The notes below the pieces were generated by a model, which saw nothing but the letters and a program-made list of their open reading frames with translations, searched no databases and had not been told where the DNA came from. From Methanomassiliicoccales archaeon (lineage in GTDB: Archaea; Thermoplasmatota; Thermoplasmata; Methanomassiliicoccales; JAAEEP01): a stretch of 64,000 nucleotides of DNA. Both the position numbers and the translations under genes were made by a program. Of this stretch, positions 1 to 64,000 are shown piece after piece. Each line of letters starts with the position of its first letter. The first letter of the stretch is position 1. The stretch covers positions 21,318 to 85,317 of the forward strand of contig JAAEEP010000006.1 of the NCBI GenBank assembly GCA_013415695.1. The letters run 5' to 3'.

Positions 1-626
1 CCATAACCGTACTCCGTCGAGGTGGACGGATTCCAGACATCGAAACCTGTGGCTACAACCACCGCCCCGACATCGAACTCCAGCATGACATCGTTCATCT
101 CGTAGTCGATCGCTTCCCTCTTGCAGACCTTCTTGCAGACCCCGCACTTTCCTTCCTTGAGGTACCTGCAGTTCTCAGGGTCTATGATCGCCGCTCTGGG
201 AACAGCCTGCATGAAGGGCATATAGATGGCCCTCCTTGTCGACAAACCTTGCTCCCACTCATTGGGTATATTCTTCGTGGGGCACTTTTCCAAGCATTCT
301 CCACACCCCGTACATTTGTATTCATCAACGTATCTAGCCTTCTTCAGTACCCTGACATTGAATTTGCCCTTCTCACCTTCGAGGCCGACCAATTCAGAAC
401 AGGTCATCACGTTAATGTTGGGGTGTCCATAGCAATCAGCCATCTTCGGGGCGAGTATACAGATCGAGCAGTCATTGGTGGGGAAGGTCTTGTCCAGCTG
501 TGCCATTCGGCCACCTATGCTGGGCTCCTTTTCCACCAGGTGCACGATGACTCCCTTGTCCGCTAGGTCCAAGGAGGCCTGTATGCCCGCGATGCCGCCG
601 CCAATTACCAGCACCGTTTTTTCCAT
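1..626 (-). CDS. hdrA: HdrA-like FAD/Fe-S flavoprotein, 5' part only (gene continues beyond window start)
   Basis: Manual minus-strand translation from ATG 626-624 (GGAGG upstream) stays open to position 1. It reads MEKTVLVIGGGIAGIQASLDLADKG..MAQLDKTFPTNDCSICILAPK..CTGCGECLEKCP..CRYLKEGKCGVCKKVC. It is absent from the ORF track because there is no stop in the window. Paralogous to the N-halves of the two large hdrA genes. Confidence 0.9.
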   Translation of the reverse strand, partial: MEKTVLVIGGGIAGIQASLDLADKGVIVHLVEKEPSIGGRMAQLDKTFPTNDCSICILAPKMADCYGHPNINVMTCSELVGLEGEKGKFNVRVLKKARYVDEYKCTGCGECLEKCPTKNIPNEWEQGLSTRRAIYMPFMQAVPRAAIIDPENCRYLKEGKCGVCKKVCKREAIDYEMNDVMLEFDVGAVVVATGFDVWNPSTSTEYGY

Positions 627-693
627 TTTTCTTTCCTCCGTCCAGTAAAACCACAGTATTTTCTTTTGGAAAGTGGATTCTTTTCCACGTCAT

Positions 694-747
694 GGGTACC
701 TGGTGCCTGACCGCTTCAACGATCATTTGCACGCACTTAAGGTACCC
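694..747. repeat. 8-bp inverted repeat GGGTACCT/AGGTACCC (694-701 / 740-747) in the spacer between the Cys-repeat gene and hdrA
   Basis: Read directly from the sequence. The arms are perfect with a 38-nt spacer. It lies in the 137-nt gap inside an otherwise overlapping gene string. Confidence 0.5.
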
Positions 748-763
748 ATCCTGAAAATGGCTC

Positions 764-1135
764 CTACTCCCCTCCCTCGAAGATCCCTGAAAGATCTCCA
801 GATTTTTTCAATTCCACAGTCTTAACCTTGAATTTCTTCTTGTCCAGGACTTCCCTCTTGTATCTTTGACAATTGGGATAGGTGCATGGATCGCACTGCT
901 TCTCTGAACAAGCCAGTTCAACAAACATGTACCATTGTCGGTACCCATCCTTGCTTACAGGTGGACCCTCTACCTCAAACGCTTTGGTGGTCACTTTGGG
1001 CTTCTCTGTCAAACGAACGTAACGCTGACAGTCTGGATAAGTGCATGGGTTGCACTTGAAGTCCTTGCAGGAGAGTTCCACCATTAGATATCTCTTGTCC
1101 GGATTATCCATTTCTTCGGTCGCCGTCTCAATCAC
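764..1135 (-). CDS. Unrecognised small soluble protein with a tandem-duplicated C-x4-C-x2-C-x4-C-QRY motif (8 Cys)
   Basis: 123-aa ORF; start is GTG 1135 (1 nt after the hdrC/B fusion stop) or ATG 1111. The two repeats are LMVELSCKDFKCNPCTYPDCQRY and MFVELACSEKQCDPCTYPNCQRY. Same strand and tight spacing with the hdr genes. Confidence 0.6.
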   Translation of the reverse strand: MIETATEEMDNPDKRYLMVELSCKDFKCNPCTYPDCQRYVRLTEKPKVTTKAFEVEGPPVSKDGYRQWYMFVELACSEKQCDPCTYPNCQRYKREVLDKKKFKVKTVELKKSGDLSGIFEGGE

Positions 1136-1136
1136 C

Positions 1137-2282
1137 TCACTTCATATGTTCTGCCACGAAGTTGCTGAAATCCTTTACTTTAATATCAATCTTCTCTCTC
1201 TCAATGGGCATTTTTTCCATCGAAAGCAGACAGTTGTAATGTATCACGCACTTGGGACAAAAGGCCAACATCGTTTCCGCTCCTGTCTGCTTGGCCTCGA
1301 GCAGCCTCATCATCTGGAGCTGTCTTGAGGCTTCGTTGCAGTTGGTGAACGCATTGACCCCGCAGCACAAGGCTTTCTCCTGAGAGCTAGCCATCTCAAC
1401 AAACTCGACCCCCATGGCGTCGAGCAGATCCCTTGGCGTATCGTAGATGCCAGCGTGCCTCCCCAACCGACAGGAGTCGTGGTAGGTGACCGTTTCATCG
1501 GTCTCCTTGAACTCCAGCTTCCCCTCGTCTATCAGATTCATGAGGAACTCGGAGATATGCAGAATCTCAAAGTCCAAGTCTCCCAGGAACCCCTGATAGT
1601 CGATGTTGAAGGTTCTGAAACCTTCTGGGCATGAAAAGACCACTTTCTTTGCTCCGGTCTCCTTGATCATTTCCACGTTCTGCTCCATCAGGTCAATGAA
1701 GCCTACCTCATCCCCAGACCACAGCTGATCATGACCGCAACAGACCTCCTTATTGGACACTACCGGTTCGATTCCCGCGGCGTTCATTATCCTCACCACG
1801 TTCGCGGGGATCTCCTTCAGTTCGGGTGCCTTATCGTTGAAAAGGATACCGAGTTGGTAGGCGCAGCCCGTGAAGTAGTAGACATCGCCCTTATCACTCA
1901 CCTTTAGATCATCTGTGAGCCATGCGAGCCGGTTCTGCTTCTGTCCCATACCTGTGATCCTCTGCATGGTCTGGACCGCCCCTGCCTCCGAGCAAACGGG
2001 AACATTGCCCATTCCCACTGCCTCTACCCTCATCCTCTGGATGAAGCCGGAGAAATCCACCTCATAGGGGCACATGTCGTTGCAGATCTCACAGGTTATG
2101 CATGACCATATGTCCTTGTCACGCTTGATCTCCGATTCCAGACCCTCCTGGGCCTTGACCACTATCAATCTAGGGGCGAAATCGGAATTAATATTCGCTA
2201 CTGGACAAAGGCTGGTGCACTTACCGCACTCCACGCAGTCGAAGGCTCCAGTTTCTTCGATGAACTCCTCGATCTTGGTCAT
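1137..2282 (-). CDS. hdrD: HdrC/HdrB fusion (HdrD-like): N-terminal 2x[4Fe-4S] ferredoxin motifs plus two CCG domains
   Basis: 381 aa with CVECGKCTSLCP, CITCEICNDMCP, VCCGHD and ALCCGV (CCG motifs). ATG 2282 overlaps the mvhD stop (TAATG). Confidence 0.8.
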   Translation of the reverse strand: MTKIEEFIEETGAFDCVECGKCTSLCPVANINSDFAPRLIVVKAQEGLESEIKRDKDIWSCITCEICNDMCPYEVDFSGFIQRMRVEAVGMGNVPVCSEAGAVQTMQRITGMGQKQNRLAWLTDDLKVSDKGDVYYFTGCAYQLGILFNDKAPELKEIPANVVRIMNAAGIEPVVSNKEVCCGHDQLWSGDEVGFIDLMEQNVEMIKETGAKKVVFSCPEGFRTFNIDYQGFLGDLDFEILHISEFLMNLIDEGKLEFKETDETVTYHDSCRLGRHAGIYDTPRDLLDAMGVEFVEMASSQEKALCCGVNAFTNCNEASRQLQMMRLLEAKQTGAETMLAFCPKCVIHYNCLLSMEKMPIEREKIDIKVKDFSNFVAEHMK

Positions 2283-2698
2283 TAGATCACCTCCTTCAAG
2301 GGGCTTGGACCGAGTTCCTCCAACTCTTTGGTGAAATTATTCATGGTATCGGCGAATTTGGTACCTTCCCCCGCGGAAATCCACTCCAGCCTCAATCTCC
2401 TGCTGTCCACGCCAAGAACGTCAAGAAGCTCCTTGGTCATTTCAACTCTCACTTTTGCCTTCTCGTTGCCCGCGATGTAATGACAGTCACCTATGTGGCA
2501 CCCAGCCACCAGCACACCATCCGCCCCCAATTCAAAGGCTTTCAGAATGAACTGCGGTTCCAGTCTTCCACTGCACATCACCTTAATGATCCTAGCACTG
2601 GGAGGATACTGCAGTCTGCTGACCCCCGCAAGGTCCGCGCCGGCGTAGGAGCACCAATTGCAGCAGAAGGCCACGATCCTCGGTTCGAAGGCAGTCAA
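2282..2698 (-). CDS. mvhD: MvhD-like [2Fe-2S] subunit (methyl-viologen-reducing hydrogenase delta family)
   Basis: Reads TAFEPRIVAFCCNWCSYAGADLAG..MCSGR..GADGVLVAGCHIGDCHY. The probable TTG start at 2698 overlaps the hdrA stop (TTGA). The track ORF extension to 2806 lies inside hdrA and is rejected. Confidence 0.8.
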   Translation of the reverse strand: MTAFEPRIVAFCCNWCSYAGADLAGVSRLQYPPSARIIKVMCSGRLEPQFILKAFELGADGVLVAGCHIGDCHYIAGNEKAKVRVEMTKELLDVLGVDSRRLRLEWISAGEGTKFADTMNNFTKELEELGPSPLKEVI

Positions 2699-5600
2699 TA
2701 TCTCACCCCCTCTAGGCAGGACTCGACCATTGCAAGTATCTGCTCGTTGGTGAAATGTTTGCTGATGATAGCCCCGTTGCAGCATGTCACTGCACATGTA
2801 CCGCATCCTTTGCAGAGCGCGGGGTTGATGCTGGCCTTGAAAACTCCTGGCTCAACTTCCTGCACTGTGATGGCGGAGAACTCACAGACTGCCTCGCATC
2901 TAGCGCAGCCCCGACATTTCACCTCCTCCACATAGCTTATTGTGGCCTCACCCTCCACGGTGTCCTTGGATATCACCATTATTGATCTTGATGCGGCTCC
3001 CGCCGCCTGGGCGATGCTCTCGTCCGCGAGCTTAGGCCAATGGGCAAGGCCTGCAAGGAACACCCCCTCGGTGGCGAAGTCCACCGGCCTGAGCTTCATG
3101 TGAGCCTCCAGGAAAAAGCCATCCTTGCTAAGGGGAACTTTGAGCATCTTCGCCAATTCCTCGTTGTCGGGATTGGGCTTAATGCCTGTGGAGAGTACCA
3201 CCATATCCGGTTGTACCGACACCTTGTCCCCAAGAATCACATCCTGGGCGGAAATATCGATGATGCCTCCATCCACCGTCATGTCTGGCATGGTGTCGTC
3301 CGGCATCCTTATGAACTTCACGCCAAGCTCGCCTGCCTCCCTGTAGAGATCTTCCTTGAAGCCGTAGGTCCGGATGTCTTTGTAGAACATGTATACCTCG
3401 GCCTCAGGGTTGGCCTTCTTGATGCTGATCGCATTGTTCATGGCAGTCGAGCAGCAGATGCGGCTGCACATCGGATTATCCTTAGTGCGGGAGCCAACAC
3501 ACTGGATCATGACCACATTCTTGGCCTCGAGAGGTTTCTCGGCCATCATCTCTGCCAACTCCAGCTGTGTGACCACGCGGTCATCCTCACCGTAGAAGTA
3601 CTCGGTGGGCTGGTATTCCTGTGCTCCCGTGGTCAGTATTATCGTGCCTGCCTCAATCTCTTCCTCCGGAAGTGATATCCTAAAGTTGCCCACGAAACCC
3701 GAGATGTTCTCAATCTCAGCGTTCAGATGTACGGTAATCTTCTCGTTTCTAGAGATCTTAGCAATGAGCTCATCGGATACCTGCTTGCCGGTCTTTCCAT
3801 CCTTGTAAATGTGGACCCGCTTCAGATTGCCTCCAAGGCCATCCGATCTTTCGATGATGTCCACATCGAAGCCTTGGGCGGCGATCTCGAGGGCGGTAAT
3901 CATCCCAGAGAGGCCACCTCCAATGATGGCGGCTGAGTGATAGACTTCAAGTTTAGTCCTCTCCAAAGGTGAGATGAGCCTTGCCTTCGCCACCGCCATT
4001 CTCACAAGGTCCTTGGCTTTCTCCGTGGCTTTCTTTGGCTCGTGAGAGTGCACCCATGAGCATTGGTCGCGTATGTTGGCCATCTCGAAGAGATACGGGT
4101 TCAGGCCGGCTTCCCTGATGGTACTCTGGAATAGAGTCTCGTGAGTCCTCGGTGTGCATGATGCCACGATCACCCTGTTGAGGTTGTTCACATTGATCAT
4201 CCTCTTGATGATCTCCTGAGTATCCTGGGAGCAGGTGTACAGGTTCGCCTCGGCGTGAACGACATTTGGCAGGGTCTTTGCATACTCCACCACCTCCGGG
4301 ACGTTGATCACCCCGCCGATGTTGATGCCGCAGTGGCATACGAACACCCCTATTCTGGGCTCTTGAGTCCTTATGTCGACCTCATGAGGATACTCCTTTG
4401 GTTTGGCAAGTGTATTCCTCCTATCCGAAATGATTGCCGATGCCTTAACCGCTGCTCCCGAAGCCTCGGCCACCGTGGTCGGGATGTCCATGGGAGCAGC
4501 GAATGACCCGCTTACGAATATGCCCTCCTTGGATGTACTCAGCGGATCCCAAGCACCGGTTTCACAGAAGCCGTACTTGTTCAGCTCAATGCCGAAGACC
4601 TCCTGCAATTTCCCGGCGCTGTTCGAAGGGCAGAGACCTACCGAAAGGACTGCCATTTCGAACTCTTCCTCGTAAACATCGCCCCCTTCGCTGTACCTGA
4701 CGATAATGTTCTTGGTCTCAGGGTCTTCCTCGAGAGAGGCCACCCTAACTCCCCGGTGAATAATAACGCCACGTTCAAGCTCAGCGCGCTTGCGGTAGTC
4801 CTCGAACTCCTTTCCGACCGCTCTCACATCCATGAAGAAGATGTGCGGTTCCAGTCCCTTGGCGTGTTCCCCAGCGATGATGGCCTGCTTGAGCGCGTAC
4901 ATGCAGCAGACTGATGAGCAGTAGGTGTTTCCTACCTTCTCATCCCTGGACCCAACGCATTGCAAGAACGCTATCTTGGAGGGTATGTCACCATCTGAAG
5001 GTCTAAGCACATGCCCGAGATATGGGCCAGTGGCGCTGAGAATCCTTTCAAATTCTATGCTGCTCACCACATTCAGGTATTCTCCATAGCCATACTCCTT
5101 CTTCACCGAAGGCTCAAATTCCTCCGAACCAGGCGAAAGAATGATAGAACCCACCTCGACCGCTACGGACCTGTCCGCCAGCTCGAAATCGATGGCTCCG
5201 GTATTGCATGAGAGCTTGCAGGCACCGCACCCTATGCAGAGTTCGGGATCAATGCTGTATACCAGGGGAACCGCTTGAAGGTAAAGCACAGATATCGCTT
5301 TCCTCCTCATGAGCCCCTCGTTGAACTCATCTACGTACTCGACGGGACAGTTCTCTGCACAGGTTCCGCAGCCTATGCATTTCTCTGGGTTGACCTTGGG
5401 TACCCTCTGTTTGAGCGTCACCTTGAAATTTCCGGGCTCACCCTCGCATTTTTCAAGATCCGCATTGTTTATTATTGTGATGTTGTGATGCCTTCCCGCC
5501 TGCACGAGTTTTGGGGCGAGTATGCACATCGCGCAATCGTTGGTGGGGAAGGTCTTGTCCAGCTGGGCCATCACGCCCCCGATGCTTGGCTTCTTCTCCA

Positions 5601-5700
5601 CCAAGTAGACTCTGAAGCCTGAGTCGGCAAGATCCAGGGCTGACTGTATTCCAGAGATGCCGCCCCCGACGACCATTACTGCGCCGATCTTTTCGCCCAT
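2695..5700 (-). CDS. hdrA: Double-length HdrA-like flavoprotein (about 1001 aa)
   Basis: N-half: GGGISGIQSALDLA, LDKTFPTNDCAMCILAPK, CIGCGTCAENCP, CIGCGACKLSC, CVGSRD..YCSSVCCMYALK. Middle: VFVCHCGINIGG..ASCTPR..DQCSWVH. C-half: a second GGGLSG Rossmann motif, IQCVGSR..MCSRICC, and terminal CRGCARCEAVC plus CKGCGTCAVTC. ATG 5700 has SD GGAGGTG; the track start 5709 is GTG. Confidence 0.85.
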   Translation of the reverse strand: MGEKIGAVMVVGGGISGIQSALDLADSGFRVYLVEKKPSIGGVMAQLDKTFPTNDCAMCILAPKLVQAGRHHNITIINNADLEKCEGEPGNFKVTLKQRVPKVNPEKCIGCGTCAENCPVEYVDEFNEGLMRRKAISVLYLQAVPLVYSIDPELCIGCGACKLSCNTGAIDFELADRSVAVEVGSIILSPGSEEFEPSVKKEYGYGEYLNVVSSIEFERILSATGPYLGHVLRPSDGDIPSKIAFLQCVGSRDEKVGNTYCSSVCCMYALKQAIIAGEHAKGLEPHIFFMDVRAVGKEFEDYRKRAELERGVIIHRGVRVASLEEDPETKNIIVRYSEGGDVYEEEFEMAVLSVGLCPSNSAGKLQEVFGIELNKYGFCETGAWDPLSTSKEGIFVSGSFAAPMDIPTTVAEASGAAVKASAIISDRRNTLAKPKEYPHEVDIRTQEPRIGVFVCHCGINIGGVINVPEVVEYAKTLPNVVHAEANLYTCSQDTQEIIKRMINVNNLNRVIVASCTPRTHETLFQSTIREAGLNPYLFEMANIRDQCSWVHSHEPKKATEKAKDLVRMAVAKARLISPLERTKLEVYHSAAIIGGGLSGMITALEIAAQGFDVDIIERSDGLGGNLKRVHIYKDGKTGKQVSDELIAKISRNEKITVHLNAEIENISGFVGNFRISLPEEEIEAGTIILTTGAQEYQPTEYFYGEDDRVVTQLELAEMMAEKPLEAKNVVMIQCVGSRTKDNPMCSRICCSTAMNNAISIKKANPEAEVYMFYKDIRTYGFKEDLYREAGELGVKFIRMPDDTMPDMTVDGGIIDISAQDVILGDKVSVQPDMVVLSTGIKPNPDNEELAKMLKVPLSKDGFFLEAHMKLRPVDFATEGVFLAGLAHWPKLADESIAQAAGAASRSIMVISKDTVEGEATISYVEEVKCRGCARCEAVCEFSAITVQEVEPGVFKASINPALCKGCGTCAVTCCNGAIISKHFTNEQILAMVESCLEGVRY
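3488..3600. repeat. Near-identical block shared with 7265-7377 (hdrA paralogs)
   Basis: By manual alignment, 89 nt are perfectly identical (3488-3576 = 7265-7353), and 113 nt match with 2 mismatches. Flanking sequence is much more diverged. Confidence 0.85.
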
Positions 5701-5701
5701 C

Positions 5702-6475
5702 TCAGGCACCTCCCCTCAACAGAGCCTTGTATTTCGGTGTAGGGCCCTCAATGGAGTCCATGCCTATGAGATTCCTCGACCTCAGAACGACTACTTGCTT
5801 CAGTATTTCTTGAGGGGGAGCACCTATCTCTTCCGCCAATTCCTTTACTGAGAGGGGATTGGTCTTAGTCAATTGGAGGATAAGATTTCTTTCATAGTCC
5901 TCCTTTACCACCACTTCGGTCAGCTCATCCAGTTCATCAACGTTGATGAGGTCGCCGTAGACATTCCCTCTCTGAGTAAGATCCAATTCCTTGCCGCTGA
6001 GAAGCCTCAGCCTGTACTCTCGGGCAGTCCCAATAGCGGCGTCGAGCTTCACTTGAAGCTCCTCATTGTCCTTGACCGGGGATGGTCCAAGCTTCTTCAG
6101 GTACTTGACGAAATCGTCGACAACCTCGGCGAACCTCTCGCCTTCCGAGGCTGAGACAGGTTCTAACCTCAGCCTCCCTGGGTCAAGACCAACGAATTCC
6201 ATCAACTGCCATGCCATCTCCACCCTCTTCTGCGTGTATATGTGAGCGGAGAGATTGCAGCAGTCCTCGATGTGACAACCCCCGATCAACACCCCATCAG
6301 CTCCCTCGCTGAACACTTCGAGGATTATGTGAGCGGTAATCCTGGTGCTGCAAAGCACCCTGATAGAGCGTATATTGGTTGAATACTGGAAATGACTCAC
6401 GCCTGCCAGGTCAGCACCGGCATAGGCGCAGAAGTTGCATAGGAAACCAATGATCTTTGGTTCAAAGTTGCTCAC
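5702..6475 (-). CDS. mvhD: MvhD-like domain with a C-terminal extension of about 120 aa resembling a winged helix-turn-helix
   Basis: GTG 6475 overlaps the hdrA stop (GTGA). Reads SNFEPKIIGFLCNFCAYAGADLAG..GADGVLIGGCHIEDC, then ..NLILQLTKTNPLSVKELAEEIGAPPQEILKQVVVLRSRNLIGMDSIEG. The track extension to 6694 is rejected. Confidence 0.75.
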   Translation of the reverse strand: MSNFEPKIIGFLCNFCAYAGADLAGVSHFQYSTNIRSIRVLCSTRITAHIILEVFSEGADGVLIGGCHIEDCCNLSAHIYTQKRVEMAWQLMEFVGLDPGRLRLEPVSASEGERFAEVVDDFVKYLKKLGPSPVKDNEELQVKLDAAIGTAREYRLRLLSGKELDLTQRGNVYGDLINVDELDELTEVVVKEDYERNLILQLTKTNPLSVKELAEEIGAPPQEILKQVVVLRSRNLIGMDSIEGPTPKYKALLRGGA

Positions 6476-9400
6476 TCCATCACCTCCTTGAGGGCCACAC
6501 AGGCCTCGGCCAGGAGCTGAGAATCTGTGTAATGCATGAGGACGATTGCCCCCACTGGGCAGGCTGCTCCGCAGGAGCCGCACCCCTTGCATAGGGCAGG
6601 GTTCACAGACGCTTTCAGAGCACCTGTGGAGTCTTCTTTCATATCTACCGCACTGAAAGCACAGACCTCCTGGCAAATGCCGCAAGCCCTGCACTTCAAT
6701 TCATCGATCACTGGAACCGGGGCCATCCCCTCTAACTCGCTCTTCGCGATTATGGTCATGGCCTTCGAAGCAACGGCCGCGCCCTGGGCGATGCTCTCGT
6801 TGGCAAGCTTCGGCCAATGGGCAAGACCTGCCATGTAAATACCTTCAGTGGAAAATTCCACAGGTCTTAACTTCATATGAGCCTCCTGGAAGAAGCCATC
6901 TTTGCTAAGGTGAATCTTTAGCATCCTTGCCAGCTTGCTCGAATCTTCCCTGGGTCTAATACCAGTGGAAAGGACCAAGAGGTCCGCATTGACAACCACC
7001 TCATCTCCGAGAATGAAGTCATTGGCGCTGACCAATAATCTACCATCTTCCATCTTGACCTCAGGCATTTCGGCATCAGGCATCCTTATGAACTTCACAC
7101 CCAACTCGCAAGCTTCCCGATAGAGATCCTCCCTGAGGCCGTAGGTCCTTATGTCCTTACAGAAAACAAAGACATTTGAACCTGGGTTGCTCCTCATTAC
7201 ATTAATTGCATTGTTCATAGCTGTCGTGCAGCAGATACAGCTGCACATCGGATTGTCCTCGGTCCGGGAGCCAACACACTGGATCATGACCACATTCTTG
7301 GCCTCGAGAGGTTTCTCGGCCATCATCTCTGCCAACTCCAGCTGTGTGACCACACGGTCATCCTCGCCGTAGAAGTATTCCTGTGGTTGATACTCCTCAG
7401 CGCCTGTGGCCACAATGATGGCCCCAGCCTTTATCGGTCCACCATTGGTATTGAGCACGAAGTTGCCCACGAAACCCGCTACTTCCTCTATCTCTGTCTC
7501 AAGATGGACGGTCACCCTATCATTTGACATGACTCTGGAAATCATCTCATCCGCAGCTTCCCTTCCGGTTTTGCCGTCTTGCTTAAAAAGCACTCTATTC
7601 AAATGACCTCCAAGCCTGTCTGATCTCTCGATCAGATCGACCTCGTAGCCATTACTGGCGATCTCCAGGGCGGATGTCATTCCGGCGAGACCGCCTCCTA
7701 TGACCGTGACGGAATGGCCAATTGGGAATGTGGGTGTTGTCAAAGGCTCAACCAGTCTTACCTTGGCCACTGCCATCTTAACCAGATCATTTGCCTTAGC
7801 GGTGGCCTTTCTCTTCTCATTCATGTGAACCCACGAGCATTGATCGCGTATGTTTGCCATCTCCAGGAGATACTGGTTCAGGCCAGCTTCCCTGATGCAA
7901 TTCTGGAATAGCAGTTCGTGTGTCCTTGGAGAACACGAAGCGATCACTATCCTGTTCAATCTGTGTTCTTCGATCTTCTCCTTCATCAATTCAAGTGCGT
8001 CCTGTGAGCACGCATAAAGGAAGTCGGAAACGCTGATCACATCGGGCAGTTCCTTCGTGGCCTGTACAACCTTCTTCACATTGACCACACCACCGATGTT
8101 TCTACCACAGTGACATACGAATACCCCTATTCTGGGCTTCTCACCCTGCACATCCTTTTCTGAGGGGTAGTCCTTTCGAAGGATGGAGACTTTCTCCCGT
8201 TCGGTGACGGTCGAAAGCGCTTTAGAAGCTGTTCCAGACGCCTCAGCGACAGAGGCTGGTATGTCCTTTGGTGCTGAGAAGGTCCCACACACGTAGATAC
8301 CATCCCTGGAAGTGGATAAAGGATCCCAGACGCTTGTGGAGCAGAATCCGTCCTTGTTGAGCTCGACGCCGAAAACCTTGGAGATTTCCCCGGCCGATGT
8401 GGTAGGGCAGACACCCACTGACAGAACCACAAGATCGAAGGTCTCCTCGACCAGTCTTTCACCATCGCTGTAGTGAACAATAAGGTTCTCGTCGTCATCC
8501 TCATCAATGGAGGCGACTCGAGTCCCTCGATGGATCACAACTCCTTCTTCCTGCTCCGCCCGGATACGATAGTCCTCGAACTCCTTGCCAACCGTCCTTA
8601 CGTCCATGAAGAATATGTGCGGCTCCACCTTATTGAGGCGGTTCTTGGCGATCATGGCTGCCTTGAGTGCATGCATGCAACAGACAGATGAACAGTAGGT
8701 GTTTCCTACCTTATCATCTCTGGAACCCACACATTGGAGGAATGCAATTCTATTTGGCGCCTTCTTGTCAGATGGCCTTAGTAATTGGCCTTCATAGGGT
8801 CCAGCAGTGCTGAGGATCCTTTCAAATTCTCTGCTCGACACAACATTCTTGAAGAACTCATAGCCGTACTCCGTCTTCATTGAGGCATTGCATTCATCAA
8901 AACCAGGACAGAGTATCACTGAGTTGACTTCGAACTCGATCTCCTCGTCCTCCATATCAAAATTGATGGCGTCGTACTCACAGACCTTTGCGCATATTCC
9001 GCACTTCCCCTGTGTCAGATATAGACAGGTCTCTGGATCTATGACCGCGGTCTTCGGAACCGCTTGTGGAAATGGAATATATATCGCCTTTCTCGTAGAT
9101 AGTCCAAGTTCCCAGTAATCTAGGACTCCTTTCACAGGACACTTCTCAATGCAGTCCCCACGACCCATGCATTTTTCCTGATCGATGTATGTGGCCTTCC
9201 TGAGAACCTTCACCTTGAAGTCTCCCTTGTCGCCCTCAAGCCCAATCACCTTGGAATGGGTTAGAACATTGATGTTTGGATGGCCATAGCAGTCAACCAT
9301 TTTCGGAGCCAGTATGCATATCGAGTAATCATTAGTTGGGAAAGTCTTGTCCAATTGGGCCATCTTCCCACCAATGCTTGGATCTTCTTCTACCAGATAC

Positions 9401-9495
9401 ACTTTGACACCGACCTCGGCTAGGTCTAATGCCGCTTGAATTCCTGCTATTCCTCCACCAACAACAAGTACTGAGTTAGGCTCGTTGTCGGTCAA
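6472..9495 (-). CDS. hdrA: Double-length HdrA-like flavoprotein (about 1007 aa) with substitutions in conserved Cys motifs of the N-half
   Basis: Same architecture as 2695-5700. The probable TTG start at 9495 follows SD GGGAGGA and aligns with the paralog N-termini (LTDNEPNSVLVVGGGIAGIQ); the track start 9552 is also TTG. It carries TNDYSICIL and CMGRGDCIEKC instead of TNDC..C and CxGCGxCxxxC. Confidence 0.85.
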   Translation of the reverse strand: MTDNEPNSVLVVGGGIAGIQAALDLAEVGVKVYLVEEDPSIGGKMAQLDKTFPTNDYSICILAPKMVDCYGHPNINVLTHSKVIGLEGDKGDFKVKVLRKATYIDQEKCMGRGDCIEKCPVKGVLDYWELGLSTRKAIYIPFPQAVPKTAVIDPETCLYLTQGKCGICAKVCEYDAINFDMEDEEIEFEVNSVILCPGFDECNASMKTEYGYEFFKNVVSSREFERILSTAGPYEGQLLRPSDKKAPNRIAFLQCVGSRDDKVGNTYCSSVCCMHALKAAMIAKNRLNKVEPHIFFMDVRTVGKEFEDYRIRAEQEEGVVIHRGTRVASIDEDDDENLIVHYSDGERLVEETFDLVVLSVGVCPTTSAGEISKVFGVELNKDGFCSTSVWDPLSTSRDGIYVCGTFSAPKDIPASVAEASGTASKALSTVTEREKVSILRKDYPSEKDVQGEKPRIGVFVCHCGRNIGGVVNVKKVVQATKELPDVISVSDFLYACSQDALELMKEKIEEHRLNRIVIASCSPRTHELLFQNCIREAGLNQYLLEMANIRDQCSWVHMNEKRKATAKANDLVKMAVAKVRLVEPLTTPTFPIGHSVTVIGGGLAGMTSALEIASNGYEVDLIERSDRLGGHLNRVLFKQDGKTGREAADEMISRVMSNDRVTVHLETEIEEVAGFVGNFVLNTNGGPIKAGAIIVATGAEEYQPQEYFYGEDDRVVTQLELAEMMAEKPLEAKNVVMIQCVGSRTEDNPMCSCICCTTAMNNAINVMRSNPGSNVFVFCKDIRTYGLREDLYREACELGVKFIRMPDAEMPEVKMEDGRLLVSANDFILGDEVVVNADLLVLSTGIRPREDSSKLARMLKIHLSKDGFFQEAHMKLRPVEFSTEGIYMAGLAHWPKLANESIAQGAAVASKAMTIIAKSELEGMAPVPVIDELKCRACGICQEVCAFSAVDMKEDSTGALKASVNPALCKGCGSCGAACPVGAIVLMHYTDSQLLAEACVALKEVME
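7265..7377. repeat. Partner of the 3488-3600 near-identical block
   Basis: See 3488-3600. Confidence 0.85.
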
Positions 9496-9633
9496 GCTCT
9501 TCCTCCCTTTTCTGCAATCTAGGTCCTCCCTGATTTCGTCCCAATAGCCCAATTGTGAGGGTCATGATGTTGAATCTCGCCCTCCCGTCTCAGATGGATG
9601 ATGCTTCGTAAGAAGGCAAAATCCATCCGATAA

Positions 9634-9657
9634 GGTTTTAAAAGCCCATTTTTAAAT
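9634..9657 (-). promoter_or_regulatory. Candidate TATA-like elements for the hdr supercluster
   Basis: The minus strand reads CTTTTAAAA and TTTAAAAAT, about 140-160 nt upstream of the proposed TTG start at 9495. Sequence inspection only. Confidence 0.25.
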
Positions 9658-10253
9658 TCCCAAAAAAGAACGAAGCTTCGTAGACATGTTGAAAGGAGCG
9701 ACCTCCGGCTAGAGCGTGTGTCGTTTTCCCAACACGAGCCAGAGTTGAGTTTTCTCGTGGTCTCCATTCTCATTCCTCGACTCTTCGACTGGTCCTTGGA
9801 AGCTTGCCCAAAGGTCGAATTCCTCAGAAGGAATACGATTATGTCAGCAGTTCCGTCCAATTCCCATCACACCATAACCATCCTTACGATAAGCGGCAAT
9901 GTTGGAACCGTGGGGCTTCCGTTGACATCTTCAAATTCCCGACTGGATATTAACCCAAAAGGGGATTCGATTTTCATAGGTGAAGCGTAACTCGGCTATT
10001 TGATATTTACTCCGAACTAGTTTCAGATTTTCATCCCGTATATTTTATTTCTCGTTTTCAAGCAACGAATATTTTCTATTAATTACACAATTGTTATGAT
10101 ATTCGTAATCATAAAGATAAAAATCAAGAAATCAAAGATTCGAATCAAGAATAAAACATAGGTGATGATTGATGATGTTTCTTGCTTTTTTCGAAATCAT
10201 TTGCCCTTGACCTCGGATCTGATTTCTTGAAATGCGTATCAATCATATGTAAT

Positions 10254-11006
10254 ATGAAAAACGTAGAAAGAGATTTAATTCAAATAACCCTGCCGTTCCC
10301 TGTGATCATTCTCCTGGTTACCGCAACGGTTCTCGGGGCAATGGCCGCTGTGACGATCATCAGTCTAAGGAGTTACATGAATTCCAAGGAAGGATGCGAC
10401 CAGGGGTCAATGGTCCCAAAACTCGACGGTATCACAAAGATCATTTGGAGGGGCAGGATCAGTAATCAAAGGCCAAGGGTGTTGGTAAACGGGCCCGAGG
10501 TGAAATCCCAAGTCTGCCAGATCTGTCTGGGAAGGATCAAAGAGGGTTCAAACCATCTGGAGTGTAATTGCGGCAGAACTTTTCACATCATCTGCCTCTC
10601 GCGCACGGGCTTCTGCCCTTATTGTCATGAACCCTATGAGAACCTGATACCTCAAACGGGAAACATTCAATCATTTCTGACATGCCCCCTATGTGGCATC
10701 AATCTAGAACCAGGATCAAGAAGATGTGAATGTGGTGCAATATTCCAGGAGGAAGGAGTTGACTTCTGCTGCCCCATCTGCGGGACCCATATCTCCGAGG
10801 AAAACACAGTCTGTCCCTATTGCGGGGAGATATTCGATTGCTATCGTCTCATCAATTGCCCTGTCTGCGGACTTATGATCGATGAGGATACAGAGGTCTG
10901 CGATTGCGGGGCGGTCCTTATTGATCGCTGCCCTGGGTGTGATGCCCCCCTGGGAGCGGAGGATAGGTACTGCATAAGTTGTGGCGCAGAATTCGAGTTC
11001 ATTTGA
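10254..11006 (+). CDS. Single-pass membrane protein with a C4HC3 cross-brace-like finger followed by four zinc ribbons
   Basis: ATG 10254 (the track start 10182 lies in AT-rich DNA). TM segment ITLPFPVIILLVTATVLGAMAAVTIISL. Finger CQICLGRIKEGSNHLECNCGRTFHIICLSRTGFCPYC, then CPLCG..CECG, CPICG..CPYCG, CPVCG..CDCG and CPGC..CISCG. Confidence 0.7.
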   Translation: MKNVERDLIQITLPFPVIILLVTATVLGAMAAVTIISLRSYMNSKEGCDQGSMVPKLDGITKIIWRGRISNQRPRVLVNGPEVKSQVCQICLGRIKEGSNHLECNCGRTFHIICLSRTGFCPYCHEPYENLIPQTGNIQSFLTCPLCGINLEPGSRRCECGAIFQEEGVDFCCPICGTHISEENTVCPYCGEIFDCYRLINCPVCGLMIDEDTEVCDCGAVLIDRCPGCDAPLGAEDRYCISCGAEFEFI

Positions 11007-11100
11007 ATACCCTTCCTGAGCATTGTGGCGAAGAGAATGGATTTAAGTATTTCCAACCGTATTCGCCAACCCGAATTCTAAACATCTGGGATGGGAAATC

Positions 11101-12180
11101 ATGAAATCCATCATTGACAGGGCATTGGAGGCTCACGAGGAATCTGTGGACGAAGAGGGAATTGAGCAACCTGGCCTTCCTATGGAGTCAGACGAAGAGC
11201 TAAGGAAGCTGGTAGAGTCTCTTCAGGTGAGCATAACAATCATGGGTTGCGGAGGTGGCGGTTCAAACACCATCCGCAGGATCAACGAAGCGGGAATAAT
11301 AGGCGCCACGCTAGTAGCTGCAAACAGTGATGCCAAGCACCTACTTTCCATTCAGGCACCGAACAAGATACTTCTAGGCAGGACGATCACAAGAGGGCTT
11401 GGAGCAGGGGCGCAGCCGGACGTAGGTAGAAGAGCCACTGACGAGGCCAGAACTGACATCATGAGATTCATCCAGAACCAGGACATCGTGTTCATCACCG
11501 CGGGAATGGGCGGCGGTACGGGAACTGGCTCCGCTCCCTACGTTGCAGAGCTTTCCAAACGAACCAGCAGGCTTGTGATGGGTATTGTCACTCTCCCTTT
11601 CAGGGCTGAGGGGAAACTAAGAAGGGAAAATGCCCTCAGAGGTCTGGACCTCATGAAAGAATTCTGCGATACCACCATTGTTGTGGAGAACGACAAGTTG
11701 TTGGAACTGGTGCCGAAGCTCCCAATCGAAGCCGCTTTCAGGGTAGCTGATGAGGTTTTAATGCAGTCCATCAAGGGCATAACCGAGATCATCACCAAGC
11801 CCGCACTGGTCAATGTCGACTTCAACGACATGATGACCATCATGGAGAACGGCGGCGTGGCAATGATAGGTATCGGTGAATCAGATTCCAGCAATGGAAG
11901 GGTGGAGGAAGCGGTGTCAGAGGCCATGTCTTCACCACTCCTGGGTGACATCGATGTGAAATCAGCGAAAGGCGCGTTGATCCGTGTTGTTGGTGGACCT
12001 GATATGACCGTTTCCGAGGCGGAGAAGGCTGCCAGGCTCATAGGAGATCAGATCAACCCGATGTCAAGGATCATCTGGGGATGCGCTGTGGAGCCAGAGG
12101 TTGAGGGCACTATCAAGGTGCTGGTGGTCATCACAGGCGTAAAGTCACCCCAGTTCATAGAAAAAGGTACTATCCTTTAA
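11101..12180 (+). CDS. ftsZ: Cell division GTPase FtsZ
   Basis: GCGGGGSNTIRRI, tubulin signature GMGGGTGTGSAP, and T7-loop NVDFNDMMTIM. Confidence 0.9.
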   Translation: MKSIIDRALEAHEESVDEEGIEQPGLPMESDEELRKLVESLQVSITIMGCGGGGSNTIRRINEAGIIGATLVAANSDAKHLLSIQAPNKILLGRTITRGLGAGAQPDVGRRATDEARTDIMRFIQNQDIVFITAGMGGGTGTGSAPYVAELSKRTSRLVMGIVTLPFRAEGKLRRENALRGLDLMKEFCDTTIVVENDKLLELVPKLPIEAAFRVADEVLMQSIKGITEIITKPALVNVDFNDMMTIMENGGVAMIGIGESDSSNGRVEEAVSEAMSSPLLGDIDVKSAKGALIRVVGGPDMTVSEAEKAARLIGDQINPMSRIIWGCAVEPEVEGTIKVLVVITGVKSPQFIEKGTIL

Positions 12181-12198
12181 GACCGGTGAATAGAGGAC

Positions 12199-12510
12199 AT
12201 GGTAGTCAAGGACAAGAGGGGTAGAAGGCGGTACATTGCCTTCGTCCTAACCCAAGGTGGCCCGATTACTAAGAGCGGGCTCATCACGCTCCTGAGGGAA
12301 GCATCCAGAGAGTATAGGATTGAAGAACCGAGGGTGATCGAATTCGATGGGACGAAGGGCATAGTGAGATGCGGCCACCTTCTAAAGGAAGAGACTCTGG
12401 CGATCCTCGGTTCCTTCAGTGAACGAAAGGATGGCATTGAGGTCAAGACATTGAGCACTTCGGGGACGTTGAGGAAACTGAGAGAGCAATACTTCAATTC
12501 AGAAAATTGA
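12199..12510 (+). CDS. rnp2: RNase P protein component 2 (Pop5/Rnp2)
   Basis: 103 aa. RRRYIAF, GIVRC and TLSTSGTLRKLREQY match the archaeal Pop5 layout. Confidence 0.75.
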   Translation: MVVKDKRGRRRYIAFVLTQGGPITKSGLITLLREASREYRIEEPRVIEFDGTKGIVRCGHLLKEETLAILGSFSERKDGIEVKTLSTSGTLRKLREQYFNSEN

Positions 12511-12589
12511 CGAACCAGTTGCTAGCTGCTCTATCCATGGCATTACTTGGACAGGATAACGGGGGCTAATGCACCCTAGGAACTCAATC

Positions 12590-12629
12590 CAGCTACCCCA
12601 CCGCAAGTAGCTGAGTCATTTTCTTTTAT
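12590..12629 (+). terminator. Hairpin plus T-tract after rnp2
   Basis: CAGCTAC (12590-96) pairs with GTAGCTG (12607-13), followed by CATTTTCTTTTA. Confidence 0.4.
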
Positions 12630-12752
12630 GTAAACCATGGACCTAATCTGGATTTCATTCAACCTCGTGATTAATAATATATAGCTAGTAAAGTAGATAT
12701 TAACAATGTTCACAACACGAATGATACCTTCTTGTAATGGAGGAACGAAGGA

Positions 12753-14495
12753 ATGGCACAAAGCAAGGAAGGGACGATAGCGATCTATATTTGCTCTGAA
12801 CAGGACAAAATGTGTGATTTCATTGATCTTGAAAGCATCAGGGATATGCTCCTCCGTGAGAAGGACGTGGTCGATGTTCTCATACATCACCAACTCTGTG
12901 CCGTGGATGAGATCATCAAGATCGTGGAGAGATATCGAGAGCACAAGCCTGAGAGAGTCCTGTTGGGTTGCTGCCAGACCGCAACAAGTGAACGATTAAG
13001 GGAGTCATTGATAGAAGCTGGCCTGAACAAGTACCTCTATGAGAGGGTGAACCTCAAGGAGCTTGTCATGCTAGTCCATATAGACAGGGAGAGGTCGACT
13101 AGAAGGGCAAAATCCCTGCTGCTGAGCGGTTTGGCCCGCTTGCGGCGGGCCAAGCCGTTGGATGATATTGTCATGCCCATACGGGACAGCGTCCTCATCA
13201 TTGGAGGCGGCATAGCCGGAATGGCATCCGCGAAGGCCATTGCTGACGAGGGTTTCAAGGTCTATCTGGTGGAGAAGGAAAAACGACTTGGAGGGAGAGC
13301 GTATCAACTATCTACCACCTTCCCAACCCATGAATGCGGAATATGCTGCATGAGGTACTGCAAGGAGTGTGTTCTTACTCCAAAGATACCAGAAATCGCA
13401 ACACATCCTAATATCGAGGTTATGCTGAATAGTAATGTCACGCATATATCTGGGCGCTTTGGAGAGAGGCATATCGAGGTTGAATCGAATGGTGACATGC
13501 AAGAATTCGATGTTGGGATCATCATAGTGGCGACTGGCTCCAAAACCTTCGACCCCATTTCACTCCCAGAGTACAATTACGATAGGTTGGAGAATGTGGT
13601 GACCTCCATGGAGTTCTGCGACATCATGGCCAAAGCAAGCACCGCAGATTTCAGAAGGCCTTCCGACAACAAGATTCCCAAGGTTGTGAACTTCGTACTC
13701 TGCGTAGGATCCCGCGACTGCCATCGAGCCAACAACTACTGCTCCATAGTATGCTGCACATACGCGATCGGTTCGGCCAAGGAGTTTAAATTGGCCCACC
13801 CGGAGACAGAAGTCTACATACACTTCATCGATCTCAGAGGCCCATACAGGGGGTTCGAAACACTTCTTCTCGAGGCCAGGGAAGCAGGCGTGATATTCAT
13901 CAGGGGACGTGTGGCAGAGATAATCGATGATGACGGCGAGATACTGCTCAGGGTGGAGGATGCAGACGCTGGAGAGCTCTTGAACATCCATAGCGATCTC
14001 GTGATCCTCGCCGTGGGTCAGGAGCCAAGCGTTGGTTCGGAGGAGCTGGGGAAGATGCTCCGACTGCAGGTTGACATTGACGGATTCTTGAAGGACTTCA
14101 ACCCGATGTATCCTGAGGAGATTAGGAAGGGGATCTATGTGGTGGGTTGTGCCCAGGGTCCCAAGGGAATAAGATACTCCATCGACGACGCTAAGAGGAC
14201 AGCATTCGAAGTCATTAACCTCCTGAACAAGGGTGAGATATCAATTGATAATCTTGTCGCTGAGGTCAATGAGCATACCTGCCGTGGGTGCGGTCGATGC
14301 GTGGAGAACTGTCCCTTCGAAGCCGTTGAGCTGGTGGAAAAGGGTGACGAGAAGATCGCCCAAGTCGATGAAATGGTCTGCGAAGGATGTGGTATCTGCT
14401 CGGTGGTCTGCTGCAACAAATCGATAACCATGAGACATTATACGAGAGACAGCCTGCTTTCCCAGGTTCGCTCGGTGATCAAGGAGGTCAGCTAA
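12753..14495 (+). CDS. hdrA: Short HdrA-like flavoprotein (580 aa) with a degenerate CHCG-type N-domain and an extra Cys insertion
   Basis: The N-domain-like segment has YICSEQ instead of VCHCG. Then IIGGGIAGMASAKAIADEG, LSTTFPTHECGICCMRYCKECVLTPK, CVGSRD..YCSIVCCTYA, and C-terminal CRGCGRCVENCP plus CEGCGICSVVC. SD GGAGG lies 9 nt upstream of the ATG. Confidence 0.8.
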   Translation: MAQSKEGTIAIYICSEQDKMCDFIDLESIRDMLLREKDVVDVLIHHQLCAVDEIIKIVERYREHKPERVLLGCCQTATSERLRESLIEAGLNKYLYERVNLKELVMLVHIDRERSTRRAKSLLLSGLARLRRAKPLDDIVMPIRDSVLIIGGGIAGMASAKAIADEGFKVYLVEKEKRLGGRAYQLSTTFPTHECGICCMRYCKECVLTPKIPEIATHPNIEVMLNSNVTHISGRFGERHIEVESNGDMQEFDVGIIIVATGSKTFDPISLPEYNYDRLENVVTSMEFCDIMAKASTADFRRPSDNKIPKVVNFVLCVGSRDCHRANNYCSIVCCTYAIGSAKEFKLAHPETEVYIHFIDLRGPYRGFETLLLEAREAGVIFIRGRVAEIIDDDGEILLRVEDADAGELLNIHSDLVILAVGQEPSVGSEELGKMLRLQVDIDGFLKDFNPMYPEEIRKGIYVVGCAQGPKGIRYSIDDAKRTAFEVINLLNKGEISIDNLVAEVNEHTCRGCGRCVENCPFEAVELVEKGDEKIAQVDEMVCEGCGICSVVCCNKSITMRHYTRDSLLSQVRSVIKEVS

Positions 14496-16108
14496 TGGAG
14501 GGGGAGGCTTTCGATCCGGTCGTGGTCACATTCGCCTGCAACTGGTGCGGTTATCCCGCAGCGAGATTGACCGGAGTTCAGAACATCGATTATCCATCGG
14601 GAATCAAGATCGTTCGGGTGATGTGTACTGGGAGGGTCGATCCGGCCATGATAATGAAGGCCTTCGAGTACGGCGCGGACGGTGTGGCCCTCGTCGGTTG
14701 CCGCATGGACGAGTGCCACTTCCTTGAGGGAAACAAGAAGGCCAAAGAGAGAGTGGAAGCGATAAAGAAGATCCTCGATTACATCGGTCTTGATGGGGGT
14801 CGTCTGGAAGCTGAGTGGTTGGCCGCAGCCGAGACAAAGAAATTCGCAAAGCTCACTAACGACCTCGTCTCGAAGATAAAGGAACTCGGTCCAAACCCCA
14901 TTCCGCGAATCGGTGAGATGGGTGAGGAGGAGGCTGTCTTCGACAAGGACGCGATCGATGATATTATCTCGAGCACCAGCGCCCACGACTGCGTGGAGTG
15001 CGGTAAGTGCACTAGCGTATGCCCGGTGGCCAGGTTCGATGAGGAGTTCGCTCCCAGGAGAATAGTGCTTCGAGCCCTTGAGGGAGTGTCCGACAAACTT
15101 GCCGAAGACAAGGACATATGGTCCTGCATCACCTGCGAGATGTGCAATGCTATGTGCCCCTACGAGGTCGATTACTCCGAGTTCATCAGGAGAATGAGAT
15201 CGGAGGCCGTGCTGTTAGGGGGAAGGCATGATTCGATAATCAAGGAATGCCCCCAAGGTGGGATGCTGCAGAGCATGATGAGGATCATGGCATATACCGA
15301 GAAGCAGAATAGGCTCTCCTGGATACCTGAGGATGTGAGGATCCAGACAACGGGAGATGTCTTCTACTTCACAGGTTGTCTTCCCCACATGGACTTGGTG
15401 TTCAGAGACCGGGAATTGGACCTTACCCAGACCGCAGTGAGCGCTATCAAGCTTCTGAACCACGCTGGTATCGAGCCCGTGGTGAGCAACAACGAGGTCT
15501 GCTGTGGTCACGATCTCAATTGGGTAGGTGATGAGGATAGTTTCGAGCTGCTGATGAACAAGAACATCGAGGCCATTAAGGAGAGTGGGGCAAAGACGGT
15601 GGTCTTCACCTGCCCCGAGGGACTTAGAACCTTCGATATTGATTACAGGGACATACTTGGGGATCTGGATTTCGAAGTGATGCACATCTCGGAGTTCCTT
15701 CTGGAGCTTGCGGATGAAGGCGATATCGACCTCTCCTCGGACAACAGTGGAACAGTGACCCTTCACGAGTCCTGTAGGCTGGGCAGGCATCTGGGCATCT
15801 ACGATCCGCCGCGAGAGCTACTGGAAAGAGCGGGGATCGAGATCAAGGAAATGGAGAACGTAAGGGACAAGGCCATCTGTTGTGGTGTCAGCTCTTTCGT
15901 GGCATGCAGCGAATCGGCTCAAAAAATGCAGCTCGAGAGAATAATGGAGGCCAAGAGGACTGAAGCAGAGACCCTTCTGACAGTCTGCCCCAAGTGCAGG
16001 ATACACCTGAGCTGCGCGATCTCAAAGGAGATCCCTTGTGACCGCGAGTTGGTGGACATTCCTATCGAGGATTATACTGTGTACCTTGCTAGGCACTTGA
16101 ACCTATGA
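14495..16108 (+). CDS. MvhD-HdrC-HdrB triple fusion (537 aa)
   Basis: ATG 14495 overlaps the upstream stop (TAATG) and follows AAGGAGG. MvhD part: VVVTFACNWCGYPAARLTG..GCRMDECHF. HdrC part: CVECGKCTSVCP and CITCEMCNAMCP. HdrB CCG part: VCCGHD and AICCGV. The track extension from 14387 is rejected. Confidence 0.85.
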   Translation: MEGEAFDPVVVTFACNWCGYPAARLTGVQNIDYPSGIKIVRVMCTGRVDPAMIMKAFEYGADGVALVGCRMDECHFLEGNKKAKERVEAIKKILDYIGLDGGRLEAEWLAAAETKKFAKLTNDLVSKIKELGPNPIPRIGEMGEEEAVFDKDAIDDIISSTSAHDCVECGKCTSVCPVARFDEEFAPRRIVLRALEGVSDKLAEDKDIWSCITCEMCNAMCPYEVDYSEFIRRMRSEAVLLGGRHDSIIKECPQGGMLQSMMRIMAYTEKQNRLSWIPEDVRIQTTGDVFYFTGCLPHMDLVFRDRELDLTQTAVSAIKLLNHAGIEPVVSNNEVCCGHDLNWVGDEDSFELLMNKNIEAIKESGAKTVVFTCPEGLRTFDIDYRDILGDLDFEVMHISEFLLELADEGDIDLSSDNSGTVTLHESCRLGRHLGIYDPPRELLERAGIEIKEMENVRDKAICCGVSSFVACSESAQKMQLERIMEAKRTEAETLLTVCPKCRIHLSCAISKEIPCDRELVDIPIEDYTVYLARHLNL

Positions 16109-16304
16109 TGGACGAGGATTAGGACATCATGAGTTTAGAGACCCGTGAGAATTCACAATCCCTCCTCCAACCCTTTGTTCTAGGGAAATGTTCAACAATG
16201 ATGTTATTCAATCAAATTGGAAATTCAGAAAGAATCGAATGACCCGATCGAACTCAATTGCTGCCCTTTTATTTGTGAAATAGTTGAGCGAAAACTCGGT
16301 CAAT

Positions 16305-16350
16305 GGGATGCATCCCAGAGGGATGTCGAGACAATAGCTATATATTTAAG
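16305..16350 (+). promoter_or_regulatory. Perfect 12-bp palindrome GGGATGCATCCC (plus a third GGGATG half-site) next to a TATA-like CTATATATTTAAG upstream of psmA
   Basis: Read directly. Palindrome at 16305-16316, GGGATG again at 16321-16326, AT box at 16338-16350, ATG at 16411. Confidence 0.35.
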
Positions 16351-16410
16351 TAGTTGTTTAGGCAGATAGCGTAGCGAAGCCTATATGTGTAATTAATAAG
16401 GAGTGATGAA

Positions 16411-17133
16411 ATGCAGCCAGGACAGATGGCATACGACAGGGCCATAACCGTCTTCTCACCTGATGGAAGGTTGTTCCAGGTTGAATACGCTAGAGAGGCG
16501 GTGAAGAGGGGTACCACGACTGTCGGCCTCAAATTCAAGGACGGCGTGGTCCTGATCGTAGACAAGAGAATTGCCAGTCGCCTTATGGAACCTAAATCCA
16601 TTGAGAAGATATTCCGCATCGATGAGCATATTGGATGCGCCACTTCAGGATTGGTGGCCGATGCAAGGATCCTCGTAGACCAGGCCAGGGTGATCGCCCA
16701 AATAAGCAAGATCACCTATGACGAAAAGATGGGAGTGGAGGCCTTGGTAAAAAGGATCTGTGATTTCAAGCAGAACTACACGCAGTACGGTGGAGTTCGT
16801 CCTTTTGGCACGGCACTATTAGTGGCCGGAGTGGATGAACAAGGCGAGCACCTTTTCGAGACCGATCCAAGCGGCGCCCTCGTATCATACAAGGCAGGGA
16901 GCATTGGTGCTGGCCGAAACTCGGTCATGGAGGTCTTCGAGGAGGACTATCAGGAGAACATAGAGATGGAAGAGGCCATACTTCTCGGTCTAAAGGCTCT
17001 TCTGAAGGCGACCGATGAGGACAAGCTCAACCCTAAGGCGGTAGAGATCGGCATCGTGAGGAGAGACGAGAACTTCAGGCAGCTTGAGGAGTCTGAGGTA
17101 GAGTCCTACATCTCGAAGCTCGGCTCAGAATAA
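16411..17133 (+). CDS. psmA: Proteasome alpha subunit
   Basis: [27 protein letters not shown]. Confidence 0.95.
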
Positions 17134-17140
17134 GGTGAAA

Positions 17141-17836
17141 ATGGTCAGCATAGAGGACGCGATCATAGCCAGGTTGGACACACACGGTGAGACCTTCGAG
17201 GTGCTCATCGATCCTGATGTGGCTAGGGCATTGCGTGAGGGGGAGGATGTAAACCTCTCTGAACACATGGCCATCGAGGAGATATTTAGAGACTCCAAGA
17301 AGGGTGACCGAGCCTCCGATGAGAAGATGATGGAGATTTTCGGGACTTCTGATGTGCTAGCGGTGGCCAGAGAAATCATACTGAATGGAGATGTTCAGCT
17401 AACCACCGAACAAAGAAGGGAGATGCTGGAGGTGAAGCGGAGGCGCATCATCAACGAGATCGCCCGCAACGCGATCAACCCCCAGAACAATACTCCCCAC
17501 CCCCCTCAGAGGATTGAACTTGCGATGGAGGAGGCAAAGGTTCACATTGATCCCTTCAAGTCGGTCGATGCCCAGGTCCCTATCGTGCTCAGTAAACTCC
17601 GACCGATAATTCCAATTCGATTCGAGAAGTCGAAAATCGCCGTGAAGTTACACGGTGATGACTACGGGCGTTGCTACGAGGACATAATCTTCTTCGGGAC
17701 CATCCTGAAGGAGGAGTGGCAACCCAGCGGAGACTGGATAGGTGTGGTGGAGATACCAGCAGGCACGAGGGACGAATTCATCAGCAAGCTCAAGAATAAG
17801 ACCAAAGGGAGTGTGGAGACCAAACTCCTGACCTGA
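17141..17836 (+). CDS. sdo1: SBDS/Sdo1 ribosome maturation protein
   Basis: The N-terminus [17 protein letters not shown] is typical of the family. Position in the exosome superoperon fits. GTG 17135 is an alternative start. Confidence 0.85.
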
Positions 17837-17866
17837 TCGCGACCAATGTTAAAATGAGGTTTACTC

Positions 17867-18568
17867 ATGACTAATGATAATATGAACAGGGAGGTCCAGA
17901 GGCCCGTGAGGGAATTAGTTGTCCCCGGTGACCTACTGGACACAGGAAAGCTCAAGGCGGGCAATGGGACCTACGTCGTGGATGGGAACATCTACGCGTC
18001 CCAGCTAGGCATAAAGAGTGTTCGATCCAATTATGTGAACGTGATCCCCCTTGGAGGGAGATACATCCCCCATCAAGGAGACACAGTGATAGGCAAGGTA
18101 ATCGATCTGGGACCATCCAACTGGCTGGTGGACATCAACTCCCCCTACCCGGCGCCCCTACATGTAAACGAGGTGCCCTGGAGGGTGGAGTTCGGGGACA
18201 CGGCTAGATACCTCAATGTGGGTGATGTGCTTCTTTCCAAGATACTGATAGTGGACGAGACAAAAAGGGTGCAGGTCACCATGAAGGAGCCCGGACTTAG
18301 GAAGCTCCAGGGTGGCCAGATAATCGAGATCACCCACAGCAAGGTTCCCAGGGTAATCGGCAAGGGTGGATCAATGATCCAGATGATCAAGAGCTACACG
18401 AATTGCAGGATCTTCGTGGGCCAGAATGGTAGAATCTGGTTGGATGGGGAAATCGACAACATCGTGTACGCAATAAGGGCCATAAAGATGATAGAGGAAG
18501 AGGCCCAGACCATGAGACTCACCGAGAGAGTGAAGGAATATCTGGAATCCGTTTTTGGTTCTGAATGA
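17867..18568 (+). CDS. rrp4: Exosome RNA-binding subunit Rrp4 (S1 plus KH)
   Basis: VVPGDLL N-domain, S1-like core and a KH GKGGSMI motif; conserved position. Confidence 0.9.
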   Translation: MTNDNMNREVQRPVRELVVPGDLLDTGKLKAGNGTYVVDGNIYASQLGIKSVRSNYVNVIPLGGRYIPHQGDTVIGKVIDLGPSNWLVDINSPYPAPLHVNEVPWRVEFGDTARYLNVGDVLLSKILIVDETKRVQVTMKEPGLRKLQGGQIIEITHSKVPRVIGKGGSMIQMIKSYTNCRIFVGQNGRIWLDGEIDNIVYAIRAIKMIEEEAQTMRLTERVKEYLESVFGSE

Positions 18569-18581
18569 TTTGGTGATTTAA

Positions 18582-19340
18582 ATGGGTGGAAATTCGGATA
18601 TTAAAATGATAGATGAGAACGGGCTTAGACTTGATGGTAGAAAATTCAACGAGCTCAGACCTATTAAGATTGAAGCGGGCGTCCTCAAGAGAGCAGACGG
18701 CTCCGCCTACGTTGAGTGGGGCAAGAACAAGGTTATGGCGGCTGTCTATGGACCAAGGGAGTGTCATCCCAGGCACCTTCAGGATCCCGCCAAGGGACTG
18801 GTAAGATGCAAGTACAACATGATCGCATTCTCAGTCTCAGATCGAAAGAGACCGGGGCCTGACAGAAGGTCTGTGGAGATATCAAAGATAATCTCTGAGG
18901 CTCTGGAATACGTGGTTTTCACGGAGCATTTCCCTAGGACCTCTATCGACGTGTATGTCGAGGTCTTGCAAGCCAACGCGGGCACGAGATGTGCTGGCCT
19001 TACGGCTGCATCTGTAGCGTTGGCCGATGCGGGCATTCCGATGAGAGACATAGTTCCCTCAGTGGCAGTGGGAAAAGTCAACGATACCGTTATTCTGGAT
19101 CTCAACAAAGAGGAGGACAACTTCGGGCAGGCGGATGTCCCCATGGCCATCATGCCCCGTACCGGCGAGGTCTTACTCCTGCAGATGGATGGTCATATGA
19201 CATACGATGAGCTTCAGCAAGCCATTGACATGGGATTTGAGGCTTCACAGACCATCTACGAGCTCCAGAAAGACGCGCTCAGGCGCAGATACGCGGTGGA
19301 AGATGTTGCTGATGACGATGAGAACGGAGAGGAGGAGTAG
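18582..19340 (+). CDS. rrp41: Exosome RNase PH subunit Rrp41
   Basis: [34 protein letters not shown]. Confidence 0.9.
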
Positions 19341-19342
19341 AA

Positions 19343-20116
19343 ATGGCACGCTCTATCATATCGGACATCAAAAGGGATCACATTCACAAGCTGATAGCCA
19401 AGGGCAAGCGCATCGACGGTCGTTCTTGGGATGAGTTCAGGGAGATCAGCATAGAGACCAACTTCGGCGAGAACGCCGAGGGCTCTGCCCGCGTGAAGTT
19501 GGGCAACACGGATGTGCTGGTTGGAGTCAAGATGGACCTTGGAACACCCTTCCCGGATACACCTGACAAGGGAGTGCTCACGACCAGCGCCGAGCTTATT
19601 CCACTTGCTTCGCCCTCATTCGAACCAGGTCCCCCGGACGAGAACGCGATCGAGCTCGCCAGGGTCGTGGACAGGGGAATAAGGGAGAGTGGCATGATCG
19701 ATGTCAAGTCTCTATGCGTGACCGAGGGTGAACAGGTCTGGATTTGCTTCCTGGACATTTATGTCCTGGACTTTGATGGCAACCTTTTCGACGCCTGCAT
19801 GCTAGGAGCAGTGGCGGCTCTGAAGTCTGCAATGGTACCGGCTTCCAGGCACGACAAGGGAGATGATTACCCGCTTCCTACAACCTGCACGCCCATCTCT
19901 TGCACCGCAGTACAAATCGAAAACTCTTTATTGCTCGATCCGACTCTCGACGAAGAAAAGGTCGCTGCGGCTCGTCTCACCGTGACCACTGACGAGAACG
20001 GTGACATTAGGGCCATGCAGAAGGGCCTAATGGGGTCCCTTACCCGCGATCAGATAACGACCATAATTGAGACATCCCAAAGATTGGGAAATGAACTTAG
20101 GAAGCTCATTGGGTGA
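19343..20116 (+). CDS. rrp42: Exosome RNase PH-like subunit Rrp42
   Basis: RIDGRSWDEFREISIETN..AEGSARVKLGNT; conserved position. Confidence 0.9.
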   Translation: MARSIISDIKRDHIHKLIAKGKRIDGRSWDEFREISIETNFGENAEGSARVKLGNTDVLVGVKMDLGTPFPDTPDKGVLTTSAELIPLASPSFEPGPPDENAIELARVVDRGIRESGMIDVKSLCVTEGEQVWICFLDIYVLDFDGNLFDACMLGAVAALKSAMVPASRHDKGDDYPLPTTCTPISCTAVQIENSLLLDPTLDEEKVAAARLTVTTDENGDIRAMQKGLMGSLTRDQITTIIETSQRLGNELRKLIG

Positions 20117-20121
20117 GCGAA

Positions 20122-20385
20122 ATGGCAAAGAGAACTGCGAAGGTAGGAAGTGCTGGAAAGTTCGGACCTAGGTACGGTGTCCGTGTCAGAAAGAGGGTAA
20201 GAGACATAGGCAATGTCAAGAGCGGGCCGCACGAGTGCCCCAACTGCCACCACCGGAGCGTGAAGCGCGTCTCCGTTGGAATTTGGGAGTGCAGGCATTG
20301 CGAGACAAAGTTCGCCGCGTCCGCCTACAACCCCAAGACAGTACGCCTTGTGGGTGCCGAGAGAAAGACCAGAGGAGGCGCCTGA
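20122..20385 (+). CDS. rpl37ae: Ribosomal protein L37Ae (eL43)
   Basis: MAKRTAKVGSAGKFGPRYG..CPNCHH..CRHC zinc ribbon. GTG 20113 is an alternative start. Confidence 0.9.
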   Translation: MAKRTAKVGSAGKFGPRYGVRVRKRVRDIGNVKSGPHECPNCHHRSVKRVSVGIWECRHCETKFAASAYNPKTVRLVGAERKTRGGA

Positions 20386-20386
20386 A

Positions 20387-20521
20387 TTGTATAAGTGCGG
20401 GAAATGTGAAAGGCCCATCCGCTCCAACGTGAACACTGTGGGGATGCAGTGCGAGAACTGTTCATCCAAGATATTCTACAAGGAGCGGCCAAATGTCAAG
20501 AAGGTAATCACGGGTAGATGA
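20387..20521 (+). CDS. rpoP: RNA polymerase subunit P (Rpo12)
   Basis: 44 aa from TTG 20387 after GAGGAGG. LYKCGKCERP..CENCSSKIFYKERP zinc ribbon. Embedded in a longer spurious track ORF (20276-20521). Confidence 0.75.
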   Translation: MYKCGKCERPIRSNVNTVGMQCENCSSKIFYKERPNVKKVITGR

Positions 20522-20525
20522 GTCG

Positions 20526-20759
20526 ATGCCCTCGGCAGAGCTCAGCGTTGACTCCAAGATCCCCGAGACCCTGCTAAGAGCCCTAGGGCCTGAGCTGGGG
20601 AGGGATATTCCCAAGACAAATGTGGACGGCCGCATAGAGAACGGCCGTCTGGTGCTGAGCATCGAGGCGACGGACATATCGGCCCTAAGGGCCGCCCTAA
20701 ACTCGTACCTCAGGTGGATAAAGATCACCAAGGACATGATCGAAATCGCAGGTGGATGA
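20526..20759 (+). CDS. pcc1: KEOPS subunit Pcc1-like
   Basis: 77 aa; LRAALNSYLRWIKI; usual position between rpoP and prefoldin beta. Confidence 0.65.
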   Translation: MPSAELSVDSKIPETLLRALGPELGRDIPKTNVDGRIENGRLVLSIEATDISALRAALNSYLRWIKITKDMIEIAGG

Positions 20760-20760
20760 T

Positions 20761-21129
20761 ATGAACGAGATAAGTCCCAAACTCCAGAATCAGATCGCAC
20801 AGTTCCAGCAGCTCCAGCAGCAGCTTCAGACGATCCTATCACAGAAATTGCAGATGGAAGCCCAACTCCGAGAGGTTGAGAATACCCTTGAGGAGCTCGG
20901 CAAGGTGACGGACGATGCCCCCATTTACAAGAATGTGGGTTCACTCCTGATCAAGGCCACCGACAAGGATTCTGTGGTCAAGGAGATCGAGGATGACAAG
21001 GAGACCCTAGAGGTCCGTGTCAAGACCCTGAACCGACAGGAAAAGCAGATGAGGGAGCGCTACCAGTCTATGCAGGACCAGCTCCAGAAGGCTCTCGGCG
21101 GTGCAGGTGCTCCTCCTGGTATGAACTGA
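20761..21129 (+). CDS. pfdB: Prefoldin beta subunit
   Basis: Coiled-coil QIAQFQQLQQQLQ..IYKNVGSLLIK..LEVRVKTL. GTG 20752 is an alternative start. Confidence 0.85.
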   Translation: MNEISPKLQNQIAQFQQLQQQLQTILSQKLQMEAQLREVENTLEELGKVTDDAPIYKNVGSLLIKATDKDSVVKEIEDDKETLEVRVKTLNRQEKQMRERYQSMQDQLQKALGGAGAPPGMN

Positions 21130-21300
21130 GACCGGAACGGCTCAAACATCTTACCTTCCTTTTCATGATTTTCTATTGAAAGGCCCCGGTGCTGAACGGT
21201 TCGAAGTAGTACGAAAGGCGATTCTTCGCTGACCGCTTCCGACATAACTTCATCCGTTCAATTATATAGAGTTAAAGAGAATCTCTATCAAGGGAGAACA

Positions 21301-21873
21301 ATGGCACTAGAGGATCTTCTACCCTGGATAATACTGGGAATAGTGGTCATTATTGTGGTTGTAGTCATCCTCTACTTTGTTGGGATCTACAACCGTTTTC
21401 AAAGCCTCAAGAACTCTTCAGAGGCTACCTTGGGACAGATCAGGGTGGCTATGAAGAAGAGATTGGATATGATCGATCAGCTCTTGGGAGCGGTGAAGAG
21501 CTACGCTAAGTTCGAAAAGGAGACCCTGGAGAAGGTGACTGCCATGAGAGCCATGGTGGCCACGGCGGACGCTGGTGACCTCAACGAGATAGAGAGAGAA
21601 TCACGTTCCCTTCTAGGAAGGCTCTTCGCCGTCGCGGAGGCATATCCAGATCTCAAGACGAACACGACAGTTATGGACCTGATGGGTGCTGTCAGGAGCG
21701 TGGAGGAGGAGATTGCCCGGCAGAGGTACACTTACAACAACATCTCACAGCAGTTCAACACTATGAGGGATGTCATTCCATCGAACATCATAGCCAACAT
21801 GTTAGGATTTGAGAAGCTCGACTACCTTGAATTTGAAGAAGAGATTGAGACTCCACCTAAGATCGAGTTCTGA
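21301..21873 (+). CDS. lemA: LemA family membrane protein
   Basis: N-terminal TM segment, then [29 protein letters not shown]. Confidence 0.85.
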
Positions 21874-21884
21874 AGGGAAATCAA

Positions 21885-23693
21885 TTGATTGAGAAGAGGC
21901 AGCTGGCAATACTGTTGGTGGTGACATTCGCCATTTCGTTGGCGGGGGTTGGTCTCACCTCACTGATACCGCCTGCGCTTGAAGGTGACCTGGTCATTGA
22001 CGAATACGGGGCGTCATTCAGTGAGAATGGATCGCTGATCGAATCTTACGCATACGAAGTGAAGAACTCAGGACAGTACCGGATGCTCTTTCGTTACTGG
22101 GAAGAGGAGCTCTCCCTCACCAACCTAGACCGCCCATACATCGAGTTCTTGAACATGGCGATACCTTCAGGGTCGATTGGATACATCAAGGACCATAACG
22201 GGGAGGTCACCCTCTTTGGGTCGAGCGATCCTTCGATAAGATGGACCATCCAGAACCTTGCGTTCAACAATGAAGTGGGAATATTTGATCCGGGTTATTT
22301 CCAGGCCGGCACCTATTCAGTAGAGTACAGCTACATGCTCCATCCCACCATCGAGTATGATGACCAGTATGCCCACCTCAACATTCGACTTCTGGATGAG
22401 CACATACCCTTCCGGACCCTTACCATAGAATATCCAAGCCATTATGTTCAGGACGTGTTTCCTCATCCCCCAAGTCTCAGCGTCAAGGAGAGCGGGGGAG
22501 AGGTCGTTCTATCTGGGAGCCTGGGCGGTAATGAGGGTCTTGGAATCGAACTGCTTCTCTCCCTGGAGGCCGTTGACGAGATGAGCGGTTATCCGACGTT
22601 CGTTGAGGACGTTAGGGGAAAGACGGTGGCGGCAAACCCCTGGTACGACATACTCCCTTACTACGCCGCATGGATTCTTTATCCCCTGTCAATCGCACTT
22701 GTCATTCTAACCCCATTTCTATTCCTGGTGATCTACTACATCTTCGGACGGGAGAAGTCATTCACGGTCCCCGAATACCTAAGCTTCACCCCTAATCCCA
22801 AAATGAAACCCTGGGCGGTGAATCTGCTGTTCAAGAAAGATCCCATGGTATTCGACCAAGATGGTTACTACGCCACTCTGCTTGACCTGCACAGGAAGAA
22901 GTTGATAACCATCACAGAGACGGCGGATGGTCAGGGAGTGAGGATCAAACTGAACAATAATGCATCTGATGATTCCTATGAGCAGAGGGTCCTCGACTTT
23001 CTCCAGGATGTTTCCCAGGAAGGAGTGGTCGATTCAGAGGAAATCAAGTATCTGGCGACCATCGCAAAGAGCAATCATTACGCCGAATCAAGGATACTCC
23101 GCTATCAGAGTGTGCTCTCCGATGTCACCAGGAAATCCGATCCTGTGCTCATCGATAAGTATGTGGTAAATGGCAGGAAGCATGTGATCCCCCTTCTGGC
23201 GGTCGGGGTAATCATGCTAATCGCATCAATCGTGGTCATTGCGCTGATACCTCCCCAGATCGGACTCCTGATTCCGGCCATAGTATTATGGATATTCATG
23301 ATAGTCCAAACCGGAATTGCGTTGTCATTCCCTTCAACTCTCTTCGGACACTGGAAGGGAGATGGTTACAAGGAGAAGCTGGAGTGGAGCGCTTTCTCCT
23401 ATTTCCTTACCGATCTCGCATTGATCAAACAGTACGCCCCCTCCGACATCTCAATGTGGGGAGAATGGTTAGTGTACGGTACAGCGCTAGGGGTGGGTGA
23501 CAAGGTGGAAAAGGTGATGAAGGACCTGAACATCAGCACTCCCGAAGCTGGAGTTCCCCTAGGAGTAAGGGCCGTATTTGTGCCAATATTCTTCTACTCC
23601 CCGGCCTCCCCTGGAGGATTAGCGGGTGGATTTGGCGGGGGAGGATTTGGCGGGGGAGGAGGATTCGGAGGCGGCGGAGTGGGAGGAAGATAG
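21885..23693 (+). CDS. DUF2207-type membrane protein with a Gly-rich C-terminus
   Basis: TTG start. Large extracytoplasmic N-domain, several TM segments and a GGFGGGGFGGGGGFGGGG tail. The usual partner of lemA. Confidence 0.7.
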   Translation: MIEKRQLAILLVVTFAISLAGVGLTSLIPPALEGDLVIDEYGASFSENGSLIESYAYEVKNSGQYRMLFRYWEEELSLTNLDRPYIEFLNMAIPSGSIGYIKDHNGEVTLFGSSDPSIRWTIQNLAFNNEVGIFDPGYFQAGTYSVEYSYMLHPTIEYDDQYAHLNIRLLDEHIPFRTLTIEYPSHYVQDVFPHPPSLSVKESGGEVVLSGSLGGNEGLGIELLLSLEAVDEMSGYPTFVEDVRGKTVAANPWYDILPYYAAWILYPLSIALVILTPFLFLVIYYIFGREKSFTVPEYLSFTPNPKMKPWAVNLLFKKDPMVFDQDGYYATLLDLHRKKLITITETADGQGVRIKLNNNASDDSYEQRVLDFLQDVSQEGVVDSEEIKYLATIAKSNHYAESRILRYQSVLSDVTRKSDPVLIDKYVVNGRKHVIPLLAVGVIMLIASIVVIALIPPQIGLLIPAIVLWIFMIVQTGIALSFPSTLFGHWKGDGYKEKLEWSAFSYFLTDLALIKQYAPSDISMWGEWLVYGTALGVGDKVEKVMKDLNISTPEAGVPLGVRAVFVPIFFYSPASPGGLAGGFGGGGFGGGGGFGGGGVGGR

Positions 23694-23730
23694 CACCCCT
23701 CCACAGCATCCAGAGAAGAAGGTGCTGAAT

Positions 23731-24408
23731 TTAGAAACCTGGAAGGGGTTTCATTCGATTGAATCCACCAATAGGACAGGAAGTGATGCAGAGGGAGCAC
23801 TGCTCCTTGGTGAATCTTGTTATTCGATTGACCGTCTCCTCCTGCATGATCACCATGTTATCATCGGGATCGAACTCTGCGATGCATTTGCTACGGTCGA
23901 AGATCGCCCTGTCCAGAGCCCCGGTGGGGCATTCCCTTATGCAAACAGTGCACATGTTGCACAGCTCGATATTCAATGGAGCATCGACCTCCACATCGAT
24001 ATCCGCGAAGACCGCCGTGAACCGCAACCGTGGTCCCCACTCCCGATTGAGTACGAGGTTGTTCTCACCAAGTAACCCGAGGCCTCCAGCAACAGCCGCC
24101 CGTTTGAGGTCGATCTTATGCCACGAATCGGTGAACTCCAAAGGCTCTGCCCTTATTCCCTTCTCTCTTAGATCCCAAGCTAACTTCCTAGCCTTGTTCT
24201 CGAGCACCTCGTAAATCCACTTGCTCCATCTTTCCTTACCAGCAATATTCGCCTTGAAGGTGAACTCGGTGGACTCATCCGGAGTGACCATTCCAAGTAC
24301 GATGACCCTGGAAAAATCTGTGTTGGCATCGATATCAGACGGATCGACGATCGCGGTCATGTCAAAGCCGACTTCGATACCAAGATCCCTTATCCAATCT
24401 GGAGGCAC
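23731..24408 (-). CDS. QueG/reductive-dehalogenase-superfamily-like 4Fe-4S protein
   Basis: AAVAGGLGLLGENNLVLNREWGPRLRF..CNMCTVCIRECPTGAL..CSLCITSCP resembles the epoxyqueuosine reductase core. Confidence 0.5.
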   Translation of the reverse strand: MPPDWIRDLGIEVGFDMTAIVDPSDIDANTDFSRVIVLGMVTPDESTEFTFKANIAGKERWSKWIYEVLENKARKLAWDLREKGIRAEPLEFTDSWHKIDLKRAAVAGGLGLLGENNLVLNREWGPRLRFTAVFADIDVEVDAPLNIELCNMCTVCIRECPTGALDRAIFDRSKCIAEFDPDDNMVIMQEETVNRITRFTKEQCSLCITSCPIGGFNRMKPLPGF

Positions 24409-24625
24409 GCTATATGAATTTGGATCGATTTCGATAATACTTTGCCATCGACTAGTTAATTCTATAACATCAATATGAGAATGTAATAGCGGTAGTTGGG
24501 AATAACTTGTAACTCAGGCAAATAGGCACCATATTCAATGGTTTGAGAGATACACCTAAGGATTGGAATGAGGTAGAATCAAGGCTGGACTTTGATGATG
24601 ATTGCTAGTATGGATTGTCAATTTT

Positions 24626-24955
24626 TTAAATATAGGTTTCCCAAGCACCCATGGAGATGCTGCCAACCACCTTCATCTGCATCAACTCCTCATGGAACTT
24701 GATGCACTCGGTGCTGTTCTTGAGTCTTTTGTCAAGATTTTCCTTCTCGGCCCAGCTTTCAAACTCAACTACTTGCACGATCGCTCCTGAGACATTACCA
24801 AAAGTCTGAGAGTAGAGATTCATCGATTTGATTTCTTTAAATAGCTCCGGGTTCTTCCTCATGTATTCGAGGAATTCCTTCCATAGCTGCTTGTGTTCAA
24901 TATCGTATTCTGGTTTGACCACCCATGTCTCCACCATTGACACGCTCATTTTCAA
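24626..24955 (-). CDS. Hypothetical protein (109 aa)
   Basis: ORF only; no motif recognised. Confidence 0.4.
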   Translation of the reverse strand: MKMSVSMVETWVVKPEYDIEHKQLWKEFLEYMRKNPELFKEIKSMNLYSQTFGNVSGAIVQVVEFESWAEKENLDKRLKNSTECIKFHEELMQMKVVGSISMGAWETYI

Positions 24956-25009
24956 TCCCCCATTTACTTAGCATTCATTCTAATCCTGAGGATTTGTATA
25001 TTGCTGCTT

Positions 25010-25456
25010 CTACCAAGATCTCTCCACTGCTTCGAGGTTCTGAATTATCCGAATGAGATACTCTTCCAATTCATTCCTTTCCTCCATGGAGAACCCCTCA
25101 TAGAATAATTCGGTCATATCCTTCGATACATCCATATAGTCACGTCTGAGGTTCTGTGCCTTGTCTCCAAGAGATAGGAGTACTGCCCTACGATCGCCAT
25201 GTGATCTTCGTCTCATCACCAGACCGTCCTCCTCCATCCGATCTAGCATGCTGGTCAGTGTAGAAGGGCTGAGAGAAGCCCTCTCCGCGAGTTGCTGTAT
25301 TGGTATGTCATCTTCCTTCAGAAGCACAAATAGTATCCTTCCTTGCCCAGAATTGATTGGGATCCCCCTCTCCACCAACAGGTGATTGAATACCCTTCCC
25401 GATAACTGGTGTGCCTTTGAGAGTAGGAAGCCTCCCTGACTTGGCATTTGGGTCAT
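25010..25456 (-). CDS. MarR family transcriptional regulator
   Basis: wHTH QLAERASLSPSTLTSMLDRMEEDGLVMRRRSHGDRR. ATG 25456 overlaps the upstream stop (ATGA). Confidence 0.85.
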   Translation of the reverse strand: MTQMPSQGGFLLSKAHQLSGRVFNHLLVERGIPINSGQGRILFVLLKEDDIPIQQLAERASLSPSTLTSMLDRMEEDGLVMRRRSHGDRRAVLLSLGDKAQNLRRDYMDVSKDMTELFYEGFSMEERNELEEYLIRIIQNLEAVERSW

Positions 25457-25914
25457 CTCAACCTCACTTCGAACTTGCGAGGAGTCGCCCATCCCCTGGC
25501 GAGCGTAGGTTTCATTGATATGACCGTGTAATCGGGGTCCTCCGCTCCCTTAGGGTAGTACCTTTCCCACCAGTCCACCCAGAGACGATGCTTGAATTCT
25601 TTATCATCCACAATCTCAGCCGTGCCGCTGAGCTGTACTCCGTTGGACTCTCCGGGTTTGCAGTAGTATACCGAAATCCTGGGATCATTTCTGATCTCCT
25701 CGACCTTCCTGGAAGAGGTGTTGGTTGAGACTGTAATGGTAATATCATCGGGATCCTGATTGAGGAATGATAGTGTGGGGAACTGCTTCTCGTTCCGTAG
25801 GTTGAACATCGCCCGTATTTGAGGGTGACCGTCTGCACCTTTTGTAGCGAGGTACATGATCTCGGCCTCCCTTAGAAGCCGAGTTATCAATTCCATAAGC
25901 TCGTTGTCGAGCAT
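25453..25914 (-). CDS. Pyridoxamine 5'-phosphate oxidase family (general-stress-protein-26-like) protein
   Basis: MYLATKGADGHPQIRAM..ISVYYC..VQLSGTAEIV. ATG 25914 chosen over the AT-rich track start. Confidence 0.65.
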   Translation of the reverse strand: MLDNELMELITRLLREAEIMYLATKGADGHPQIRAMFNLRNEKQFPTLSFLNQDPDDITITVSTNTSSRKVEEIRNDPRISVYYCKPGESNGVQLSGTAEIVDDKEFKHRLWVDWWERYYPKGAEDPDYTVISMKPTLARGWATPRKFEVRLR

Positions 25915-26010
25915 ATCATCAATAAATACTATATAAAATATTACTATATAGTAATTTCTTTTCATTCTTCAAAAAACTGCAAATAGTTGGGTTTCGTTCT
26001 GGAAACCATC

Positions 26011-26976
26011 ATGCTCCAGTCAATCTCTTCCAAGCTCGAAAAGGGCAGGAAGCTCATACTCATCCACGGAAATGCAGACCCCGATGCACTGGGATGTGCC
26101 TATGCTATCGCAAAGGCTTTCCCAGAAGGAGATATCGTGGCACCTGGTGGCCTGGACAGAATATCAAAGATCATCACTGACAAGCTAGGGATTGAAGTAG
26201 GTGAGAATGCAGATTTCTCTGATTATGATCTGGTTGTAGTCGTTGACACCTCATCCCCCGACCAGCTTGAGAATCTCAGCGATGTCCCTCTGGGTAGTGT
26301 AATAATAGATCATCATGCCCGTACCGAAAAGTGGAATGGTTGCGTCTATTACTGCGATGAATCGAAACGGAGCTGTGCAGAGATCGTTCTCGAGCTGGTC
26401 CGAATCGATGGAAAGGAACTGGATAGGGATGTTGGCCTAGTCTTACTCGCTGGAATGATCACCGATAGCGGTCACTTCAGGTACGCGAACCAAGAACTGT
26501 TGACCACCTTCGCCGAGTTATTGAGGGAAAACGAACTGGAGATCGACGAGGTATTCGCACTTACCGATATGGAGCAGGTCATATCAGAGAGGATAGCCCA
26601 GCTGAAGGGCGGTCAGAGACTCAAATTTGATAGGATAGGGCGATACATAGTGGCGATCTCCCATGGTTCATCCTTCGAAAGCTCCGTCTCAAAATCGCTG
26701 TTGTCACTTGGCGCAGACGTGGCGTTCGTAGGTTCCCAGCGCGAAGATCGGTTCAGAGTAAGCGCAAGGGCCAGGCAGGAGATGGTAAGGATGGGATTGC
26801 ACCTTGGAAGAATGTTGGAGGATATCGGTTTCGAGACCTCCAACGATGGTGGAGGACATCCCGGAGCTGCTGGTCTTATCGGGGAAGGTGATGTTGAAGC
26901 AATGCTCAACATGTGCATGAGGCGCACGATGGACTTCTTTAGAAAGATCAGAGATTCAGAACCTATCAGGAATTGA
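26011..26976 (+). CDS. DHH/DHHA1 phosphoesterase (NrnA-like)
   Basis: HGNADPDALG, VVVDTSSP, IIDHH and GGGHPGAAG. Confidence 0.8.
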   Translation: MLQSISSKLEKGRKLILIHGNADPDALGCAYAIAKAFPEGDIVAPGGLDRISKIITDKLGIEVGENADFSDYDLVVVVDTSSPDQLENLSDVPLGSVIIDHHARTEKWNGCVYYCDESKRSCAEIVLELVRIDGKELDRDVGLVLLAGMITDSGHFRYANQELLTTFAELLRENELEIDEVFALTDMEQVISERIAQLKGGQRLKFDRIGRYIVAISHGSSFESSVSKSLLSLGADVAFVGSQREDRFRVSARARQEMVRMGLHLGRMLEDIGFETSNDGGGHPGAAGLIGEGDVEAMLNMCMRRTMDFFRKIRDSEPIRN

Positions 26977-27006
26977 GAAAGATAAAAGAAATGGGATCGA
27001 GGAAGA

Positions 27007-28059
27007 TCACTTGTCTAGGATCTCCCTGATCTTTTCCAGGTTCTCCGGGTGTTTTTCGAAGAACTCCCGCACGGGAGCGAGCATCTCCACAAGGGCGGAG
27101 GAGGTCCCGTTCTTGAGGTCCATTGGATGCAGTTGTCCTGCTACGTATGATTCCTCGAGTGCCGAATAGCTCTCAAAGACCAAGGGACCGCCGAACTTCT
27201 CCGGACGATCGATCTTCAGGAAGTCCATTCTTTGGAATATTATGAAACGGCAAATATCCAGTATTGGATTTCCCTCTGCCTCTGGAGGGCAGAATGCCTT
27301 CTTTATCTTCCTCCTGATGTCCTCGGGAGAGTCGTGAATCATGATCCCACTGTCGGGGTCGCTCTTGGACATCTTGGCTGCAAGAGGATCCATTCGATCA
27401 CCTCCCTTGAGCCCCGATAACAAGGGCGTATGCAACGCTACTGGCTTCTTCCAGCCGAGTTTATCAGCGGCTTCCCTGGCCAGCATGTGCGCCCTTCTCT
27501 GATCCATGCCTGCGTAGGCCACATCAACATCCAGGGCAAAAATGTCAGCCGCCTGCATCAGGGGATACATGACCTTGGAGGTGTCCACCTCGGCCTCATC
27601 ACCCTCTCTTCCCATGATGGTCATGGCTCTCTTCACCCTGGATAGGGTTGAGTTCTTCCCGATGCTGATGACCTTAGACCAATAATCGATGTTATCCATT
27701 AGTTCAAAGGCATAGACGAAATTGACCTTGTCCCTGGGCACACCGAGTGCCTCGAAACAGTCCTCCATATACCTGGCACATATCCTGATGGTGCCGATGT
27801 TTCCACCGAGCTTGTCGTTGATATAGGCGTGCCAGTCTGCGAAGAACACCGTGAAGTCGAATCCTGCGTCGACGAAGTCTCTCACCTTGTTGGATATGAT
27901 AACCCAGCCAAGGTGCACCAGGCCCGAAGGCTCGAAACCGACGTAGCCCTTCGGTCGGTCGTTTGTCTCCAAGAGCTTCCTCAGCTCTTCCGGGGTAACG
28001 ACCTCCTCGGCATTCCTGGTCAGTAGGTCAAATCGTTCCTCTGAGTCCATGGAAATCAA
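27007..28059 (-). CDS. tyrS: Tyrosine--tRNA ligase (archaeal type)
   Basis: GFEPSGLVHLG, YPLMQAADI, KMSKS, PEDIRRKIKKAFCP; collinear with archaeal TyrRS. Confidence 0.9.
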   Translation of the reverse strand: MISMDSEERFDLLTRNAEEVVTPEELRKLLETNDRPKGYVGFEPSGLVHLGWVIISNKVRDFVDAGFDFTVFFADWHAYINDKLGGNIGTIRICARYMEDCFEALGVPRDKVNFVYAFELMDNIDYWSKVISIGKNSTLSRVKRAMTIMGREGDEAEVDTSKVMYPLMQAADIFALDVDVAYAGMDQRRAHMLAREAADKLGWKKPVALHTPLLSGLKGGDRMDPLAAKMSKSDPDSGIMIHDSPEDIRRKIKKAFCPPEAEGNPILDICRFIIFQRMDFLKIDRPEKFGGPLVFESYSALEESYVAGQLHPMDLKNGTSSALVEMLAPVREFFEKHPENLEKIREILDK

Positions 28060-28139
28060 GGTCGAATCACCAGCCGCTTATTAAATACTTCTGGGAATTA
28101 AGAGGAAGATCGTTCATATTCTCCGAAAAGCCGAATCAG

Positions 28140-28294
28140 AGTTATGATGATTCTAATATGAATCACTTAATCATTATTATACATATGTATAGTAATTTTG
28201 ATTCATATTATACATATATCTATTCTAATAATACATTATATACAATTATAGTGTTTAACAACCTTTAAGTAGATATTTGTTTATAAACTAATTC
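28140..28294. promoter_or_regulatory. Strongly AT-rich divergent promoter region (tyrS / amt operon) with repeated TTATACATAT
   Basis: TTATACATAT occurs twice, alongside related ATACATTATATAC. Sequence inspection only. Confidence 0.4.
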
Positions 28295-28559
28295 ATGTCT
28301 CCAATAAATGTCTATCAAAATGGAATTGTTGATTCACAGTATTCCATTTTTATGGGCTTCGAGTGTACAAATATAGGAGAATATTCGGTGTCATTAGTCA
28401 AATATTATTCTCCAAGAAGGCAGAAATCGATTGAGATTGGGGCAAGTACCAACTCCCCTGATTCATCTCCGGAATGCTTTCCCCTAGCACTCATCAGGAG
28501 GCACAGCGAGGGGTCAAGACCTCGTGACATAAACGGCTCATCGAGCTACAAACACCAAT

Positions 28560-28602
28560 GGGACGGTCGTCAAACACCACACCTTTCTGACGCGACCGTC
28601 CC
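28560..28602 (+). promoter_or_regulatory. Perfect 10-bp stem hairpin in the amt leader
   Basis: GGGACGGTCG (28560-69) pairs with CGACCGTCCC (28593-602) around a 23-nt loop. Further hairpins: CCTGAT/ATCAGG (28458-63/28491-96) and CGAGG/CCTCG (28507-11/28520-24). Confidence 0.4.
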
Positions 28603-28691
28603 TTCACCCAGTATGATCAACTGCGCCTACGGAGAGTTGGGTCTTCAGGTGCGCACACGCTCTAAGAAAGGTAAAGTGAGGTGAATAAGAA

Positions 28692-30101
28692 GTGAGGAAA
28701 ACGACGCTGGTTCTAGTGGCAATCCTATTGGTAGGAGTGTTCCTCTTCATTCCATCGACAGTCATGGCAGCCGATCCCTCGGGAGCGGAAACCATCGCCA
28801 CGGAGGGAGAAGGAATTGCTCTCGACTTCATCTGGATACTGCTATGTGCTTTCTTGGTCTTCAGCATGCACGCCGGGTTCGCAATGTTGGAATCCGGATT
28901 CTCCAGATCGAAGAACGTGACCAATGTGCTTATGAAGAACATCATGGCCTTTTCTGTAGGCACTATCTCGTTCTTCGTCGTTGGATATGTCTTTCTAATG
29001 GGCACTGATTTCGCTGGCTTTTTCGGCACGGACGGATTCATGCTGCTAGGGGACTTCTACGATGTCAACACGTTGCTGCTGTGGTTCTTCATGCTTGTCT
29101 TCGCCGCTACCTCCGCCACAATCGTGAGTGGGGCTATCGCGGAGAGGACTAAATTCAGCACATTCATCATAGTAACTGTTGCGATTACCGCTGTCATCTA
29201 TCCCATATACGGACATTGGATCTGGGGCGGTGGGTGGCTCTCTTCGGCAAATTTCCTTGTAGATCTGGGTGGCGGCTATGGGGCTCTCGATTTTGCGGGA
29301 TCTGGTGTAGTCCACGCGGTGGGCGGTTTCATCGCCCTCGCGGGCTGTCTGATCATTGGTCCGAGGATAGGGAAGTACAGCTCTGACGGAAAACCAAATC
29401 CCATTCCAGGCCACAGCATGACCCTGGCAGTACTGGGTGCATTCATACTCTGGTTTGGATGGTTCGGATTCAACGCTGGGAGTACCCTCTCCGCATACGA
29501 GCTTAGGATATCAGTAATTGCAGTCAACACCAATATGGCGGCCGCAGCAGGCGCCATCACGGCAATGGGGATCACATGGCAGAAATTCGGCAAACCAGAT
29601 ATCGCCATGACCGTAAACGGTGCGATAGGTGGTCTTGTAGGAATAACCGCGGGTTGTGCTTGGGTAGCCCCCTGGGCTTCATTGGTCATTGGAGTGGCAG
29701 CCGGAGCAATCGTATGCTATGCATATTGGTATCTTGAGAGCAAAGGAGTGGATGATGTGGTGGGAGCCATCTCGGTGCACGCTTTCGGCGGAATCTGGGG
29801 GCTCATCGCCCTTGGCCTGTTCGCTGATGGCACCTATGGCAACTACACCACAGAGGGGCCTCTAGTTACCGGTCTTCTATACGGCAACCCCGGATTCTTC
29901 GTGGTCCAACTGATCAGCGTTTTGGTTGTCATATTGTGGGCGTTTGGACTCGGTCTGGCCTTATTCTATACGCTCAAGAAGACCACTGGTGTCAGGGTCG
30001 AGCCCGTGGAGGAAATTGAGGGTCTTGACCTTGCAGAGCACGGTTCTCTAGCATATCCAGAGTTCGTATCAATGGACCTTGTCGTCAAGAGGAGGCGGTA
30101 G
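28692..30101 (+). CDS. amt: Ammonium transporter Amt
   Basis: GTG start after GAGGTGA. Signal-like N-terminus, then FLVFSMHAGFAMLESG, AGSGVVH and the usual multi-TM layout. Confidence 0.9.
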   Translation: MRKTTLVLVAILLVGVFLFIPSTVMAADPSGAETIATEGEGIALDFIWILLCAFLVFSMHAGFAMLESGFSRSKNVTNVLMKNIMAFSVGTISFFVVGYVFLMGTDFAGFFGTDGFMLLGDFYDVNTLLLWFFMLVFAATSATIVSGAIAERTKFSTFIIVTVAITAVIYPIYGHWIWGGGWLSSANFLVDLGGGYGALDFAGSGVVHAVGGFIALAGCLIIGPRIGKYSSDGKPNPIPGHSMTLAVLGAFILWFGWFGFNAGSTLSAYELRISVIAVNTNMAAAAGAITAMGITWQKFGKPDIAMTVNGAIGGLVGITAGCAWVAPWASLVIGVAAGAIVCYAYWYLESKGVDDVVGAISVHAFGGIWGLIALGLFADGTYGNYTTEGPLVTGLLYGNPGFFVVQLISVLVVILWAFGLGLALFYTLKKTTGVRVEPVEEIEGLDLAEHGSLAYPEFVSMDLVVKRRR

Positions 30102-30103
30102 CG

Positions 30104-30442
30104 ATGAAGAAAATCGAGGCTATCATAAGGCATGAGAAGCTGGATGAGGTGAAGAGCTCCCTCGATGAGGCAGGCATAGTGGGCATGACAATCTCCGAGG
30201 TCATGGGACGCGGCCGGCAGAAAGGTTTCGAACGCCAGTGGAGGGGCATGGTCTATGTAGCGGATCTTGTCCCCAAGATCAAGCTCGAGATCATTGTCGA
30301 CGACAAGGACGTCGAGTTGGCGATCGATACCATCCTGAAATCCGCATGGACTGGGGACACCGGAGACGGCAAGATCTTCGTGACCGACGTCGAGGAGGTC
30401 ATCAGAGTTCGCACCGGAGAGCGGGGAAGGGATGCGATATGA
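30104..30442 (+). CDS. glnK: PII nitrogen regulatory protein (GlnK/GlnB)
   Basis: MKKIEAIIRHEKLDEVKSSLDEAGIVGMTISEVMGRGRQKG..TGDTGDGKIFV. Confidence 0.9.
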   Translation: MKKIEAIIRHEKLDEVKSSLDEAGIVGMTISEVMGRGRQKGFERQWRGMVYVADLVPKIKLEIIVDDKDVELAIDTILKSAWTGDTGDGKIFVTDVEEVIRVRTGERGRDAI

Positions 30443-31395
30443 GCTTCCCTGTTGAGGTGCGTAAGAATCAGGAATACCACACGGGGGACGAGAAACCCCG
30501 TTACTTCCTGGAGGTCGATCTGAATATGGTCGCTCCGGGAAGGAAGGCTTCCCTCCCCATCTATTGGAGATCCAACAGTTCTCACCCGGTGCTCAAGGAG
30601 ATATATCACACCGAGATCGGTGGCTTCGCGATCGAGAGGGGGAACCTTCCCTCTCTCCTTGATTCGGTCAAGAACGCCATGGGCGGAATGATGGAGAACG
30701 GGACTTTGCCCTACTATTCGATCGTGCTTCCCAATGGCAACCGGCTATCGATATTTCTGGTTAAGGACAAGCTTCAGGCGAGAATCGGTCGAACGAAGAT
30801 CGAGGGGAAGGACATTGCAGACGTCTACAAGCAGCTGAGAGAGGCTCTGAAGGGGATAGGGATGATCACGAATGGTTCCCAGCTTAAGGTGAATATCTTC
30901 CTCTGGCACGATTTGAGATTGTACCCGCCCGCCTTCATTCTCAGAGATATTAGAGAAAGGGTTTGGACCCCCATCTTCTGCTCCCTGAAGGAGGGGGAGG
31001 CGATGCTGAACTACGATGAGGTCAACCGGCCTTCGGAGATGATCGAGATTAAAAATGTTCTCAATTTGCGCGACCAGATGGCATACAGGATCGCGTCCTA
31101 CGGGACCGTAAGGTCAGCCAATCAGATATTCATGGATCAGACCCACGATGCGGTCTGGAAGACCATCAGAGAACAGGTCGATAGAACCGATGAAGTTCTC
31201 AGCTACGAGAAGAGTGATTTGAGATTTGAGATACCAATCTACACGGCGAGGACCGGGCTGATTGCAGCTGACAGGCCCAAGGTGTTCTTCGGCAAGGATC
31301 CGTCTAGCCTGGCTTCGGTAGTGGCCGAGGTCCTCAAGGCGAACGGCACCATTGCCAGCTCCGTTTCGCTGAGATTGGATACCAAGAGGAGGTAG
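30439..31395 (+). CDS. Unrecognised soluble protein (318 aa), translationally coupled to glnK
   Basis: ATG 30439 overlaps the glnK stop (ATGA). No TM segment and no motif I recognise. The track extension from 30238 lies inside glnK and is rejected. Confidence 0.6.
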   Translation: MSFPVEVRKNQEYHTGDEKPRYFLEVDLNMVAPGRKASLPIYWRSNSSHPVLKEIYHTEIGGFAIERGNLPSLLDSVKNAMGGMMENGTLPYYSIVLPNGNRLSIFLVKDKLQARIGRTKIEGKDIADVYKQLREALKGIGMITNGSQLKVNIFLWHDLRLYPPAFILRDIRERVWTPIFCSLKEGEAMLNYDEVNRPSEMIEIKNVLNLRDQMAYRIASYGTVRSANQIFMDQTHDAVWKTIREQVDRTDEVLSYEKSDLRFEIPIYTARTGLIAADRPKVFFGKDPSSLASVVAEVLKANGTIASSVSLRLDTKRR

Positions 31396-31399
31396 TTGA

Positions 31400-32812
31400 A
31401 TGTATGAAATAATCGGAGCAGTGATAGGTGGAGCAGTACTCCTATTCCTGATCTGGGCAGTGAGATACACCAAATGCGGGCCCAACGAGGTGCTTATCAT
31501 CTCGGGTCGGAAGCGCAAGGATGCGACGAGCAAGAAGAGCGCCGGTTTCCGGATAATCAGAGGGGGCGGTACATTTGTCTGGCCTTTCAAAGAAACTGTC
31601 AAGCGGATGTCGCTGGAGATCATGAACCTTGATGTGCGCACCAGCGATGTGTACACTAAGCCAGGTGTTCCCATATCCGTGGAGGCGGCCTCGCAAGTGA
31701 AGGTGAAGGGTGATGACGAGTCCATCATCCTGGCGGCGGAGAACTTCCTCTCCAGGCCTAAGGACGACGTTATGAAGACCGCCCTTCAGGTACTTGAGGG
31801 CCACACCCGCGCGGCAATATCTATGATGACCCCGGAGGAGGCCTACCAGATGAGGCGTGAGCTCGCCAACAGATCCAAGGAGGAGGCCTCCGCTGACCTC
31901 AACAGGATGGGGCTGGAGATCGTCTCCCTGACCATAAGGAACGTTTACGACAACCAGGGCTACCTGGAGGCCGTTGGCAGGCCCCGGACAGCCCAGGTTA
32001 AGAGGGATGCGCTTATCGGTGAGGCTCTTGCTGACGAGGAGGCCAAGAAGGTCCAGTACGATGCCGAGACCAAGATAGAGGAGTCCCGTAGGAACTACGA
32101 GATACAAAAGGCCGGTTACGACGCTTCCGTTGCTGAGAGGAAGGCGGAGTCCGATCTCGCCTACGATCTGCAGAGGTTCAAGACCGAGCAGAAGGTGAAG
32201 GAAGAGGAGATCAAGGTCGGCATTGTCGAGAAACAGATGGCGACCGAGCTCGCCGAGAAGGAAATCGCCAGGAAAGAGAAGGAACTCTACGCTGAGGTGG
32301 TGAAACCTGCGGAGGCCGAGAAGCTCAAGATCGAGAGGTTGGCTGAAGCTGAGAAGTTCAAGCTGACGACCGAGGCCGATGGAGAGTCCATGGCCATCAA
32401 GCGCAGGGGATTCGCTGAGGCTGATGTGATCAAGCAGAAAGGTGTCGCGGAGGCGGAGACCATGACGCTAAAAGCTGAGGCCTGGAGCAACTATAACGAG
32501 GCGGCCGTCACCGAGATGTTCGTGGACGTCCTTCCCAAGATGGCTGAGGCAGTCGCACAGCCTCTGGCTCAGACAGATAAGATCACCATCATTTCGCAGG
32601 ACGGTCAGTCTACTGGGGCGGATCGCATAGTGGGCGACATAACCGGCGTGATAGCAAAGCTCCCCACAATCGTCGAATCCCTTACAGGAACCAAGCTAAG
32701 CGATCTGATCAAGAAGATCCCTGGCCTGGGGGAGGCTTTCGAGGACGATGATATGGAGACAAGTGAAACCCACACGGAGAGTGAGAGCGGATGGTCAGAA
32801 AAAGCCTTCTGA
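31400..32812 (+). CDS. Flotillin-like SPFH/band-7 protein
   Basis: N-terminal TM segment, an SPFH core (NLDVRTSDVYTKPGVPISVEA), and a long EA-rich coiled coil (AEAEKLKIERLAEAEKFKL). Confidence 0.85.
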   Translation: MYEIIGAVIGGAVLLFLIWAVRYTKCGPNEVLIISGRKRKDATSKKSAGFRIIRGGGTFVWPFKETVKRMSLEIMNLDVRTSDVYTKPGVPISVEAASQVKVKGDDESIILAAENFLSRPKDDVMKTALQVLEGHTRAAISMMTPEEAYQMRRELANRSKEEASADLNRMGLEIVSLTIRNVYDNQGYLEAVGRPRTAQVKRDALIGEALADEEAKKVQYDAETKIEESRRNYEIQKAGYDASVAERKAESDLAYDLQRFKTEQKVKEEEIKVGIVEKQMATELAEKEIARKEKELYAEVVKPAEAEKLKIERLAEAEKFKLTTEADGESMAIKRRGFAEADVIKQKGVAEAETMTLKAEAWSNYNEAAVTEMFVDVLPKMAEAVAQPLAQTDKITIISQDGQSTGADRIVGDITGVIAKLPTIVESLTGTKLSDLIKKIPGLGEAFEDDDMETSETHTESESGWSEKAF

Positions 32813-34284
32813 GATCAAAGAAGGAGGCAAAGTCAAAAGACCCGAAGGACCTCAAGAAGGAAGCGAAGCGGAGGGATAAGGATGATCCCTTCACCCGCTT
32901 CATATCCGGAGAGATCAAGATGGTGGACTTCAAGTTCACCGACCTCCCTGGAGGCCTGCAGCACATCACCATCCCTGCCGAGCGGTTCAACCCAGAAGTG
33001 CTTGCTGAGGGGATAGGTTTCGATGGTTCCAGCATCAGGGGGTTTGCGGAGATACAGGAGAGCGACATGCAGCTCGTCCCCGATCGAACGACGGCTTTCG
33101 TCGATCCCGTCTGTAAGCTCCCAACCCTTTCATTTCTATGCAACGTGTTCGATCCCGTCACAAAGGAAAGGTTCTGGAACGACCCGAGGTACATCGCCCA
33201 GAAAGCTGAGGAATATTTGGTATCCTCGGGAATCGCAGACACTGTGAATATGGGGCCAGAGGCAGAGTTCTTCATCTTCGACTCGGTAAGGTTCGACCAG
33301 AACGAGCACAGCAGCTATTACTTCGTGGATTCGGATGAGGGTATATGGAACTCTGGTTCTGACGACGGCCCTAACCTGGCCCACAGACCTAGGTACAAGG
33401 GTGGATACTTCCCCGTCCCACCCACCGACTCACTCAATGATATCAGGTCCGAGGCGATGCTGAAGATGGCTGAGGTTGGGATCGAGACAGAGGTGCACCA
33501 CCACGAGGTCGCAACTGCGGGACAGGGAGAGATCGGCATCAAGTACTCGACCCTAACCAAAGCCGCTGACAACATAATACTCTACAAGTACATCGTGAAG
33601 AACACTGCACTGGAATTCGGGAAAACGGTGACATTCATGCCAAAGCCCCTTTTCGGGGACAACGGGACCGGGATGCACGTCCACATATCACTGGCCAAGG
33701 AAGGTGACAACCTCTTCTACGGATCAGAGGGATATGCGCAGCTTAGCATCAGTGCCATGCACTTCATGGGCGGTTTGCTTGAGCATGCGGCCTCAGTACT
33801 TGCGTTCACCAATCCGACCACGAACTCATATCGCAGACTCGTTCCAGGGTTCGAAGCCCCTGTCAACCTCGTGTACTCGCAGAGGAATAGGAGCGCAGCG
33901 ATTAGAATTCCAGTCGTTTCTTCTCCCAAGGCCAAGAGGATGGAGTTCCGTCCCCCTGACCCATCCAGCAATCCATACCTAGCGTTTGCGGCCATTCTAA
34001 TGGCTGGACTCGATGGCGTGAAGCGCAGGATAGATCCGGGTGACCCCATGGATGTCGATATATTCGAGCTCCCGAGGGACAAGATCGCCAACATCAGAAC
34101 GGTGCCTGGATCACTTGAGAAAGTGCTTGAGGCGCTTGAGTCAGATCACGAATACCTGCTCAAAGGAGGGGTATTCACCAAGGGGCTGATAGAAACATGG
34201 ATAGAATATAAGAGGAAGAGAGAGAACGACCCTATGAGGCTTCGGCCACATCCTTACGAGTTCTACCTCTACTTCGATGTGTGA
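32791..34284 (+). CDS. glnA: Glutamine synthetase type I
   Basis: FDGSSIRGF, NMGPEAEFF, HHHEVATAGQGEI, KPLFGDNGTGMHVH and NSYRRLVPGFEAP. The start is ambiguous. ATG 32791 gives a Lys-rich extension and overlaps flotillin by 22 nt. ATG 32920 would truncate the usual N-terminal helix. Confidence 0.9.
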   Translation: MVRKSLLRSKKEAKSKDPKDLKKEAKRRDKDDPFTRFISGEIKMVDFKFTDLPGGLQHITIPAERFNPEVLAEGIGFDGSSIRGFAEIQESDMQLVPDRTTAFVDPVCKLPTLSFLCNVFDPVTKERFWNDPRYIAQKAEEYLVSSGIADTVNMGPEAEFFIFDSVRFDQNEHSSYYFVDSDEGIWNSGSDDGPNLAHRPRYKGGYFPVPPTDSLNDIRSEAMLKMAEVGIETEVHHHEVATAGQGEIGIKYSTLTKAADNIILYKYIVKNTALEFGKTVTFMPKPLFGDNGTGMHVHISLAKEGDNLFYGSEGYAQLSISAMHFMGGLLEHAASVLAFTNPTTNSYRRLVPGFEAPVNLVYSQRNRSAAIRIPVVSSPKAKRMEFRPPDPSSNPYLAFAAILMAGLDGVKRRIDPGDPMDVDIFELPRDKIANIRTVPGSLEKVLEALESDHEYLLKGGVFTKGLIETWIEYKRKRENDPMRLRPHPYEFYLYFDV

Positions 34285-34314
34285 TCGATGAAACTCCGTG
34301 AGCTTTGACACTTT

Positions 34315-34350
34315 GATGGCAAGGGTTGCCATCCTTTTTTCTATTTTCTT
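34315..34350 (+). terminator. Hairpin plus T-tract after glnA
   Basis: GATGGCAA-ggg-TTGCCATC followed by CTTTTTTCTATTTTCTT. Confidence 0.6.
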
Positions 34351-34443
34351 ATAATTTCCAAATCTGCCCTGGAGAAACGATATTTGTAGGAAAAATCGAG
34401 AAAGGGAAAGGGTTTCACTGGTAGTCTGACGGATAGTAGGGTG

Positions 34444-34725
34444 CTAGCCGCCCACGTTCATGTGCATGACGTTGACCACGTCACCATCCTCAAGCTCCGT
34501 ATCAAGGCCGTCCAGGAGGGTGATGTTCTTGCCATTCTTCAGGATGGTCACCACATCATTGAGGTTGCCCCGGGGATAGACGAACTTGCCGTAGCTTTCG
34601 TCGGTCTGCTTGAACACCTCCATCAGGAAATCCCTTATAGTAGAGCCTTCCATCTCGATGTCCAACTCCTTGACTCCAGCCATCTGGGCGAGATGTCCTA
34701 CTGTCTTGAACTTCACCCTTTTCAT
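34444..34725 (-). CDS. MoaD/ThiS-family ubiquitin-like beta-grasp protein ending in Gly-Gly (SAMP-like)
   Basis: 93 aa; ..ILKNGKNITLLDGLDTELEDGDVVNVMHMNVGG-stop; SD GGTGG. Confidence 0.75.
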   Translation of the reverse strand: MKRVKFKTVGHLAQMAGVKELDIEMEGSTIRDFLMEVFKQTDESYGKFVYPRGNLNDVVTILKNGKNITLLDGLDTELEDGDVVNVMHMNVGG

Positions 34726-34767
34726 CGAACCACCTTTGGGTCCATGGATTATTCAGATGTTGCCAAT

Positions 34768-36120
34768 CTACAGCCTGTTCATGGCCACTTCCGCAGCGGT
34801 GTGTGCTGGGTCTCTTACCATGCTGGTCGGCGGGCAGTAGGCGTTCTCGAACTGAATGACGAACTCCTCGATGGTCACTCCCTTCTCGAGGGCTGCTGTG
34901 ATCCAGTTGACACGCCCGTTCATCTGTGGATCCTTGCCAACCATCTGGGCTCCCAGTACTTTATGGCTTCCCTTCTCCACCAGGATTTTCACGGTCACGG
35001 GCTCGTGACCTGGATAATACCTAGCACAGGAAAGGCCAGTGTACTTGCCCTCCACCAAATCGATTCCGTAATAGGCGGCGAGTCCAAGAGAGATGCCTGT
35101 ACCGGCACACTGCAGGTCCCCGATCACACTTACCCAAGGGCTCGTGACCCCTGGATATATCATGCTCCCACCGGCTGCGTTCGTGCCTGCCACGATACCC
35201 TGTCTGACCGCGCTTGAGCCAAGTTGGCTCATTGTTGGTCCGGGGACTATGCAACTCTCTACCTGGATGACATCACCTGCTAGGTATATGTCAGGTACAA
35301 GCCGGCCTTTCTTGTATGGCTGCATGGTGGGGCTAACTCTTATCGCACCCAGCTCACCAACATCCAGTCCGATCTTGCTTGGAAGCTCCAGATTAGCGCG
35401 AACTCCCGTGGCCATGATGATCACCTCAGCGGGGTACTCCTTTTCCCCAGCGATCACGGATACTGCCTTGCCATTCTCCCCCTTGATGGAACCTATTGGA
35501 GTACCCATGACGAATTTGATGCCCTCTCCCTCGAGGTAATCCTGGACCATGTCTGCCATGTCCTTGTCGAATATCCTGGGGATGACCTGAGGGAACATCT
35601 CGATCACGGTAACATCGAGACCGACCTTCTTCAAAGCCAAAGCCATCTCGAGACCGATGACACCAGCACCTGCTATGACCGCTGACTTGGCTCCAACCAT
35701 AGAGGCTTGTATCTTCTTGCCATCGTTGATGGTCCTGACCGTGAAGACCCCATCAAGGTCCTTGCCCTCGATCGGCGGAACCCAGACATATCCACCTGTG
35801 GCTAGGATGAGGGAGTCATACTCCCACAACTTGCCGTCTGCGGTGGTGATCTTCTTATTGTCCGCGTCCACATCAGTGACTTTTGTCTTGGTGTACACGT
35901 TGATGTTCCTCTCCTCCTTATAGAACTCAGGATCGTGCATCACCATGTAATCCCAGTCTATGAGGCCCTCAAGGACCCATGGTATCACGCATGGAGAGTA
36001 AGCAATGTACTCGTCATCCGTGAAAACATTGATCTCGGCGTCCTTGTCCGTCCTTCGCGCAGCGGATGCGGCTGGCATTCCAGCGGCCCCGGTACCGATA
36101 ACGATTATCTTGCGAGCCAT
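34768..36120 (-). CDS. Pyridine nucleotide-disulfide oxidoreductase, CoA-disulfide reductase/NADH oxidase (NSR) family
   Basis: MARKIIVIGTGAAG, active-site YSPCVIPW and a second GAGVIGLE motif. ATG 36120 chosen over the track start. Confidence 0.8.
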   Translation of the reverse strand: MARKIIVIGTGAAGMPAASAARRTDKDAEINVFTDDEYIAYSPCVIPWVLEGLIDWDYMVMHDPEFYKEERNINVYTKTKVTDVDADNKKITTADGKLWEYDSLILATGGYVWVPPIEGKDLDGVFTVRTINDGKKIQASMVGAKSAVIAGAGVIGLEMALALKKVGLDVTVIEMFPQVIPRIFDKDMADMVQDYLEGEGIKFVMGTPIGSIKGENGKAVSVIAGEKEYPAEVIIMATGVRANLELPSKIGLDVGELGAIRVSPTMQPYKKGRLVPDIYLAGDVIQVESCIVPGPTMSQLGSSAVRQGIVAGTNAAGGSMIYPGVTSPWVSVIGDLQCAGTGISLGLAAYYGIDLVEGKYTGLSCARYYPGHEPVTVKILVEKGSHKVLGAQMVGKDPQMNGRVNWITAALEKGVTIEEFVIQFENAYCPPTSMVRDPAHTAAEVAMNRL

Positions 36121-36369
36121 AAGATCTACCTTTCCTTTGGAAGTATAGAATAGCATATTAATAAATTTGTGAGTTCGGGTCAAGGATACTCCGGTTATGC
36201 CCAAGGTTCATTGAAATTGGATTGAGAATGATATCGAGCCTTTCGATATCCGTAGGATGCACTGAAAATCAATTGATTGTCCTGTTCGAACCAGCATATC
36301 GCGTCACTGGCATCATGAGAAGATATATAGCCTTCCCGCGATGTTCTGAGCCAAGAACAAGAGGATTAG

Positions 36370-37371
36370 ATGATGGGAAAGAAGAAAGATCCCAAGAGGA
36401 ATCAGAGGCCCGAGGCTCTCTGGAAAGAGAAGGATCAGATCGATGGTGGGACCGTGGATGCCATGGTCCTCATCTTGAGGACCTCAGGTTGCAGATGGTA
36501 TCGTGATGGAGGCTGTCTGATGTGTGGATATCACTCTGCCAGCGAGGAGGGGATTGGCATCGAAGATCTCAGAATGCAGATTGACTCTTCGTTAGAGAGA
36601 TATGATGGGGAAGAAATGGTAAAGATATACACCTCGGGAAGCTTTCTTGACACGGGGGAAATACCAGTCGGGTTGAGAAGGGAGGTCTTCGAGGCATTCT
36701 CGGAATCTCAAAGGATTCTCTTCGAAAGCAGACCTGAATTTGTAAGCATTAACAACCTGGAGGGAATTGAAGTGGGAAAGGCGCATGTCGCCATTGGACT
36801 GGAGACCTCCAGCGATCTCGTCAGGGAGACGTGCGTTAATAAAGGCTTCACATTTCAAGATTATGAGAAGGCAGCCTCGCTCCTACTCGAAAAGGGTATC
36901 CCACTCAGGACATACCTACTACTCAAACCTCCATTCCTTTCAGAAAGGGAGGCCATAAGGGACGTAATCTCATCGATAGAAGATTCATCCCCGTACTCGG
37001 AGAGCATTTCCATCAATCCCGTGAATGTTCAGAGAGATACATTGGTGGAGAGGCTCTGGCGAAGAGGTGACTATAGGCCGCCATGGTGGTGGTCATTGAA
37101 TGAGGTTCTCTCCAAGGGTCTTGAAGCCAGCGATGCAAGGATCCTATCGGCGCCCAGCGGGGCAGGGACTCCCCGAGGGATTCACAACTGCGGAGACTGC
37201 GAGGATAAGTTTATTGAAGCGGTGCGGCGTTTTTCCTTCGAGCAGGACCTCGGAGTATTGCGGGGTCTGCGGTGCGACTGCAGAGAGGAATGGGAGACCC
37301 TCATAGATGTTCAGGACATCATGGGCACTTCTGTGGATGTCTCCCGCTACTTGAGCTCAAGTAAAGATTGA
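36370..37371 (+). CDS. Radical SAM protein, archaeosine-biosynthesis RaSEA-like (TIGR01210-type)
   Basis: LILRTSGCRWYRDGGCLMCGY cluster motif. The family call is from memory of that motif only. Confidence 0.5.
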   Translation: MMGKKKDPKRNQRPEALWKEKDQIDGGTVDAMVLILRTSGCRWYRDGGCLMCGYHSASEEGIGIEDLRMQIDSSLERYDGEEMVKIYTSGSFLDTGEIPVGLRREVFEAFSESQRILFESRPEFVSINNLEGIEVGKAHVAIGLETSSDLVRETCVNKGFTFQDYEKAASLLLEKGIPLRTYLLLKPPFLSEREAIRDVISSIEDSSPYSESISINPVNVQRDTLVERLWRRGDYRPPWWWSLNEVLSKGLEASDARILSAPSGAGTPRGIHNCGDCEDKFIEAVRRFSFEQDLGVLRGLRCDCREEWETLIDVQDIMGTSVDVSRYLSSSKD

Positions 37372-37377
37372 ACGGAT

Positions 37378-37707
37378 GTGATCATGATGGAATACGATAT
37401 CAAGAGAGGACACTTCAAGAATATAGAGAGCGACGGCCTCAAGGATATGCTCACCGAGTTTTTCGGGGGATACCAAGAGGACGGGGATACTCTGATTGCT
37501 AACTACGGGGCAATGATAGAGATGAGGGTGAAGGTCCTTAGCAAGTCCTCGCTGGTCGTTGAGACAAAAACAGATACCAATGTATCTGACGATGTCGCCA
37601 TGGATACCATCAGGAAGTTTAATAAGTTCCTGGAGAGTGCCACTGGACTCAACTCTAAGCAGCGCAGGGATCGCCTGAGCAAGAAGGCGAAGGAAGGCAA
37701 GTTGTAG
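37378..37707 (+). CDS. Hypothetical small protein with a basic C-terminus
   Basis: ORF only, 7 nt after the radical SAM gene; ends SKQRRDRLSKKAKEGKL. Confidence 0.4.
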   Translation: MIMMEYDIKRGHFKNIESDGLKDMLTEFFGGYQEDGDTLIANYGAMIEMRVKVLSKSSLVVETKTDTNVSDDVAMDTIRKFNKFLESATGLNSKQRRDRLSKKAKEGKL

Positions 37708-37806
37708 AAGTCTTCAATACAAAAATTGAATCGAGAAAGGACTCCTTGCCTTCATTCATTCTCAATCAGCCAATCGCTGGTCTGGGAGTGCATATCATGC
37801 TGGAAT

Positions 37807-40746
37807 TCAGCCCATGTCTCTGAATGCCTCTGCGGGGGGAATGCGCGATGCCATCCTGGATGGTGCAACAGTGCAAAGGATTGCGGCGAGATAGACGATA
37901 CCGACGATTATGAGAAGGGTTTCCCAAGGAAACACGAATGGCACATCAAGTTCAGCCATGGCAGTGTACCAGATGCCGTAGGCACAGGTGAATCCAACAA
38001 AGATGCCCAGTAGCACTCCGAGCGAAGTGATGAAAAGCACCTCCACCAGGAATGATTTCGATATCATTGACCTCTGATATCCTATCGATCGCAGCATTCC
38101 TATGATTCTCTTTCGTTCAAAGACCGCCCGATATGCAAGCACTCCAAGTGAGGCTACACCTATGAGCAGGCCAAGAGAAAGGAAAATGGAGAACATCTGC
38201 ATGATATCCTCCATCTGCTTCTTTGAATCGATTAGCACCTTCTCAATTGACTGGGCCTCCATTCCGATCGACCTGAAATCGGTGTTCATCTTTTCCACTG
38301 ATGATTCCAGTAGAACTCCATCTTTGAGATTGACCAGGAACAGGTTGTTGTCGATAAGATGAGGGAATATCGTCCCCATGCTGCTCTTTGCGATGAACAG
38401 TCCGTTGAGAAGTGTCTCTTTAACGATTCCAATCACTCTCAGTTCAACAGAGGAGTCCACCACGTGGGAAGGAAGCGTCACAATGTCACCTACTAAGATG
38501 GGTATGTGAGTGCTGGCAGTACCGGAGCTTATGATGACAAGTGAGTCATCCTCTTGGAGTGCCGCCCAGACCTCGTCCTCGGTACTGTATTCTGGATGGA
38601 TGCTCTCCAAGTTCCATTTCGTATGATCCTTGAAATCGTCCTCTATACCAAATATTCCATAATACGGTGGACCGTAGGATGGTACGTCCTCACCGTTCTT
38701 CTGCAGATTTCCCATGAAATAAAAGCTTCTGATCGACTCTATGTACTCGACATCATTCCTGATCACCTCGGAATCGATCTCCTCGACCTCCCCTTCCCGG
38801 ATCACAGTGACATTCTCAAGATTCTCAACACTCAATGATGTGGTGGAAACGATATCGTACCCGCCTGCCTCCTCGGTAATATCGGAAACAACGAAGGACG
38901 AGGTGAAAATCGAAGTCATGGTGACGAGGAATAGGACCAATGTGAACATAGCGATGGTCATACCAGTCCTGAACCGCTTCTGGAGCGAGTAACCGACAGC
39001 TATCTGCGAGATGGCCTTGGAACTGGGGCTGAAGGAGAACAACCTTGAGACCCCAGAAACGATGATCCGTGAGTTGAAAACGAGAATTACTACTGCGCTG
39101 AAGCATAGGATGAGCCCAATAAAGACGAATGCCAGTATTGCATCTGTTCCTTCGTAAGTAACGTTGAAAAGTGTCCAAAGTGCATAGAGGAAGATCAATA
39201 CACCTGCGATGGAATAGACAATCTCCGGACGGACCTCCCTCCTCACTATCATTGCGGCCCCAGCAATGACCAGTATGGAGCCTGTTATGAGGAGGAGATA
39301 ATAGTCGTAATGGAAATAGTACACATAGGTGATCAGATTTCCCAGTATTGCGAGGAACAGACCATAACCAATTGTGGTGTTGGTCCCCTTCTTCAAGACT
39401 GGTTCCTCTATCTCCCTTATCGCCCTCACGATATTCAGTTTCGATATTTTTCGTGAAACCAACAATATGGTGGCGATTGATACCAGGGTACCCAGCACTA
39501 TGGAAAGTACTAGACTCGAGAGGAAGAAGTAGAACGGAAGGCTTTCGCCGCCCTCGACCCCCATTATGGAGTTCATAGAGGTGATGAGCATGTATGCTAT
39601 CAGGATGCCCAGCAGTGCTCCGATGATCGACGCCGGGAAGGTGTAACCCAGACCTTCAAAGGTGAAGATCCTGGTGAGATGGATTCTCTTCAGACCGATG
39701 GCCCTTGATATTCCGAGTTCACGCTTGCGCTCCTCGGCAAGCATCACGAAGATGTTCACGATCAGTATGACGCCTGCGGTAACGGCGAACATAGACATGA
39801 GTAGAAGAAAATCACCGAAGTTCTCGGCGGCAAAATCGGCAAGATCCAGCTGGTTTCTCTTGTAGTCAGTTATGACGAGTGATCCAAGAACCGCGTTTAC
39901 GGGATCGTTCTCTATGAAGTTGTCGAGCACTCTCTCGATCTCAGTGGTAACCTGGTCGGTCAGAACAACTGAGTCAATCATGCCCCCGTTGTTGGAGACC
40001 TTGATGAAGTTGTATTCGAAGTCATTGGTCTGGTACATTTCCCAAGCCGATTCTATCTTGAGGAATAGATTGGGAGTTCCAAACATGGCCGCCTTACCTG
40101 CATCAGATGATATGGATTTGACATTGAACTGGATCGACCTTATCTCGGCCATCCCCTCCTGCATCGATGTCTCTTCCTCTGATGGGGTTTGCCTTCCTGG
40201 CAAGGTGGGAATGATCCCATTGATCTCCGGAATGCCGTCCAAGCTCGGAGGGATGATGTAGTAGACCTCAAGAGAGTCACCTACCTGAGCGCCGATCCGC
40301 TCCGACAGCATTGAATTGATTATGATCTCATCATCACCGAGGTCTTCCCCGTAGCGATCACCCGATGGAATGGCAAACTCACCGAATTCCTGGTCCAAGG
40401 CGGAATCGAATCCCACCACGGTCGAAGAGGGACTAGTCAACCCGGTCCTTGGATTGAAAACAGAGATGCCTTGGAACATGATCTGGGGAGAGATGCCATC
40501 GGTCAACGCCCTGATCTCTTGGTCCTGCGAGATGCCATTGTAGACCCCGAAATCGAAGAAACCACCTCCTGGAGAGGAGATGTACTCGTCCATCAGATCC
40601 GAGTTCAGATAGCTAGTCTCCCTGATGTAGAAATCAAGAGAATCGCTGGTTACCAGGGAGCTAGAGATCATGGCTGTTGCAATCATGAGCGCCCCAATCA
40701 CCAGGGCAGTGTGAGCCTTTCTCCGGGTGATGTTGTGTAGGCCCAT
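37807..40746 (-). CDS. ABC transporter permease with two FtsX/MacB-type domains and large extracytoplasmic loops
   Basis: N-terminus GLHNITRRKAHTALVIGALMIA. Two copies of the ..RKRELGISRAIGLKR / RKRIIGMLRSIGYQR FtsX signature. ATG 40746. Confidence 0.8.
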   Translation of the reverse strand: MGLHNITRRKAHTALVIGALMIATAMISSSLVTSDSLDFYIRETSYLNSDLMDEYISSPGGGFFDFGVYNGISQDQEIRALTDGISPQIMFQGISVFNPRTGLTSPSSTVVGFDSALDQEFGEFAIPSGDRYGEDLGDDEIIINSMLSERIGAQVGDSLEVYYIIPPSLDGIPEINGIIPTLPGRQTPSEEETSMQEGMAEIRSIQFNVKSISSDAGKAAMFGTPNLFLKIESAWEMYQTNDFEYNFIKVSNNGGMIDSVVLTDQVTTEIERVLDNFIENDPVNAVLGSLVITDYKRNQLDLADFAAENFGDFLLLMSMFAVTAGVILIVNIFVMLAEERKRELGISRAIGLKRIHLTRIFTFEGLGYTFPASIIGALLGILIAYMLITSMNSIMGVEGGESLPFYFFLSSLVLSIVLGTLVSIATILLVSRKISKLNIVRAIREIEEPVLKKGTNTTIGYGLFLAILGNLITYVYYFHYDYYLLLITGSILVIAGAAMIVRREVRPEIVYSIAGVLIFLYALWTLFNVTYEGTDAILAFVFIGLILCFSAVVILVFNSRIIVSGVSRLFSFSPSSKAISQIAVGYSLQKRFRTGMTIAMFTLVLFLVTMTSIFTSSFVVSDITEEAGGYDIVSTTSLSVENLENVTVIREGEVEEIDSEVIRNDVEYIESIRSFYFMGNLQKNGEDVPSYGPPYYGIFGIEDDFKDHTKWNLESIHPEYSTEDEVWAALQEDDSLVIISSGTASTHIPILVGDIVTLPSHVVDSSVELRVIGIVKETLLNGLFIAKSSMGTIFPHLIDNNLFLVNLKDGVLLESSVEKMNTDFRSIGMEAQSIEKVLIDSKKQMEDIMQMFSIFLSLGLLIGVASLGVLAYRAVFERKRIIGMLRSIGYQRSMISKSFLVEVLFITSLGVLLGIFVGFTCAYGIWYTAMAELDVPFVFPWETLLIIVGIVYLAAILCTVAPSRMASRIPPAEAFRDMG

Positions 40747-40878
40747 TCTAATGAAGATGCTGGGTCGAAGGCTAGCGATCAGGATGATCAGCACTACGAC
40801 GATGAGAACCGCCAGAAGTGGAAGAGCCCTGTCCCAGCCAGTATCAGGTATCTCGATATCATCATCTCCTGCTCATCC

Positions 40879-41598
40879 TCATTCCACTATCCTGCCATTC
40901 TCCATGCGCACTATCCGGTCCGCCATTCCGCTCACCAGAGGATCATGGGTCACCACCACGTACGTCTGATTCTTCTCTTTGTTGAGGGTGGAGAGTAATT
41001 TCATGATCTGCACGGTATTTTCCTTGTCAAGGTTCCCAGTTGGCTCGTCTGCCCATACTATCACTGGGTCGTTGACGAGAGAGCGGGCAATTGCCACCCT
41101 CTGCTGTTGACCCCCTGAGAGCTCGCTGGGCTTGTGCTTGGCCCAATCTTTGAGACCGACTACTTCTAGGGCATTCATGGCCTTCTCCTTTGAAGCCTTG
41201 ACATTGACCCCTGATACCAGTAGAGGAAGCTGGACATTCTCAAGGGCTGAGAGTACGGGAAGAAGATTATACGATTGGAAAATGAACCCCATCTTCTTTG
41301 CCCTATACTCTGTCCTCTCCCTATCGCTCATCTTGGATATATCCTTGTCCTCGATCAGTATCTTTCCATCATCGATCTCGTCGATCCCGGAAAGGCAGTT
41401 GAGGAGGGTTGTCTTTCCGCATCCAGATGGTCCCATCACTGCAACCATCTCCCCCCTACTTATCTCGAGGTCCAAACCTCTCAGGGCGTGAACCCTTACC
41501 TCGCCCGTGTCGTAGATCTTCTCGACACCTATTGAGCGTATGATGGGGCTGTTTTCCACTAAATCGGTTGGTTTGGGTTTCTCCTCGTCGGGGTCCAT
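40879..41598 (-). CDS. ABC transporter ATP-binding protein (MacB/LolD-like)
   Basis: GPSGCGKTT, LSGGQQQRVAIARSL and VWADEPTGNLD. Confidence 0.9.
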   Translation of the reverse strand: MDPDEEKPKPTDLVENSPIIRSIGVEKIYDTGEVRVHALRGLDLEISRGEMVAVMGPSGCGKTTLLNCLSGIDEIDDGKILIEDKDISKMSDRERTEYRAKKMGFIFQSYNLLPVLSALENVQLPLLVSGVNVKASKEKAMNALEVVGLKDWAKHKPSELSGGQQQRVAIARSLVNDPVIVWADEPTGNLDKENTVQIMKLLSTLNKEKNQTYVVVTHDPLVSGMADRIVRMENGRIVE

Positions 41599-41724
41599 TT
41601 CTCTCCGTATTAAAATACCTGAAGAACCTTTTAATTTAATCTACGTTAAAATAAATCAAACTCGGCCTGAACCTAGGTGGCCTTTGATGATTAGGAGAAC
41701 GATTCGGCAAGGACGCCTTTATTC

Positions 41725-43446
41725 TCAGAATTCGTGATGTCTCTCATCAAGACGCTCCAGGGTGTCCATTAGATCGCGTCTGGTAATGATTCCGACGATC
41801 TTCTTGTTATCCATGGGTGACACGACTATCATTCTCGAAATCTGCTTGGAGTTCATGATGTCAAACGCTTCCAGAGCCTCCTTGTCCGAAGGAATGGTGT
41901 CGTAATGAGTCTGGATGACTTTCCTCAGGGACGATTCAGGTGAACTCGAGAATTCTTTTTCGATGAGGTCCATGGGAGCCATCCCCACCATTTTTCCATT
42001 TGAATCGATTGCCGGGTAAAGATAATGAGGATTGTCCCTCACTTTGGCTATGATCTCTGCCAGATTTTCATCCTCTTGAATTATGATCACGTTTCCTTCC
42101 ATGACATCTCCCACCCTCACCTTGCTAAGCATTGAGATGTCCAGAGTGAAGGAATGCTGCGTTATCTGGCTCTCGTATATGGTGCGAGAGCCAGTGACCG
42201 TGTAGCTTATGATGGAGGATATCATGAGCGGAATGAGGACCGACACCCCGCCAACCATCTCCGTCAACATTATCGAGGAGGCGATTGGTGTCTTAGTCAC
42301 ACCTGCCATCATCGATCCCATGCCCACAACGACCAGGATGGGTGTGATGTCTAAACCTGAAAGGACACCGATCGCTCCCCCAACCGTACCACCTATGACC
42401 AGCGAGGGAAAGAATACGCCCCCGCTACCGCCAGAGCCGACGGTGAGGGAGGTTGCCACGATCTTCCCCACAAGGATAGCCAATAGTACCAATATCGATG
42501 TGATGGCGCCGTCTATCAGATCCTGTATTATACCCTCGCTAAGTCCAAGCACACCGGGGATCGATAAACCGATGATGCCGACCATCAGGCCCCCCAGACC
42601 CGCTCGGAAGTACAGGGGAAGTGTCAATTCCTTGAAGAATCTGCTCATCCGGTTTCGGAGCTGGATGAATCCCAATCCTACCAATCCCAAAACGAAACCG
42701 GTGAGTATCGTTAGCGGGAAGACCTCTGCGGAAAGGAATATATTGACATCTGGGAAGCTAAAAAGAGGCTCCACGCCATAGAATGGAACGAACACCAGGT
42801 ATGCAACCGCACTGGAGACCATCGCAGGAACCACTGCACTACTCTCCAAGTCGTTCTTATAGGGTATCTCTATGGCGAAAATTGCAGCCCCAAGCGGTGC
42901 CTTGAACACGGCGGACATTCCCGCCGCCATTCCGCTGATAACCAGTATCCTGAGGTCCGAACGGCTTAGTTTGAACCTGTCGGCCACGAAGTTTGCCAGA
43001 CCCGCAGTGATCTGGGATATTGGACCCTCTCTTCCAGCGCTCCCTCCGGTTCCGATCGTCAAGGCTGAAGCCACCAACTTTACCGGAGCCACAATTGGCC
43101 GCACCTTGCCCCCAGTATGATGTAGAGCGTTGACCACGTTATCCTGACCAGGGCCTTCAGCCTCAGGTGCCATATAGGAGACCAAGAAGCCCATGATTAC
43201 CCCTCCGACAGCGGGAATAAACACGATCAGGTACCAAGGCACCGCAACGGTCTCGTAAAAGGAGGACCAGATCAATTCCAGAAGGAACTCGAAGGCCATC
43301 GCCCCCAGTCCTCCCACCAGTCCCATCATTATGCCCAACGGAATCCATTTCTTGAAATAGTCGCGAATATCCAATGAGAAGATGCGGGTCAACCTTCTCT
43401 CTATACTCTCGATACGAGCCCTGCTTCTTGGGATATCATTGCTCAT
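41725..43446 (-). CDS. ClC voltage-gated chloride channel family protein with C-terminal CBS pair
   Basis: GSAGREGP, GGVFFPS, and a CBS-like C-terminus. ATG 43446 chosen; the track extension to 43650 has no homolog-like sequence. Confidence 0.85.
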   Translation of the reverse strand: MSNDIPRSRARIESIERRLTRIFSLDIRDYFKKWIPLGIMMGLVGGLGAMAFEFLLELIWSSFYETVAVPWYLIVFIPAVGGVIMGFLVSYMAPEAEGPGQDNVVNALHHTGGKVRPIVAPVKLVASALTIGTGGSAGREGPISQITAGLANFVADRFKLSRSDLRILVISGMAAGMSAVFKAPLGAAIFAIEIPYKNDLESSAVVPAMVSSAVAYLVFVPFYGVEPLFSFPDVNIFLSAEVFPLTILTGFVLGLVGLGFIQLRNRMSRFFKELTLPLYFRAGLGGLMVGIIGLSIPGVLGLSEGIIQDLIDGAITSILVLLAILVGKIVATSLTVGSGGSGGVFFPSLVIGGTVGGAIGVLSGLDITPILVVVGMGSMMAGVTKTPIASSIMLTEMVGGVSVLIPLMISSIISYTVTGSRTIYESQITQHSFTLDISMLSKVRVGDVMEGNVIIIQEDENLAEIIAKVRDNPHYLYPAIDSNGKMVGMAPMDLIEKEFSSSPESSLRKVIQTHYDTIPSDKEALEAFDIMNSKQISRMIVVSPMDNKKIVGIITRRDLMDTLERLDERHHEF

Positions 43447-43880
43447 TGGAGATCGCCAGGGAGTCATACATTTGGGCGTGAGAATCATAGGGAAATCAAC
43501 AGACTTAAGCAATCCGGATGATGGCTGAAGGAGAATTACGACCTCGACATTCTTTCCAGATCGGTTGTAGAAAGGACCTTTATTTGAAGAAATGTGGGCA
43601 AATTTGTCTATTATTCTAATAAGGCAGTTTGTGATGCTAGGAGAGGTCAAAACTCATCAACGAATTCCTGTTCATGGACTTATTCGTGGCTCTGATATGC
43701 ACATGACTCCCTAGGCTGTATTCGAGCCTCTGATTAAGAATCCCTTCGCCATTCTGTGCATGAGAAAGTTTGCCGAGGATAAAGTATGAGGTGGAGCCTG
43801 TCGGCAAATTCACCGATCGAGTATCTGGTGATCTTTTCCGAGTTCTCCTGATCGGCGTAATAAGGCGCAGGAAGTGGGCT

Positions 43881-43919
43881 CCTGTCCATGGCCTGTTTGC
43901 CATCGGGGCTCTGGACAGG
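43881..43919. other. Stable nested hairpin in the long clc/rpl3 spacer
   Basis: CCTGTCCA (43881-88) pairs with TGGACAGG (43912-19), with an inner TGGC/GCCA pair. Confidence 0.4.
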
Positions 43920-44114
43920 GCGCGGGGATTACCGCACATCTTATATACCATAATCCTAATGCAAGGCTTAGCTGAACGCATGAGGACGTTCGACCAGACG
44001 CCTTGGGCAATGCATATGGCACCCCTCAATCGCTGCCCCACTGATTCTGGGCAGTGACAACAGCGTCACGGTCGAAGGTACTGACCTCGACACAGTTGAA
44101 CGACTCGCGTAAGC

Positions 44115-44149
44115 GGAGAGAGAGGATTCTCTCCCAAACAGAGGGAGAA
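44115..44149 (+). promoter_or_regulatory. Two mutually exclusive hairpins at the rpl3 ribosome-binding site
   Basis: Hairpin A is GGAGAGA (44115-21) with TCTCTCC (44128-34). Hairpin B is TCTCCC (44130-35) with GGGAGA (44143-48), which covers the GAGGGAGA SD 3-7 nt before ATG 44152. Confidence 0.35.
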
Positions 44150-44151
44150 TC

Positions 44152-45153
44152 ATGCCGAACAAGAGACGTCCACGAAGAGGATCTAAAGCTTATTCACCTC
44201 GCAAGAGGGCCAAGAAGGAGACCCCGAGGCTGGATGCTTGGCCTGAGATCAGCGATGGACCCAAGGTCCAGGGATTCGCCGGCTATAAGGCTGGAATGAC
44301 CCATGCACTGATCGTAGACTACAGGCCTAAGAGCACCACTACTGGCCAGGAGGTTCAGGTACCTGTCACCGTTCTTGAGGTACCCCCCATGAGGGTTGCC
44401 GCCGTCAGATTCTATGTGAATTCGACGTACGGTCTACAGACCCTTGGGGAAGTCTGGGCAAAGAACATCGATTCGATGCTTTCCAGGCGGCTACCCATAC
44501 CCAAGAACTATGACCCAGGCAATGCCTGGAGGAAGATCGAGGGAAGGGATCTTGAAGATGTGAGGATCCTGGCCTACACCCAGCCCAAGCTGGTCAAGGG
44601 CGTACCCAAGAAGGTCCCGGATCTCATGGAACTCCGCATCGGCGGAGGGACCATGGAGGAGAGGACCGCATACTCCAAGGAACTCCTTGGTAAACAACTG
44701 ACATTCAACGACTTCGCAAAGGAGGGAGATATGATCGATGTCTCCGCCGTGACCAAAGGCAAGGGATTCCAGGGAGCGGTCAAGAGGTGGGGCGTGAAGC
44801 TGCTGTCCCATAAGAACAGCAAACACCGCCGCCTTTACGGTAACCTCGGACCCAAGCGACCTGGATATGTTAGGCCCACAGTTCCGATGGCCGGTCAGGT
44901 CGGATACCATCAGAGGACTGAGTTCAACAAGCGAGTCCTGCGCTTCGGGGAGAACGGAGATGATGTGACCCCCAAGGGCGGATTCGTCAGGTACGGTCAG
45001 GTAGTGAATCCATACGTGCTCATCCACGGCTCTGTACCGGGTCCTTCCAAGAGGCTCATAAGGCTCAGGGATCCGGTAAGAAAGGGCGGAGTCAAGCTCA
45101 CAGAGGCACCCAACTTCGCATATATATCGACTGAATCAAAGCAGGGGGCCTAG
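44152..45153 (+). CDS. rpl3: Ribosomal protein uL3
   Basis: Recognisable sequence (RRGSKAYSPRKRA..) and conserved operon order. Confidence 0.95.
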   Translation: MPNKRRPRRGSKAYSPRKRAKKETPRLDAWPEISDGPKVQGFAGYKAGMTHALIVDYRPKSTTTGQEVQVPVTVLEVPPMRVAAVRFYVNSTYGLQTLGEVWAKNIDSMLSRRLPIPKNYDPGNAWRKIEGRDLEDVRILAYTQPKLVKGVPKKVPDLMELRIGGGTMEERTAYSKELLGKQLTFNDFAKEGDMIDVSAVTKGKGFQGAVKRWGVKLLSHKNSKHRRLYGNLGPKRPGYVRPTVPMAGQVGYHQRTEFNKRVLRFGENGDDVTPKGGFVRYGQVVNPYVLIHGSVPGPSKRLIRLRDPVRKGGVKLTEAPNFAYISTESKQGA

Positions 45154-45155
45154 AG

Positions 45156-45932
45156 ATGACTGGTAACAATTCATCCGTTAATGTATACTCGCTCGGAGGC
45201 GATGTGGTGAAGACCATTTCGCTACCCTCGGCCTTCGGAACGACCTTTAGGCCAGATATCATAAGGAAGGCGGTCGTCGCCCAGGAGGCCAACAAGAGGC
45301 AGCCCTACGGGCCCTCCAAGACGGCCGGGATGAGACATGCGGTCTCGACCTGGGGCAAGGGAAGAGGCGTTGCAAGGGTCCAGAGGCTGACCCAGGGTAG
45401 AAAGGCGGCCGAGTCGCCTAACAATGTTGGAGGGCGAAGAGCTCATCCCCCCGTACCCGAGAAGGATCTCTCTAAGAAAATGAACCGAAAGGAGAGGAGA
45501 CTGGCAAAGCTTTCAGCACTGGCCGCCACCGCAGATCCCGACATCGTCAAGGGTCGAGGGCACTGGTTCGAGGAGGATGTGACCCTTCCCGTGGTAGTGG
45601 AGGATGACATCGAGACTCTGGAGACCGTCAAGGAGGTCCTGGATGCGTTGGAGAGCCTTGGCATCAGAGATGATATCATAAGGGCCAAGGAGGGAAAACA
45701 CATCCGAGCTGGTCGAGGAAAGATGCGCGGCAGGAAGTATCGGAGACCCCGCAGCATACTGATCGTTGTATCCGGGGAGGACGTTCCCCTGGTAAAAAGC
45801 GCTGGCAACCTGCCCGGTGTTGAGATAGTCCCACCAAGCAGGCTGAACGCTGGTGTTCTGGCACCTGGTGGGGACGCAGGCAGGCTGGCTTTGTTCACCG
45901 AGTCCGCTCTGGGCAAGATAGGAGAGTGGTGA
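45156..45932 (+). CDS. rpl4: Ribosomal protein uL4
   Basis: Sequence and order. Confidence 0.95.
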   Translation: MTGNNSSVNVYSLGGDVVKTISLPSAFGTTFRPDIIRKAVVAQEANKRQPYGPSKTAGMRHAVSTWGKGRGVARVQRLTQGRKAAESPNNVGGRRAHPPVPEKDLSKKMNRKERRLAKLSALAATADPDIVKGRGHWFEEDVTLPVVVEDDIETLETVKEVLDALESLGIRDDIIRAKEGKHIRAGRGKMRGRKYRRPRSILIVVSGEDVPLVKSAGNLPGVEIVPPSRLNAGVLAPGGDAGRLALFTESALGKIGEW

Positions 45933-45933
45933 T

Positions 45934-46218
45934 ATGGTCGAGAAGAGGAAGATACTGCTTCATCCCTATGTCACAGAGAAGACCATGAACCAGATGACTG
46001 GGACTCCAACACAGGATTTCACTGACGGCAACAAGCTTGAGTTCATAGTTCATAAGAGCGCCTCCAAGAAGGAGATCAAGGAGGTCTTCGAAGAGCACTT
46101 TGAGGTCAAGGTGGATAAGGTTTCCACCAAGATCTCCAAGCATGGCAAGCACGCCATAATTAAGCTCGCCGAGGGATACTCGGCGGAAGAAGTCGGGATG
46201 AGGATCGGCGTGTTCTGA
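45934..46218 (+). CDS. rpl23: Ribosomal protein uL23
   Basis: Sequence and order. Confidence 0.9.
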   Translation: MVEKRKILLHPYVTEKTMNQMTGTPTQDFTDGNKLEFIVHKSASKKEIKEVFEEHFEVKVDKVSTKISKHGKHAIIKLAEGYSAEEVGMRIGVF

Positions 46219-46228
46219 GGTGGTGTGA

Positions 46229-46930
46229 ATGGGTAAGAATCTTAGACAGCAGAGGAGGGGTCGCGGAACTCCTACGTACCGATCCCCTAGCCACAAGCAT
46301 GTGGCGGAGATAAAGCACCCCGCCTTCGACCACGGTACGGGCAAGGTTCTCGATCTGATACATGCGCCGGGGAGGAACAGCCCCCTGGCCGAGGTTGAAT
46401 TTGACGGTGAGGTAATACCGATGATCGCGGCCGAGGGAATGCAGGTTGGCCAGGAAGTGGAGTTGGGCCCAGGAGCGTCCATCTACTCCGGCAATACCAT
46501 GCCTCTCTCAGGCATCCCTGAGGGTACTCCCATCTACAATGTTGAGGGACGCCCGGGTGACGGAGGCAAGTTCATCCGCACTGCCGGGACATCCGCGAGC
46601 ATCGTCAGCAGAGGAAAGAAGGTGGTTATCCTCATGCCTTCAGGCGAGTTCAAGACACTCGATCCGAGGTGCAAGGCTACCATCGGAGTTGTGGCAGGCG
46701 GTGGGCAGAAGGAGAAGCCTTTCGGCAAGGCGGGTGCGAAGTACCATGCCTACAAGAGCAAGGCCAAGGCAAACTTCTCAGTGCGTGGCGTGGCCATGAA
46801 CGCTGTGGACCATCCACATGGTGGAGGATCACACCAGCATGTCGGTAAGCCCAGCACGGTAGGCAGAAATGCTCCCCCTGGCAGAAAGGTAGGTCACCTC
46901 TCACCAAAGAAGAGGAGCAAGAGGAAGTGA
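46229..46930 (+). CDS. rpl2: Ribosomal protein uL2
   Basis: ..AMNAVDHPHGGG..; order. Confidence 0.95.
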   Translation: MGKNLRQQRRGRGTPTYRSPSHKHVAEIKHPAFDHGTGKVLDLIHAPGRNSPLAEVEFDGEVIPMIAAEGMQVGQEVELGPGASIYSGNTMPLSGIPEGTPIYNVEGRPGDGGKFIRTAGTSASIVSRGKKVVILMPSGEFKTLDPRCKATIGVVAGGGQKEKPFGKAGAKYHAYKSKAKANFSVRGVAMNAVDHPHGGGSHQHVGKPSTVGRNAPPGRKVGHLSPKKRSKRK

Positions 46931-46935
46931 TGTAG

Positions 46936-47394
46936 ATGGCAGTAAAGATGGGTGGAACCAAGGCCTCTAGAAGGAGAGCCAGGAAGAAGAAAGGGGCGAT
47001 AACGGCCCGAAGAAAGAAGGAGTTCACTTATCGCGGGTTCACCATGGAAGAGCTGCTCGAAATGCCCTTCGATGAGGTGGTGACCCTGATGCCGGCAAGG
47101 ATTAGGCGCACGCTGATCCGCGGGCTCAACGATGAGCAGCGGACAACCTTCGATAAGATCAGGGATTCCGATGGGAACACTATAAGGACCCACCGGAGGG
47201 ACATTCCTATCATCCCGCAGTTCGTGGGAAAGAGCGTGTCGGTGTACACTGGTAAAGAATTCAGGGATTTCGAGATCAAGCCCGAAATGATAGGGCACTA
47301 CTTGGGAGAATTCGCCCCCACCAGGGGAAATGTAAGACACTCTGGTCCTGGTGTAGGTGCGACAAGGTCATCCAAGTTCCTGCCGCTTAAGTGA
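46936..47394 (+). CDS. rps19: Ribosomal protein uS19
   Basis: ..VYTGKEFRDFEIKPEMIGHYLGEFAPTR.. Confidence 0.95.
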   Translation: MAVKMGGTKASRRRARKKKGAITARRKKEFTYRGFTMEELLEMPFDEVVTLMPARIRRTLIRGLNDEQRTTFDKIRDSDGNTIRTHRRDIPIIPQFVGKSVSVYTGKEFRDFEIKPEMIGHYLGEFAPTRGNVRHSGPGVGATRSSKFLPLK

Positions 47395-47405
47395 GGTGAA
47401 ATGGC

Positions 47406-47852
47406 ATGGTAGGATACACAATGGAAACTGACCCTGACAGCACCTCTCGGGCAATAGGCAAGGAGCTCCCGATCTCACCCAAGCACTCGAGGGAGATATG
47501 CAGCATGGTCCGGGGCATGGAGGTCAGCGTAGCCGTCGATGTTCTCAACGAGATCATCGAGTTGAAGCGAGCCGTTCCCTTCAAGCGATACAAGAAGTGC
47601 GTGTCCCACAAGAAGGGCACGGGACCTGGACGCTATCCCCAGAAGGCCGCCAAGGCCATACTGGGCGTCATAGAGAGCGCGATGAGCAACGCCGAGTACA
47701 AAGGCCTGGGCGTGGATTCCATGCGCATTAAGGTCATAGCCGCCCACTTGGGGCGGACTCAGCAGGGGTGGATGCCCCGAGCTTATGGAAGGGCGACTCC
47801 TTTCGATCATCAGACAGTAAACGTCGAAGTAATCCTAGAGGAGATGGAGTAG
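47406..47852 (+). CDS. rpl22: Ribosomal protein uL22
   Basis: Sequence and order. Confidence 0.9.
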   Translation: MVGYTMETDPDSTSRAIGKELPISPKHSREICSMVRGMEVSVAVDVLNEIIELKRAVPFKRYKKCVSHKKGTGPGRYPQKAAKAILGVIESAMSNAEYKGLGVDSMRIKVIAAHLGRTQQGWMPRAYGRATPFDHQTVNVEVILEEME

Positions 47853-48728
47853 ATGGCTAGTGAGAGGAAATTCATAGCTGAGAACATTAGGAGAGTGCTC
47901 CTCAAGGAGTACCTCATGAAGGAGGTCAACCGCGCTGGCTTCGGCGGCGTGGAGGTCCAGAGGACTCCAATGGGAACTCGCGTGACCCTTACGACCGAGC
48001 GACCTGGCATCGTCATCGGAAGGAGGGGTTCAGCCATCAAGAACCTGACTCGTGCCATCGAGGAGGATTTCAATTTCGATAATCCTCAGATCGAGGTGCA
48101 GGAGGTACAGGATCCTAACCTTAACCCCCAGATTATGGCAGAGAAGCTCGCCTTCGCTCTGGAGAGGGGATGGCACTTCAGGCGTGCTGGTCACTCCACT
48201 GTGCGACGCATCATGGAGTCTGGTGCCAAGGGTTGTCAGGTGGTGCTAGCTGGGAAGCTCACTGGCCAAAGACACCGGACCGAGAAGTTCAAGGCCGGTT
48301 ACATCAAGTTCTGCGGTGAGCCAAGATTACAGTTCATTAAGACCGGTTTCGCCGTGGCGACCCTTAAGAGGGGCGTCATAGGTGTGAAGGTCGAAATCAT
48401 GGACCCCGAGGCAAGGCTGCCCGACGAGGTGTCCGTGCTCACTCCTGCCCAGGCAAAGGACCTTCTGCCAGACCTCTTCGCCGAGATAGAGGCAAGAGAG
48501 GCTGCGGAGAGAGTTACCGCCTATGAAACCTCCGAGGCCAAGACCACGGAGGAGGATGTGGAGGAAGCACCATCGGAGGATGCCGAGGAGCCTCAGTCCG
48601 AAGACGCTCCAGTTGAGAGTGTTGAGGTTGAGCCCGCGGAAGAAGCCAATGTTGAAGGGGACAAGGAAGAAGAACCCGAGACGGTAGAGGAGGCCGAGTC
48701 TGAAGGCTCCGAAGAGGTGAAGGAGTAA
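47853..48728 (+). CDS. rps3: Ribosomal protein uS3 (with acidic C-terminal tail)
   Basis: KH domain plus uS3 core, then an E/A-rich tail. Confidence 0.95.
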   Translation: MASERKFIAENIRRVLLKEYLMKEVNRAGFGGVEVQRTPMGTRVTLTTERPGIVIGRRGSAIKNLTRAIEEDFNFDNPQIEVQEVQDPNLNPQIMAEKLAFALERGWHFRRAGHSTVRRIMESGAKGCQVVLAGKLTGQRHRTEKFKAGYIKFCGEPRLQFIKTGFAVATLKRGVIGVKVEIMDPEARLPDEVSVLTPAQAKDLLPDLFAEIEAREAAERVTAYETSEAKTTEEDVEEAPSEDAEEPQSEDAPVESVEVEPAEEANVEGDKEEEPETVEEAESEGSEEVKE

Positions 48729-48931
48729 TGCCTCTGATGAAGACCTCCGAGATACGGGGCATGAGCGCTGATGAGCGCAAGGGAGTGCTACTGGAGCTCG
48801 AGGACGAACTGATGCATGAAAGGGGAGCCGCGGCTATGGGCGGAGCACCGCCCAACCCCGGTCGCATCAGAGCCCTTAGGACAAATATCGCAAGGATCCT
48901 AACCGTCCAGAAGGAGGAGGAAGAGAAGTAA
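48728..48931 (+). CDS. rpl29: Ribosomal protein uL29
   Basis: Sequence and order; TAATG overlap with rps3. Confidence 0.9.
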   Translation: MPLMKTSEIRGMSADERKGVLLELEDELMHERGAAAMGGAPPNPGRIRALRTNIARILTVQKEEEEK

Positions 48932-49230
48932 TGGCGGACATTTGCCCTGTGTGTGGATTGCCCGAAGAACTCTGCATGTGCGAGGAGATAGCTCGCGAGC
49001 AGCAGAAGGTGAGGATATCGACCGACAGCCGACGATACGGTAAGACAGTTACCGTCATCGAAGGAATAGACGCGAACGACATCGACATTGATGACCTGGC
49101 CCGGACGCTTAAAACCAAGTGCGCGGCAGGCGGCACAGCCAAGGATGGCCGCATCGAGCTCCAGGGCGAACACAGGAAGAAGGTCAAAAAGGCCCTTGAA
49201 GAGATGGGCTTCAAGACCGAGGTTCGGTGA
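48931..49230 (+). CDS. sui1: Translation initiation factor SUI1 (aSUI1/eIF1)
   Basis: N-terminal CPVCG..CMC knuckle and ..TKCAAGGTAKDGRIELQGEH. Confidence 0.9.
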   Translation: MADICPVCGLPEELCMCEEIAREQQKVRISTDSRRYGKTVTVIEGIDANDIDIDDLARTLKTKCAAGGTAKDGRIELQGEHRKKVKKALEEMGFKTEVR

Positions 49231-49239
49231 GGTCATCCG

Positions 49240-49512
49240 TTGGGCAATATGAAGAGAAGGGATTTCATGAAACAGGAATTCATCGGCTTGAATGTAGAGG
49301 TCATCGGTTCCGCCCACCCCGGATACCGCGATATCAGCGGAATAGTGGTGGACGAGACAAGAAATACCCTGACCATCGAGGTTAACGGCAGGGAGAAGAT
49401 GATACCCAAGCCCGGAAATGATTTCCAGTTCACATTCCAGGGTAAGAAGATCGCTATCAAGGGCGATGAGATCAGACATCGACCCGAGGACCGGATCAAG
49501 AAGTGTAGGTGA
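49240..49512 (+). CDS. rnp1: RNase P protein component 1 (Rpp29/Pop4)
   Basis: FIGLNVEVIGSAHPGYRDISGIVVDETRNTLTIE. TTG 49240 or ATG 49249. Confidence 0.85.
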   Translation: MGNMKRRDFMKQEFIGLNVEVIGSAHPGYRDISGIVVDETRNTLTIEVNGREKMIPKPGNDFQFTFQGKKIAIKGDEIRHRPEDRIKKCR

Positions 49513-49516
49513 TCTC

Positions 49517-49843
49517 ATGGATCATGCTAAGGATATTGGTATTGACGTCAAGCCTCCCGAATCCGCCTGTGACGATGGCAACTGCCCCTTTCATGGCACC
49601 CTGTCCGTCAGGGGCCAGATAATCGATGGGGTGGTTGTTTCCACGAAGATGAACAATACAGCGGTAGTGGAGCGCAATTACCTGAAGTATCAGAATAAGT
49701 ACGAGCGTTTCGAAAAGAGGACCAGTCGCTACTCCGTACACAATCCCCCATGCCTCCAGATCGGAGTTGGGGATGAGGTGAGGATCATGGAGTGCAAACC
49801 CATCAGCAAGACCGTCTCGTTCGTCATAATCGAAAAGAGGTGA
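49517..49843 (+). CDS. rps17: Ribosomal protein uS17
   Basis: [17 protein letters not shown]..; ATG 49517; the track extension is rejected. Confidence 0.9.
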
Positions 49844-49848
49844 ACGGG

Positions 49849-50247
49849 ATGAAGGGCGTTGCAGGCAATCAAACTAGAGGACTGGTCACAGGCTCCGAGC
49901 TCGATGTGATCGATAACACCGGGGCCAAGATGATCAAGATCATTTCCGTACCGGGGTACCACGGCGTAGCTCGCCGTTACCCAGCAGCGGGTATTGGTGA
50001 CATAGTGGTCGCGTCCGTCAAGAAGGGCACTCCAGAGATGAGGAGACAGGTCGTCTACGCTGTAATAGTGAGGCAGAGGCGACCATTCAGGAGACCCGAC
50101 GGGACCATGGTGTCCTTCGAGGACAACGCCGCGGTCATCACCACCGATACAGGTGAGACCAAGGGAACCGATATCAAGGGACCGGTAGCCCGCGAGGCGG
50201 CTGAAAGATGGCCCCGTATAGCGGCGACCGCTTCAGTGATAGTGTGA
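49849..50247 (+). CDS. rpl14: Ribosomal protein uL14
   Basis: ..VIDNTGAK..; ATG 49849. Confidence 0.95.
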
Positions 50248-50257
50248 GGTGATGTGA

Positions 50258-50635
50258 ATGGTTAAGAGCACCAAGGCAAGAAAGCAGAGGAAGGCCCTAT
50301 TCAATGCACCCTCCCATTTGAGGCGCAAGAACGTGGCCTCCCATCTGAGTGAGAACTTACGCAGAGAGTATGGCAGGCGCTCGGCCCACGTCATCAAGGG
50401 CGATACCGTCATGGTCATGAGGGGCAACGAGGACCTTATTGGGACGGAGGGCAAGGTGGCTGAAGTAAACACAAGGACTGGCCGCCTCACCATAGAGGGT
50501 GTCACCATCCCCAAGGCTGACGGCACCGAGGTCAGCAGACCGATTCACGCCTCCAATGTGATCATTACTAAGCTTGACACTTCAGACTCCTGGCGCAGAG
50601 ATATACTGACCAGGAAAGAGGAGGGAGCGCAATGA
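50258..50635 (+). CDS. rpl24: Ribosomal protein uL24
   Basis: Sequence and order. Confidence 0.9.
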   Translation: MVKSTKARKQRKALFNAPSHLRRKNVASHLSENLRREYGRRSAHVIKGDTVMVMRGNEDLIGTEGKVAEVNTRTGRLTIEGVTIPKADGTEVSRPIHASNVIITKLDTSDSWRRDILTRKEEGAQ

Positions 50636-51342
50636 GCAAGAGTATGAAGAGGCTAACGGCTCCCCGCAGCTGGCCCGTCCCAAGGAAGACGGACCAGTGG
50701 ATCACGAAGCCATCCCCCGGACCGCACCCCATTCAGAGGAGCATGCCGGTATTGACAGTGGTCAGGGACCTGCTCCAGGCGTGTGATACCGCGGCAGAGG
50801 CCAAGCGTATCATCGGGAACCGCGACATCATCGTCGACGGCCGCCCTGTCAAAGAGCATAAGTTCCCGGTGGGCCTCATGGACGTGGTCTCCATACCCAA
50901 ACTTGAGCAGAACTTTAGGATGCTCGTGGACAGGAGGGGCAAGTTCCGCCTGGTCACCATCAGAGAGGGTGAGGAGAGCTGGAAGCTATGCAGGATTGAG
51001 AACAAGACCACCGTGAGGGGTGGAAGGATACAACTGAATCTTCACGATGGTAGGAACATCATAGTCAAAGAGAACAAGTACAAGACGGGCGACGTGCTCA
51101 AGGTCGAGGTACCCTCTCAGAAGATACTAGAAGTGTACCCCATGGCTAAGGGCAACATAGCCATGGTCATCAGCGGGGCGCACGCGGGAGAGATCTCGGT
51201 CATCGAGGAGTACGAGGTCAGCAGGACCCCTTCCTCCAACATCGTCCGCTTCAGGGACGGAAAATCCACCGTCAAGGACAACGTGTTCGTGGTAGGCACG
51301 AGCGCGCCCGTCATCGAGCTGCCGGAGGCGAGTGTGATATGA
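50632..51342 (+). CDS. rps4e: Ribosomal protein eS4
   Basis: MKRLTAPRSWPVPRK.. Confidence 0.95.
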   Translation: MSKSMKRLTAPRSWPVPRKTDQWITKPSPGPHPIQRSMPVLTVVRDLLQACDTAAEAKRIIGNRDIIVDGRPVKEHKFPVGLMDVVSIPKLEQNFRMLVDRRGKFRLVTIREGEESWKLCRIENKTTVRGGRIQLNLHDGRNIIVKENKYKTGDVLKVEVPSQKILEVYPMAKGNIAMVISGAHAGEISVIEEYEVSRTPSSNIVRFRDGKSTVKDNVFVVGTSAPVIELPEASVI

Positions 51343-51851
51343 GCGAGGCTATGAGGCAGCTCAGGATAGAGAAGGTGGTCGTTAACATAGGAGTCGGAGA
51401 GGCTGGAGAGCGCCTGGTCAAAGCCCAGAAGGTTCTGGAGATGCTTACCGGGCAGACCCCATTGGTCACCGTCTCCAAGACCACCAACCGAGATCTCGGG
51501 ATCCGTGAGGGGATGCCTATTGGGTGCAAGGTCACTCTGAGGCACGACATCGCGGATAACTTCCTCAAGCGCGCCCTGTGGATCAGGGAGAACCGCATAG
51601 CGGAGTACTCATTCGATCCCGAAGGGAACCTGTCCTTTGGTATATCGGACTACACGGACTTCGAGGGTATGAGGTATGATCCCGAGATCGGCATATTTGG
51701 AATGGATGTGAACGTGGTAATCCAACGCCCTGGTTACAGGGTGACGAAGCGAAGGATAATGACGCGCAGGCTGCCCCACAGGCACCGAGTCACCCGACAG
51801 GAGGCGATGGATTTCATGAAGGAGCAATTCGCAGTTGAGGTGGTGGAATGA
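51339..51851 (+). CDS. rpl5: Ribosomal protein uL5
   Basis: Sequence and order. Confidence 0.95.
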
Positions 51852-51994
51852 AACCCAAGAAGGAATTCGGCAGGAAGAAGGGCTGCCAGCGCTGCGGAAG
51901 GAAGGCGGGCATCGTACGCCGTTACGGCATTCATCTATGCCGTCAGTGCTTTCGCGAGATCGCTCCCGAGATAGGTTTCAAGAAGTACTCGTGA
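51848..51994 (+). CDS. rps14: Ribosomal protein uS14 (zinc-binding short form)
   Basis: Manual translation gives [48 protein letters not shown] (48 aa). ATGA overlap with rpl5. Below the ORF track size cutoff. Confidence 0.9.
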
Positions 51995-52003
51995 GGTGAG
52001 AGA

Positions 52004-52393
52004 ATGCAGAGCGATCCATTGAACGACGCTATGTCGATAATAAAAAACGCCGCGTTGGTCGGTAAGAGCAACTGCCTGATCACTCCATCCTCCAAGCTCA
52101 TTGGAAGGGTGCTCAAGGTGATGCAGGAGAGCGGCTACATCAATGCCTTTGAGTTCATCGAGGACGGCCGAGCTGGTGTGTTCAAGGTTGACATGAAAGG
52201 CACCATTAACAACTGCGGCGTGATCAAGCCCCGATACTCGATCAAGCGTACCGAGCTGGACAAATGGGAGTCAAGGTATCTTCCCGCCCAGGACTTCGGG
52301 GTGCTCATACTCACCACCACCGAGGGCGTGGTCAGCCATATGAAAGCAAAAGAACTGGGAGTCGGAGGCAAGCTCCTGGCATTCGTATATTGA
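52004..52393 (+). CDS. rps8: Ribosomal protein uS8
   Basis: Sequence and order. Confidence 0.95.
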
Positions 52394-52402
52394 GGGATCA
52401 AG

Positions 52403-52954
52403 ATGACAATTACCGGGATGCTGGAGCAGGAGATAGAGATTCCAAAGGGAGTCTCGGTTCAGATCAACGGCCCCCAAGTCATAGTGAAGGGTCCCAACGG
52501 ACAGCTGTCGAGAAGGCTATCCCATCCCAGGGTGAAGATCAGGAAGACCGACAGCAAGGTGCTGGTTTACTGCGAGTTCCCCCGGGTCAAGGAAAAGGCT
52601 CTGGTGGGGACCTTCGCTGCCCACGTTCGTAACATGGTCTACGGGGCTGAAAGTGATTTCGAGTACCACATGAAGATCGTTTATTCCCACTTTCCCATGA
52701 AGGTCAATGTTCGCGGCAACAGGTTTGTCATAGAGAACTTCATGGGAGAACGTTCTCCAAGGGGTGCAGACATACTAGAAGGCGTGAAGGTCGCCGTGAA
52801 GGGTAGCGATGTTACCTTAACTGGGGCTGACATCGAGGCTGTGGGACAAACAGCAGCCAACATCGAGAAGGCAACCCGCATAAGGGGATACGACCCCAGG
52901 GTGTTCCAGGATGGTATATACATCGTCGTGAAAGGAAGGAGGGCTGCGGCATGA
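52403..52954 (+). CDS. rpl6: Ribosomal protein uL6
   Basis: Sequence and order. Confidence 0.95.
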   Translation: MTITGMLEQEIEIPKGVSVQINGPQVIVKGPNGQLSRRLSHPRVKIRKTDSKVLVYCEFPRVKEKALVGTFAAHVRNMVYGAESDFEYHMKIVYSHFPMKVNVRGNRFVIENFMGERSPRGADILEGVKVAVKGSDVTLTGADIEAVGQTAANIEKATRIRGYDPRVFQDGIYIVVKGRRAAA

Positions 52955-53697
52955 AGAAGCAGCAAGAGATACGCAAGATCTCAGACCTCCCTTACTACAA
53001 GGAGGAACATGCCCAGGTCCTCGAGGACAAGGGCATCAAGAACCTTGATGATTTGCTGGACACCCTCTACGACGAGGAGAGGTCCAAAGAACTCATCGAC
53101 GGCCTTAAGGGAGTCGGTCCGAAGATAGCGGACCAGTGGGTCGAGCTCATCGAGGACCTCGGCGTCTTCGAGCATGAAGAGGAGGCCGAGGAAGAGGTTG
53201 AAACCGTCGATCAAGAGGTCGAGGAGGAAACAATCATCGAAGAGCCCGAGGCCCTCATCGAAGAGGGAGGACCTGAAGTGGTCGAGGCGGGCGGATACTT
53301 TGCCGCCCCCAAACCCGTAATGGACGACGAGACCCGCAGGCTGTTCGAGCAGAGGAAGACCTACAAGATGCCCAAGTTCAAGAGGCAGGAATGGTTCCGA
53401 TACAAGAAACTGGGCGAGAAGTGGAGGAGGCCCAAGGGCATCCACAGCAAGCTGAGGCGAAATTACAAGTACCGCCCTCCCATGGCTTCCATCGGATACG
53501 GGACGCCAAAGAAAGTGAGAGGACTCCACTCCTCTGGCTTTGAGGAAGTGCTTATACATAACCCCACACAGCTTGAGGGTTTGAACCCCAAGACCCAGGC
53601 TGCCAGAGTCGGTGCTACCGTGGGTTACAGGAAGCGCCTTGATATCGAGAAGAAAGCCTCAGAGCTTGGGATTCACATACTCAACAGGACGGGATGA
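52951..53697 (+). CDS. rpl32e: Ribosomal protein eL32 with an N-terminal HhH-like/acidic extension
   Basis: The C-terminal 130 aa are the eL32 core (KFKRQEWFRYKKLGEKWRRPKGIHSK). The N-terminal 115 aa contain GLKGVGPKIADQW and an E-rich linker. Confidence 0.9.
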   Translation: MKKQQEIRKISDLPYYKEEHAQVLEDKGIKNLDDLLDTLYDEERSKELIDGLKGVGPKIADQWVELIEDLGVFEHEEEAEEEVETVDQEVEEETIIEEPEALIEEGGPEVVEAGGYFAAPKPVMDDETRRLFEQRKTYKMPKFKRQEWFRYKKLGEKWRRPKGIHSKLRRNYKYRPPMASIGYGTPKKVRGLHSSGFEEVLIHNPTQLEGLNPKTQAARVGATVGYRKRLDIEKKASELGIHILNRTG

Positions 53698-54155
53698 TCA
53701 TGGATCTCAAGAATCAGAAGCGAATGGCGGCTGAACTCCTCGGATGCGGCTTGGGGCGTGTGTGGATAGATCCCAACAGGATCGAGGATGTCGCCGACGC
53801 AATCACCAGGGCGGACATTAGAACCGCTATCGACTCGGGCACTATCAAGGCCCTCCCCAAGAAGGGCATTTCCAAGGCGAGGACCAGGTACGCCCATGAT
53901 CAAAGGAGCAAGGGAAGGAGGCGCGGTCCCGGCAGCCGTAAGGGCGCAGCTGGGGCAAGGCAGCCACGCAAGAGGAGATGGATCCAGACAATCCGGCCCA
54001 TCAGGGAAGAGTTGAGAAATCTCCGCGACGAGGAGAAGATCACCCGATCAGTTTACAGGGAGTTCTATCTCAAGGCGAAGGGCGGGATGTTCAAGAGCAG
54101 GAACCATCTGATCAGCCACCTCAGGTCAGAGGGGCATCTCAAGGAGGATAACTGA
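53694..54155 (+). CDS. rpl19e: Ribosomal protein eL19
   Basis: LKNQKRMAAELLGCGLGRVWIDP. Confidence 0.95.
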   Translation: MIMDLKNQKRMAAELLGCGLGRVWIDPNRIEDVADAITRADIRTAIDSGTIKALPKKGISKARTRYAHDQRSKGRRRGPGSRKGAAGARQPRKRRWIQTIRPIREELRNLRDEEKITRSVYREFYLKAKGGMFKSRNHLISHLRSEGHLKEDN

Positions 54156-54655
54156 TGGCTCAGGGTCCAAGATATAAGGTACCATTCCGTCGACGCCGCG
54201 AGGGTCGCACGGATTATCGATACAGGGCAAGGCTCCTCAGGGCAAGGGTGCCCAGGGCCGTGGTTAGGCTGTCCAACAAACATGCCTCGATCCAATTCAT
54301 CGAATACAACGCAGAAGGCGACAGAGTAATAATCTCAGCCCACTCCAAGGACCTCAAGGACTATGGATGGGAGACGGTGACCAACAACATACCTTCGGCA
54401 TACCTGACAGGCTACCTGGCCGGCAAACGTGCTCTCCAGAAGGGCATCGAGGAGGCTGTCCTGGACATCGGTCTCAAGGTTCCAGCGAAAGGTGCGACAT
54501 GCTTCGCCGCCCTTAGGGGAATGGTGGACGCCGGCATGTACATCCCTCATGGAGAAGAGATCATCCCAGATGAGGATAGACTCAAAGGGGGTCACATCAG
54601 TGAGGAGCTGAAGAACCAGGTAGATAAGATCAAAGAAGAGATGGAGGGTGAGTGA
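54155..54655 (+). CDS. rpl18: Ribosomal protein uL18
   Basis: Sequence and order. Confidence 0.95.
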   Translation: MAQGPRYKVPFRRRREGRTDYRYRARLLRARVPRAVVRLSNKHASIQFIEYNAEGDRVIISAHSKDLKDYGWETVTNNIPSAYLTGYLAGKRALQKGIEEAVLDIGLKVPAKGATCFAALRGMVDAGMYIPHGEEIIPDEDRLKGGHISEELKNQVDKIKEEMEGE

Positions 54656-54656
54656 A

Positions 54657-55358
54657 ATGGAATGGAACCCTAAAACCAGGCTGGGGAAGAAAGTGCTCGA
54701 CGGTGAGGTAACCACTATGAGCGATGTCCTGGCCACCAAGCTCCCCCTAAGGGAGCCCGAGATAGTGGACATCCTGCTGCCCGAGATGGCCGATGAGGTC
54801 ATAGATCTCAACATGGTACAGAGGATGACCGACTCCGGTAGGAGGGTGAAGTTCGGGGTCACCTGCGCCGTGGGCAACGGTGATGGTTTCGTCGGCATCG
54901 GGCGCGCCAAAGGGAAGGAGGTCGGGCCCTCCATCAGGAAGGGTATCGACAACGCTAAGCTGAACATCATAGAGATCAAGAGGGGCTGTGGCTCATGGGA
55001 ATGCGGGTGTGGAACCCCACACACCCTGCCTTTCGAGGTCAGGGGAAAGGCCGGTTCCGTGGAGGTCATTCTAAGACCAGCACCCCGGGGTATCGGGCTC
55101 GCGGTAGGCGACGTTTCCAAGAGCATTCTTACCCTGGCCGGTATCAAGGATGCATGGGGATTCGCAAAGGGCCACACCAAGACCACTGTGAACTACGCTC
55201 TGGCCACATTCGATGCCCTCATCAAGACATCAGAGATCAGGGTCAGCGATGCCCAAGCGAAGCGCCTCAGAATAATCAGCGGTCCGACCATGGTCCACAT
55301 AGCGGAGCAGCAGTTCACCGAAGAGGCGGCCGATGATGCCGCTGCAAAGGAAGAGTGA
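54657..55358 (+). CDS. rps5: Ribosomal protein uS5
   Basis: Sequence and order. ATG 54657 after GGAGGGTGA (GTG 54648 is an alternative). Confidence 0.95.
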   Translation: MEWNPKTRLGKKVLDGEVTTMSDVLATKLPLREPEIVDILLPEMADEVIDLNMVQRMTDSGRRVKFGVTCAVGNGDGFVGIGRAKGKEVGPSIRKGIDNAKLNIIEIKRGCGSWECGCGTPHTLPFEVRGKAGSVEVILRPAPRGIGLAVGDVSKSILTLAGIKDAWGFAKGHTKTTVNYALATFDALIKTSEIRVSDAQAKRLRIISGPTMVHIAEQQFTEEAADDAAAKEE

Positions 55359-55363
55359 GGGAA

Positions 55364-55828
55364 ATGGCGTACGCAGTCATTAGAATTCGCGGCACGGTCA
55401 ATGTGAACCGCAAGATCGAGGATACCATGAATATGCTCAACCTTACTCGGGTGAACCACTGCGTCATCTTGCCGGAAAACAACATAATGAAGGGCATGCT
55501 TGACAAGGCCAAGGATTACATCACCTGGGGAGAGGTCAGCGAGCAGAACCTCGCCCGCCTAATTAAGTTCAAAGGTAGGCTGATGGGCGACAAGCCCATC
55601 GATGACAACTACATCATAGAGAACTCGGAGTTCACTTCGATAATGTCCCTTTCAAAGGGCATTTCGAACAATGAGTTCAGTTACAAGGACCTTAAGAACG
55701 TGAAGCCCGTTTTCAGGCTCAGTCCTCCCCGGAAGGGGTACGAAGGAATCAAACGCTCCTTCCGTAACGGTGGAGCGCTGGGATACCGCGGGGAGGACAT
55801 CAACGACCTCTTGGAGAGGATGTTGTAG
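55364..55828 (+). CDS. rpl30: Ribosomal protein uL30
   Basis: MAYAVIRIRGTVNV.. (GTG 55355 is an alternative). Confidence 0.9.
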   Translation: MAYAVIRIRGTVNVNRKIEDTMNMLNLTRVNHCVILPENNIMKGMLDKAKDYITWGEVSEQNLARLIKFKGRLMGDKPIDDNYIIENSEFTSIMSLSKGISNNEFSYKDLKNVKPVFRLSPPRKGYEGIKRSFRNGGALGYRGEDINDLLERML

Positions 55829-55840
55829 GAGGGACCACAG

Positions 55841-56269
55841 ATGCCAAGTAGAACAAAGAAGCTCAGAGGTAGTCGCACCCACGGCCGCGGTAAGAAGGCC
55901 GGTAGAGGAGCCGGTAAAAGAGGCGGTCGCGGTAACGCTGGATTGTGGAAACACAAAAAAATGAGCATTTATAAATACAACCCTGAGCATTTCGGCAGAC
56001 GAGGTTTCAAGCGGCCCCAGAAGGTCGTTTCCGCCAAGATAACAATGAATGTGGGGTATCTCGAGGAGAACCTCGAGTCCCTGAAGAGGGATGGGTTTGC
56101 GACCGAGAAGAGTGGCATGACGACAATTGACCTTACCAAAATGGGCGTCGATAAGCTCCTCGGATTCGGCAGAGTGGGAACACCGCTGCAAATCGTTGTC
56201 CCTGAGACCTCCGAGCGCGCGAGGAACAAGGTAGAGGAAGCGGGCGGAACGATCATGGAGCCACAGTGA
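55841..56269 (+). CDS. rpl15: Ribosomal protein uL15
   Basis: KKLRGSRTHGRGKKAGRGAGKRGGRGNAG. Confidence 0.95.
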   Translation: MPSRTKKLRGSRTHGRGKKAGRGAGKRGGRGNAGLWKHKKMSIYKYNPEHFGRRGFKRPQKVVSAKITMNVGYLEENLESLKRDGFATEKSGMTTIDLTKMGVDKLLGFGRVGTPLQIVVPETSERARNKVEEAGGTIMEPQ

Positions 56270-56285
56270 CTACTCTGTGATTCCC

Positions 56286-57854
56286 ATGGCTACCGAGGAA
56301 AAAAGTCTGCTTTACAGGTTGAAACCCATTACTGACAGGTTACCCGCCGTCAGCAGGCCTGAGGGCCACGTGCACTTCAGGTCCAAGATGATGTGGGTAG
56401 TCCTGATCCTCGTTTTCTATTTCGTCATGACGAATGTCTTCCTATACGGTCTGGATCAGCAACAGACCGTTGACCTCTTTGCCCAGTACCGAGCCATACT
56501 GGCAGGGGCGCAGGGGTCCTTGATGCACCTGGGCATAGGCCCGATCGTCACCGCATCGATTATCATGCAGCTCTTCGTCGGAGCGAAGATCATCAAGCTC
56601 GATCTGAACGATGACGATGACAAGGCGGTGTATCAGAGCAGCCAGAAATTCCTAGTGATCGTGATGATCGTCGTGGAGGCAGCTCCCCAGGTGTTCGGTT
56701 ACCTGGTGCCATCCGAGGCTTTCATTGGAAATCTGGATGGAGTATTCGGAGCTACGGGAATATTAAACGGCCTAAATATGGCCAGATTGATAATCGTACT
56801 TCAACTATTCATAGGATCATACTTAGTCTTCTTGATGGATGAGGTTGTATCCAAATGGGGTATAGGTAGCGGTATATCGCTGTTCATCGCGGCCGGTGTA
56901 GCGCAAGCGATATTCACTGGAACTCTTAACTGGCAGGCGGTCGATGGTACCCTCCCGATCAGTCTGGACAACCCACCTTCGGGAACGCTCCCAAAGACCG
57001 TCTTCATCATGCAGAACATGTCCGCATCGGAGATGGCCAGCGGGGGCTATGAGCAAATATTGCTTTCGAATCCAAATCCAATGATAGCTCTAGTGGGAAC
57101 TATAGCAATATTCTTGTTCGTCGCCTATGCTGAAAGTTCCCGTATAGAACTTCCATTGGCCCATGGTTCGGCAAGGGGCGCACGTGGAAGATACCCCATC
57201 AAGCTCATCTACGCGTCGAACATACCCGTCATCCTGATGGCCGCTCTGCTGGCTAACATCTCGATGATCACCCTGATCCTCTACAATAGCGGTGTACCCC
57301 TGATTGGTAACAACCCCCTATTGGGTTATTATCCGCCGGGTACCAGCCAAGCGGCTGGAGGTTTAGCGTGGTATCTCAGCGCACCTATGGGTCTAGGCGA
57401 ATGGTTGCTTCCCATGCTAGATCCAACGAGATATGGATATCTGGTCTACGACCATAGTCCATTGCAGACGGGAATTCGGGTGACAACTTACTTCACCATC
57501 ATGGTACTCGGTTCGGTAATGTTCGCGAAATTCTGGATCAATACGACCAATATGGGACCAGACGCAGTCGCGAGACAGATCGAGAGCAGCGGTCTCCAGA
57601 TACCTGGATTCAGAAGGGATCCGAGGGTATTGAGAAGGGTTCTCCAACGATACATACCAGTGGTAACTGTACTCAGCGGTGCGATAGTGGGAGCTCTGGC
57701 AGCAGGCGCAGACCTCATCGGAACTGTCGGAAATGCGTCCGGTACAGGTGTACTGCTAGCTGTAGGAATATTGATACAGTTCTACGAGGCTATGGGTAGG
57801 GAACAGATGATGGAAATGCACCCGGTCTTGAGGCAGTTCTTCGGAGGTGAGTAG
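56286..57854 (+). CDS. secY: Preprotein translocase subunit SecY
   Basis: 10-TM layout, ..GIGPIVTASIIMQL.. and conserved position. GTG 56277 is an alternative. Confidence 0.95.
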   Translation: MATEEKSLLYRLKPITDRLPAVSRPEGHVHFRSKMMWVVLILVFYFVMTNVFLYGLDQQQTVDLFAQYRAILAGAQGSLMHLGIGPIVTASIIMQLFVGAKIIKLDLNDDDDKAVYQSSQKFLVIVMIVVEAAPQVFGYLVPSEAFIGNLDGVFGATGILNGLNMARLIIVLQLFIGSYLVFLMDEVVSKWGIGSGISLFIAAGVAQAIFTGTLNWQAVDGTLPISLDNPPSGTLPKTVFIMQNMSASEMASGGYEQILLSNPNPMIALVGTIAIFLFVAYAESSRIELPLAHGSARGARGRYPIKLIYASNIPVILMAALLANISMITLILYNSGVPLIGNNPLLGYYPPGTSQAAGGLAWYLSAPMGLGEWLLPMLDPTRYGYLVYDHSPLQTGIRVTTYFTIMVLGSVMFAKFWINTTNMGPDAVARQIESSGLQIPGFRRDPRVLRRVLQRYIPVVTVLSGAIVGALAAGADLIGTVGNASGTGVLLAVGILIQFYEAMGREQMMEMHPVLRQFFGGE

Positions 57855-57856
57855 CG

Positions 57857-58501
57857 ATGCCTAGTGAATCCCAACAGGCGATGAGCTGGTCAAGGATGGC
57901 AACGATATTCGTTCTCATACTTGCAGTCTTTATCCTCTTCGACCAGAACCTGAGGAATGGATTAGGGCAATTGGTGGGTTACGGCCTAGAACCCCTAGTA
58001 GGATTCGGGGGCGCATATCCCGTCGTCACCCTTTTCCTGACTGGCATGATCATGACATCGATCACCATCATCGTCAGGCACTTCTTCACGGATTATGTGG
58101 ACCAGATTAGGAGCCAGAAGATCGTATCAGCGTTCAACAAGGATCTTCGAGAGGCAAGGATGGAGAACAACACCTACAAGATCAAGAAGCTCACGGAGAT
58201 GCAGCAGGACATCCTGCAGAAGTCGATGAAGGCATCTACTGCCCAGCTGAAACTCCTGCCCATCACCATGATTGTCATCATACCCATCTTCGCCTGGCTG
58301 GCGGTGTTCATGGGACAGGTCCCTAACACCATCATATCCGTTCCGTGGGCACTCAATGTCAATCTCATAGACACGATATTACTACCCATTTGGGTAATAC
58401 TGTACTCGCTAATCAGCGTTCCTTTCGGCCAGATACTGATGCGTTCACTCCGCTTCTTCGAGTTCCGGAAGCGCCTCAGAGAGCTGGAAGCTGGTGAATA
58501 A
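57857..58501 (+). CDS. DUF106/EMC3-like membrane protein (archaeal Oxa1/YidC-superfamily insertase candidate)
   Basis: Three TM segments with a central coiled-coil (KIVSAFNKDLREARMENN..LTEMQQDILQKSMK). The usual archaeal position next to secY/cmk. Confidence 0.7.
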   Translation: MPSESQQAMSWSRMATIFVLILAVFILFDQNLRNGLGQLVGYGLEPLVGFGGAYPVVTLFLTGMIMTSITIIVRHFFTDYVDQIRSQKIVSAFNKDLREARMENNTYKIKKLTEMQQDILQKSMKASTAQLKLLPITMIVIIPIFAWLAVFMGQVPNTIISVPWALNVNLIDTILLPIWVILYSLISVPFGQILMRSLRFFEFRKRLRELEAGE

Positions 58502-59028
58502 TGAGAATAACCATAAGCGGACCCCCGGGCTCCGGTAAGACCACGGTGTGCCGACGACTCTCGGAAATGCTTTCCATAGAGTGCGTAATATCCGGAGAGG
58601 TATTCAGGCAGATGGCGAAGAACCACGACCTGAGCTTGGCGGAGTTCGGTGAGCTAGCGAAGAACGACCCCTCCTACGATCGAATGCTCGACGATAGAAT
58701 GCTGGAGATCGCCAGGAAGAATGATACAATAATTCTTGAGGGACGCCTGACCGCTTACATGCTGACACGGAACGGGCTTGAGGCCTTCAAGATTTACCTC
58801 GATGCCGACATACAGGAGAGGGCCAGCAGGATATCGAAAAGGGAGGAAATTCCCATGAAAATCGCCCTTGAGCGCATAAAGGAGCGTGAAAGGTGCGAGG
58901 CTGCCAGATACTTGGAGTACTACGGCATAGATATCTCTGACCAATCGGTCTACGACCTGGTTTTGGATACAACCAACATCCCGGCGGAGAAGGTCGCGGA
59001 CCTCATCCTGGACAAGGTGACCCCATGA
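58501..59028 (+). CDS. cmk: Cytidylate kinase (archaeal type)
   Basis: MRITISGPPGSGKTT..; TAATG overlap with the upstream gene. Confidence 0.85.
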   Translation: MRITISGPPGSGKTTVCRRLSEMLSIECVISGEVFRQMAKNHDLSLAEFGELAKNDPSYDRMLDDRMLEIARKNDTIILEGRLTAYMLTRNGLEAFKIYLDADIQERASRISKREEIPMKIALERIKERERCEAARYLEYYGIDISDQSVYDLVLDTTNIPAEKVADLILDKVTP

Positions 59029-59981
59029 CCAAGATGCTGGTACGTGAAAAAACACCTATGTCCTTCAAGTGGGGGAAGGAACCCTCCAAGAGGAGTCTGG
59101 AAGAACTCCTCCAAGCCTCGGTCATCAATCTTGACAAACCTCAGGGACCAACCTCTCATCAGGTATCCGCCTGGGTAAGGGATATCTTCGACATCAGCAA
59201 GGTAGGCCACGGCGGCACGCTTGACCCCAAGGTGAGCGGGGTCCTGCCCATTGCCCTAGGGAAGGCGACCCGCGCCATGGACCTTGTTCTGCAATCCGAT
59301 AAGGAGTACGTGTGCGTGATGCGCCTCCACCGTGACGCGGATGAGGAGAAGGTTCGATCGGTGATAGACACCTTCGTCGGGGAGATCTACCAAATGCCCC
59401 CTGTCAGGGCAGCTGTGAAACGCCAGCTGAGGACCCGGAGGGTGCACTTCATTGACGTCCTCGAGATCGAAGGCAGGGATGTCCTTTTCCGGGTAGGGAC
59501 TGATGCGGGAACCTACATCCGCACCCTGTGTGTAGACATTGGGGAGGCTCTTGGCATAGGGGCACACATGGAGGACCTCCGTAGAGCGCGATCAGGTTCC
59601 ATGATCGAGGACCACTCCGTGACACTTCAGGACATCAAGGACGCTCATGTCTTCTGGAAGGAGGATGGTGATGAGCGCCCTCTGAGGGGAATGCTCATGC
59701 CATGGGAGGTCCTTCTGGAGCCCATTCCCAAGATCACGCTGAAAGGTACTGCCGTCGACGCCATATGTCACGGCGCGGACCTCGCCGCGGTGGGAGTCCA
59801 AGAGGTCGAATCCACCGTGGAGAAGAAGCAGCTGGTCGCCCTTCTAACGGACAAGGGGGAGGGTGTTGCTTTGGCTATAGCCGAGATGACTGCTCAACAG
59901 ATGGTTGATGCCGAAGAGGGGCTGGCCGCTCGAACCAACCGAGTGTTCATGGATCCGGGCACATACCCAAAGATGTGGTGA
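59025..59981 (+). CDS. cbf5: H/ACA RNP pseudouridine synthase Cbf5 (TruB family, with PUA domain)
   Basis: ..NLDKPQGPTSHQV.., GHGGTLDPKVSGVLPI, and a PUA-like C-terminal domain. Confidence 0.9.
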   Translation: MTKMLVREKTPMSFKWGKEPSKRSLEELLQASVINLDKPQGPTSHQVSAWVRDIFDISKVGHGGTLDPKVSGVLPIALGKATRAMDLVLQSDKEYVCVMRLHRDADEEKVRSVIDTFVGEIYQMPPVRAAVKRQLRTRRVHFIDVLEIEGRDVLFRVGTDAGTYIRTLCVDIGEALGIGAHMEDLRRARSGSMIEDHSVTLQDIKDAHVFWKEDGDERPLRGMLMPWEVLLEPIPKITLKGTAVDAICHGADLAAVGVQEVESTVEKKQLVALLTDKGEGVALAIAEMTAQQMVDAEEGLAARTNRVFMDPGTYPKMW

Positions 59982-61019
59982 TTAGAATTCTAGTAGGGAC
60001 CGCTGGTCCTTTGCCAGGGGATAGGAATCGATACTCAGCCTGGTTTGGATTTGAGATGCAAGATCTCTCTCGAAGCCATGATGAGTATACACCACGGAAG
60101 GCTCGCATTTTTCAGTGAACCACAGAAGGTCGTTGAAATCGGCATGGTCTGAAAGTATGAATGCCTCGTCCACGCCCATCCTTTGCCTGAACGAGGAATC
60201 AACGGCCCACCCCGAAATCGAGATGGTGAGCATACCCTTCTTGCGCAGGTTCTCGATGAAGCTCGCCCTTCTTACCCCCGTGGGGCATATCATTAGGAAC
60301 GGCTCCTCCATTCTTCTAAGATCAAATGGCCGATAGGAGAACTCCACTCCGACATCCTCTATCAGCTGGGTCATGAGCAGTGAGGATCCGTAGAGATAGG
60401 GATCCATATCCTTGAACAGCATGAGCATCTCCTGGGACTTGCCCAGGGGATATGCAAGAACCGCAACTGACCTTCCTGAGGCGAGCTTGTCCTCGACCCA
60501 GTCCAATATGGTCCGCTCCATCTCCTCCCTTGGGGGAAAGATGTAGCGCGGCAGCCCAAAGGTGGATTCCAGGATCAGGATATCGGTCTTGACGGGCTTC
60601 GCCCCCATCAATCCCAGACGATCCCTGGAACACATATCTCCGGTGTAAAGGACCCTCTGTTCGCCCTCGAACAGGAACATGTTCGACCCGAGTATATGAC
60701 CGGAGTCCAGTACCTTGACCTGGGGATGTTCCTTGATCTTCAGTTTCCGCTTGAGCCGGTCCTGAGCACATCTTTGGGTAATGGGAGAGCATATCACTTC
60801 ATCACCCAGCATCTTACTGGGCAGGTGATCGAAGTGAGCGTGGGATATGCAGTAGATCCCGCTGTGACCTATGTCGACGGGGTCGAAGTAGCATTTCACC
60901 TCTCCTAGGAGTTCAACGCCGTTCCCAAGTCGAACATTCGGACCCTCCACCATGCGCACCCCATATTGCCCCATGGCTATATTTGACTTGACCCGAACTC
61001 GGTTGATTTGCCCGCCCAT
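59982..61019 (-). CDS. Beta-CASP family metallo-beta-lactamase-fold nuclease (short form)
   Basis: HAHFDH, SGHILGS, YTGDM, ESTFG, SDHAD and YTHHG motifs in canonical order. The start is uncertain (61019, 60974 or 60953). Confidence 0.8.
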   Translation of the reverse strand: MGGQINRVRVKSNIAMGQYGVRMVEGPNVRLGNGVELLGEVKCYFDPVDIGHSGIYCISHAHFDHLPSKMLGDEVICSPITQRCAQDRLKRKLKIKEHPQVKVLDSGHILGSNMFLFEGEQRVLYTGDMCSRDRLGLMGAKPVKTDILILESTFGLPRYIFPPREEMERTILDWVEDKLASGRSVAVLAYPLGKSQEMLMLFKDMDPYLYGSSLLMTQLIEDVGVEFSYRPFDLRRMEEPFLMICPTGVRRASFIENLRKKGMLTISISGWAVDSSFRQRMGVDEAFILSDHADFNDLLWFTEKCEPSVVYTHHGFERDLASQIQTRLSIDSYPLAKDQRSLLEF

Positions 61020-61153
61020 TCAATGGAAATGGAATCGAGGGATCCAGGCTTGCTGGTTCGAGCGGGATGGCACCCATCCTGACACTTTCGGGCATCTCTC
61101 ACGCTCATTCTTTTTAGAATAGCTTGAGGTAGTGAAGTTCAGAGGAAGATGAG

Positions 61154-61885
61154 ATGTTCACCGTCCACGAGAACCTGTCATCACTGGGTACAGTCGAGGG
61201 CGAGATGTACCTTCCCCCCGAGCGCAGGGTGCGGACATCACTGCCCGCGATCGACTCCTTCTTTCCTGGGTTCAGATCATCCCAGATCGCCCTGATAGAC
61301 AGCTCGGACAAGTTCCTCTTTGATCTCACCCACCTCCTCTGCGTAAACGCCATCAGTGACCTGGGGGAGGAGGTAGTGTGGGTGGACGGGGGAAACTCCA
61401 TCAATCCCTACGAAATCGCCTCCCTTTGCAGGAGATTCCGCCTGGACATGAGAGAGACCCTGGACAGCGTCAACATCGCCCGGGCATTCACCGCTTACCA
61501 GATGACCTCTCTCATCGTGGACAAGCTGGAGAGAGAGGTGGAGCGCACGAGAAGCGGCACGGTGATCGTCTCCTGCTTCACCGACCTGTTCCACGACAAG
61601 GACATGTGGTGGTCGGAATCGTTCCAGCTCATCAAACGCTGCCTCTCATCCCTGAGGGAGATGACCGAAAGACATTCGTTGGTGACCATAGTGACCAACT
61701 ACGGCCTCACTAAGATCGGTCACAAGCGGAGCCTTAGCACCTTGATGGAGGAGAGCGCCGACTCCATACTGCGCATCGAGAATAGAAAAAGGGTGCTGGA
61801 GCTGTCCCTGGTGAAGGAGGGGAGGATAATGCTCTACCACCCCGTGCCCTACTATCAGACCACGCTTGACGAGTTCCTGAGGTGA
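61154..61885 (+). CDS. RecA/RadB-superfamily-like protein with degenerate Walker A and B motifs
   Basis: Collinear with RadB. TSLPAIDSFFPGF aligns to the dimer/N-cap. IALIDSSDKFLFDL sits where GxxGxGKT should be. VVWVDGGNSINPYEI aligns to VxYIDTEGxFxPER. GTVIVSCFTDLF sits where hhhhDS should be. Confidence 0.6.
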   Translation: MFTVHENLSSLGTVEGEMYLPPERRVRTSLPAIDSFFPGFRSSQIALIDSSDKFLFDLTHLLCVNAISDLGEEVVWVDGGNSINPYEIASLCRRFRLDMRETLDSVNIARAFTAYQMTSLIVDKLEREVERTRSGTVIVSCFTDLFHDKDMWWSESFQLIKRCLSSLREMTERHSLVTIVTNYGLTKIGHKRSLSTLMEESADSILRIENRKRVLELSLVKEGRIMLYHPVPYYQTTLDEFLR

Positions 61886-61889
61886 TGTA

Positions 61890-62132
61890 ATGGGCAGGAC
61901 AGTTCCCACCTATCGCAGGACGCTAGAATCCATAATTCGAGAGTGGGGAGATTTTCGAAGAGCCTTGGACCGTGAGGACAGAGAAGCCTTCGATAAGGTA
62001 ATGGCGAGGGCTAGAAAGCACTCGTCCGCTTCCTCCTACGCCGCGCTCTGCGATCCCCTGGAGGCGGTGCTGTTGTCCATCCTTCTGGAGCAGGAGAAGG
62101 AGATCGAGTCCCTGAGGAAGGGGAACGAATGA
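61890..62132 (+). CDS. Unrecognised 80-aa predicted helical protein
   Basis: ORF sandwiched between neighbours: 4 nt after the upstream gene, and an ATGA overlap with the polB-like gene. Confidence 0.5.
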   Translation: MGRTVPTYRRTLESIIREWGDFRRALDREDREAFDKVMARARKHSSASSYAALCDPLEAVLLSILLEQEKEIESLRKGNE

Positions 62133-64000
62133 GAGGCTGGATCCTAGATTGCCACCCGGACTACGGGCTCAACTCCATGGTGATGTGGGTCAGGACCGCC
62201 GAGAGAGCGGAGCGCCTGGTCCATGATTATCGACCTGATATCTACGTCTGGGCACCAGCGGTGGAGATGCAATCCCTGCCCAGGAGGCTGGAGATGATCG
62301 ACTTCCCGGACACCTCGATCGAGAGGAAGCGATTGTGGCTGGGCGAGCGCGAGAGGGAGGCGTTGAGGGTGGGAATCCCCCGATACTCGGACATCCAGAA
62401 CCTGGCGCGGACGATCGACAGCTGGGGCCATCATGACCGCTACCGTCTGTTCAACGTGGACCTCCGCCTGGAGCAGCGCTTCCTCCTGGAGAGGGGACTG
62501 TTCCCCCTGGCCCTCACCGACATGAACAACTTGCGGGCACTTGACTCCCCGTGGAGACATGACTACCCCCTCCCACAGTTCAGGGAGGCCATTCTAGACA
62601 TCGCGGTCAGGGCGGAGAACGGCATCCCCACCTTCGACGATCGGCTGAAGAAGGTGACCGTAAACGACATTGAGCTGGACGGTCCCGAGGACCACATCCT
62701 CGAGGAACTCAACCGGGTGATAGCGGAGCTGGATCCCGACATCGTGTACACCGGACGAGGAGATGATTTCTACATGCACTACCTCGCCCGGAGGGCGGAG
62801 GAACACGGAATGGTAATGGAGCTGGGAAGGGGAGAAGGCGCCCGGATGTCAAAGGGAAAGAGCTACTTCACCTACGGTCGCATACTTTACAAACCACCCG
62901 CTTACAAATTACGGGGCCGAATCCACATAGACCGGGAGCAATCCTTCATGTACGTGGAGGCCGGCGGGATGTACGGCCTCATCGACCTCTCGAGGATGTC
63001 GCTCATCCCGGTGCAGGACCTCTCCCGCCTGTCACCGGGGAGCGCCATAAGCGCCATGCAGGTGAACGAGGCCCTGCGCACGGGCCACCTCATTCTGTGG
63101 AAGAAGAACATTCCCGAGGAGTTCAAGACCGCCAGGGAGCTGCTGATCTGCGACCGTGGGGGTTTCATCCACAACCCGGTGGTGGGCATTCACGACTCCG
63201 TCACCGAGTTGGACTTCTGCTCTCTGTACCCCAACATCATGGTGAGGTACAACATCTCCCCCGAGACCCTGATGTGCGACTGCTGCCCCCGATCATCCAT
63301 CAGGGTGCCCGAGATCGGGTACCACTTCTGCGAGCGGGAGAGGGGCCTGATACCTCGGGTGATCGAACCCGTGATAAGAAGAAGGATGGCTTGCAAACGC
63401 CTCGCCAGGGAGGCCCCAAGACACAACGACATCTACGCCCAGAGGGCCAAGGTGCTCAAGTGGATCCTGGTCACCTGCTTCGGCTACACCGGGTACCGCA
63501 ACGCCCGCTTCGGACGCATCGAGTGCCACGAGTCGATCACCGCCTACGGAAGGGAGATCCTATTGCGGAGTTCGGAGATCGCCGAGCGCAGGGGATTCAG
63601 GGTGCTCCACGGTATAGTGGACTCGCTGTGGCTCTCTGGCGATGGGGACTGCGAATCGTTCTGCGAGGAGATCGACAGGGAGTTCGATATACCCCTGGAG
63701 GTGGAAGGCCACTACAGTTGGATCGTGTTTCTCCCCTGCGTCACCACTGACATCGGTGCGCTCAACCGATACTACGGGCTCTTCGACGACGGAGAGCTGA
63801 AGACCCGAGGGATAGCGGTCAGGAAGAGGGACACGCCCCCGTTGATAAAGGATGTGCAGCACGAAATGCTCCACGAGCTTTCGAAGGCCTCCTGCTCCAG
63901 TGAGTTCCAAGACCGGATAGCCGGGGTGCTGGACCTCTTGTGTATCCACGCAGGAAAGCTTCTCGACGGCTCAGTACCGCTGGAGAAGCTCATCCTCACC
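62129..64000 (+). CDS. polB: Family B DNA polymerase, PolB2-like, 5' 624 codons (runs off window end)
   Basis: Manual translation stays open from ATG 62129 to 64000: MRGWILDCHPDY.. Motif A is DFCSLYPNIM (frame verified at 63179). The motif B-like segment is KWILVTCFGYTGY. Motif C reads LHGIVDSLW instead of YGDTDS (frame verified at 63599). Exo I reads LDIAV instead of FDIE, and Exo II reads GDDFYMHYL instead of NFDxxYL. Confidence 0.8.
   Translation, partial: MRGWILDCHPDYGLNSMVMWVRTAERAERLVHDYRPDIYVWAPAVEMQSLPRRLEMIDFPDTSIERKRLWLGEREREALRVGIPRYSDIQNLARTIDSWGHHDRYRLFNVDLRLEQRFLLERGLFPLALTDMNNLRALDSPWRHDYPLPQFREAILDIAVRAENGIPTFDDRLKKVTVNDIELDGPEDHILEELNRVIAELDPDIVYTGRGDDFYMHYLARRAEEHGMVMELGRGEGARMSKGKSYFTYGRILYKPPAYKLRGRIHIDREQSFMYVEAGGMYGLIDLSRMSLIPVQDLSRLSPGSAISAMQVNEALRTGHLILWKKNIPEEFKTARELLICDRGGFIHNPVVGIHDSVTELDFCSLYPNIMVRYNISPETLMCDCCPRSSIRVPEIGYHFCERERGLIPRVIEPVIRRRMACKRLAREAPRHNDIYAQRAKVLKWILVTCFGYTGYRNARFGRIECHESITAYGREILLRSSEIAERRGFRVLHGIVDSLWLSGDGDCESFCEEIDREFDIPLEVEGHYSWIVFLPCVTTDIGALNRYYGLFDDGELKTRGIAVRKRDTPPLIKDVQHEMLHELSKASCSSEFQDRIAGVLDLLCIHAGKLLDGSVPLEKLILT

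Follow-up and report, generated by a model that had tools for sequence, protein, structure and literature searches.

We identified an operon in which the amt-glnK-glnA theme is joined by a flotillin gene and by a gene of a previously undescribed protein family, in the Methanomassiliicoccales MAG from which the 64,000-nucleotide stretch analyzed here (the window) was taken. The five ORFs, amt-glnK-orphan-flotillin-glnA, all lie on the plus strand between positions 28692 and 34284, and judging from their layout, they very probably form a single tightly coupled transcription unit that is conserved and co-transcribed. The invariant core of the arrangement is PII-orphan-glnA, not the five-gene set. 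On the whole, we lean toward a nitrogen-regulated operon whose orphan product acts at Amt/PII and links them to glutamine synthetase (GS) and a flotillin scaffold.

The amt gene (28692-30101, GTG start) encodes an ammonium transporter of 469 aa with an N-terminal signal-like segment (PF00909, E 4e-123; TIGR00836, 447 bits, above the cutoff of 343), and its orthologs in loci L001 and L004 have 469-470 aa. The PII signal protein encoded by glnK (30104-30442, 112 aa; PF00543, E 8e-32) retains R38, Q39, R47, Y51, K58, K90, and the C-terminal RVRTG in an alignment with the E. coli GlnK sequence. The orphan gene (30439-31395), with its start set by homologs that all open with M-x-F-P, encodes a soluble, Amt/PII-associated four-repeat protein of 318 aa with a C-terminal KRR tail. 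Flotillin, an SPFH/Band 7 protein (31400-32812, 470 aa), has an N-terminal hydrophobic anchor and an acidic C-terminal tail and matched Band_7 (PF01145, E 4e-25) and Flot (PF15975, E 3e-8); its match to the FloT model over residues 6-440 scored 360 bits, under the cutoff of 700. The glnA product (32791-34284, 497 aa) is a type I GS that belongs with the bacterial GSI-beta enzymes (TIGR00653, 635 bits against a cutoff of 429), with the nearest solved structures, from Synechocystis, M. tuberculosis, and Salmonella, at 566-621 bits and archaeal GSI-alpha structures at approximately 290 bits. An earlier reading of the DNA from its letters only (the sequence-only reading) had proposed an operon of five same-strand genes for Amt, PII, an orphan, flotillin, and GS, and both the checked ORF coordinates and the Pfam and NCBIfam profile matches agree with it.

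The junction sizes of that reading were also reproduced: amt and glnK are 2 nt apart (TAG-CG-ATG), glnK and the orphan gene share an ATGA overlap, 4 nt separate the orphan and flotillin genes, and flotillin and glnA either overlap by 22 nt or lie 107 nt apart, depending on the glnA start chosen. A Shine-Dalgarno-like site precedes each of the five genes. The T6 run past glnA is the termination signal that counts in archaea. A T-run scan of the coding string found, besides the closing T6, a single T5 run (29019, within amt) and no T5 or terminator-like T-run between glnK and glnA, where a terminator had been named as evidence against the operon. It is the overlapping or at most 4-nt junctions, the separate Shine-Dalgarno-like sites, and the lack of a T-run from glnK to glnA that argue for a single coupled unit, in which neighboring genes would be translationally coupled. 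The first T6 run past the operon lies in a terminator-like region downstream of glnA (34315-34350, plus strand), in which a hairpin with an 8-bp stem and a 3-nt loop (34315-34333) is followed by CTTTTTT and a T-rich tract, CTTTTTTCTA. Both the hairpin and the T-tract had been described before, although "strong" overstated a hairpin of -10.2 kcal/mol (z = -1.2 vs shuffles).

The choice between the two glnA starts was resolved by comparison with relatives in favor of ATG 32791, and thus of the 22-nt overlap, because relatives offer no in-frame start except within the flotillin gene, approximately 22-25 nt inside it, and an overlap of this size is conserved among them. A start at the internal Met44, which would leave the 107-nt gap, was rejected: relatives have I or V at this position, and alignments with solved GS structures begin at query residue 28-29, so such a start would remove a conserved N-terminal helix. 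The product from ATG 32791 carries a Lys/Arg-rich N-terminal extension of approximately 24 aa.

Upstream of amt, two copies of a conserved 12-mer, a candidate regulator binding site, lie on the plus strand (28178-28222), with TATACATATGTATA at 28178-28191 and TACATATATCTA at 28211-28222. With at most 1 mismatch, TACATATGTCTA was identified on the operon strand 180-480 nt 5' of the gene that opens the cluster in the window, L001, L004, L002/L003, L008, L014, and L013 (where it precedes glnK, since glnK is the first gene there); it is nearly missing from the remainder of these loci, the site lying upstream of the first gene only. The exceptions among lineages with upstream DNA compared were L006, with a two-mismatch version, and L020, with no TACATATGTCTA upstream. 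Further, alignment of the upstream regions identified a BRE/TATA-like element, CCTTTAAGTAGATATTT (28262-28278), and then a half-site, AATAAATGTCTATC (28303-28316), both on the plus strand and conserved across the window, L001, and L004, with counterpart GAAAGGATTTTCTAGTC and TTTGTCTAT blocks in L002, L008, L014, L006, and L013. We infer that a promoter lies at 28262-28316, that an operator covers its start-site region, and that this promoter is under nitrogen control, so that the five genes would be transcribed from it as one nitrogen-regulated operon. The putative long 5' leader (28317-28691, plus strand) contains a stable hairpin at 28560-28602 (-20.4 kcal/mol, z = -4.1; 0 of 200 shuffles fold as well). 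The leader region had no match in Rfam, and a 129-aa ORF within it had no protein conservation in L001 and L004.

We identified the orphan gene between a PII gene and glnA in 10 of 10 distinct Thermoplasmata lineages, counted as distinct at less than 80% mutual orphan identity, with orphans 35-60% identical to that of the window; all compared loci were MAGs or metagenome contigs. PII was directly 5' of the orphan and glnA downstream in all 10, flotillin was present in 8 of 10 (missing in L007 and L019), and amt in 7 of 9 (missing in L006 and L013), and it is this dispensability of flotillin and amt that leaves PII-orphan-glnA as the core. In the seven lineages whose orphans are closest, the PII and orphan genes share the 4-nt ATGA overlap; L019 and L020 have other short overlaps, and L007 has a gap of approximately 340 nt. 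Genes flanking the cluster differ among lineages, and the arrangement, recurrent in 10 independent lineages, is far beyond chance, which bears out the conservation of synteny that the sequence-only reading had put up for checking. In lineages with two PII genes, the amt-proximal PII is canonical, and the orphan-coupled PII carries R38E and K90V/I/M, which suggests that the latter may be specialized for the orphan.

The orphan had no Pfam, NCBIfam, or PDB sequence match. Its AlphaFold (AF2) model was confident (pLDDT 88.6, pTM 0.83), and Foldseek found no match for it in the PDB (best E 0.065, TM <=0.22), so the structure gives no mechanistic hint. Four internal repeats were detected by hhalign (P 8e-11 to 9e-7), the unit being a small beta-hairpin/helix. 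A profile built from archaeal orphan sequences only retrieved 79 representative clusters at E<1e-3 among 1.84 billion proteins. The relatives follow amt, are fused to Amt, or are membrane anchored. In L015 (Chloroflexi) and in L016/L017, the homolog begins 18-20 nt past amt, with no PII gene; in the fusions (P0073, P0052, P0099, P0100, and P0106), the orphan domain sits on the Amt C-terminus behind a Pro/Ala linker of approximately 40 aa, as in P0073 (748 aa; Amt 14-416, orphan domain 482-685) and P0106 (753 aa); and in seven clusters, a TM helix at the N-terminus leads into a basic stretch. The hhalign probability was 98% for the Chloroflexi protein and likewise for one Amt fusion. The neighborhood of a distant homolog in L018 had no nitrogen genes.

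This genomic context supports an orphan that probably does its work on the membrane face, at Amt/PII. The protein would represent the founding archaeal branch of a family, undescribed until now, of cytoplasmic proteins that are built of four repeats and work at the inner membrane face beside the Amt channel; in Thermoplasmata, it would be the partner of the PII encoded immediately upstream and would connect the Amt/GlnK sensor with GS. The orphan presumably contacts both PII and Amt, and flotillin would be a frequent, nonobligatory scaffold keeping the assembly in a membrane patch. Physical recruitment of GS into a flotillin-organized assembly is conceivable but doubtful; bacterial orphan homologs adjoin amt without PII, GS, or flotillin, so the GS link may be lineage-specific shared regulation, not contact.

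It is unlikely that the orphan is mainly a PII-dependent GS regulator that replaces missing allosteric or adenylylation control, with flotillin and Amt merely co-regulated neighbors, even though the PII-orphan-glnA core persists both where amt is gone and where flotillin is gone. Cyanobacteria possess protein regulators of GS, IF7/IF17. The window GS is GSI-beta-like and has Phe at what we take, by eye, to be the position of the adenylylation Tyr. According to PMC10799026, neither the 2-oxoglutarate nor the glutamine site is present in Methanomassiliicoccales GS, an absence that leaves room for protein partners and suits the favored reading as well, and sP26/GlnK in M. mazei offers a precedent for a protein regulator in the same paper. 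Against such a role, distant relatives adjoin amt or are fused to Amt in neighborhoods that lack a GS gene, and TM-anchored forms exist; both indicate that the family was originally partnered with the membrane and Amt rather than with GS.

It is likewise improbable that the five genes are only co-regulated under nitrogen starvation and form no joint complex, with a flotillin that acts generically and an orphan that modulates Amt independently. The common upstream motif could account for co-expression without contact, 2 of 10 lineages retain the other genes without flotillin, and flotillins are described as general stabilizers and organizers of membrane proteins (PMC11222466). Such a flotillin could, for example, stabilize Amt trimers just after their insertion, or membrane order. 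However, the glnK-orphan ATGA and flotillin-glnA overlaps are conserved, and coupling by overlap usually goes with stoichiometric partners. Further, flotillin stays 58-74% identical across related clusters even in lineages where a different Amt paralog (only 33-35% identical) has been swapped in; beside such an Amt, flotillin is at 58-69% and GS at 69-72%.

An enzymatic orphan, for example one modifying PII or GS or acting on a nitrogen metabolite, is very improbable. Invariant polar residues of the close subfamily (R21, D27, R35, N46, H49, K53, E54, E66, and N69) would suit an enzyme, but most are lost in the wide family, where only structural residues of the Gly, Pro, Leu, Tyr, and Asn types are near-invariant (N10, Y56, G62, L73, P91, L159, P178, L210, and L291). 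This pattern fits a binding protein better, of which a small beta-hairpin/helix unit repeated four times is also more typical, and the Pfam, NCBIfam, PDB, and Foldseek searches gave no similarity to a catalytic family or solved fold. Chance insertion of a functionally unrelated flotillin and orphan into an amt-glnK-glnA string has the orphan's missing annotation as its sole point and is scarcely credible, being contradicted by an order that 10 lineages share, with orphans as little as 35% identical and with unrelated flanks, and by the independent Amt fusions.

The sequence-only reading had placed a membrane-organized module outside standard models. We found no publication in which a prokaryotic flotillin is tied to any of GlnK, Amt, and GS, but membrane organization of nitrogen regulators by Amt-GlnK is established, so the concept is only partly outside those models. 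Amt-PII ternary membrane complexes include AmtB-GlnZ-DraG of Azospirillum and AmtB-GlnK-TnrA with GS of Bacillus subtilis. In both, Amt-PII draws a soluble protein of nitrogen control to the membrane, as proposed for the orphan; however, the orphan is unrelated to DraG and TnrA in sequence and predicted fold, and flotillin is not known to be part of either complex.

As in the AmtB-GlnK pair of E. coli and Haloferax mediterranei (PMC3831643), amt and glnK stand side by side in the same orientation, and since GlnK keeps the T-loop R47 and the ATP/2-oxoglutarate residues, plugging of Amt after an ammonium upshift is expected. The window differs in chaining three further genes translationally to glnK, and some relatives have a second PII with degenerate nucleotide-site residues. 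NfeD-flotillin/stomatin operons (PMC2636767; PMC4208085) also have a tightly coupled gene immediately 5' of the SPFH gene. We rejected the orphan as an NfeD protein, as it has no NfeD domain, TM segments, or OB-fold match and persists without flotillin in L007 and L019. In Arabidopsis, AMT1;3 clusters with Flot1 nanodomains (Wang et al. 2013, reviewed in PMC8644385), a functional link of flotillin and ammonium transporter that responds to ammonium and GS status; this is a eukaryotic endocytic shut-off without operon, PII, or orphan, and an analogy only. Ks-Amt5, an Amt-histidine kinase, exemplifies an Amt with a fused cytoplasmic signaling domain (PMC5764959) and resembles P0073, P0106, P0099, and P0100 in carrying this domain on the Amt C-terminus, whereas their fused domain belongs to the orphan family and includes neither a kinase nor another known signaling domain; in the window, this family has a gene of its own. 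Direct PII-GS contact, sometimes with a small protein, occurs in Methanosarcina mazei GlnK1-sP26-GS and Haloferax GlnK-GS, according to PMC10799026, and the PII-X-glnA order of the window suggests an analogous three-partner arrangement, although sP26 has 23 residues and the orphan is a four-repeat protein of 318 aa, and the window GS is GSI-beta-like, whereas theirs are GSI-alpha.

An ORF scan recovered five plus-strand genes in the window, at 28692–30101, 30104–30442, 30439–31395, 31400–32812, and 32791–34284, and profile searches identified four of the five products as an ammonium transporter (Amt), a PII signal protein (GlnK), a flotillin, and a type I glutamine synthetase (GS), with the third gene encoding an orphan of 318 aa. 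Each of the four junctions was at most 4 nt long or overlapping, reading TAG-CG-ATG between amt and glnK (2 nt from stop to start), ATGA between glnK and the orphan gene, and TAG-TTGA-ATG between the orphan and flotillin genes, and a GGAGG/GAGGTGA-like site preceded each of the five starts; the string and junctions described in the sequence-only reading were thereby borne out. That reading had left the glnA start open, with either a 22-nt overlap with the flotillin gene or a 107-nt gap. In relatives, the position of window Met44, the short start (32920), is occupied by Ile or Val, and the in-frame glnA starts lie solely ~22–25 nt within the flotillin gene. Because solved GS structures align from residue 28–29 of the window GS onward, a start at Met44 would also remove a conserved N-terminal helix. 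The short start was rejected on these grounds; the long form, with its ATG at 32791, is correct, and glnA therefore overlaps the flotillin stop by 22 nt, with no gap. For the orphan, a GTG at 30238 that would lengthen the ORF was likewise rejected as the start, all homologs beginning at the Met of the ATGA overlap.

Both the hairpin and the T-tract said to close the string were present, the T6 run after the hairpin being the first such run downstream of the operon, but the hairpin (34315–34333) had been called strong and was modest (−10.2 kcal/mol, z = −1.2). The whole coding string contained a single T5 run, at 29019 in amt, and the check for internal terminators between glnK and glnA found no such run there. 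A scan for sigma-70-type promoters, which carries no meaning for an archaeon, returned nothing above shuffle expectation.

Among 5.8 billion proteins searched, 13 orphan homologs were recovered (40–100% identical, all ~318 aa); the 100% identical one is a hypothetical protein from a Methanomassiliicoccales MAG, by which the window is assigned to that order. A metagenome locus scan with a narrower alignment yielded 3 loci. From contig look-ups and locus scans, mapped by tblastn, we distinguished 10 lineages, defined as having orphans <80% identical to one another. The order amt-glnK-orphan-flotillin-glnA was found in the window and in the related loci L001, L004, and L020, the last being a 266-kb contig with an orphan 35–36% identical to that of the window. 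The L002 and L008/L014 groups carried amt-PII-PII-orphan-flotillin-glnA, L006 and L013 carried PII-orphan-flotillin-glnA without amt, and L007 and L019 carried PII-orphan-glnA without flotillin. A PII gene lay upstream of the orphan, and glnA was the last gene of the cluster, in 10 of 10 lineages with differing flanking genes, so that the synteny proposed as a check on the operon is indeed conserved. The 4-base ATGA overlap between PII and orphan genes was kept in the seven lineages with the closest orphans, with other short overlaps in L019 and L020 and a gap of ~340 nt in L007. The orphan was the fastest evolving member of the cluster (35–60% identity). In several lineages, Amt was 33–35% identical to that of the window, as against 58–69% for flotillin and 69–72% for GS, which indicates that amt was exchanged while the rest of the cluster persisted. 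Taken together, we hold the operon and its conservation to be very likely.

On either side of the cluster (25987–28059 and 34444–36204), the window shares conserved housekeeping synteny with L001 (1–5796 and 11933–13613) and partly with L004, comprising SBDS, exosome Rrp4/Rrp41/Rrp42, L37ae, prefoldin, DHH phosphoesterase, and TyrRS genes upstream and, on the other strand downstream, a ThiS-like gene and a pyridine-nucleotide disulfide oxidoreductase gene; in the other lineages, the cluster sits in unrelated surroundings. In the flotillin-less cluster of L007 (4073–6310), the genes after glnA are one for NAD synthase and a convergent one for CTP synthase, and both of these enzymes consume glutamine or ammonia.

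When upstream regions were aligned, a 12-mer, TACATATGTCTA (half-site ATGTCTA), stood out as conserved on the operon strand, 180–480 nt ahead of the first gene in the window, L001, L004, L002/L003, L008, L014, and L013. Two copies were located in the window (28178–28222, plus strand) and further ones in L001 (5894), L004 (5796), L002 (415), L008 (2016), L014 (4408), and L013 (5961); L006 held only a two-mismatch version, and the element was almost absent elsewhere in the same loci and elsewhere in the window. Downstream of it, also on the plus strand, lie a BRE/TATA-like block (28262–28278) and a TGTCTAT half-site (28303–28316), so that the block is flanked by 12-mer copies and half-site, and in L013 the promoter module stands ahead of glnK, the first gene there. 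We infer that each cluster has a single regulated promoter and a leader of 100–400 nt, and regard TACATATGTCTA as a candidate operator of a nitrogen regulator; the known methanogen-type NrpR operator, GGAA-N6-TTCC, had no match in the whole window. An AsnC/Lrp-type regulator gene lies divergent from the PII-orphan-flotillin-glnA cluster in L006 (402–920, minus strand), and its product is a candidate for binding the conserved upstream element.

Within the putative amt leader of ~400 nt, we observed a hairpin at 28560–28602 (GGGACGGTCG-N23-CGACCGTCCC, −20.4 kcal/mol, z = −4.1) with a CTTTC loop motif invariant in L001 and L004 and stems that are not clearly conserved. Rfam searches of the whole window, the leader (sensitive mode), and six related loci returned nothing relevant, and a 129-aa leader ORF (28295–28684) was rejected as a gene, the protein not being conserved in L001 or L004. 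A conserved GC-rich element of ~130 nt (GCGCAAAGCGACC...GCTTTGCACC) was found upstream of the cluster promoter in L014 (~4243–4365), L002 (~245–370), and L008 (~1855–1975), with a separate TTTGTCTATAC and an inverted 12-mer copy in front of it. This element is absent from the window, had no Rfam match, and is a candidate co-regulated small RNA.

The amt product is classed as an Amt/MEP ammonium transporter by a full-length domain match to PF00909 (411 bits, cutoff 23.2, E 4e-123; residues 47–455 covering model positions 1–399) and by TIGR00836 (447.5 bits, over the 343.3 cutoff). Window GlnK matched PF00543 (110 bits, E 8e-32), and since the GlnK and GlnB equivalog models scored under their cutoffs, it is classed as a PII protein of GlnK context and not as an equivalog. 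Aligned to E. coli GlnK, it retains R38, Q39, and R47 (T-loop), Y51, K58, K90, and the C-terminal RVRTG motif, and the tested nucleotide/2-oxoglutarate set (R38, Q39, K58, G87–K90, R101, R103) is present. With these canonical residues kept, nucleotide and 2-oxoglutarate sensing and Amt plugging would be expected by analogy with established PII proteins. PII and amt were adjacent in 7 of 9 lineages. Tandem PII genes were identified in L002 (1924–2660), L014 (5918–6654), and L009 (378–1116); in such lineages, the amt-proximal copy is canonical (120–132 aa, with a C-terminal extension), and the orphan-coupled copy is 112 aa long with R38E, G41E, and K90V/I/M, replacements by which ATP/2-oxoglutarate binding has probably been lost. 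The two copies thus appear to be sub-functionalized, one for Amt and one for the orphan, which supports the orphan as a PII partner.

No Pfam or NCBIfam model matched the orphan, with Pfam at E≤10 giving noise only. Across the 13 close homologs, which can be aligned with no large gaps, 54 residues are invariant, and AlphaFold2 run on their alignment gave a confident model (pLDDT 88.6, pTM 0.83) in which groups of 4–6 strands alternate with single helices. In a profile search covering all PDB sequences, MinE was the sole entry at E≤10 (E 0.72), and Foldseek against 350,000 PDB chains gave a best E of 0.065 and a TM of at most 0.22, the top rows being mostly sliding clamps, insignificant and without meaningful superposition. 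A PipX/Tudor-like identity is accordingly unsupported, and a sliding-clamp-like one, for which a superposable two-domain beta-alpha-beta3 repeat architecture would be expected, is a weak lead. Across the PDB profile, Foldseek, and Pfam searches, there was no sequence or fold likeness to the known PII binders PipX, DraG, NAGK, sP26, and TnrA. An NfeD analog was also rejected, the orphan having no NfeD/OB-fold match and no TM segment and persisting in lineages that lack flotillin. When the family alignment was divided into four segments, hhalign comparisons among these revealed a fourfold repeat (B-D P 8e-11, B-C 5e-10, C-D 6e-8, A-B 9e-7).

An exhaustive HMM search with the archaeal alignment only, against 1.84 billion representative proteins, placed the orphan in a family of 79 clusters at E<1e-3 (46 at E<1e-10), with members of ~320 aa sharing the motifs PRYFxEVDL, PVYWRPNxxHPxLKEIYxxExxGxxxExGNL, LPYY, and DLRLYPPA..WxPxF. 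This Amt/PII-associated four-repeat protein is an undescribed protein family. Its members lie beside PII in 10 of 10 archaeal lineages and directly after amt in three bacterial contigs, starting 20 nt after amt in the Chloroflexi MAG L015 and 18 nt past the Amt C-terminus in L016/L017, and are fused to Amt in at least five cases. The fusion P0073 (748 aa) comprises Ammonium_transp (14–416) and the orphan domain (482–685), and further fusion proteins or fragments came from independent samples (P0099, P0100, P0052, and P0106, 753 aa), the two parts being joined by a Pro/Ala-rich linker of ~40 aa. Full-length homology of the Chloroflexi protein and of one fusion was recovered by hhalign (98% probability, E ~1e-14). 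Seven clusters (P0043, P0044, P0046, P0047, P0056, P0059, P0066) carry an N-terminal hydrophobic helix (consensus W.G..AF..L.LW.VLPSR..HR.R), then a basic stretch and a linker of 50–80 aa, and the positive-inside rule would place their domain in the cytoplasm at the membrane. A homolog in L018 had no nitrogen genes nearby.

In L022 (3519–5782), the fusion occurs as two ORFs, a 531-aa Amt and a 201-aa orphan fragment, which could reflect a genuine split or a frameshift from assembly, with a cNMP/CBS/DUF294 nucleotidyltransferase gene upstream. In P0030 (465 aa), the family domain (7–321) is followed by a C-terminal Cache/PDC-type sensor domain (334–462), a hint that some members may sense small molecules.

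Judging by the Amt fusions, the position beside amt, the existence of TM-anchored forms, the translational coupling with PII, and the specialized second PII, the orphan is probably not an enzyme but a partner of Amt and PII close to the membrane, a reading we favor with moderate confidence.

The glnA product is classed as a type I GS with Gln-synt_N and Gln-synt_C present (TIGR00653 635 bits, cutoff 429; PF00120 432 bits; PF03951 104 bits). It gave full-length matches of 566–621 bits to Synechocystis, M. tuberculosis, and Salmonella GS and only partial matches of ~290 bits to methanogen and Bacillus GSI-alpha structures, by which it is placed with the bacterial-like GSI-beta; GSI-alpha is typical of archaea and Firmicutes. 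Alignment to 3ng0 showed DVDIFELP in place of Synechocystis DVDIYDLS, with Phe for Tyr at what we take to be the site of E. coli Y397, the adenylylation Tyr under GlnE control. The window GS begins with a strongly basic N-terminal extension (32791–32919; 43 residues, net charge +8), and the sequence just ahead of it encodes an acidic C-terminal tail of the flotillin (EDDDMETSETHTESE); the basic extension was dropped as a flotillin-specific feature, since relatives carry charges of only 0 to +4 and lineages without flotillin can have short extensions too. Methanomassiliicoccales GS are reported in a structural survey to have substitutions expected to impair the binding of 2-oxoglutarate and glutamine, and the survey mentions the possibility of regulatory partners (PMC10799026). 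The operon offers candidates for the control of these GS, reported without the usual effector sites, and the orphan might be a PII-dependent GS regulator, an alternative we consider rather unlikely; in the bacterial contigs L015 and L016/L017, no PII, GS, or flotillin genes lay near the orphan homolog.

The flotillin contains an SPFH/Band 7 domain (PF01145, 89 bits, cutoff 23.6) followed by the flotillin coiled-coil domain (PF15975, 34 bits, cutoff 27) and did not reach Bacillus FloT equivalog status (NF058507, 360 bits vs a cutoff of 700), so it is classed as FloT-like. To our knowledge, the client pathways of prokaryotic flotillins are still not defined, and full-text literature searches found no paper tying prokaryotic flotillin/SPFH proteins to GlnK, Amt, or GS. 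A survey of prokaryotic SPFH operons names NfeD partners and not nitrogen genes (PMC2636767), and no NfeD domain was found in the five operon proteins or the 13 orphan homologs. Plain co-regulation of the genes, with flotillin in a generic role, would need no physical assembly, and we likewise judge it rather unlikely. An enzymatic orphan is very improbable, as the near-invariant residues across the wide family are structural ones only, which argues against catalysis, and chance juxtaposition of genes found together across these lineages is practically negligible.

The membrane-organized ammonium uptake and assimilation module proposed earlier stands in part, namely, for the operon and its conservation; physical recruitment of GS to a flotillin-organized patch is plausible but doubtful, since some lineages dispense with flotillin and others with amt. 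More speculative still, and distinctly unlikely, is an enclosed station for ammonium capture, in which flotillin oligomers would cage or patch Amt trimers at the cytoplasmic membrane face and the four-repeat protein would dock on Amt/GlnK as an adaptor, holding the GS dodecamer where NH3 exits the channel. Fixation of the NH3 emerging from Amt would thus precede any back-diffusion, with GlnK gating the whole unit. If true, it would be the first case in prokaryotes of a transporter-enzyme metabolon built on an SPFH scaffold, and the orphan family would gain a defined function as an adaptor.

Amt and GlnK are among the most conserved prokaryotic sensor pairs, and their partner list was thought largely known. 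The locus extends this list by a conserved family with no structural match, which three independent architectures, gene adjacency, Amt fusion, and membrane anchor, put at the Amt channel. The scope is narrow, with one archaeal clade and scattered bacteria (~79 clusters in 1.8 billion representatives), and the general impact is therefore limited. A flotillin hard-wired in a nitrogen operon provides a concrete, testable client set of Amt, PII, and GS. A eukaryotic analogy for a link between flotillin and ammonium transporters is Arabidopsis AMT1;3, which partially co-localizes with Flot1 nanodomains and is internalized at high ammonium (PMC8644385). Compared with known systems, the locus combines the familiar amt-glnK-glnA theme with a protein family that is new.

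Follow-up and report, generated by a model that had tools for sequence, protein, structure and literature searches.

The question raised by this locus is what role is played by a 318-aa protein, here called X, whose gene begins inside the stop codon region of a PII gene. The original prediction treated X as an orphan that is translationally coupled to glnK with 1:1 expression, and as a candidate new target or effector of PII. The window (the entire 64,000-nt stretch of DNA that was analyzed) contains the following features around X:

28692..30101, + strand: amt, ammonium transporter of 469 aa and first gene of the cassette (Pfam Ammonium_transp, E 4.4e-123)
30104..30442, + strand: glnK, PII signal protein of 112 aa (Pfam P-II, E 8.5e-32)
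30439..30442, + strand: ATGA start/stop overlap of glnK and X, read directly from the sequence
30439..31395, + strand: X, 318-aa cytoplasmic protein without a TM segment, from a new family built of four ββββα modules
31400..32812, + strand: flotillin/SPFH protein of 470 aa (Pfam Band_7, E 4.1e-25; Flot, E 3.4e-8)
32791..34284, + strand: glnA, type I glutamine synthetase (GS), 497 aa as called (Pfam Gln-synt_C, E 1.6e-129; Gln-synt_N)
34315..34343, + strand: terminator-like hairpin and T-run 3' of glnA, from a sequence scan

The amt and glnK genes are adjacent and co-oriented with a 2-nt spacer between the amt stop and the glnK start, the arrangement that defines an amt-glnK operon. The X reading frame runs from an ATG at 30439-30441 through 318 codons to a TAG stop at 31393-31395, and the glnK TGA (30440-30442) lies inside the ATGA shared with the X start; these exact coordinates confirmed the overlap that had been described. 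As read from the sequence, this overlap supports coupled translation of glnK and X, although a 1:1 stoichiometry is not proven by it. The flotillin start is located 4 nt past the X stop, and the glnA start overlaps the 3' end of the flotillin gene by 22 nt. No terminator-like site was found on the + strand within 28692-34284, and the hairpin behind glnA likely marks the end of the transcription unit. Scans of the whole 64,000-nt window returned no match to the NrpR operator (GGAA-N6-TTCC) and no X paralogue, second amt or second glnK, and neither the 630 nt preceding amt nor the cassette itself gave a credible Rfam match to a riboswitch or other RNA. When aligned with E. coli GlnK and with other cassette PIIs, the window GlnK was canonical, keeping R47/Y51 in its T-loop as well as R38 and K90 as ATP ligands. 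The window flotillin carries an N-terminal membrane anchor and scored 360 bits against NCBIfam FloT, under the 700-bit cut-off.

X is a real gene, as full-length homologues (40-84% identity) and a confident AlphaFold model were obtained. The term orphan was wrong: an exhaustive HMMER search recovered a family of 53 clusters (50% identity) at E<=1e-3, 30 of which reached E<=1e-10, in both Archaea and Bacteria. The archaeal members belong to Methanomassiliicoccales/Thermoplasmata and the bacterial ones to four phyla (Thermoleophilia, Chloroflexi, Armatimonadota, Thermodesulfobacteriota), and a scan of species-representative genomes using a narrower alignment (A1) yielded five X loci, all from Thermoplasmata. 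One candidate member (P0049; 710 aa, 11 short stretches) was discarded as a spurious, repetitive low-complexity match. The family is widespread yet rare, and has no detectable relative by sequence or fold.

Window X matched no Pfam or NCBIfam family at E<=1, and a Pfam scan of 31 family members gave no family for the X region itself, the lone match being an added C-terminal dCache/PDC domain in one protein. Nothing significant was obtained from a single-sequence search of window X against PDB chains (best E 0.77), or from searches of PDB sequences with the 31-sequence X profile (best E 0.38) and with a repeat-unit profile (best E 0.15). Together with the Foldseek results given below, these searches agree with the earlier statement that X could not be placed in any known family. 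The other negative features reported for the protein also held, given that a Kyte-Doolittle scan revealed no TM segment and that window X has a single Cys and no Walker A, GxGxxG, CxxC or HExxH motif.

The AlphaFold model of X (pLDDT 88.7) resolved four homologous ββββα modules:

30439..30702, + strand: module 1 (residues 1-88), with the highest conservation of the four
30703..30873, + strand: module 2 (residues 89-145), from HHalign and DSSP elements
30874..31110, + strand: module 3 (residues 146-224), HHalign to module 4 of 95.6%
31111..31392, + strand: module 4 (residues 225-318), ending in a basic TKRR tail

The remaining HHalign values were 90% for modules 1 and 2, 95.7% for modules 2 and 3, and 95.2% for modules 2 and 4. 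Conservation in module 1 was 0.53 versus 0.41-0.47 in the other three modules, and its signature (N10, R21, K53-E54-x-Y56, G62, E66, N69-L70) corresponds to near-invariant columns of a 31-sequence alignment (A2). Given that the first strand of module 3 was disordered when the C-half was modeled alone, this strand probably packs against the N-half. Family members vary in pI (5.3-9.5) and lack invariant residues of catalytic type; with the four homologous modules, these features favor the adaptor reading given below.

A known fold was defined as a Foldseek match to a PDB or BFVD entry with E<=1e-3 or TM>=0.5. No significant match was returned for the full model against PDB (best E 0.038, TM 0.14) or BFVD (best E 0.023), or for the C-half model against PDB (best E 0.21). 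Sliding clamps (DnaN/PCNA) topped the list but were kept as no more than a lead (probability <=0.15, TM 0.09-0.14, rmsd about 21 Å), as were a PUR/Whirly-like fold and a Tudor/PipX-like fold. For the latter, tandem Tudor matches were non-significant (E>=0.09, TM about 0.2) and Pfam gave no match. PipX is a non-enzymatic, Tudor-like PII partner of cyanobacteria that bridges PII to another protein. It shares with X the use of small β-rich-plus-helix building blocks, but at about 89 aa with two helices it differs from the 318-aa X in size and repeat number, and no Pfam family including PipX matched X.

Gene neighborhoods were counted over 20 distinct X loci, which are part of the 53-cluster family, with smaller denominators for flotillin, glnA and amt. 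A PII gene was directly upstream of X in 17 of the 20 loci, and a flotillin (SPFH) gene was directly downstream in 15/19, with spacers of 1-4 nt or overlaps. Downstream glnA was present in 15 of the 17 loci with enough sequence, and amt was upstream of X or fused to it in 14/17. The amt-glnK-X-flotillin-glnA order is a cassette shared across domains, as the identical gene order was observed in Methanomassiliicoccales and in Thermoleophilaceae/Chloroflexi. Between these archaeal and bacterial cassettes, identity was 50% for flotillin, 59% for GlnA, 51% for GlnK and 42% for Amt versus only 25% for X; a protein that evolves this fast, without catalytic constraint, fits an adaptor. The start of X overlaps the 3' end of glnK in 13 of the 17 PII-linked loci, most often as NTGA (10 of 13) with ATG, GTG or TTG as the start codon, while in three loci (L022-L024) the overlap is 11-14 nt as measured from the inferred X start. 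The glnK/X overlap is not a chance feature of the window genome. Part of the linkage could arise because the whole cassette is inherited or transferred together, so the 20 loci do not count as independent.

Exceptions to the full order were also recorded. Flotillin was lost and X kept in two independent cassettes that read glnK-X-glnA (L005, L023), whereas in L019 X adjoins flotillin with no PII or amt upstream. Adjacent PII was missing from L019, L020 and L021, and no amt was located nearby in L004, L012 and L019, where it may be elsewhere in the genome. No paper was found in the literature that described this cassette or the X family, or that linked flotillin/SPFH to GlnK, AmtB or GS.

Across these loci, linkage of X homologues to nitrogen genes was strong, and the tie to GlnK within the original prediction is well supported by gene context. 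The designation as PII target or effector proved too narrow, given that flotillin and glnA are linked to X about as tightly as PII is, and that X occurs both fused to Amt without glnK (L020, L021) and paired with flotillin without PII (L019).

Two Amt::X fusions were identified in one bacterial group (P0060, 748 aa; P0099, 753 aa). They consist of an Amt domain (residues 14-416, Pfam E 2.5e-123), then a Pro/Ala-rich linker and then X. The C-terminus of Amt is cytoplasmic, and GlnK docks on that face (AmtB-GlnK). A C-terminal signaling domain fused to Amt is already known from the Amt-histidine kinase Ks-Amt5. X likewise follows a complete Amt domain as a C-terminal extension on the cytoplasmic side, but it has no kinase, GGDEF or recognizable output domain and is a separate protein in most genomes. 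The two fusion loci (L020, L021) have no glnK, flotillin or glnA nearby, so neither PII nor flotillin is required for X to act. In four other proteins (P0037, P0040 (Armatimonadota), P0045 and P0048), an N-terminal TM helix is followed by a basic stretch and a linker, an architecture that again locates X on the inner side of the membrane. The hydrophobic segment was restricted to these four; the suggestion that bacterial cassette X is TM-anchored was rejected, as the Thermoleophilaceae/Chloroflexi proteins P0071, P0073 and P0078 have no such segment.

Some cassettes contain two PII genes, with a canonical PII after amt and a second, X-adjacent PII lacking the ATP ligands R38 and K90. The degenerate PII and X persist side by side in loci without amt (L004, L012), which suggests that they are a dedicated pair and hints that PII may serve here as a structural partner.

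Our preferred reading, to which a probability of roughly 0.4 is assigned, is that X serves the Amt/GlnK complex as a membrane-proximal adaptor without enzymatic activity and may also link this complex to flotillin and GS. Given its natural fusion to the ammonium channel in some bacteria, X is probably an accessory subunit of the ammonium uptake and assimilation machinery. Under the adaptor reading, coupled translation would cause X to be made together with GlnK, and X would act at the cytoplasmic membrane face beside the Amt trimer, where it would bind GlnK and/or the cytoplasmic face of Amt. In the full cassette, X would tie the Amt/GlnK complex to a membrane-anchored flotillin scaffold and/or to glutamine synthetase, which would put ammonium entry and assimilation under joint control. 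The contacts of X with GlnK, Amt, flotillin and GS, and the direction of the regulatory effect, are what we infer from these data, and a single model covering all partners may be too broad. If the adaptor reading is true, the spatial coupling of ammonium entry and assimilation at the membrane, which has long been discussed, becomes directly testable.

Recruitment of a third protein to Amt-GlnK at the membrane is established for DraG in Azospirillum and TnrA in Bacillus, and X is unrelated in sequence to either. As in known amtB-glnK operons, the window amt and glnK lie side by side in one orientation, and the GlnK retains the channel-plugging R47, but the window operon adds three tightly packed genes (X, flotillin and glnA), and some X cassettes place a second PII with a degenerate ATP site beside X. 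Control of ammonium uptake by PII and Amt is textbook knowledge, yet accessory proteins are still emerging, as with sP36 in 2023. This 61-aa protein of M. mazei binds both AmtB1 and GlnK1, and these two need it in order to interact (PMC10714827). Like X it is archaeal and belongs to neither the PII nor the Amt family, and it acts at the membrane on an ammonium transporter, which is the role proposed for X. The likeness is functional and drawn by inference; at 61 aa versus 318 aa in four repeat modules, homology is unlikely from size. In addition, sP36 has no reported link to flotillin or to the amt-glnK-flotillin-glnA cassette, while X has Amt-fused and TM-anchored variants. Conserved gene order in both domains, together with the natural fusion to Amt, connects the X family with Amt, GlnK and GS.

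The position of the flotillin gene directly 3' of X raises the alternative that X chiefly serves flotillin in an NfeD-like role, loading or organizing cargo (Amt and/or GS) in the flotillin assembly, with its tie to PII secondary. NfeD proteins are encoded next to SPFH/flotillin genes (yuaF-floT, PH1510-PH1511). As nfeD is in yuaF-floT, X is adjacent to, co-oriented with and immediately upstream of an SPFH gene, across a very short spacer, and some X members combine a membrane anchor with a soluble β-rich domain. The X-flotillin pair of L019 also favors such a partnership, as do SPFH domes that enclose channel oligomers, namely stomatin with AQP1 and UT-B (PMC12407830), and the cage formed by flotillin (PMC11260169). 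The enclosure of channels by SPFH domes (PMC12407830) is also a precedent for the adaptor reading. The cassette similarly encodes an SPFH protein with the oligomeric channel Amt, which suggests that flotillin may be placed as a scaffold over the transporter, but those domes come from eukaryotes and lack a PII, GS or X-like partner. Moreover, X has no Pfam NfeD match, the window X has no TM segment, X is retained where flotillin is absent (L005, L023 and the fusion loci L020 and L021), and the conserved overlap of X is with glnK and not with the flotillin gene. A primary role with flotillin is unlikely.

The frequent presence of glnA fits a role for X in regulating or assembling the cassette glutamine synthetase under PII control, comparable to that of GlnK1/sP26 in Methanosarcina or IF7/IF17 in cyanobacteria. 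The minimal cassettes L005 and L023 retain glnA together with PII, and archaeal GS is known to be controlled through direct binding of proteins (PMC10651883, PMC10799026). This role is rather improbable, since the Amt::X fusions have no glnA nearby, the Amt fusion and TM anchoring of X point to the membrane and not to a soluble dodecameric enzyme, and the flotillin gene usually separates X from glnA.

More improbable still is a pure PII receptor or output protein, along the lines of the original prediction, that is switched by the GlnK T-loop and has no structural role at Amt or flotillin. Such a protein would suit the upstream PII genes, the conserved translational overlap and the two-PII cassettes in which a specialized degenerate PII is paired with X, but X has no conserved catalytic or ligand-binding motif, occurs without adjacent PII in three loci, and its fused and membrane-anchored forms argue for a positional role.

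Highly improbable is a nucleic-acid-binding regulator made of PUR/PC4/Whirly-like ββββα repeats or of repeats resembling clamps, such as a factor for transcription or translation that Amt-GlnK would sequester at the membrane, as is known for TnrA. In its favor, the ββββα order is that of PUR repeats, and weak Foldseek matches included Pur-alpha (rank 39 with the C-half model, E 0.89, TM 0.21-0.25) and many sliding clamps (best E 0.038). Against it, all Foldseek matches were non-significant (TM 0.09-0.25), Pfam gave no PurA or Whirly match, the family pI spans a wide range, and DNA would be out of reach for a permanently fused or TM-anchored X.

An extension of the adaptor reading is that the cassette forms an organized ammonium-assimilation microdomain, in which a flotillin dome or scaffold would cover the Amt trimer and X would tether PII and glutamine synthetase beneath the channel. 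Capture of NH3/NH4+ would then occur right where it enters, with futile cycling kept in check. Although this picture is doubtful, if true it would provide the first defined client system of a prokaryotic flotillin, in which X would be an adaptor of new fold, joined in some lineages by a dedicated PII paralogue whose ATP site is degenerate. The clients of prokaryotic flotillins are poorly defined, and an operon that unexpectedly hard-wires a flotillin to one particular transporter/enzyme pair offers a tractable test case. As a further variation within the family, some Thermodesulfobacteriota X proteins carry a PDC fusion.

The 318-aa protein encoded between glnK and a flotillin gene, here termed X, lies in a run of five tightly packed genes, all on the + strand (28692-34284). 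This cassette is an extended amt-glnK module, itself of a known kind, that holds a new protein family. The genes were called as follows:

28692-30101, + strand, amt (Pfam Ammonium_transp, E 4e-123)
30104-30442, + strand, glnK, a PII gene (Pfam P-II, E 8.5e-32; spacer to amt 2 nt)
30439-31395, + strand, X (ATG overlapping the glnK TGA as ATGA)
31400-32812, + strand, flotillin/SPFH gene (Band_7 and Flot; spacer to X 4 nt)
32791-34284, + strand, glnA, glutamine synthetase (GS) gene (22-nt overlap with the flotillin gene)

A terminator-like hairpin with a T-run was detected 3' of glnA (at 34315), and no terminator-like site was found on the + strand inside the cassette. The called glnA start lies within the flotillin gene, which gives GlnA ~28 Lys/Arg-rich N-terminal residues ahead of the usual GS N-terminus (32791-32920); the true start codon is uncertain. 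In related archaeal cassettes the corresponding basic stretch is shorter; the flotillin C-terminus is acidic.

The original prediction described X accurately in its length, its ATGA overlap with glnK, its lack of a TM segment (no hydrophobic segment was present) and its lack of Cys or nucleotide-binding motifs (one Cys; Walker A, Rossmann, CxxC and HExxH absent). X was also rightly left unplaced, with zero matches in Pfam, NCBIfam and PDB sequences and no model for it in Pfam or NCBIfam. Contrary to the original proposal, it is not an orphan; when 1.84 billion representatives were scanned exhaustively with HMMER, 53 family clusters were recovered at E ≤ 1e-3, 30 of them at E ≤ 1e-10, with members assigned by source name to Methanomassiliicoccales and Thermoplasmata, Thermoleophilaceae, Chloroflexi, Armatimonadota and Thermodesulfobacteriota. 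A word-indexed search returned 13 full-length relatives (40-100% identity), including an identical database entry, the "hypothetical protein" GKC03_04310 of a Methanomassiliicoccales MAG, which was left out when X was aligned with the other 12. X is a real gene and its family is rare, with 5 loci found among 185,579 species-representative genomes by scan patterns drawn from the close archaeal alignment only.

Gene neighbourhoods were compared across 20 distinct but phylogenetically non-independent loci, window included, drawn from a minority of the 53 clusters and from forms other than the TM-anchored ones. The predicted link to PII held at the level of gene order, with a PII gene directly upstream of X in 17/20 loci (exceptions L019, L020 and L021). 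Flotillin was directly downstream in 15 of the 19 loci with downstream sequence (exceptions L005, L023, L020 and L021), glnA was in the cassette in 15/17 (exceptions L020 and L021), and amt was upstream of or fused to X in 14/17 (exceptions L004, L012 and L019). In 13 of the 17 PII-linked loci the start of X overlapped the 3' end of glnK, 10 of these in an NTGA form with ATG, GTG or TTG start codons; overlaps of 11-14 nt in L022-L024 depend on X starts inferred from reading frame and family N-terminus. Bacterial cassettes had spacers of 7-16 nt. Archaeal loci show the complete order amt-glnK-X-flotillin-glnA, and contigs of Thermoleophilaceae and Chloroflexi have the identical order. Given this shared order and the identities between the window and Thermoleophilaceae cassettes (GlnA 59%, GlnK 51%, flotillin 50%, Amt 42%, X 25%), the cassette is common to both domains as a unit, with X as its fastest-evolving member. 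In the Chloroflexi locus L016 (6286-7516), amt matches as two separate pieces with no gene called, and in L020 (3519-5782) the Amt::X fusion is split into ORFs of 531 aa and 201 aa; frameshifts, pseudogenes or errors in assembly may explain both cases.

In two family proteins, P0060 (748 aa) and P0099 (753 aa), X follows a complete Amt domain (residues 14-416), from which ~65 residues of Pro/Ala-rich linker separate it. P0037, P0040, P0045 and P0048 carry an N-terminal hydrophobic helix, with basic residues and a linker between it and X. Amt has a cytoplasmic C-terminus and receives GlnK on its cytoplasmic side, so both kinds of tether place X in the cytoplasm, near the membrane and Amt. In P0033 and relatives, a PDC/dCache sensor domain is added C-terminally. 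These members (P0033, P0109 and P0112) are from Thermodesulfobacteriota, outside the window, and apparently have no TM segment; the fusion suggests that X takes a small-molecule input in this group.

An AlphaFold2 model of X built from the 13-sequence alignment (mean pLDDT 88.7, pTM 0.83) was divided by DSSP into four consecutive blocks, each made of 4-6 strands and closed by a helix. The blocks are homologous, as shown by profile-profile comparison of X with itself (m1-m2 90%, m2-m3 95.7%, m2-m4 95.2%, m3-m4 95.6%; N-half vs C-half 94.9% over 110 columns). Module 1 is the most conserved and bears a polar signature (N10, R21, K53-E54-x-Y56, G62, E66, N69-L70). Foldseek returned nothing significant, either for the full model (best E 0.038 in PDB, to a DnaN clamp with TM 0.14; best E 0.023 in BFVD) or for the C-half model with its pLDDT of 86 (best E 0.21 in PDB), and sequence profiles had no significant match in PDB. 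The ββββα order of the modules is reminiscent of PUR/PC4 repeats, and clamps and tandem Tudor domains are among the weak matches; none of these passes a threshold, and they serve as leads only.

The simplest reading of the Amt fusion, membrane anchors, glnK coupling, repeats, lack of catalytic residues and fast evolution is that X is a non-enzymatic adaptor, to which we assign a probability of roughly 0.4. X would act at the Amt cytoplasmic face together with GlnK and, in the full cassette, would also join the Amt/GlnK complex to flotillin and/or GS, all of these physical contacts being putative. Third proteins are sequestered by AmtB-GlnK, which provides one precedent. Others are sP36 of M. 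mazei, which binds AmtB1 and GlnK1 and is needed for their interaction (PMC10714827), and the SPFH domes that enclose channel oligomers (PMC12407830; PMC11260169). A bolder reading, in which flotillin organises an ammonium-assimilation microdomain, is unlikely. The literature search returned no paper linking flotillin/SPFH to GlnK, AmtB or GS, and the four papers naming both "flotillin" and "AmtB" concerned unrelated contexts, as judged mostly from their titles and abstracts.

An NfeD-like, flotillin-centred X is unlikely; X-flotillin without PII in L019 speaks for it, and glnK-X-glnA without flotillin in L005 and L023 speaks against it. Somewhat less probable is a GS regulator, for which the retention of glnA in those two loci counts in favour and the Amt::X fusions standing alone in L020 and L021 count against. 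A pure PII output protein is improbable, X lacking an adjacent PII in L019, L020 and L021. Two further variant cassettes (L004 and L012) have PII-X-flotillin-glnA and no amt. A nucleic-acid binder is very improbable. The remaining probability goes to some other role.

GlnK of the window is canonical (R38, Q39, R47, Y51 and K90 all present). Four cassettes (L002, L010, L011 and L013) carry two PII genes, of which the one after amt is canonical with a C-terminal extension and the one overlapping X carries the substitutions R38E, R36S and G41E. In the three of these with full sequence aligned (L002, L011 and L013), V or I stands in place of K90. The sole PII of the amt-less cassettes L004 and L012 is of this degenerate type, with L or M at the K90 position. 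R38 and K90 are conserved ATP-binding residues of PII, and both are lost from the PII genes that overlap X in:

L002 2322-2660, degenerate PII overlapping X
L011 397-735, degenerate PII overlapping X
L013 6316-6654, degenerate PII overlapping X
L004 1221-1559, degenerate PII of an amt-less cassette
L012 6197-6535, degenerate PII of an amt-less cassette

This paralogue may be a structural partner of X. An "AWTG" B-loop motif was present in 15 of 16 PIIs adjacent to X, with "ARTG" at this site in PII-1 paralogues and "AYTG" in E. coli GlnK. The residue pattern fits a dedicated PII-X pairing, but it could also reflect common descent of the cassette. Bacterial cassette PIIs (L014 7616-7984, L016 7625-7993 and L018 7625-7993) share a conserved C-terminal extension of ~10 residues ending RIGWGY, which is absent from archaeal PIIs and E. 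coli GlnK.

Upstream of amt is a 630-nt intergenic region (28060-28691), in which a very AT-rich block (~28150-28290) is followed by ~400 nt of normal composition, and neither an NrpR operator nor an Rfam match was found there. A 129-aa ORF at 28295-28684 is of doubtful reality. Further upstream, synteny is kept among closer Methanomassiliicoccales (window 25987-28059, L001 3842-5796, L006 3621-5682): exosome, L37ae and prefoldin genes precede the gene for a DHH-family phosphoesterase, and an oppositely oriented TyrRS gene comes next. This places the cassette in a stable core-genome region and not on an island.

Follow-up and report, generated by a model that had tools for sequence, protein, structure and literature searches.

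The iRadA-PPB2-PolB2 operon of a Methanomassiliicoccales archaeon and a conserved promoter element resembling the Sulfolobus DNA-damage-response element

Three coupled plus-strand genes in a 64,000-nucleotide stretch of Methanomassiliicoccales DNA (hereafter, the window), encoding a RadA-like protein, an 80-aa protein, and a family B DNA polymerase, very probably constitute a standard group 1a iRadA-PPB2-PolB2 operon for a translesion "mutasome," the β-CASP nuclease ORF from which they diverge on the minus strand being a neighbor and not a component. This triad is not new. Makarova, Krupovic, and Koonin described in 2014 an operon of PolB2, arCOG07300, and an inactivated RadA (PMC4104785), and Timinskas et al. 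analyzed 1823 operons in 2025 and modeled a PolB2:iRadA:PPB2x3 heteropentamer, their modeled sets including the proteins of one Methanomassiliicoccus sp. operon (PMC11791011). The initial annotation of the locus had proposed a damage tolerance module of which it knew no description. A PolB2 with RecA-like and small accessory subunits fits the literature, but the novelty does not stand, as the two studies (PMC4104785, PMC11791011) already describe the operon, an outcome that the annotation had itself counted against its proposal. Novelty is confined to a conserved promoter element, which resembles the DNA-damage-response element of Sulfolobus.

Results

The four ORFs were re-found with the coordinates and strands originally claimed (Table 1), as were the 4-nt gap between the iRadA stop codon and the PPB2 start codon and the ATGA overlap that joins PPB2 to PolB2. 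The PolB2 start codon lies inside this overlap, and its ORF is still open at the end of the window. The iRadA, PPB2, and PolB2 genes are translationally coupled, and they have their own promoter, with a TATA-like box that aligns with the TTTATA-type boxes of 12 related loci. Assuming a transcription start site ∼26 to 30 nt 3' of this box, the operon leader would be ∼10 nt long; a GAGG sequence is found within the leader at positions 61142 to 61145. The divergent layout was confirmed, but the reported spacer of 134 nt is valid only for the longest nuclease ORF. Nuclease homologs are 320 to 330 aa long and begin at a residue that corresponds to M23 (position 60953), residues 1 to 24 are disordered in the AF2 model (pLDDT of 89), and a TATA-like box, with a comparable one in the related locus L001, lies ∼26 nt 5' of the M23 ATG, inside the nonconserved N-terminal extension of the ORF. 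Accordingly, the real spacer between the nuclease and iRadA measures ∼200 nt.

Table 1. Features of the iRadA-PPB2-PolB2 locus (window coordinates)
Feature	Position	Strand	Basis
β-CASP MBL nuclease, minimal, ∼323 aa from M23	59982..60953	-	Invariant motifs, homolog starts
Longest β-CASP ORF, 345 aa	59982-61019	-	ORF reading
Nuclease TATA-like box AAATATAG (minus-strand reading), also read as ∼60978-60985	60976..60988	-	Sequence reading
Upstream promoter element CACTTTCGGGCATCTCTCAC	61083..61102	+	Conservation in 12 Methanomassiliicoccales PolB2 loci
iRadA-PPB2-PolB2 operon TATA-like box TTTTTAGAATA	61111..61121	+	Sequence reading; aligns with related loci
iRadA, inactivated RadA/Rad51 paralog, 243 aa	61154..61885	+	Pfam Rad51, PDB alignments
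iRadA C-terminal PIP-like QTTLDEFL	61856-61879	+	C-terminal conservation
PPB2 (arCOG07300/PF26485 DUF8156), 80 aa	61890..62132	+	PF26485 homologs, BLASTP, AF2
PolB2, exonuclease-dead family B translesion polymerase, first 624 of ∼739 codons	62129..64000	+	NF004416, motifs

Every testable sequence-level feature of the iRadA-PPB2-PolB2 family was found at this locus, and the same operon is present in 11 further Methanomassiliicoccales loci. iRadA matched Pfam Rad51 with 36 bits. PDB alignments to DMC1 and RadA covered the core only, from residue 57, and revealed no N-terminal helical domain. In the alignment, the GKT of Walker A is replaced by F-L-F and the Asp of Walker B by Ser; the loss of both Walker motifs and of the N-terminal domain matches published descriptions of inactivated RadA (PMC4104785, PMC11791011). 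At the C terminus, Q235 and T237 of the PIP-like motif are invariant, and T236 and L238 are nearly so. No such motif was found in the full-length PolB2 of the related locus L009, which matches the published pattern, in which clamp motifs occur mostly on iRadA and rarely on both iRadA and PolB2 (PMC11791011). PPB2 matched a PF26485-labeled Nanohaloarchaeal PPB2 in BLASTP (E = 6e-16), and PF26485 is annotated in all listed homologs (at least 120), whose identities reach 99%. Its AF2 model is all helical (residues 8 to 25, 28 to 42, and 56 to 79) after a free N-terminal arm, MGRTVPTYR, in which G2, R3, T4, T7, and R9 are invariant; the MGRT motif and the interactions of R3 and R9 were described previously (PMC11791011).

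The PolB2 fragment of 624 codons, at which the window ends, scored 445.7 bits with NCBIfam NF004416 against a full-length cutoff of 516, as expected for a fragment, which does not amount to formal membership. The C terminus was taken from the L009 ortholog, which is 739 aa long and 95% identical. As initially noted, canonical catalytic residues have been lost in PolB2 as well as in iRadA. The exonuclease motifs are dead (Exo I reads D-S-P, and Exo II lacks its Asn and Asp), motif B (KWILVTCFGY) has lost its Asn and has Phe for Tyr, and motif C reads HGIVDS instead of YxDTDS, with IVD for DTD. Around motif C, the sequence is almost the same as in a catalogued Thermoplasmata PolB2 (data file of PMC11791011). 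Motif A (DFCSLYPN) is intact, and a segment F332-K-T-A335 followed by D342-R343 is conserved among relatives.

Compared with the published group 1a operon (PMC4104785, PMC11791011, PMC8764526), we found no material difference at the protein level. Gene order, tight coupling, and protein sizes are alike, as are the MGRT, R3, and R9 residues of PPB2, the ATPase-dead and N-terminally truncated RadA with its PIP-like motif, and a PolB2 whose DxD has its first Asp replaced, whose exonuclease is dead, and whose D(K/R) motif follows an FxxA-like segment. The genomic setting differs from published neighborhoods, since this locus contains no orc1/cdc6, SRAP, DUF72, or lexA gene and is embedded beside a ribosomal-protein/secY/cmk/cbf5 cluster, with the β-CASP gene also adjoining.

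The nuclease has its catalytic motifs intact, as initially claimed: HxHxDH (H60/H62/D64/H65), H108, D128, E151, D291-H292, and H314 are all invariant in a 16-sequence family alignment. It shares the MBL and β-CASP fold and all metal-binding and β-CASP motifs with TIGR04122, SNM1A/Apollo, and CPSF73/IntS11/aCPSF. However, it falls under the cutoff of every curated β-CASP family (125.7 bits versus 325 for the nearest, TIGR04122 ligase-associated exonuclease, and 49.5 versus 580), and it differs from known β-CASP nucleases by the absence of KH and C-terminal domains and of ligase, Lhr, or MPE neighbors.

Upstream of the operon lies CACTTTCGGGCATCTCTCAC, which includes an ANTTTC hexamer and begins at a distance of 27 nt from the TATA box and 70 nt from the iRadA ATG. 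This PolB2-operon-specific element, cACTTTCGGgcAcCTCcC, is located ∼27 nt 5' of the TATA box in 12/12 Methanomassiliicoccales loci. These loci hold 13 instances at a fixed distance to the TATA box, the second copy in L124, where the operon is split, being in front of PPB2. The pattern ANTTTCRGN4CTC has a single match in the 64-kb window, the operon element itself. Across the 12 PolB2 loci it has 11 matches, each located at an operon promoter, compared with 13 matches in 1.89 Mb of sequence from other loci.

Discussion

The initial annotation left room for a noncatalytic complex, in which PolB2 would be dead because motif B residues and the first motif C Asp are lost, and the triad would have a structural or regulatory, DNA-binding role. 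The IVD of motif C, the altered motif B, and the loss of Exo I and Exo II agree with such a reading, and a dead polymerase was the original interpretation of Rogozin 2008 and Makarova 2014. We nevertheless consider it very unlikely, given that S. islandicus Dpo2, with the same kind of substitution (IID) at motif C, is a robust polymerase (PMC8764526), and that the Dpo2 enzymes of S. islandicus and S. solfataricus, both with IID in the same place, robustly incorporated nucleotides and extended mismatches (PMC8764526; PMC11791011). Moreover, all relatives without exception retain the Asp of motif A (D363) and the second Asp of motif C (D498), pointing to selection on catalysis. Another alternative makes the nuclease part of the module; as a partner of the PolB2 mutasome in a four-gene repair module, an SNM1/Apollo-like 5' exonuclease might process lesions or cross-links before fill-in by PolB2, with coregulation through the shared divergent spacer. 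Its minimal size (∼320 aa) and full-length alignment fit the SNM1A/Apollo DNA exonuclease cores, and TIGR04122 is a DNA-damage-response exonuclease family; the fold matches to CPSF73/IntS11/aCPSF are about as good as those to Apollo/SNM1A. In addition, the nuclease is directly divergent from the operon in the window and in L009, L001, L134, and L136, lies within 3 kb of it in 10/11 other Methanomassiliicoccales loci, and remains on the PolB2 side in the four loci (L003, L005, L134, and L137) where extra genes split it from cbf5. Yet TctA and ABC transporter genes on the other flank are conserved just as often (10/11 loci), so that order-wide synteny explains the adjacency, and unrelated genes (ACT, PAS, α/β-hydrolase, ORFs without Pfam match) separate the nuclease from iRadA in at least six loci (L002, L003, L005, L013, L124, and L137). 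The two can also part, since L135 retains the PolB2 operon and the element in the absence of the nuclease, and Sysuiplasmatales keep cbf5-MBL without PolB2. Two Nanohaloarchaeal contigs (L017 and L095) do have a codirectional iRadA-PPB2-PolB2-MBL arrangement, with the nuclease directly 3' of PolB2, but these are 2 of ∼50 Nanohaloarchaeal MBL loci, none of the 80 to 90% identical relatives of L017 has PolB2 beside MBL, and direct MBL adjacency was absent in 3/3 PolB2-centered Nanohaloarchaeal look-ups. Furthermore, the element always adjoins and faces iRadA, no nuclease promoter has its own copy, the nuclease family is widespread with housekeeping neighbors in Nitrosopumilaceae and Verrucomicrobia, and Lactamase_B occurs in only 54/1823 polB2 neighborhoods (PMC11791011). 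A functional link between nuclease and operon is thus not supported, and we regard the four-gene module as improbable; the nuclease is probably a separately promoted neighbor kept by order-wide synteny, cbf5-MBL-(operon)-TctA-ABC.

The promoter element is more evenly balanced. In Sulfolobales, the damage-responsive element contains an ANTTTC hexamer and is an Orc1-2 binding site (PMC5817253, PMC6061795). Both elements are nonpalindromic and stand upstream of the core promoter, ahead of a PolB2 (dpo2) operon. The hexamer, experimentally essential in Sulfolobales, is present in 13/13 instances here, and ACTTTC is identical to the hexamer of the S. acidocaldarius upsE and upsA elements. The RG that follows and the CTC(W)S four bases on also match the 20-bp S. 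islandicus consensus AATAGTTTCRGWDTACTCWS with equal spacing. In addition, the element-bearing operon is the ortholog of the Orc1-2-dependent dpo2 genes, and orc1/cdc6 genes are enriched beside polB2 in other archaea (PMC4104785, PMC11791011). We give an equal chance, however, to a lineage-specific operator of an unrelated regulator, with a coincidental likeness. Only ∼11 to 13 of the 20 positions agree with the consensus, and by a rough estimate this match to the full consensus is by itself not significant. The element lies ∼27 nt 5' of the TATA box, whereas that of Sulfolobales directly abuts BRE/TATA; the Sulfolobus hexamer, at -44 to -39 relative to the transcription start site, is ∼13 to 15 nt closer to its box. 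The Methanomassiliicoccales element was not found in Nanohaloarchaeal PolB2 promoters, and the surroundings of the loci examined revealed no orc1/cdc6 gene. Its host belongs to the Thermoplasmatota, a different phylum from that of the Sulfolobales, and the element is a candidate damage-response element.

By extension from the literature, the products of the iRadA-PPB2-PolB2 operon would form a complex, perform translesion synthesis, and be induced by DNA damage. PolB2 would be the catalytic subunit without proofreading, retaining the Asp of motif A and the second Asp of motif C, and would extend mispaired or lesion-opposed primer ends. iRadA, as an ATPase-dead RadA core, would dock on the Rad51-oligomerization-like FxxA segment of PolB2 (here FKTA), and its C-terminal QTTLDEFL probably ties the complex to PCNA. 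One N-terminal arm (MGRT...R9) of a PPB2 trimer would reach in between PolB2 and iRadA, close to the DNA. A functional analogy has been drawn with the E. coli Pol V mutasome (UmuD'2C-RecA-ATP), which likewise joins a translesion polymerase to a RecA family subunit and a small, oligomeric accessory protein and binds the clamp (PMC11791011). Pol V uses a Y family polymerase and an active RecA monomer from a filament, whereas the PolB2 system would rely on a B family polymerase, a dedicated ATPase-dead RadA paralog, and an unrelated helical-trimer accessory. For this well-described system, the promoter element resembling the Sulfolobus DNA damage element provides one new lead.

The iRadA-PPB2-PolB2 operon

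Three adjacent, co-directional genes of the window encode iRadA (inactivated RadA), PPB2 (arCOG07300/PF26485) and PolB2, the gene order that defines operons of group 1a, and the same order was found in 11 related loci. The ORF coordinates, collected in the table below together with those of related genome and metagenome loci (L numbers, each with its own coordinates), bear out the layout given in the initial annotation, namely a 4-nt gap, an ATGA overlap and a divergent minus-strand ORF. The end of a ribosomal-protein/secY/cmk/cbf5 cluster lies upstream on the plus strand. The closest relative found is a Methanomassiliicoccales metagenome-assembled contig (L009, DATKXF010000024.1), which shares 93-97% protein identity with the window and encodes a full-length polymerase of 739 aa.

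Coordinates of the operon, the divergent gene, the promoter element and the downstream flank
Feature	Locus	Position	Strand	Remark
iRadA ORF	window	61154-61885	+	243 codons
PPB2 ORF	window	61890-62132	+	80 codons; 4 nt past preceding stop
PolB2 ORF	window	62129->	+	start inside ATGA overlap; 624 codons, then window end
Beta-CASP metallo-beta-lactamase (MBL), longest ORF	window	59982-61019	-	345 codons
Conserved element CACTTTCGGGCATCTCTCAC	window	61083-61102	+	from spacer comparison upstream of iRadA
Element site	L009	9933
Element site	L002	8936
Element site	L003	8135
Element site	L005	8857
Element site	L013	9431
Element site	L124	7280
Element site	L124	4919
Element site	L134	9210
Element site	L135	9179
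Element site	L137	9194
Convergent TctA gene and ABC transporter pair	L009	5342-6715		directly past PolB2
Convergent TctA gene and ABC transporter pair	L001	5060-6586		directly past PolB2
Convergent TctA gene and ABC transporter pair	L134-L137	~12400-15700		directly past PolB2

In 2014, Makarova, Krupovic and Koonin predicted an operon in which PolB2 is joined by an inactivated RadA and by arCOG07300, a helical protein of ~90 aa, and proposed that the three proteins form a DNA damage-related complex (PMC4104785). Timinskas, Timinskas and Venclovas catalogued 1823 such operons in 2025, renamed the partners PPB2 and iRadA, and modelled a PolB2:iRadA:PPB2x3 heteropentamer for sets that include Methanomassiliicoccus sp. 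operon proteins (PMC11791011). In Sulfolobus islandicus, the polymerase (Dpo2) is damage inducible in an Orc1-2-dependent manner and is needed for targeted mutagenesis (PMC11791011, PMC8764526); it is a robust, exonuclease-free enzyme specialized in the extension of mismatched or lesion-opposed termini (PMC8764526). The damage-tolerance reading proposed in the initial annotation agrees with the 2014 and 2025 studies, which had already published the operon, a module of which the annotation knew no description.

The Rad51 Pfam match of iRadA is confined to residues 59-189, and the alignment with the RadA/DMC1/Rad51 cores begins at residue 57, the N-terminal helical domain being absent. The ATPase residues are lost: F-L-F replaces GKT in Walker A, Ser replaces the Asp of Walker B, and GK[TS] is found in none of 10 iRadA orthologues. 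The C terminus, QTTLDEFLR, is PIP-like (Q and one T do not vary, and the other T and the L hardly do), and by this motif match is a candidate clamp-binding motif. No QxxLxxFF-type motif was found at the C terminus of the full-length L009 PolB2, and the presence of the motif on iRadA, not on this polymerase, follows the published tendency (on iRadA, rarely on both; PMC11791011).

PPB2 begins with MGRTVPTYR; its Methanomassiliicoccales and Nanohaloarchaeal orthologues all share G2, R3, T4, T7, and R9, and this N terminus reproduces the published MGRT arm with its Arg3 and Arg9 (PMC11791011). The AF2 model (pLDDT of 76) shows only helices and, at the N terminus, a free arm. Since a direct Pfam search of the window PPB2 returned sub-threshold noise only, the PF26485 label was taken from precomputed matches of near-identical homologues: among the matches listed, 120 of 120 PPB2 homologues (identity of up to 99% for some) have the PF26485/DUF8156 label. 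The window protein also aligns with a PF26485-labeled Nanohaloarchaeal PPB2 (BLASTP E = 6e-16).

In PolB2, motif C (HGIVDS) aligns to YIDTDG of the Pyrococcus abyssi PolB, with the first Asp of DxD substituted, and the exonuclease site is lost, DIE of Exo I having become DSP (the Glu is gone) and Exo II lacking both Asn and Asp. Motif A keeps its Asp (DFCSLYPN), which, like the motif substitutions, is invariant in relatives. The iRadA and PolB2 alignments thus confirm that both large plus-strand proteins have lost canonical residues, as the initial annotation had stated. The 624-aa fragment cut by the window end aligns with positions 2-547 of the 665 in the PolB2-type NCBIfam profile NF004416 and scores 445.7 bits (cut-off, 516). 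The motif B-to-C region is near-identical to that of a Thermoplasmata PolB2 in the data file of PMC11791011. An FxxA-type segment, F332-K-T-A335, precedes D342-R343, and the distance from D(K/R) to motif C is ~150 residues, as in S. islandicus (253-DK, 401-IID); all PolB2 relatives have DRGG, and [F/P]K[T/K]A is conserved among them. The FKTA segment would correspond to the published Rad51-oligomerization-like motif that binds iRadA (PMC11791011). Two related PolB2 genes show irregularities: that of L002 (5741-7899, minus strand) is split into ORFs of 136 and 583 aa by a frameshift, pseudogenization or an assembly error, and the C terminus of that of L005 (5421-7829, minus strand) runs across masked or N bases.

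Judged by these sequence features, the triad is a well-preserved copy of the published operon, a module that is already known. What is gained here is a clean annotation, with iRadA, PPB2/DUF8156 and PolB2 in place of "RadB-like", "hypothetical" and "DNA polymerase I".

The divergent beta-CASP gene

The longest ORF of the divergent gene is 22 codons too long, as homologues of 320-330 aa start at the equivalent of M23 (60953). The AlphaFold model leaves residues 1-24 without ordered structure, and ~26 nt 5' of the M23 ATG, within the presumed N-terminal extension, there is a TATA-like box. A start at M23 widens the spacer shared with iRadA to ~200 nt, instead of the 134 nt initially assigned. 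All four MBL motifs, HxHxDH among them, are present, as are beta-CASP motifs A, B, and C, and the family alignment shows little or no variation at H60/H62/D64/H65, H108, D128, E151, D291-H292, and H314, so the earlier description of a nuclease with all catalytic motifs holds. The structural model recovers the beta-CASP fold (pLDDT of 89). On this evidence the gene product is predicted to be a minimal beta-CASP enzyme of ~323 aa.

The protein does not reach the cut-off of any curated family. Its highest score, 125.7 bits (cut-off, 325), is for TIGR04122, the DNA damage response exonucleases linked in genomes to ATP-dependent ligase, Lhr and MPE, and neither a ligase nor Lhr was found beside the nuclease family in 80 genome loci, Verrucomicrobial relatives included; the protein does not qualify for this ligase-associated family. 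It does not qualify as aCPSF1, aCPSF2 or RNase J either, with 49.5 bits against 580 for TIGR03675 and a length of ~323 aa that leaves out the KH and C-terminal dimerization domains. Profile and fold comparisons give matches of about the same quality to CPSF73/IntS11/aCPSF and to Apollo/SNM1A, so the fold makes no call between RNA and DNA as the substrate. Around distant homologues from Nitrosopumilaceae and Verrucomicrobia, no hint of DNA repair was found, the recurrent neighbors being housekeeping genes (purD, folD, purN, IleRS, GrpE, and STAS/SpoIIE).

The initial annotation had described the nuclease as divergent from the triad. We examined its membership of the module, the one claim here that might have been new, from both sides, by MBL-centered scans of 80 genome loci (with the family alignment as query) and 49 metagenome loci and by PolB2- or PPB2-centered look-ups. 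The arrangement of cbf5, nuclease and divergent iRadA-PPB2-PolB2 recurs in L001, L002, L003, L005, L009, and L013 and in the metagenome locus L124, and PPB2-centered look-ups found the nuclease nearby in L134 (the locus of the cultured Methanomassiliicoccus luminyensis), L136, and L137; L135 has a ribosomal L3 operon in its place. As a control, the TctA and ABC transporter genes downstream of PolB2, which are expected just beyond the window end, are kept in 10 of 11 loci, the same frequency as the nuclease. The stretch around the operon is an order-wide syntenic block. Four other loci (L004, L007, L008, and L010), most of them of the Methanomassiliicoccales type, have the nuclease with no PolB2 within reach, and two Sysuiplasmatales loci (L011 and L014, 9900-14900) keep the order secY-cmk-cbf5-nuclease with no PolB2 operon at the site. 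Since this order extends beyond Methanomassiliicoccales without PolB2, the nuclease seems to have belonged ancestrally at the cbf5 end of the ribosomal cluster.

Unrelated genes, among them ACT, PAS, alpha/beta-hydrolase and ORFs with no Pfam match, separate the nuclease from iRadA in L002, L003, L005, L013, L124, and L137, which is further evidence against co-regulation of the nuclease and the operon. In Nanohaloarchaea, a co-directional iRadA-PPB2-PolB2-nuclease array occurs in L017 and L095, 2 of ~50 nuclease loci; relatives of L017 that are 80-90% identical lack it, and synteny breaks off 5' of the nuclease. Three Nanohaloarchaeal PolB2-centered look-ups gave a VRR_NUC neighbor, a nuclease 4.4 kb away and Na+/H+ exchangers, respectively, and Lactamase_B was reported in just 54 of the 1823 polB2 neighborhoods (PMC11791011). 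With a TctA/ABC flank that is equally conserved, frequent intervening genes and sporadic Nanohaloarchaeal adjacency, synteny does not support the nuclease as part of the module. We conclude that it is a neighbor by descent, and we regard a real functional link with the operon as very improbable. The locus is thus a cautionary case of a repair-looking divergent neighbor that is present by synteny alone.

Other genes were noted next to iRadA in these loci. Genes with no Pfam match (193 and 197 aa) lie between iRadA and the nuclease on the iRadA strand in L002 (9125-9706, minus strand) and L005 (9272-9865, minus strand), and L005 has an additional 80-aa ORF in this interval, just 5' of iRadA and in its orientation (8953-9195, minus strand). 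In the Nanohaloarchaeal L130, a VRR_NUC nuclease (6347-6916, minus strand) is divergent from iRadA-PPB2-PolB2, in the relative position that the beta-CASP gene has here.

A conserved promoter element upstream of iRadA

Within otherwise unalignable spacers, one block with the consensus cACTTTCGGgcAcCTCcCcC, also written cACTTTCGGgcAcCTCcC, is conserved upstream of every Methanomassiliicoccales PolB2 operon examined, ~27 nt 5' of a TTTATA-type box and 60-70 nt 5' of the start codon. It was counted 13 times in 12 loci, in variant forms in L001 and L136, and all 13 instances contain the hexamer ANTTTC. L135 has the element though the nuclease is absent. The operon of L124 (4606-7213) is split: two inserted genes, one for a DUF2284 protein and one for a small membrane protein, separate iRadA from PPB2-PolB2, and a second copy of the element with a TATA box is found directly 5' of PPB2 at the split. 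No RNA structure was detected in the spacer or leader (z-score of -0.09).

In the window, the hexamer is ACTTTC (61084-61089). A non-palindromic ANTTTC hexamer is essential for UV- or NQO-inducible promoters of Sulfolobales, where it forms the DNA-damage-responsive element (DDRE) and is footprinted by Orc1-2 (PMC5817253, PMC6061795). The upsE and upsA elements of S. acidocaldarius read exactly ACTTTC, and the flanks of the hexamer in the window, RG and CTC(W)S, are shared with the 20-bp S. islandicus consensus AATAGTTTCRGWDTACTCWS, of which just 11-13 of 20 positions match the element. [quoted passage not shown]

The sub-pattern ANTTTCRGN4CTC, which was picked after both sequences had been seen, is found once in the 64-kb window (0.22 expected), namely at this promoter, and 24 times in 2.17 Mb of fetched loci, with 11 matches at Methanomassiliicoccales PolB2 promoters, with no match elsewhere in the 12 PolB2 loci, which share phylogenetic kinship, and a background of 13 in 1.89 Mb. 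Allowing up to 2 mismatches, the element matches 3 times in the window against 0.65 expected. A copy with one mismatch (TCTTTCGGTCATCTCCC) lies antisense within the iRadA coding sequence (61656-61672, minus strand) and is probably a chance match. We are confident that the element is a genuine operon-specific cis-element.

The element is absent from Nanohaloarchaeal PolB2 operons. There, iRadA is preceded by another conserved block, CGGAATTGCGGAAgCTC..GGCTGGTTTAAATGG (L017, ~6350-6400; L130, ~6930-6990), so the operon may have a promoter or operator specific to this lineage.

Conservation of ANTTTC at this promoter is compatible with DNA damage-inducible expression of the operon, a suggestive likeness. 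Whether cACTTTCGGgcAcCTCcC is also a true counterpart of the Sulfolobales Orc1-2 element is a more doubtful matter. The hexamer and its flanks speak for it; the partial match to the 20-bp consensus, the longer distance to TATA, the choice of the sub-pattern after the fact, the kinship of the 12 loci and the absence from Nanohaloarchaea are caveats, no orc1/cdc6 candidate was found among the window ORFs by a crude Walker-A screen or in the annotated related loci, and the literature searched made no mention of ANTTTC outside Sulfolobales. We consider it possible, though rather unlikely, that the element is such a counterpart. Under this reading, where the nuclease shares the spacer, as in the window, the element may act both ways and also induce the beta-CASP gene.

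Implications

The module itself adds nothing new, and it is the promoter element that could matter. To our knowledge, how archaea other than Sulfolobales sense DNA damage and respond to it transcriptionally is largely unknown. If the element were a true counterpart of the DDRE, Thermoproteota and Thermoplasmatota would have in common an Orc1/Cdc6-type ANTTTC DNA damage regulon in which PolB2 is a core target. A short, operon-specific ANTTTC element that is conserved across an order of Thermoplasmatota offers a concrete probe of archaeal DNA damage regulation and, as such, a modest but testable lead outside Sulfolobales.
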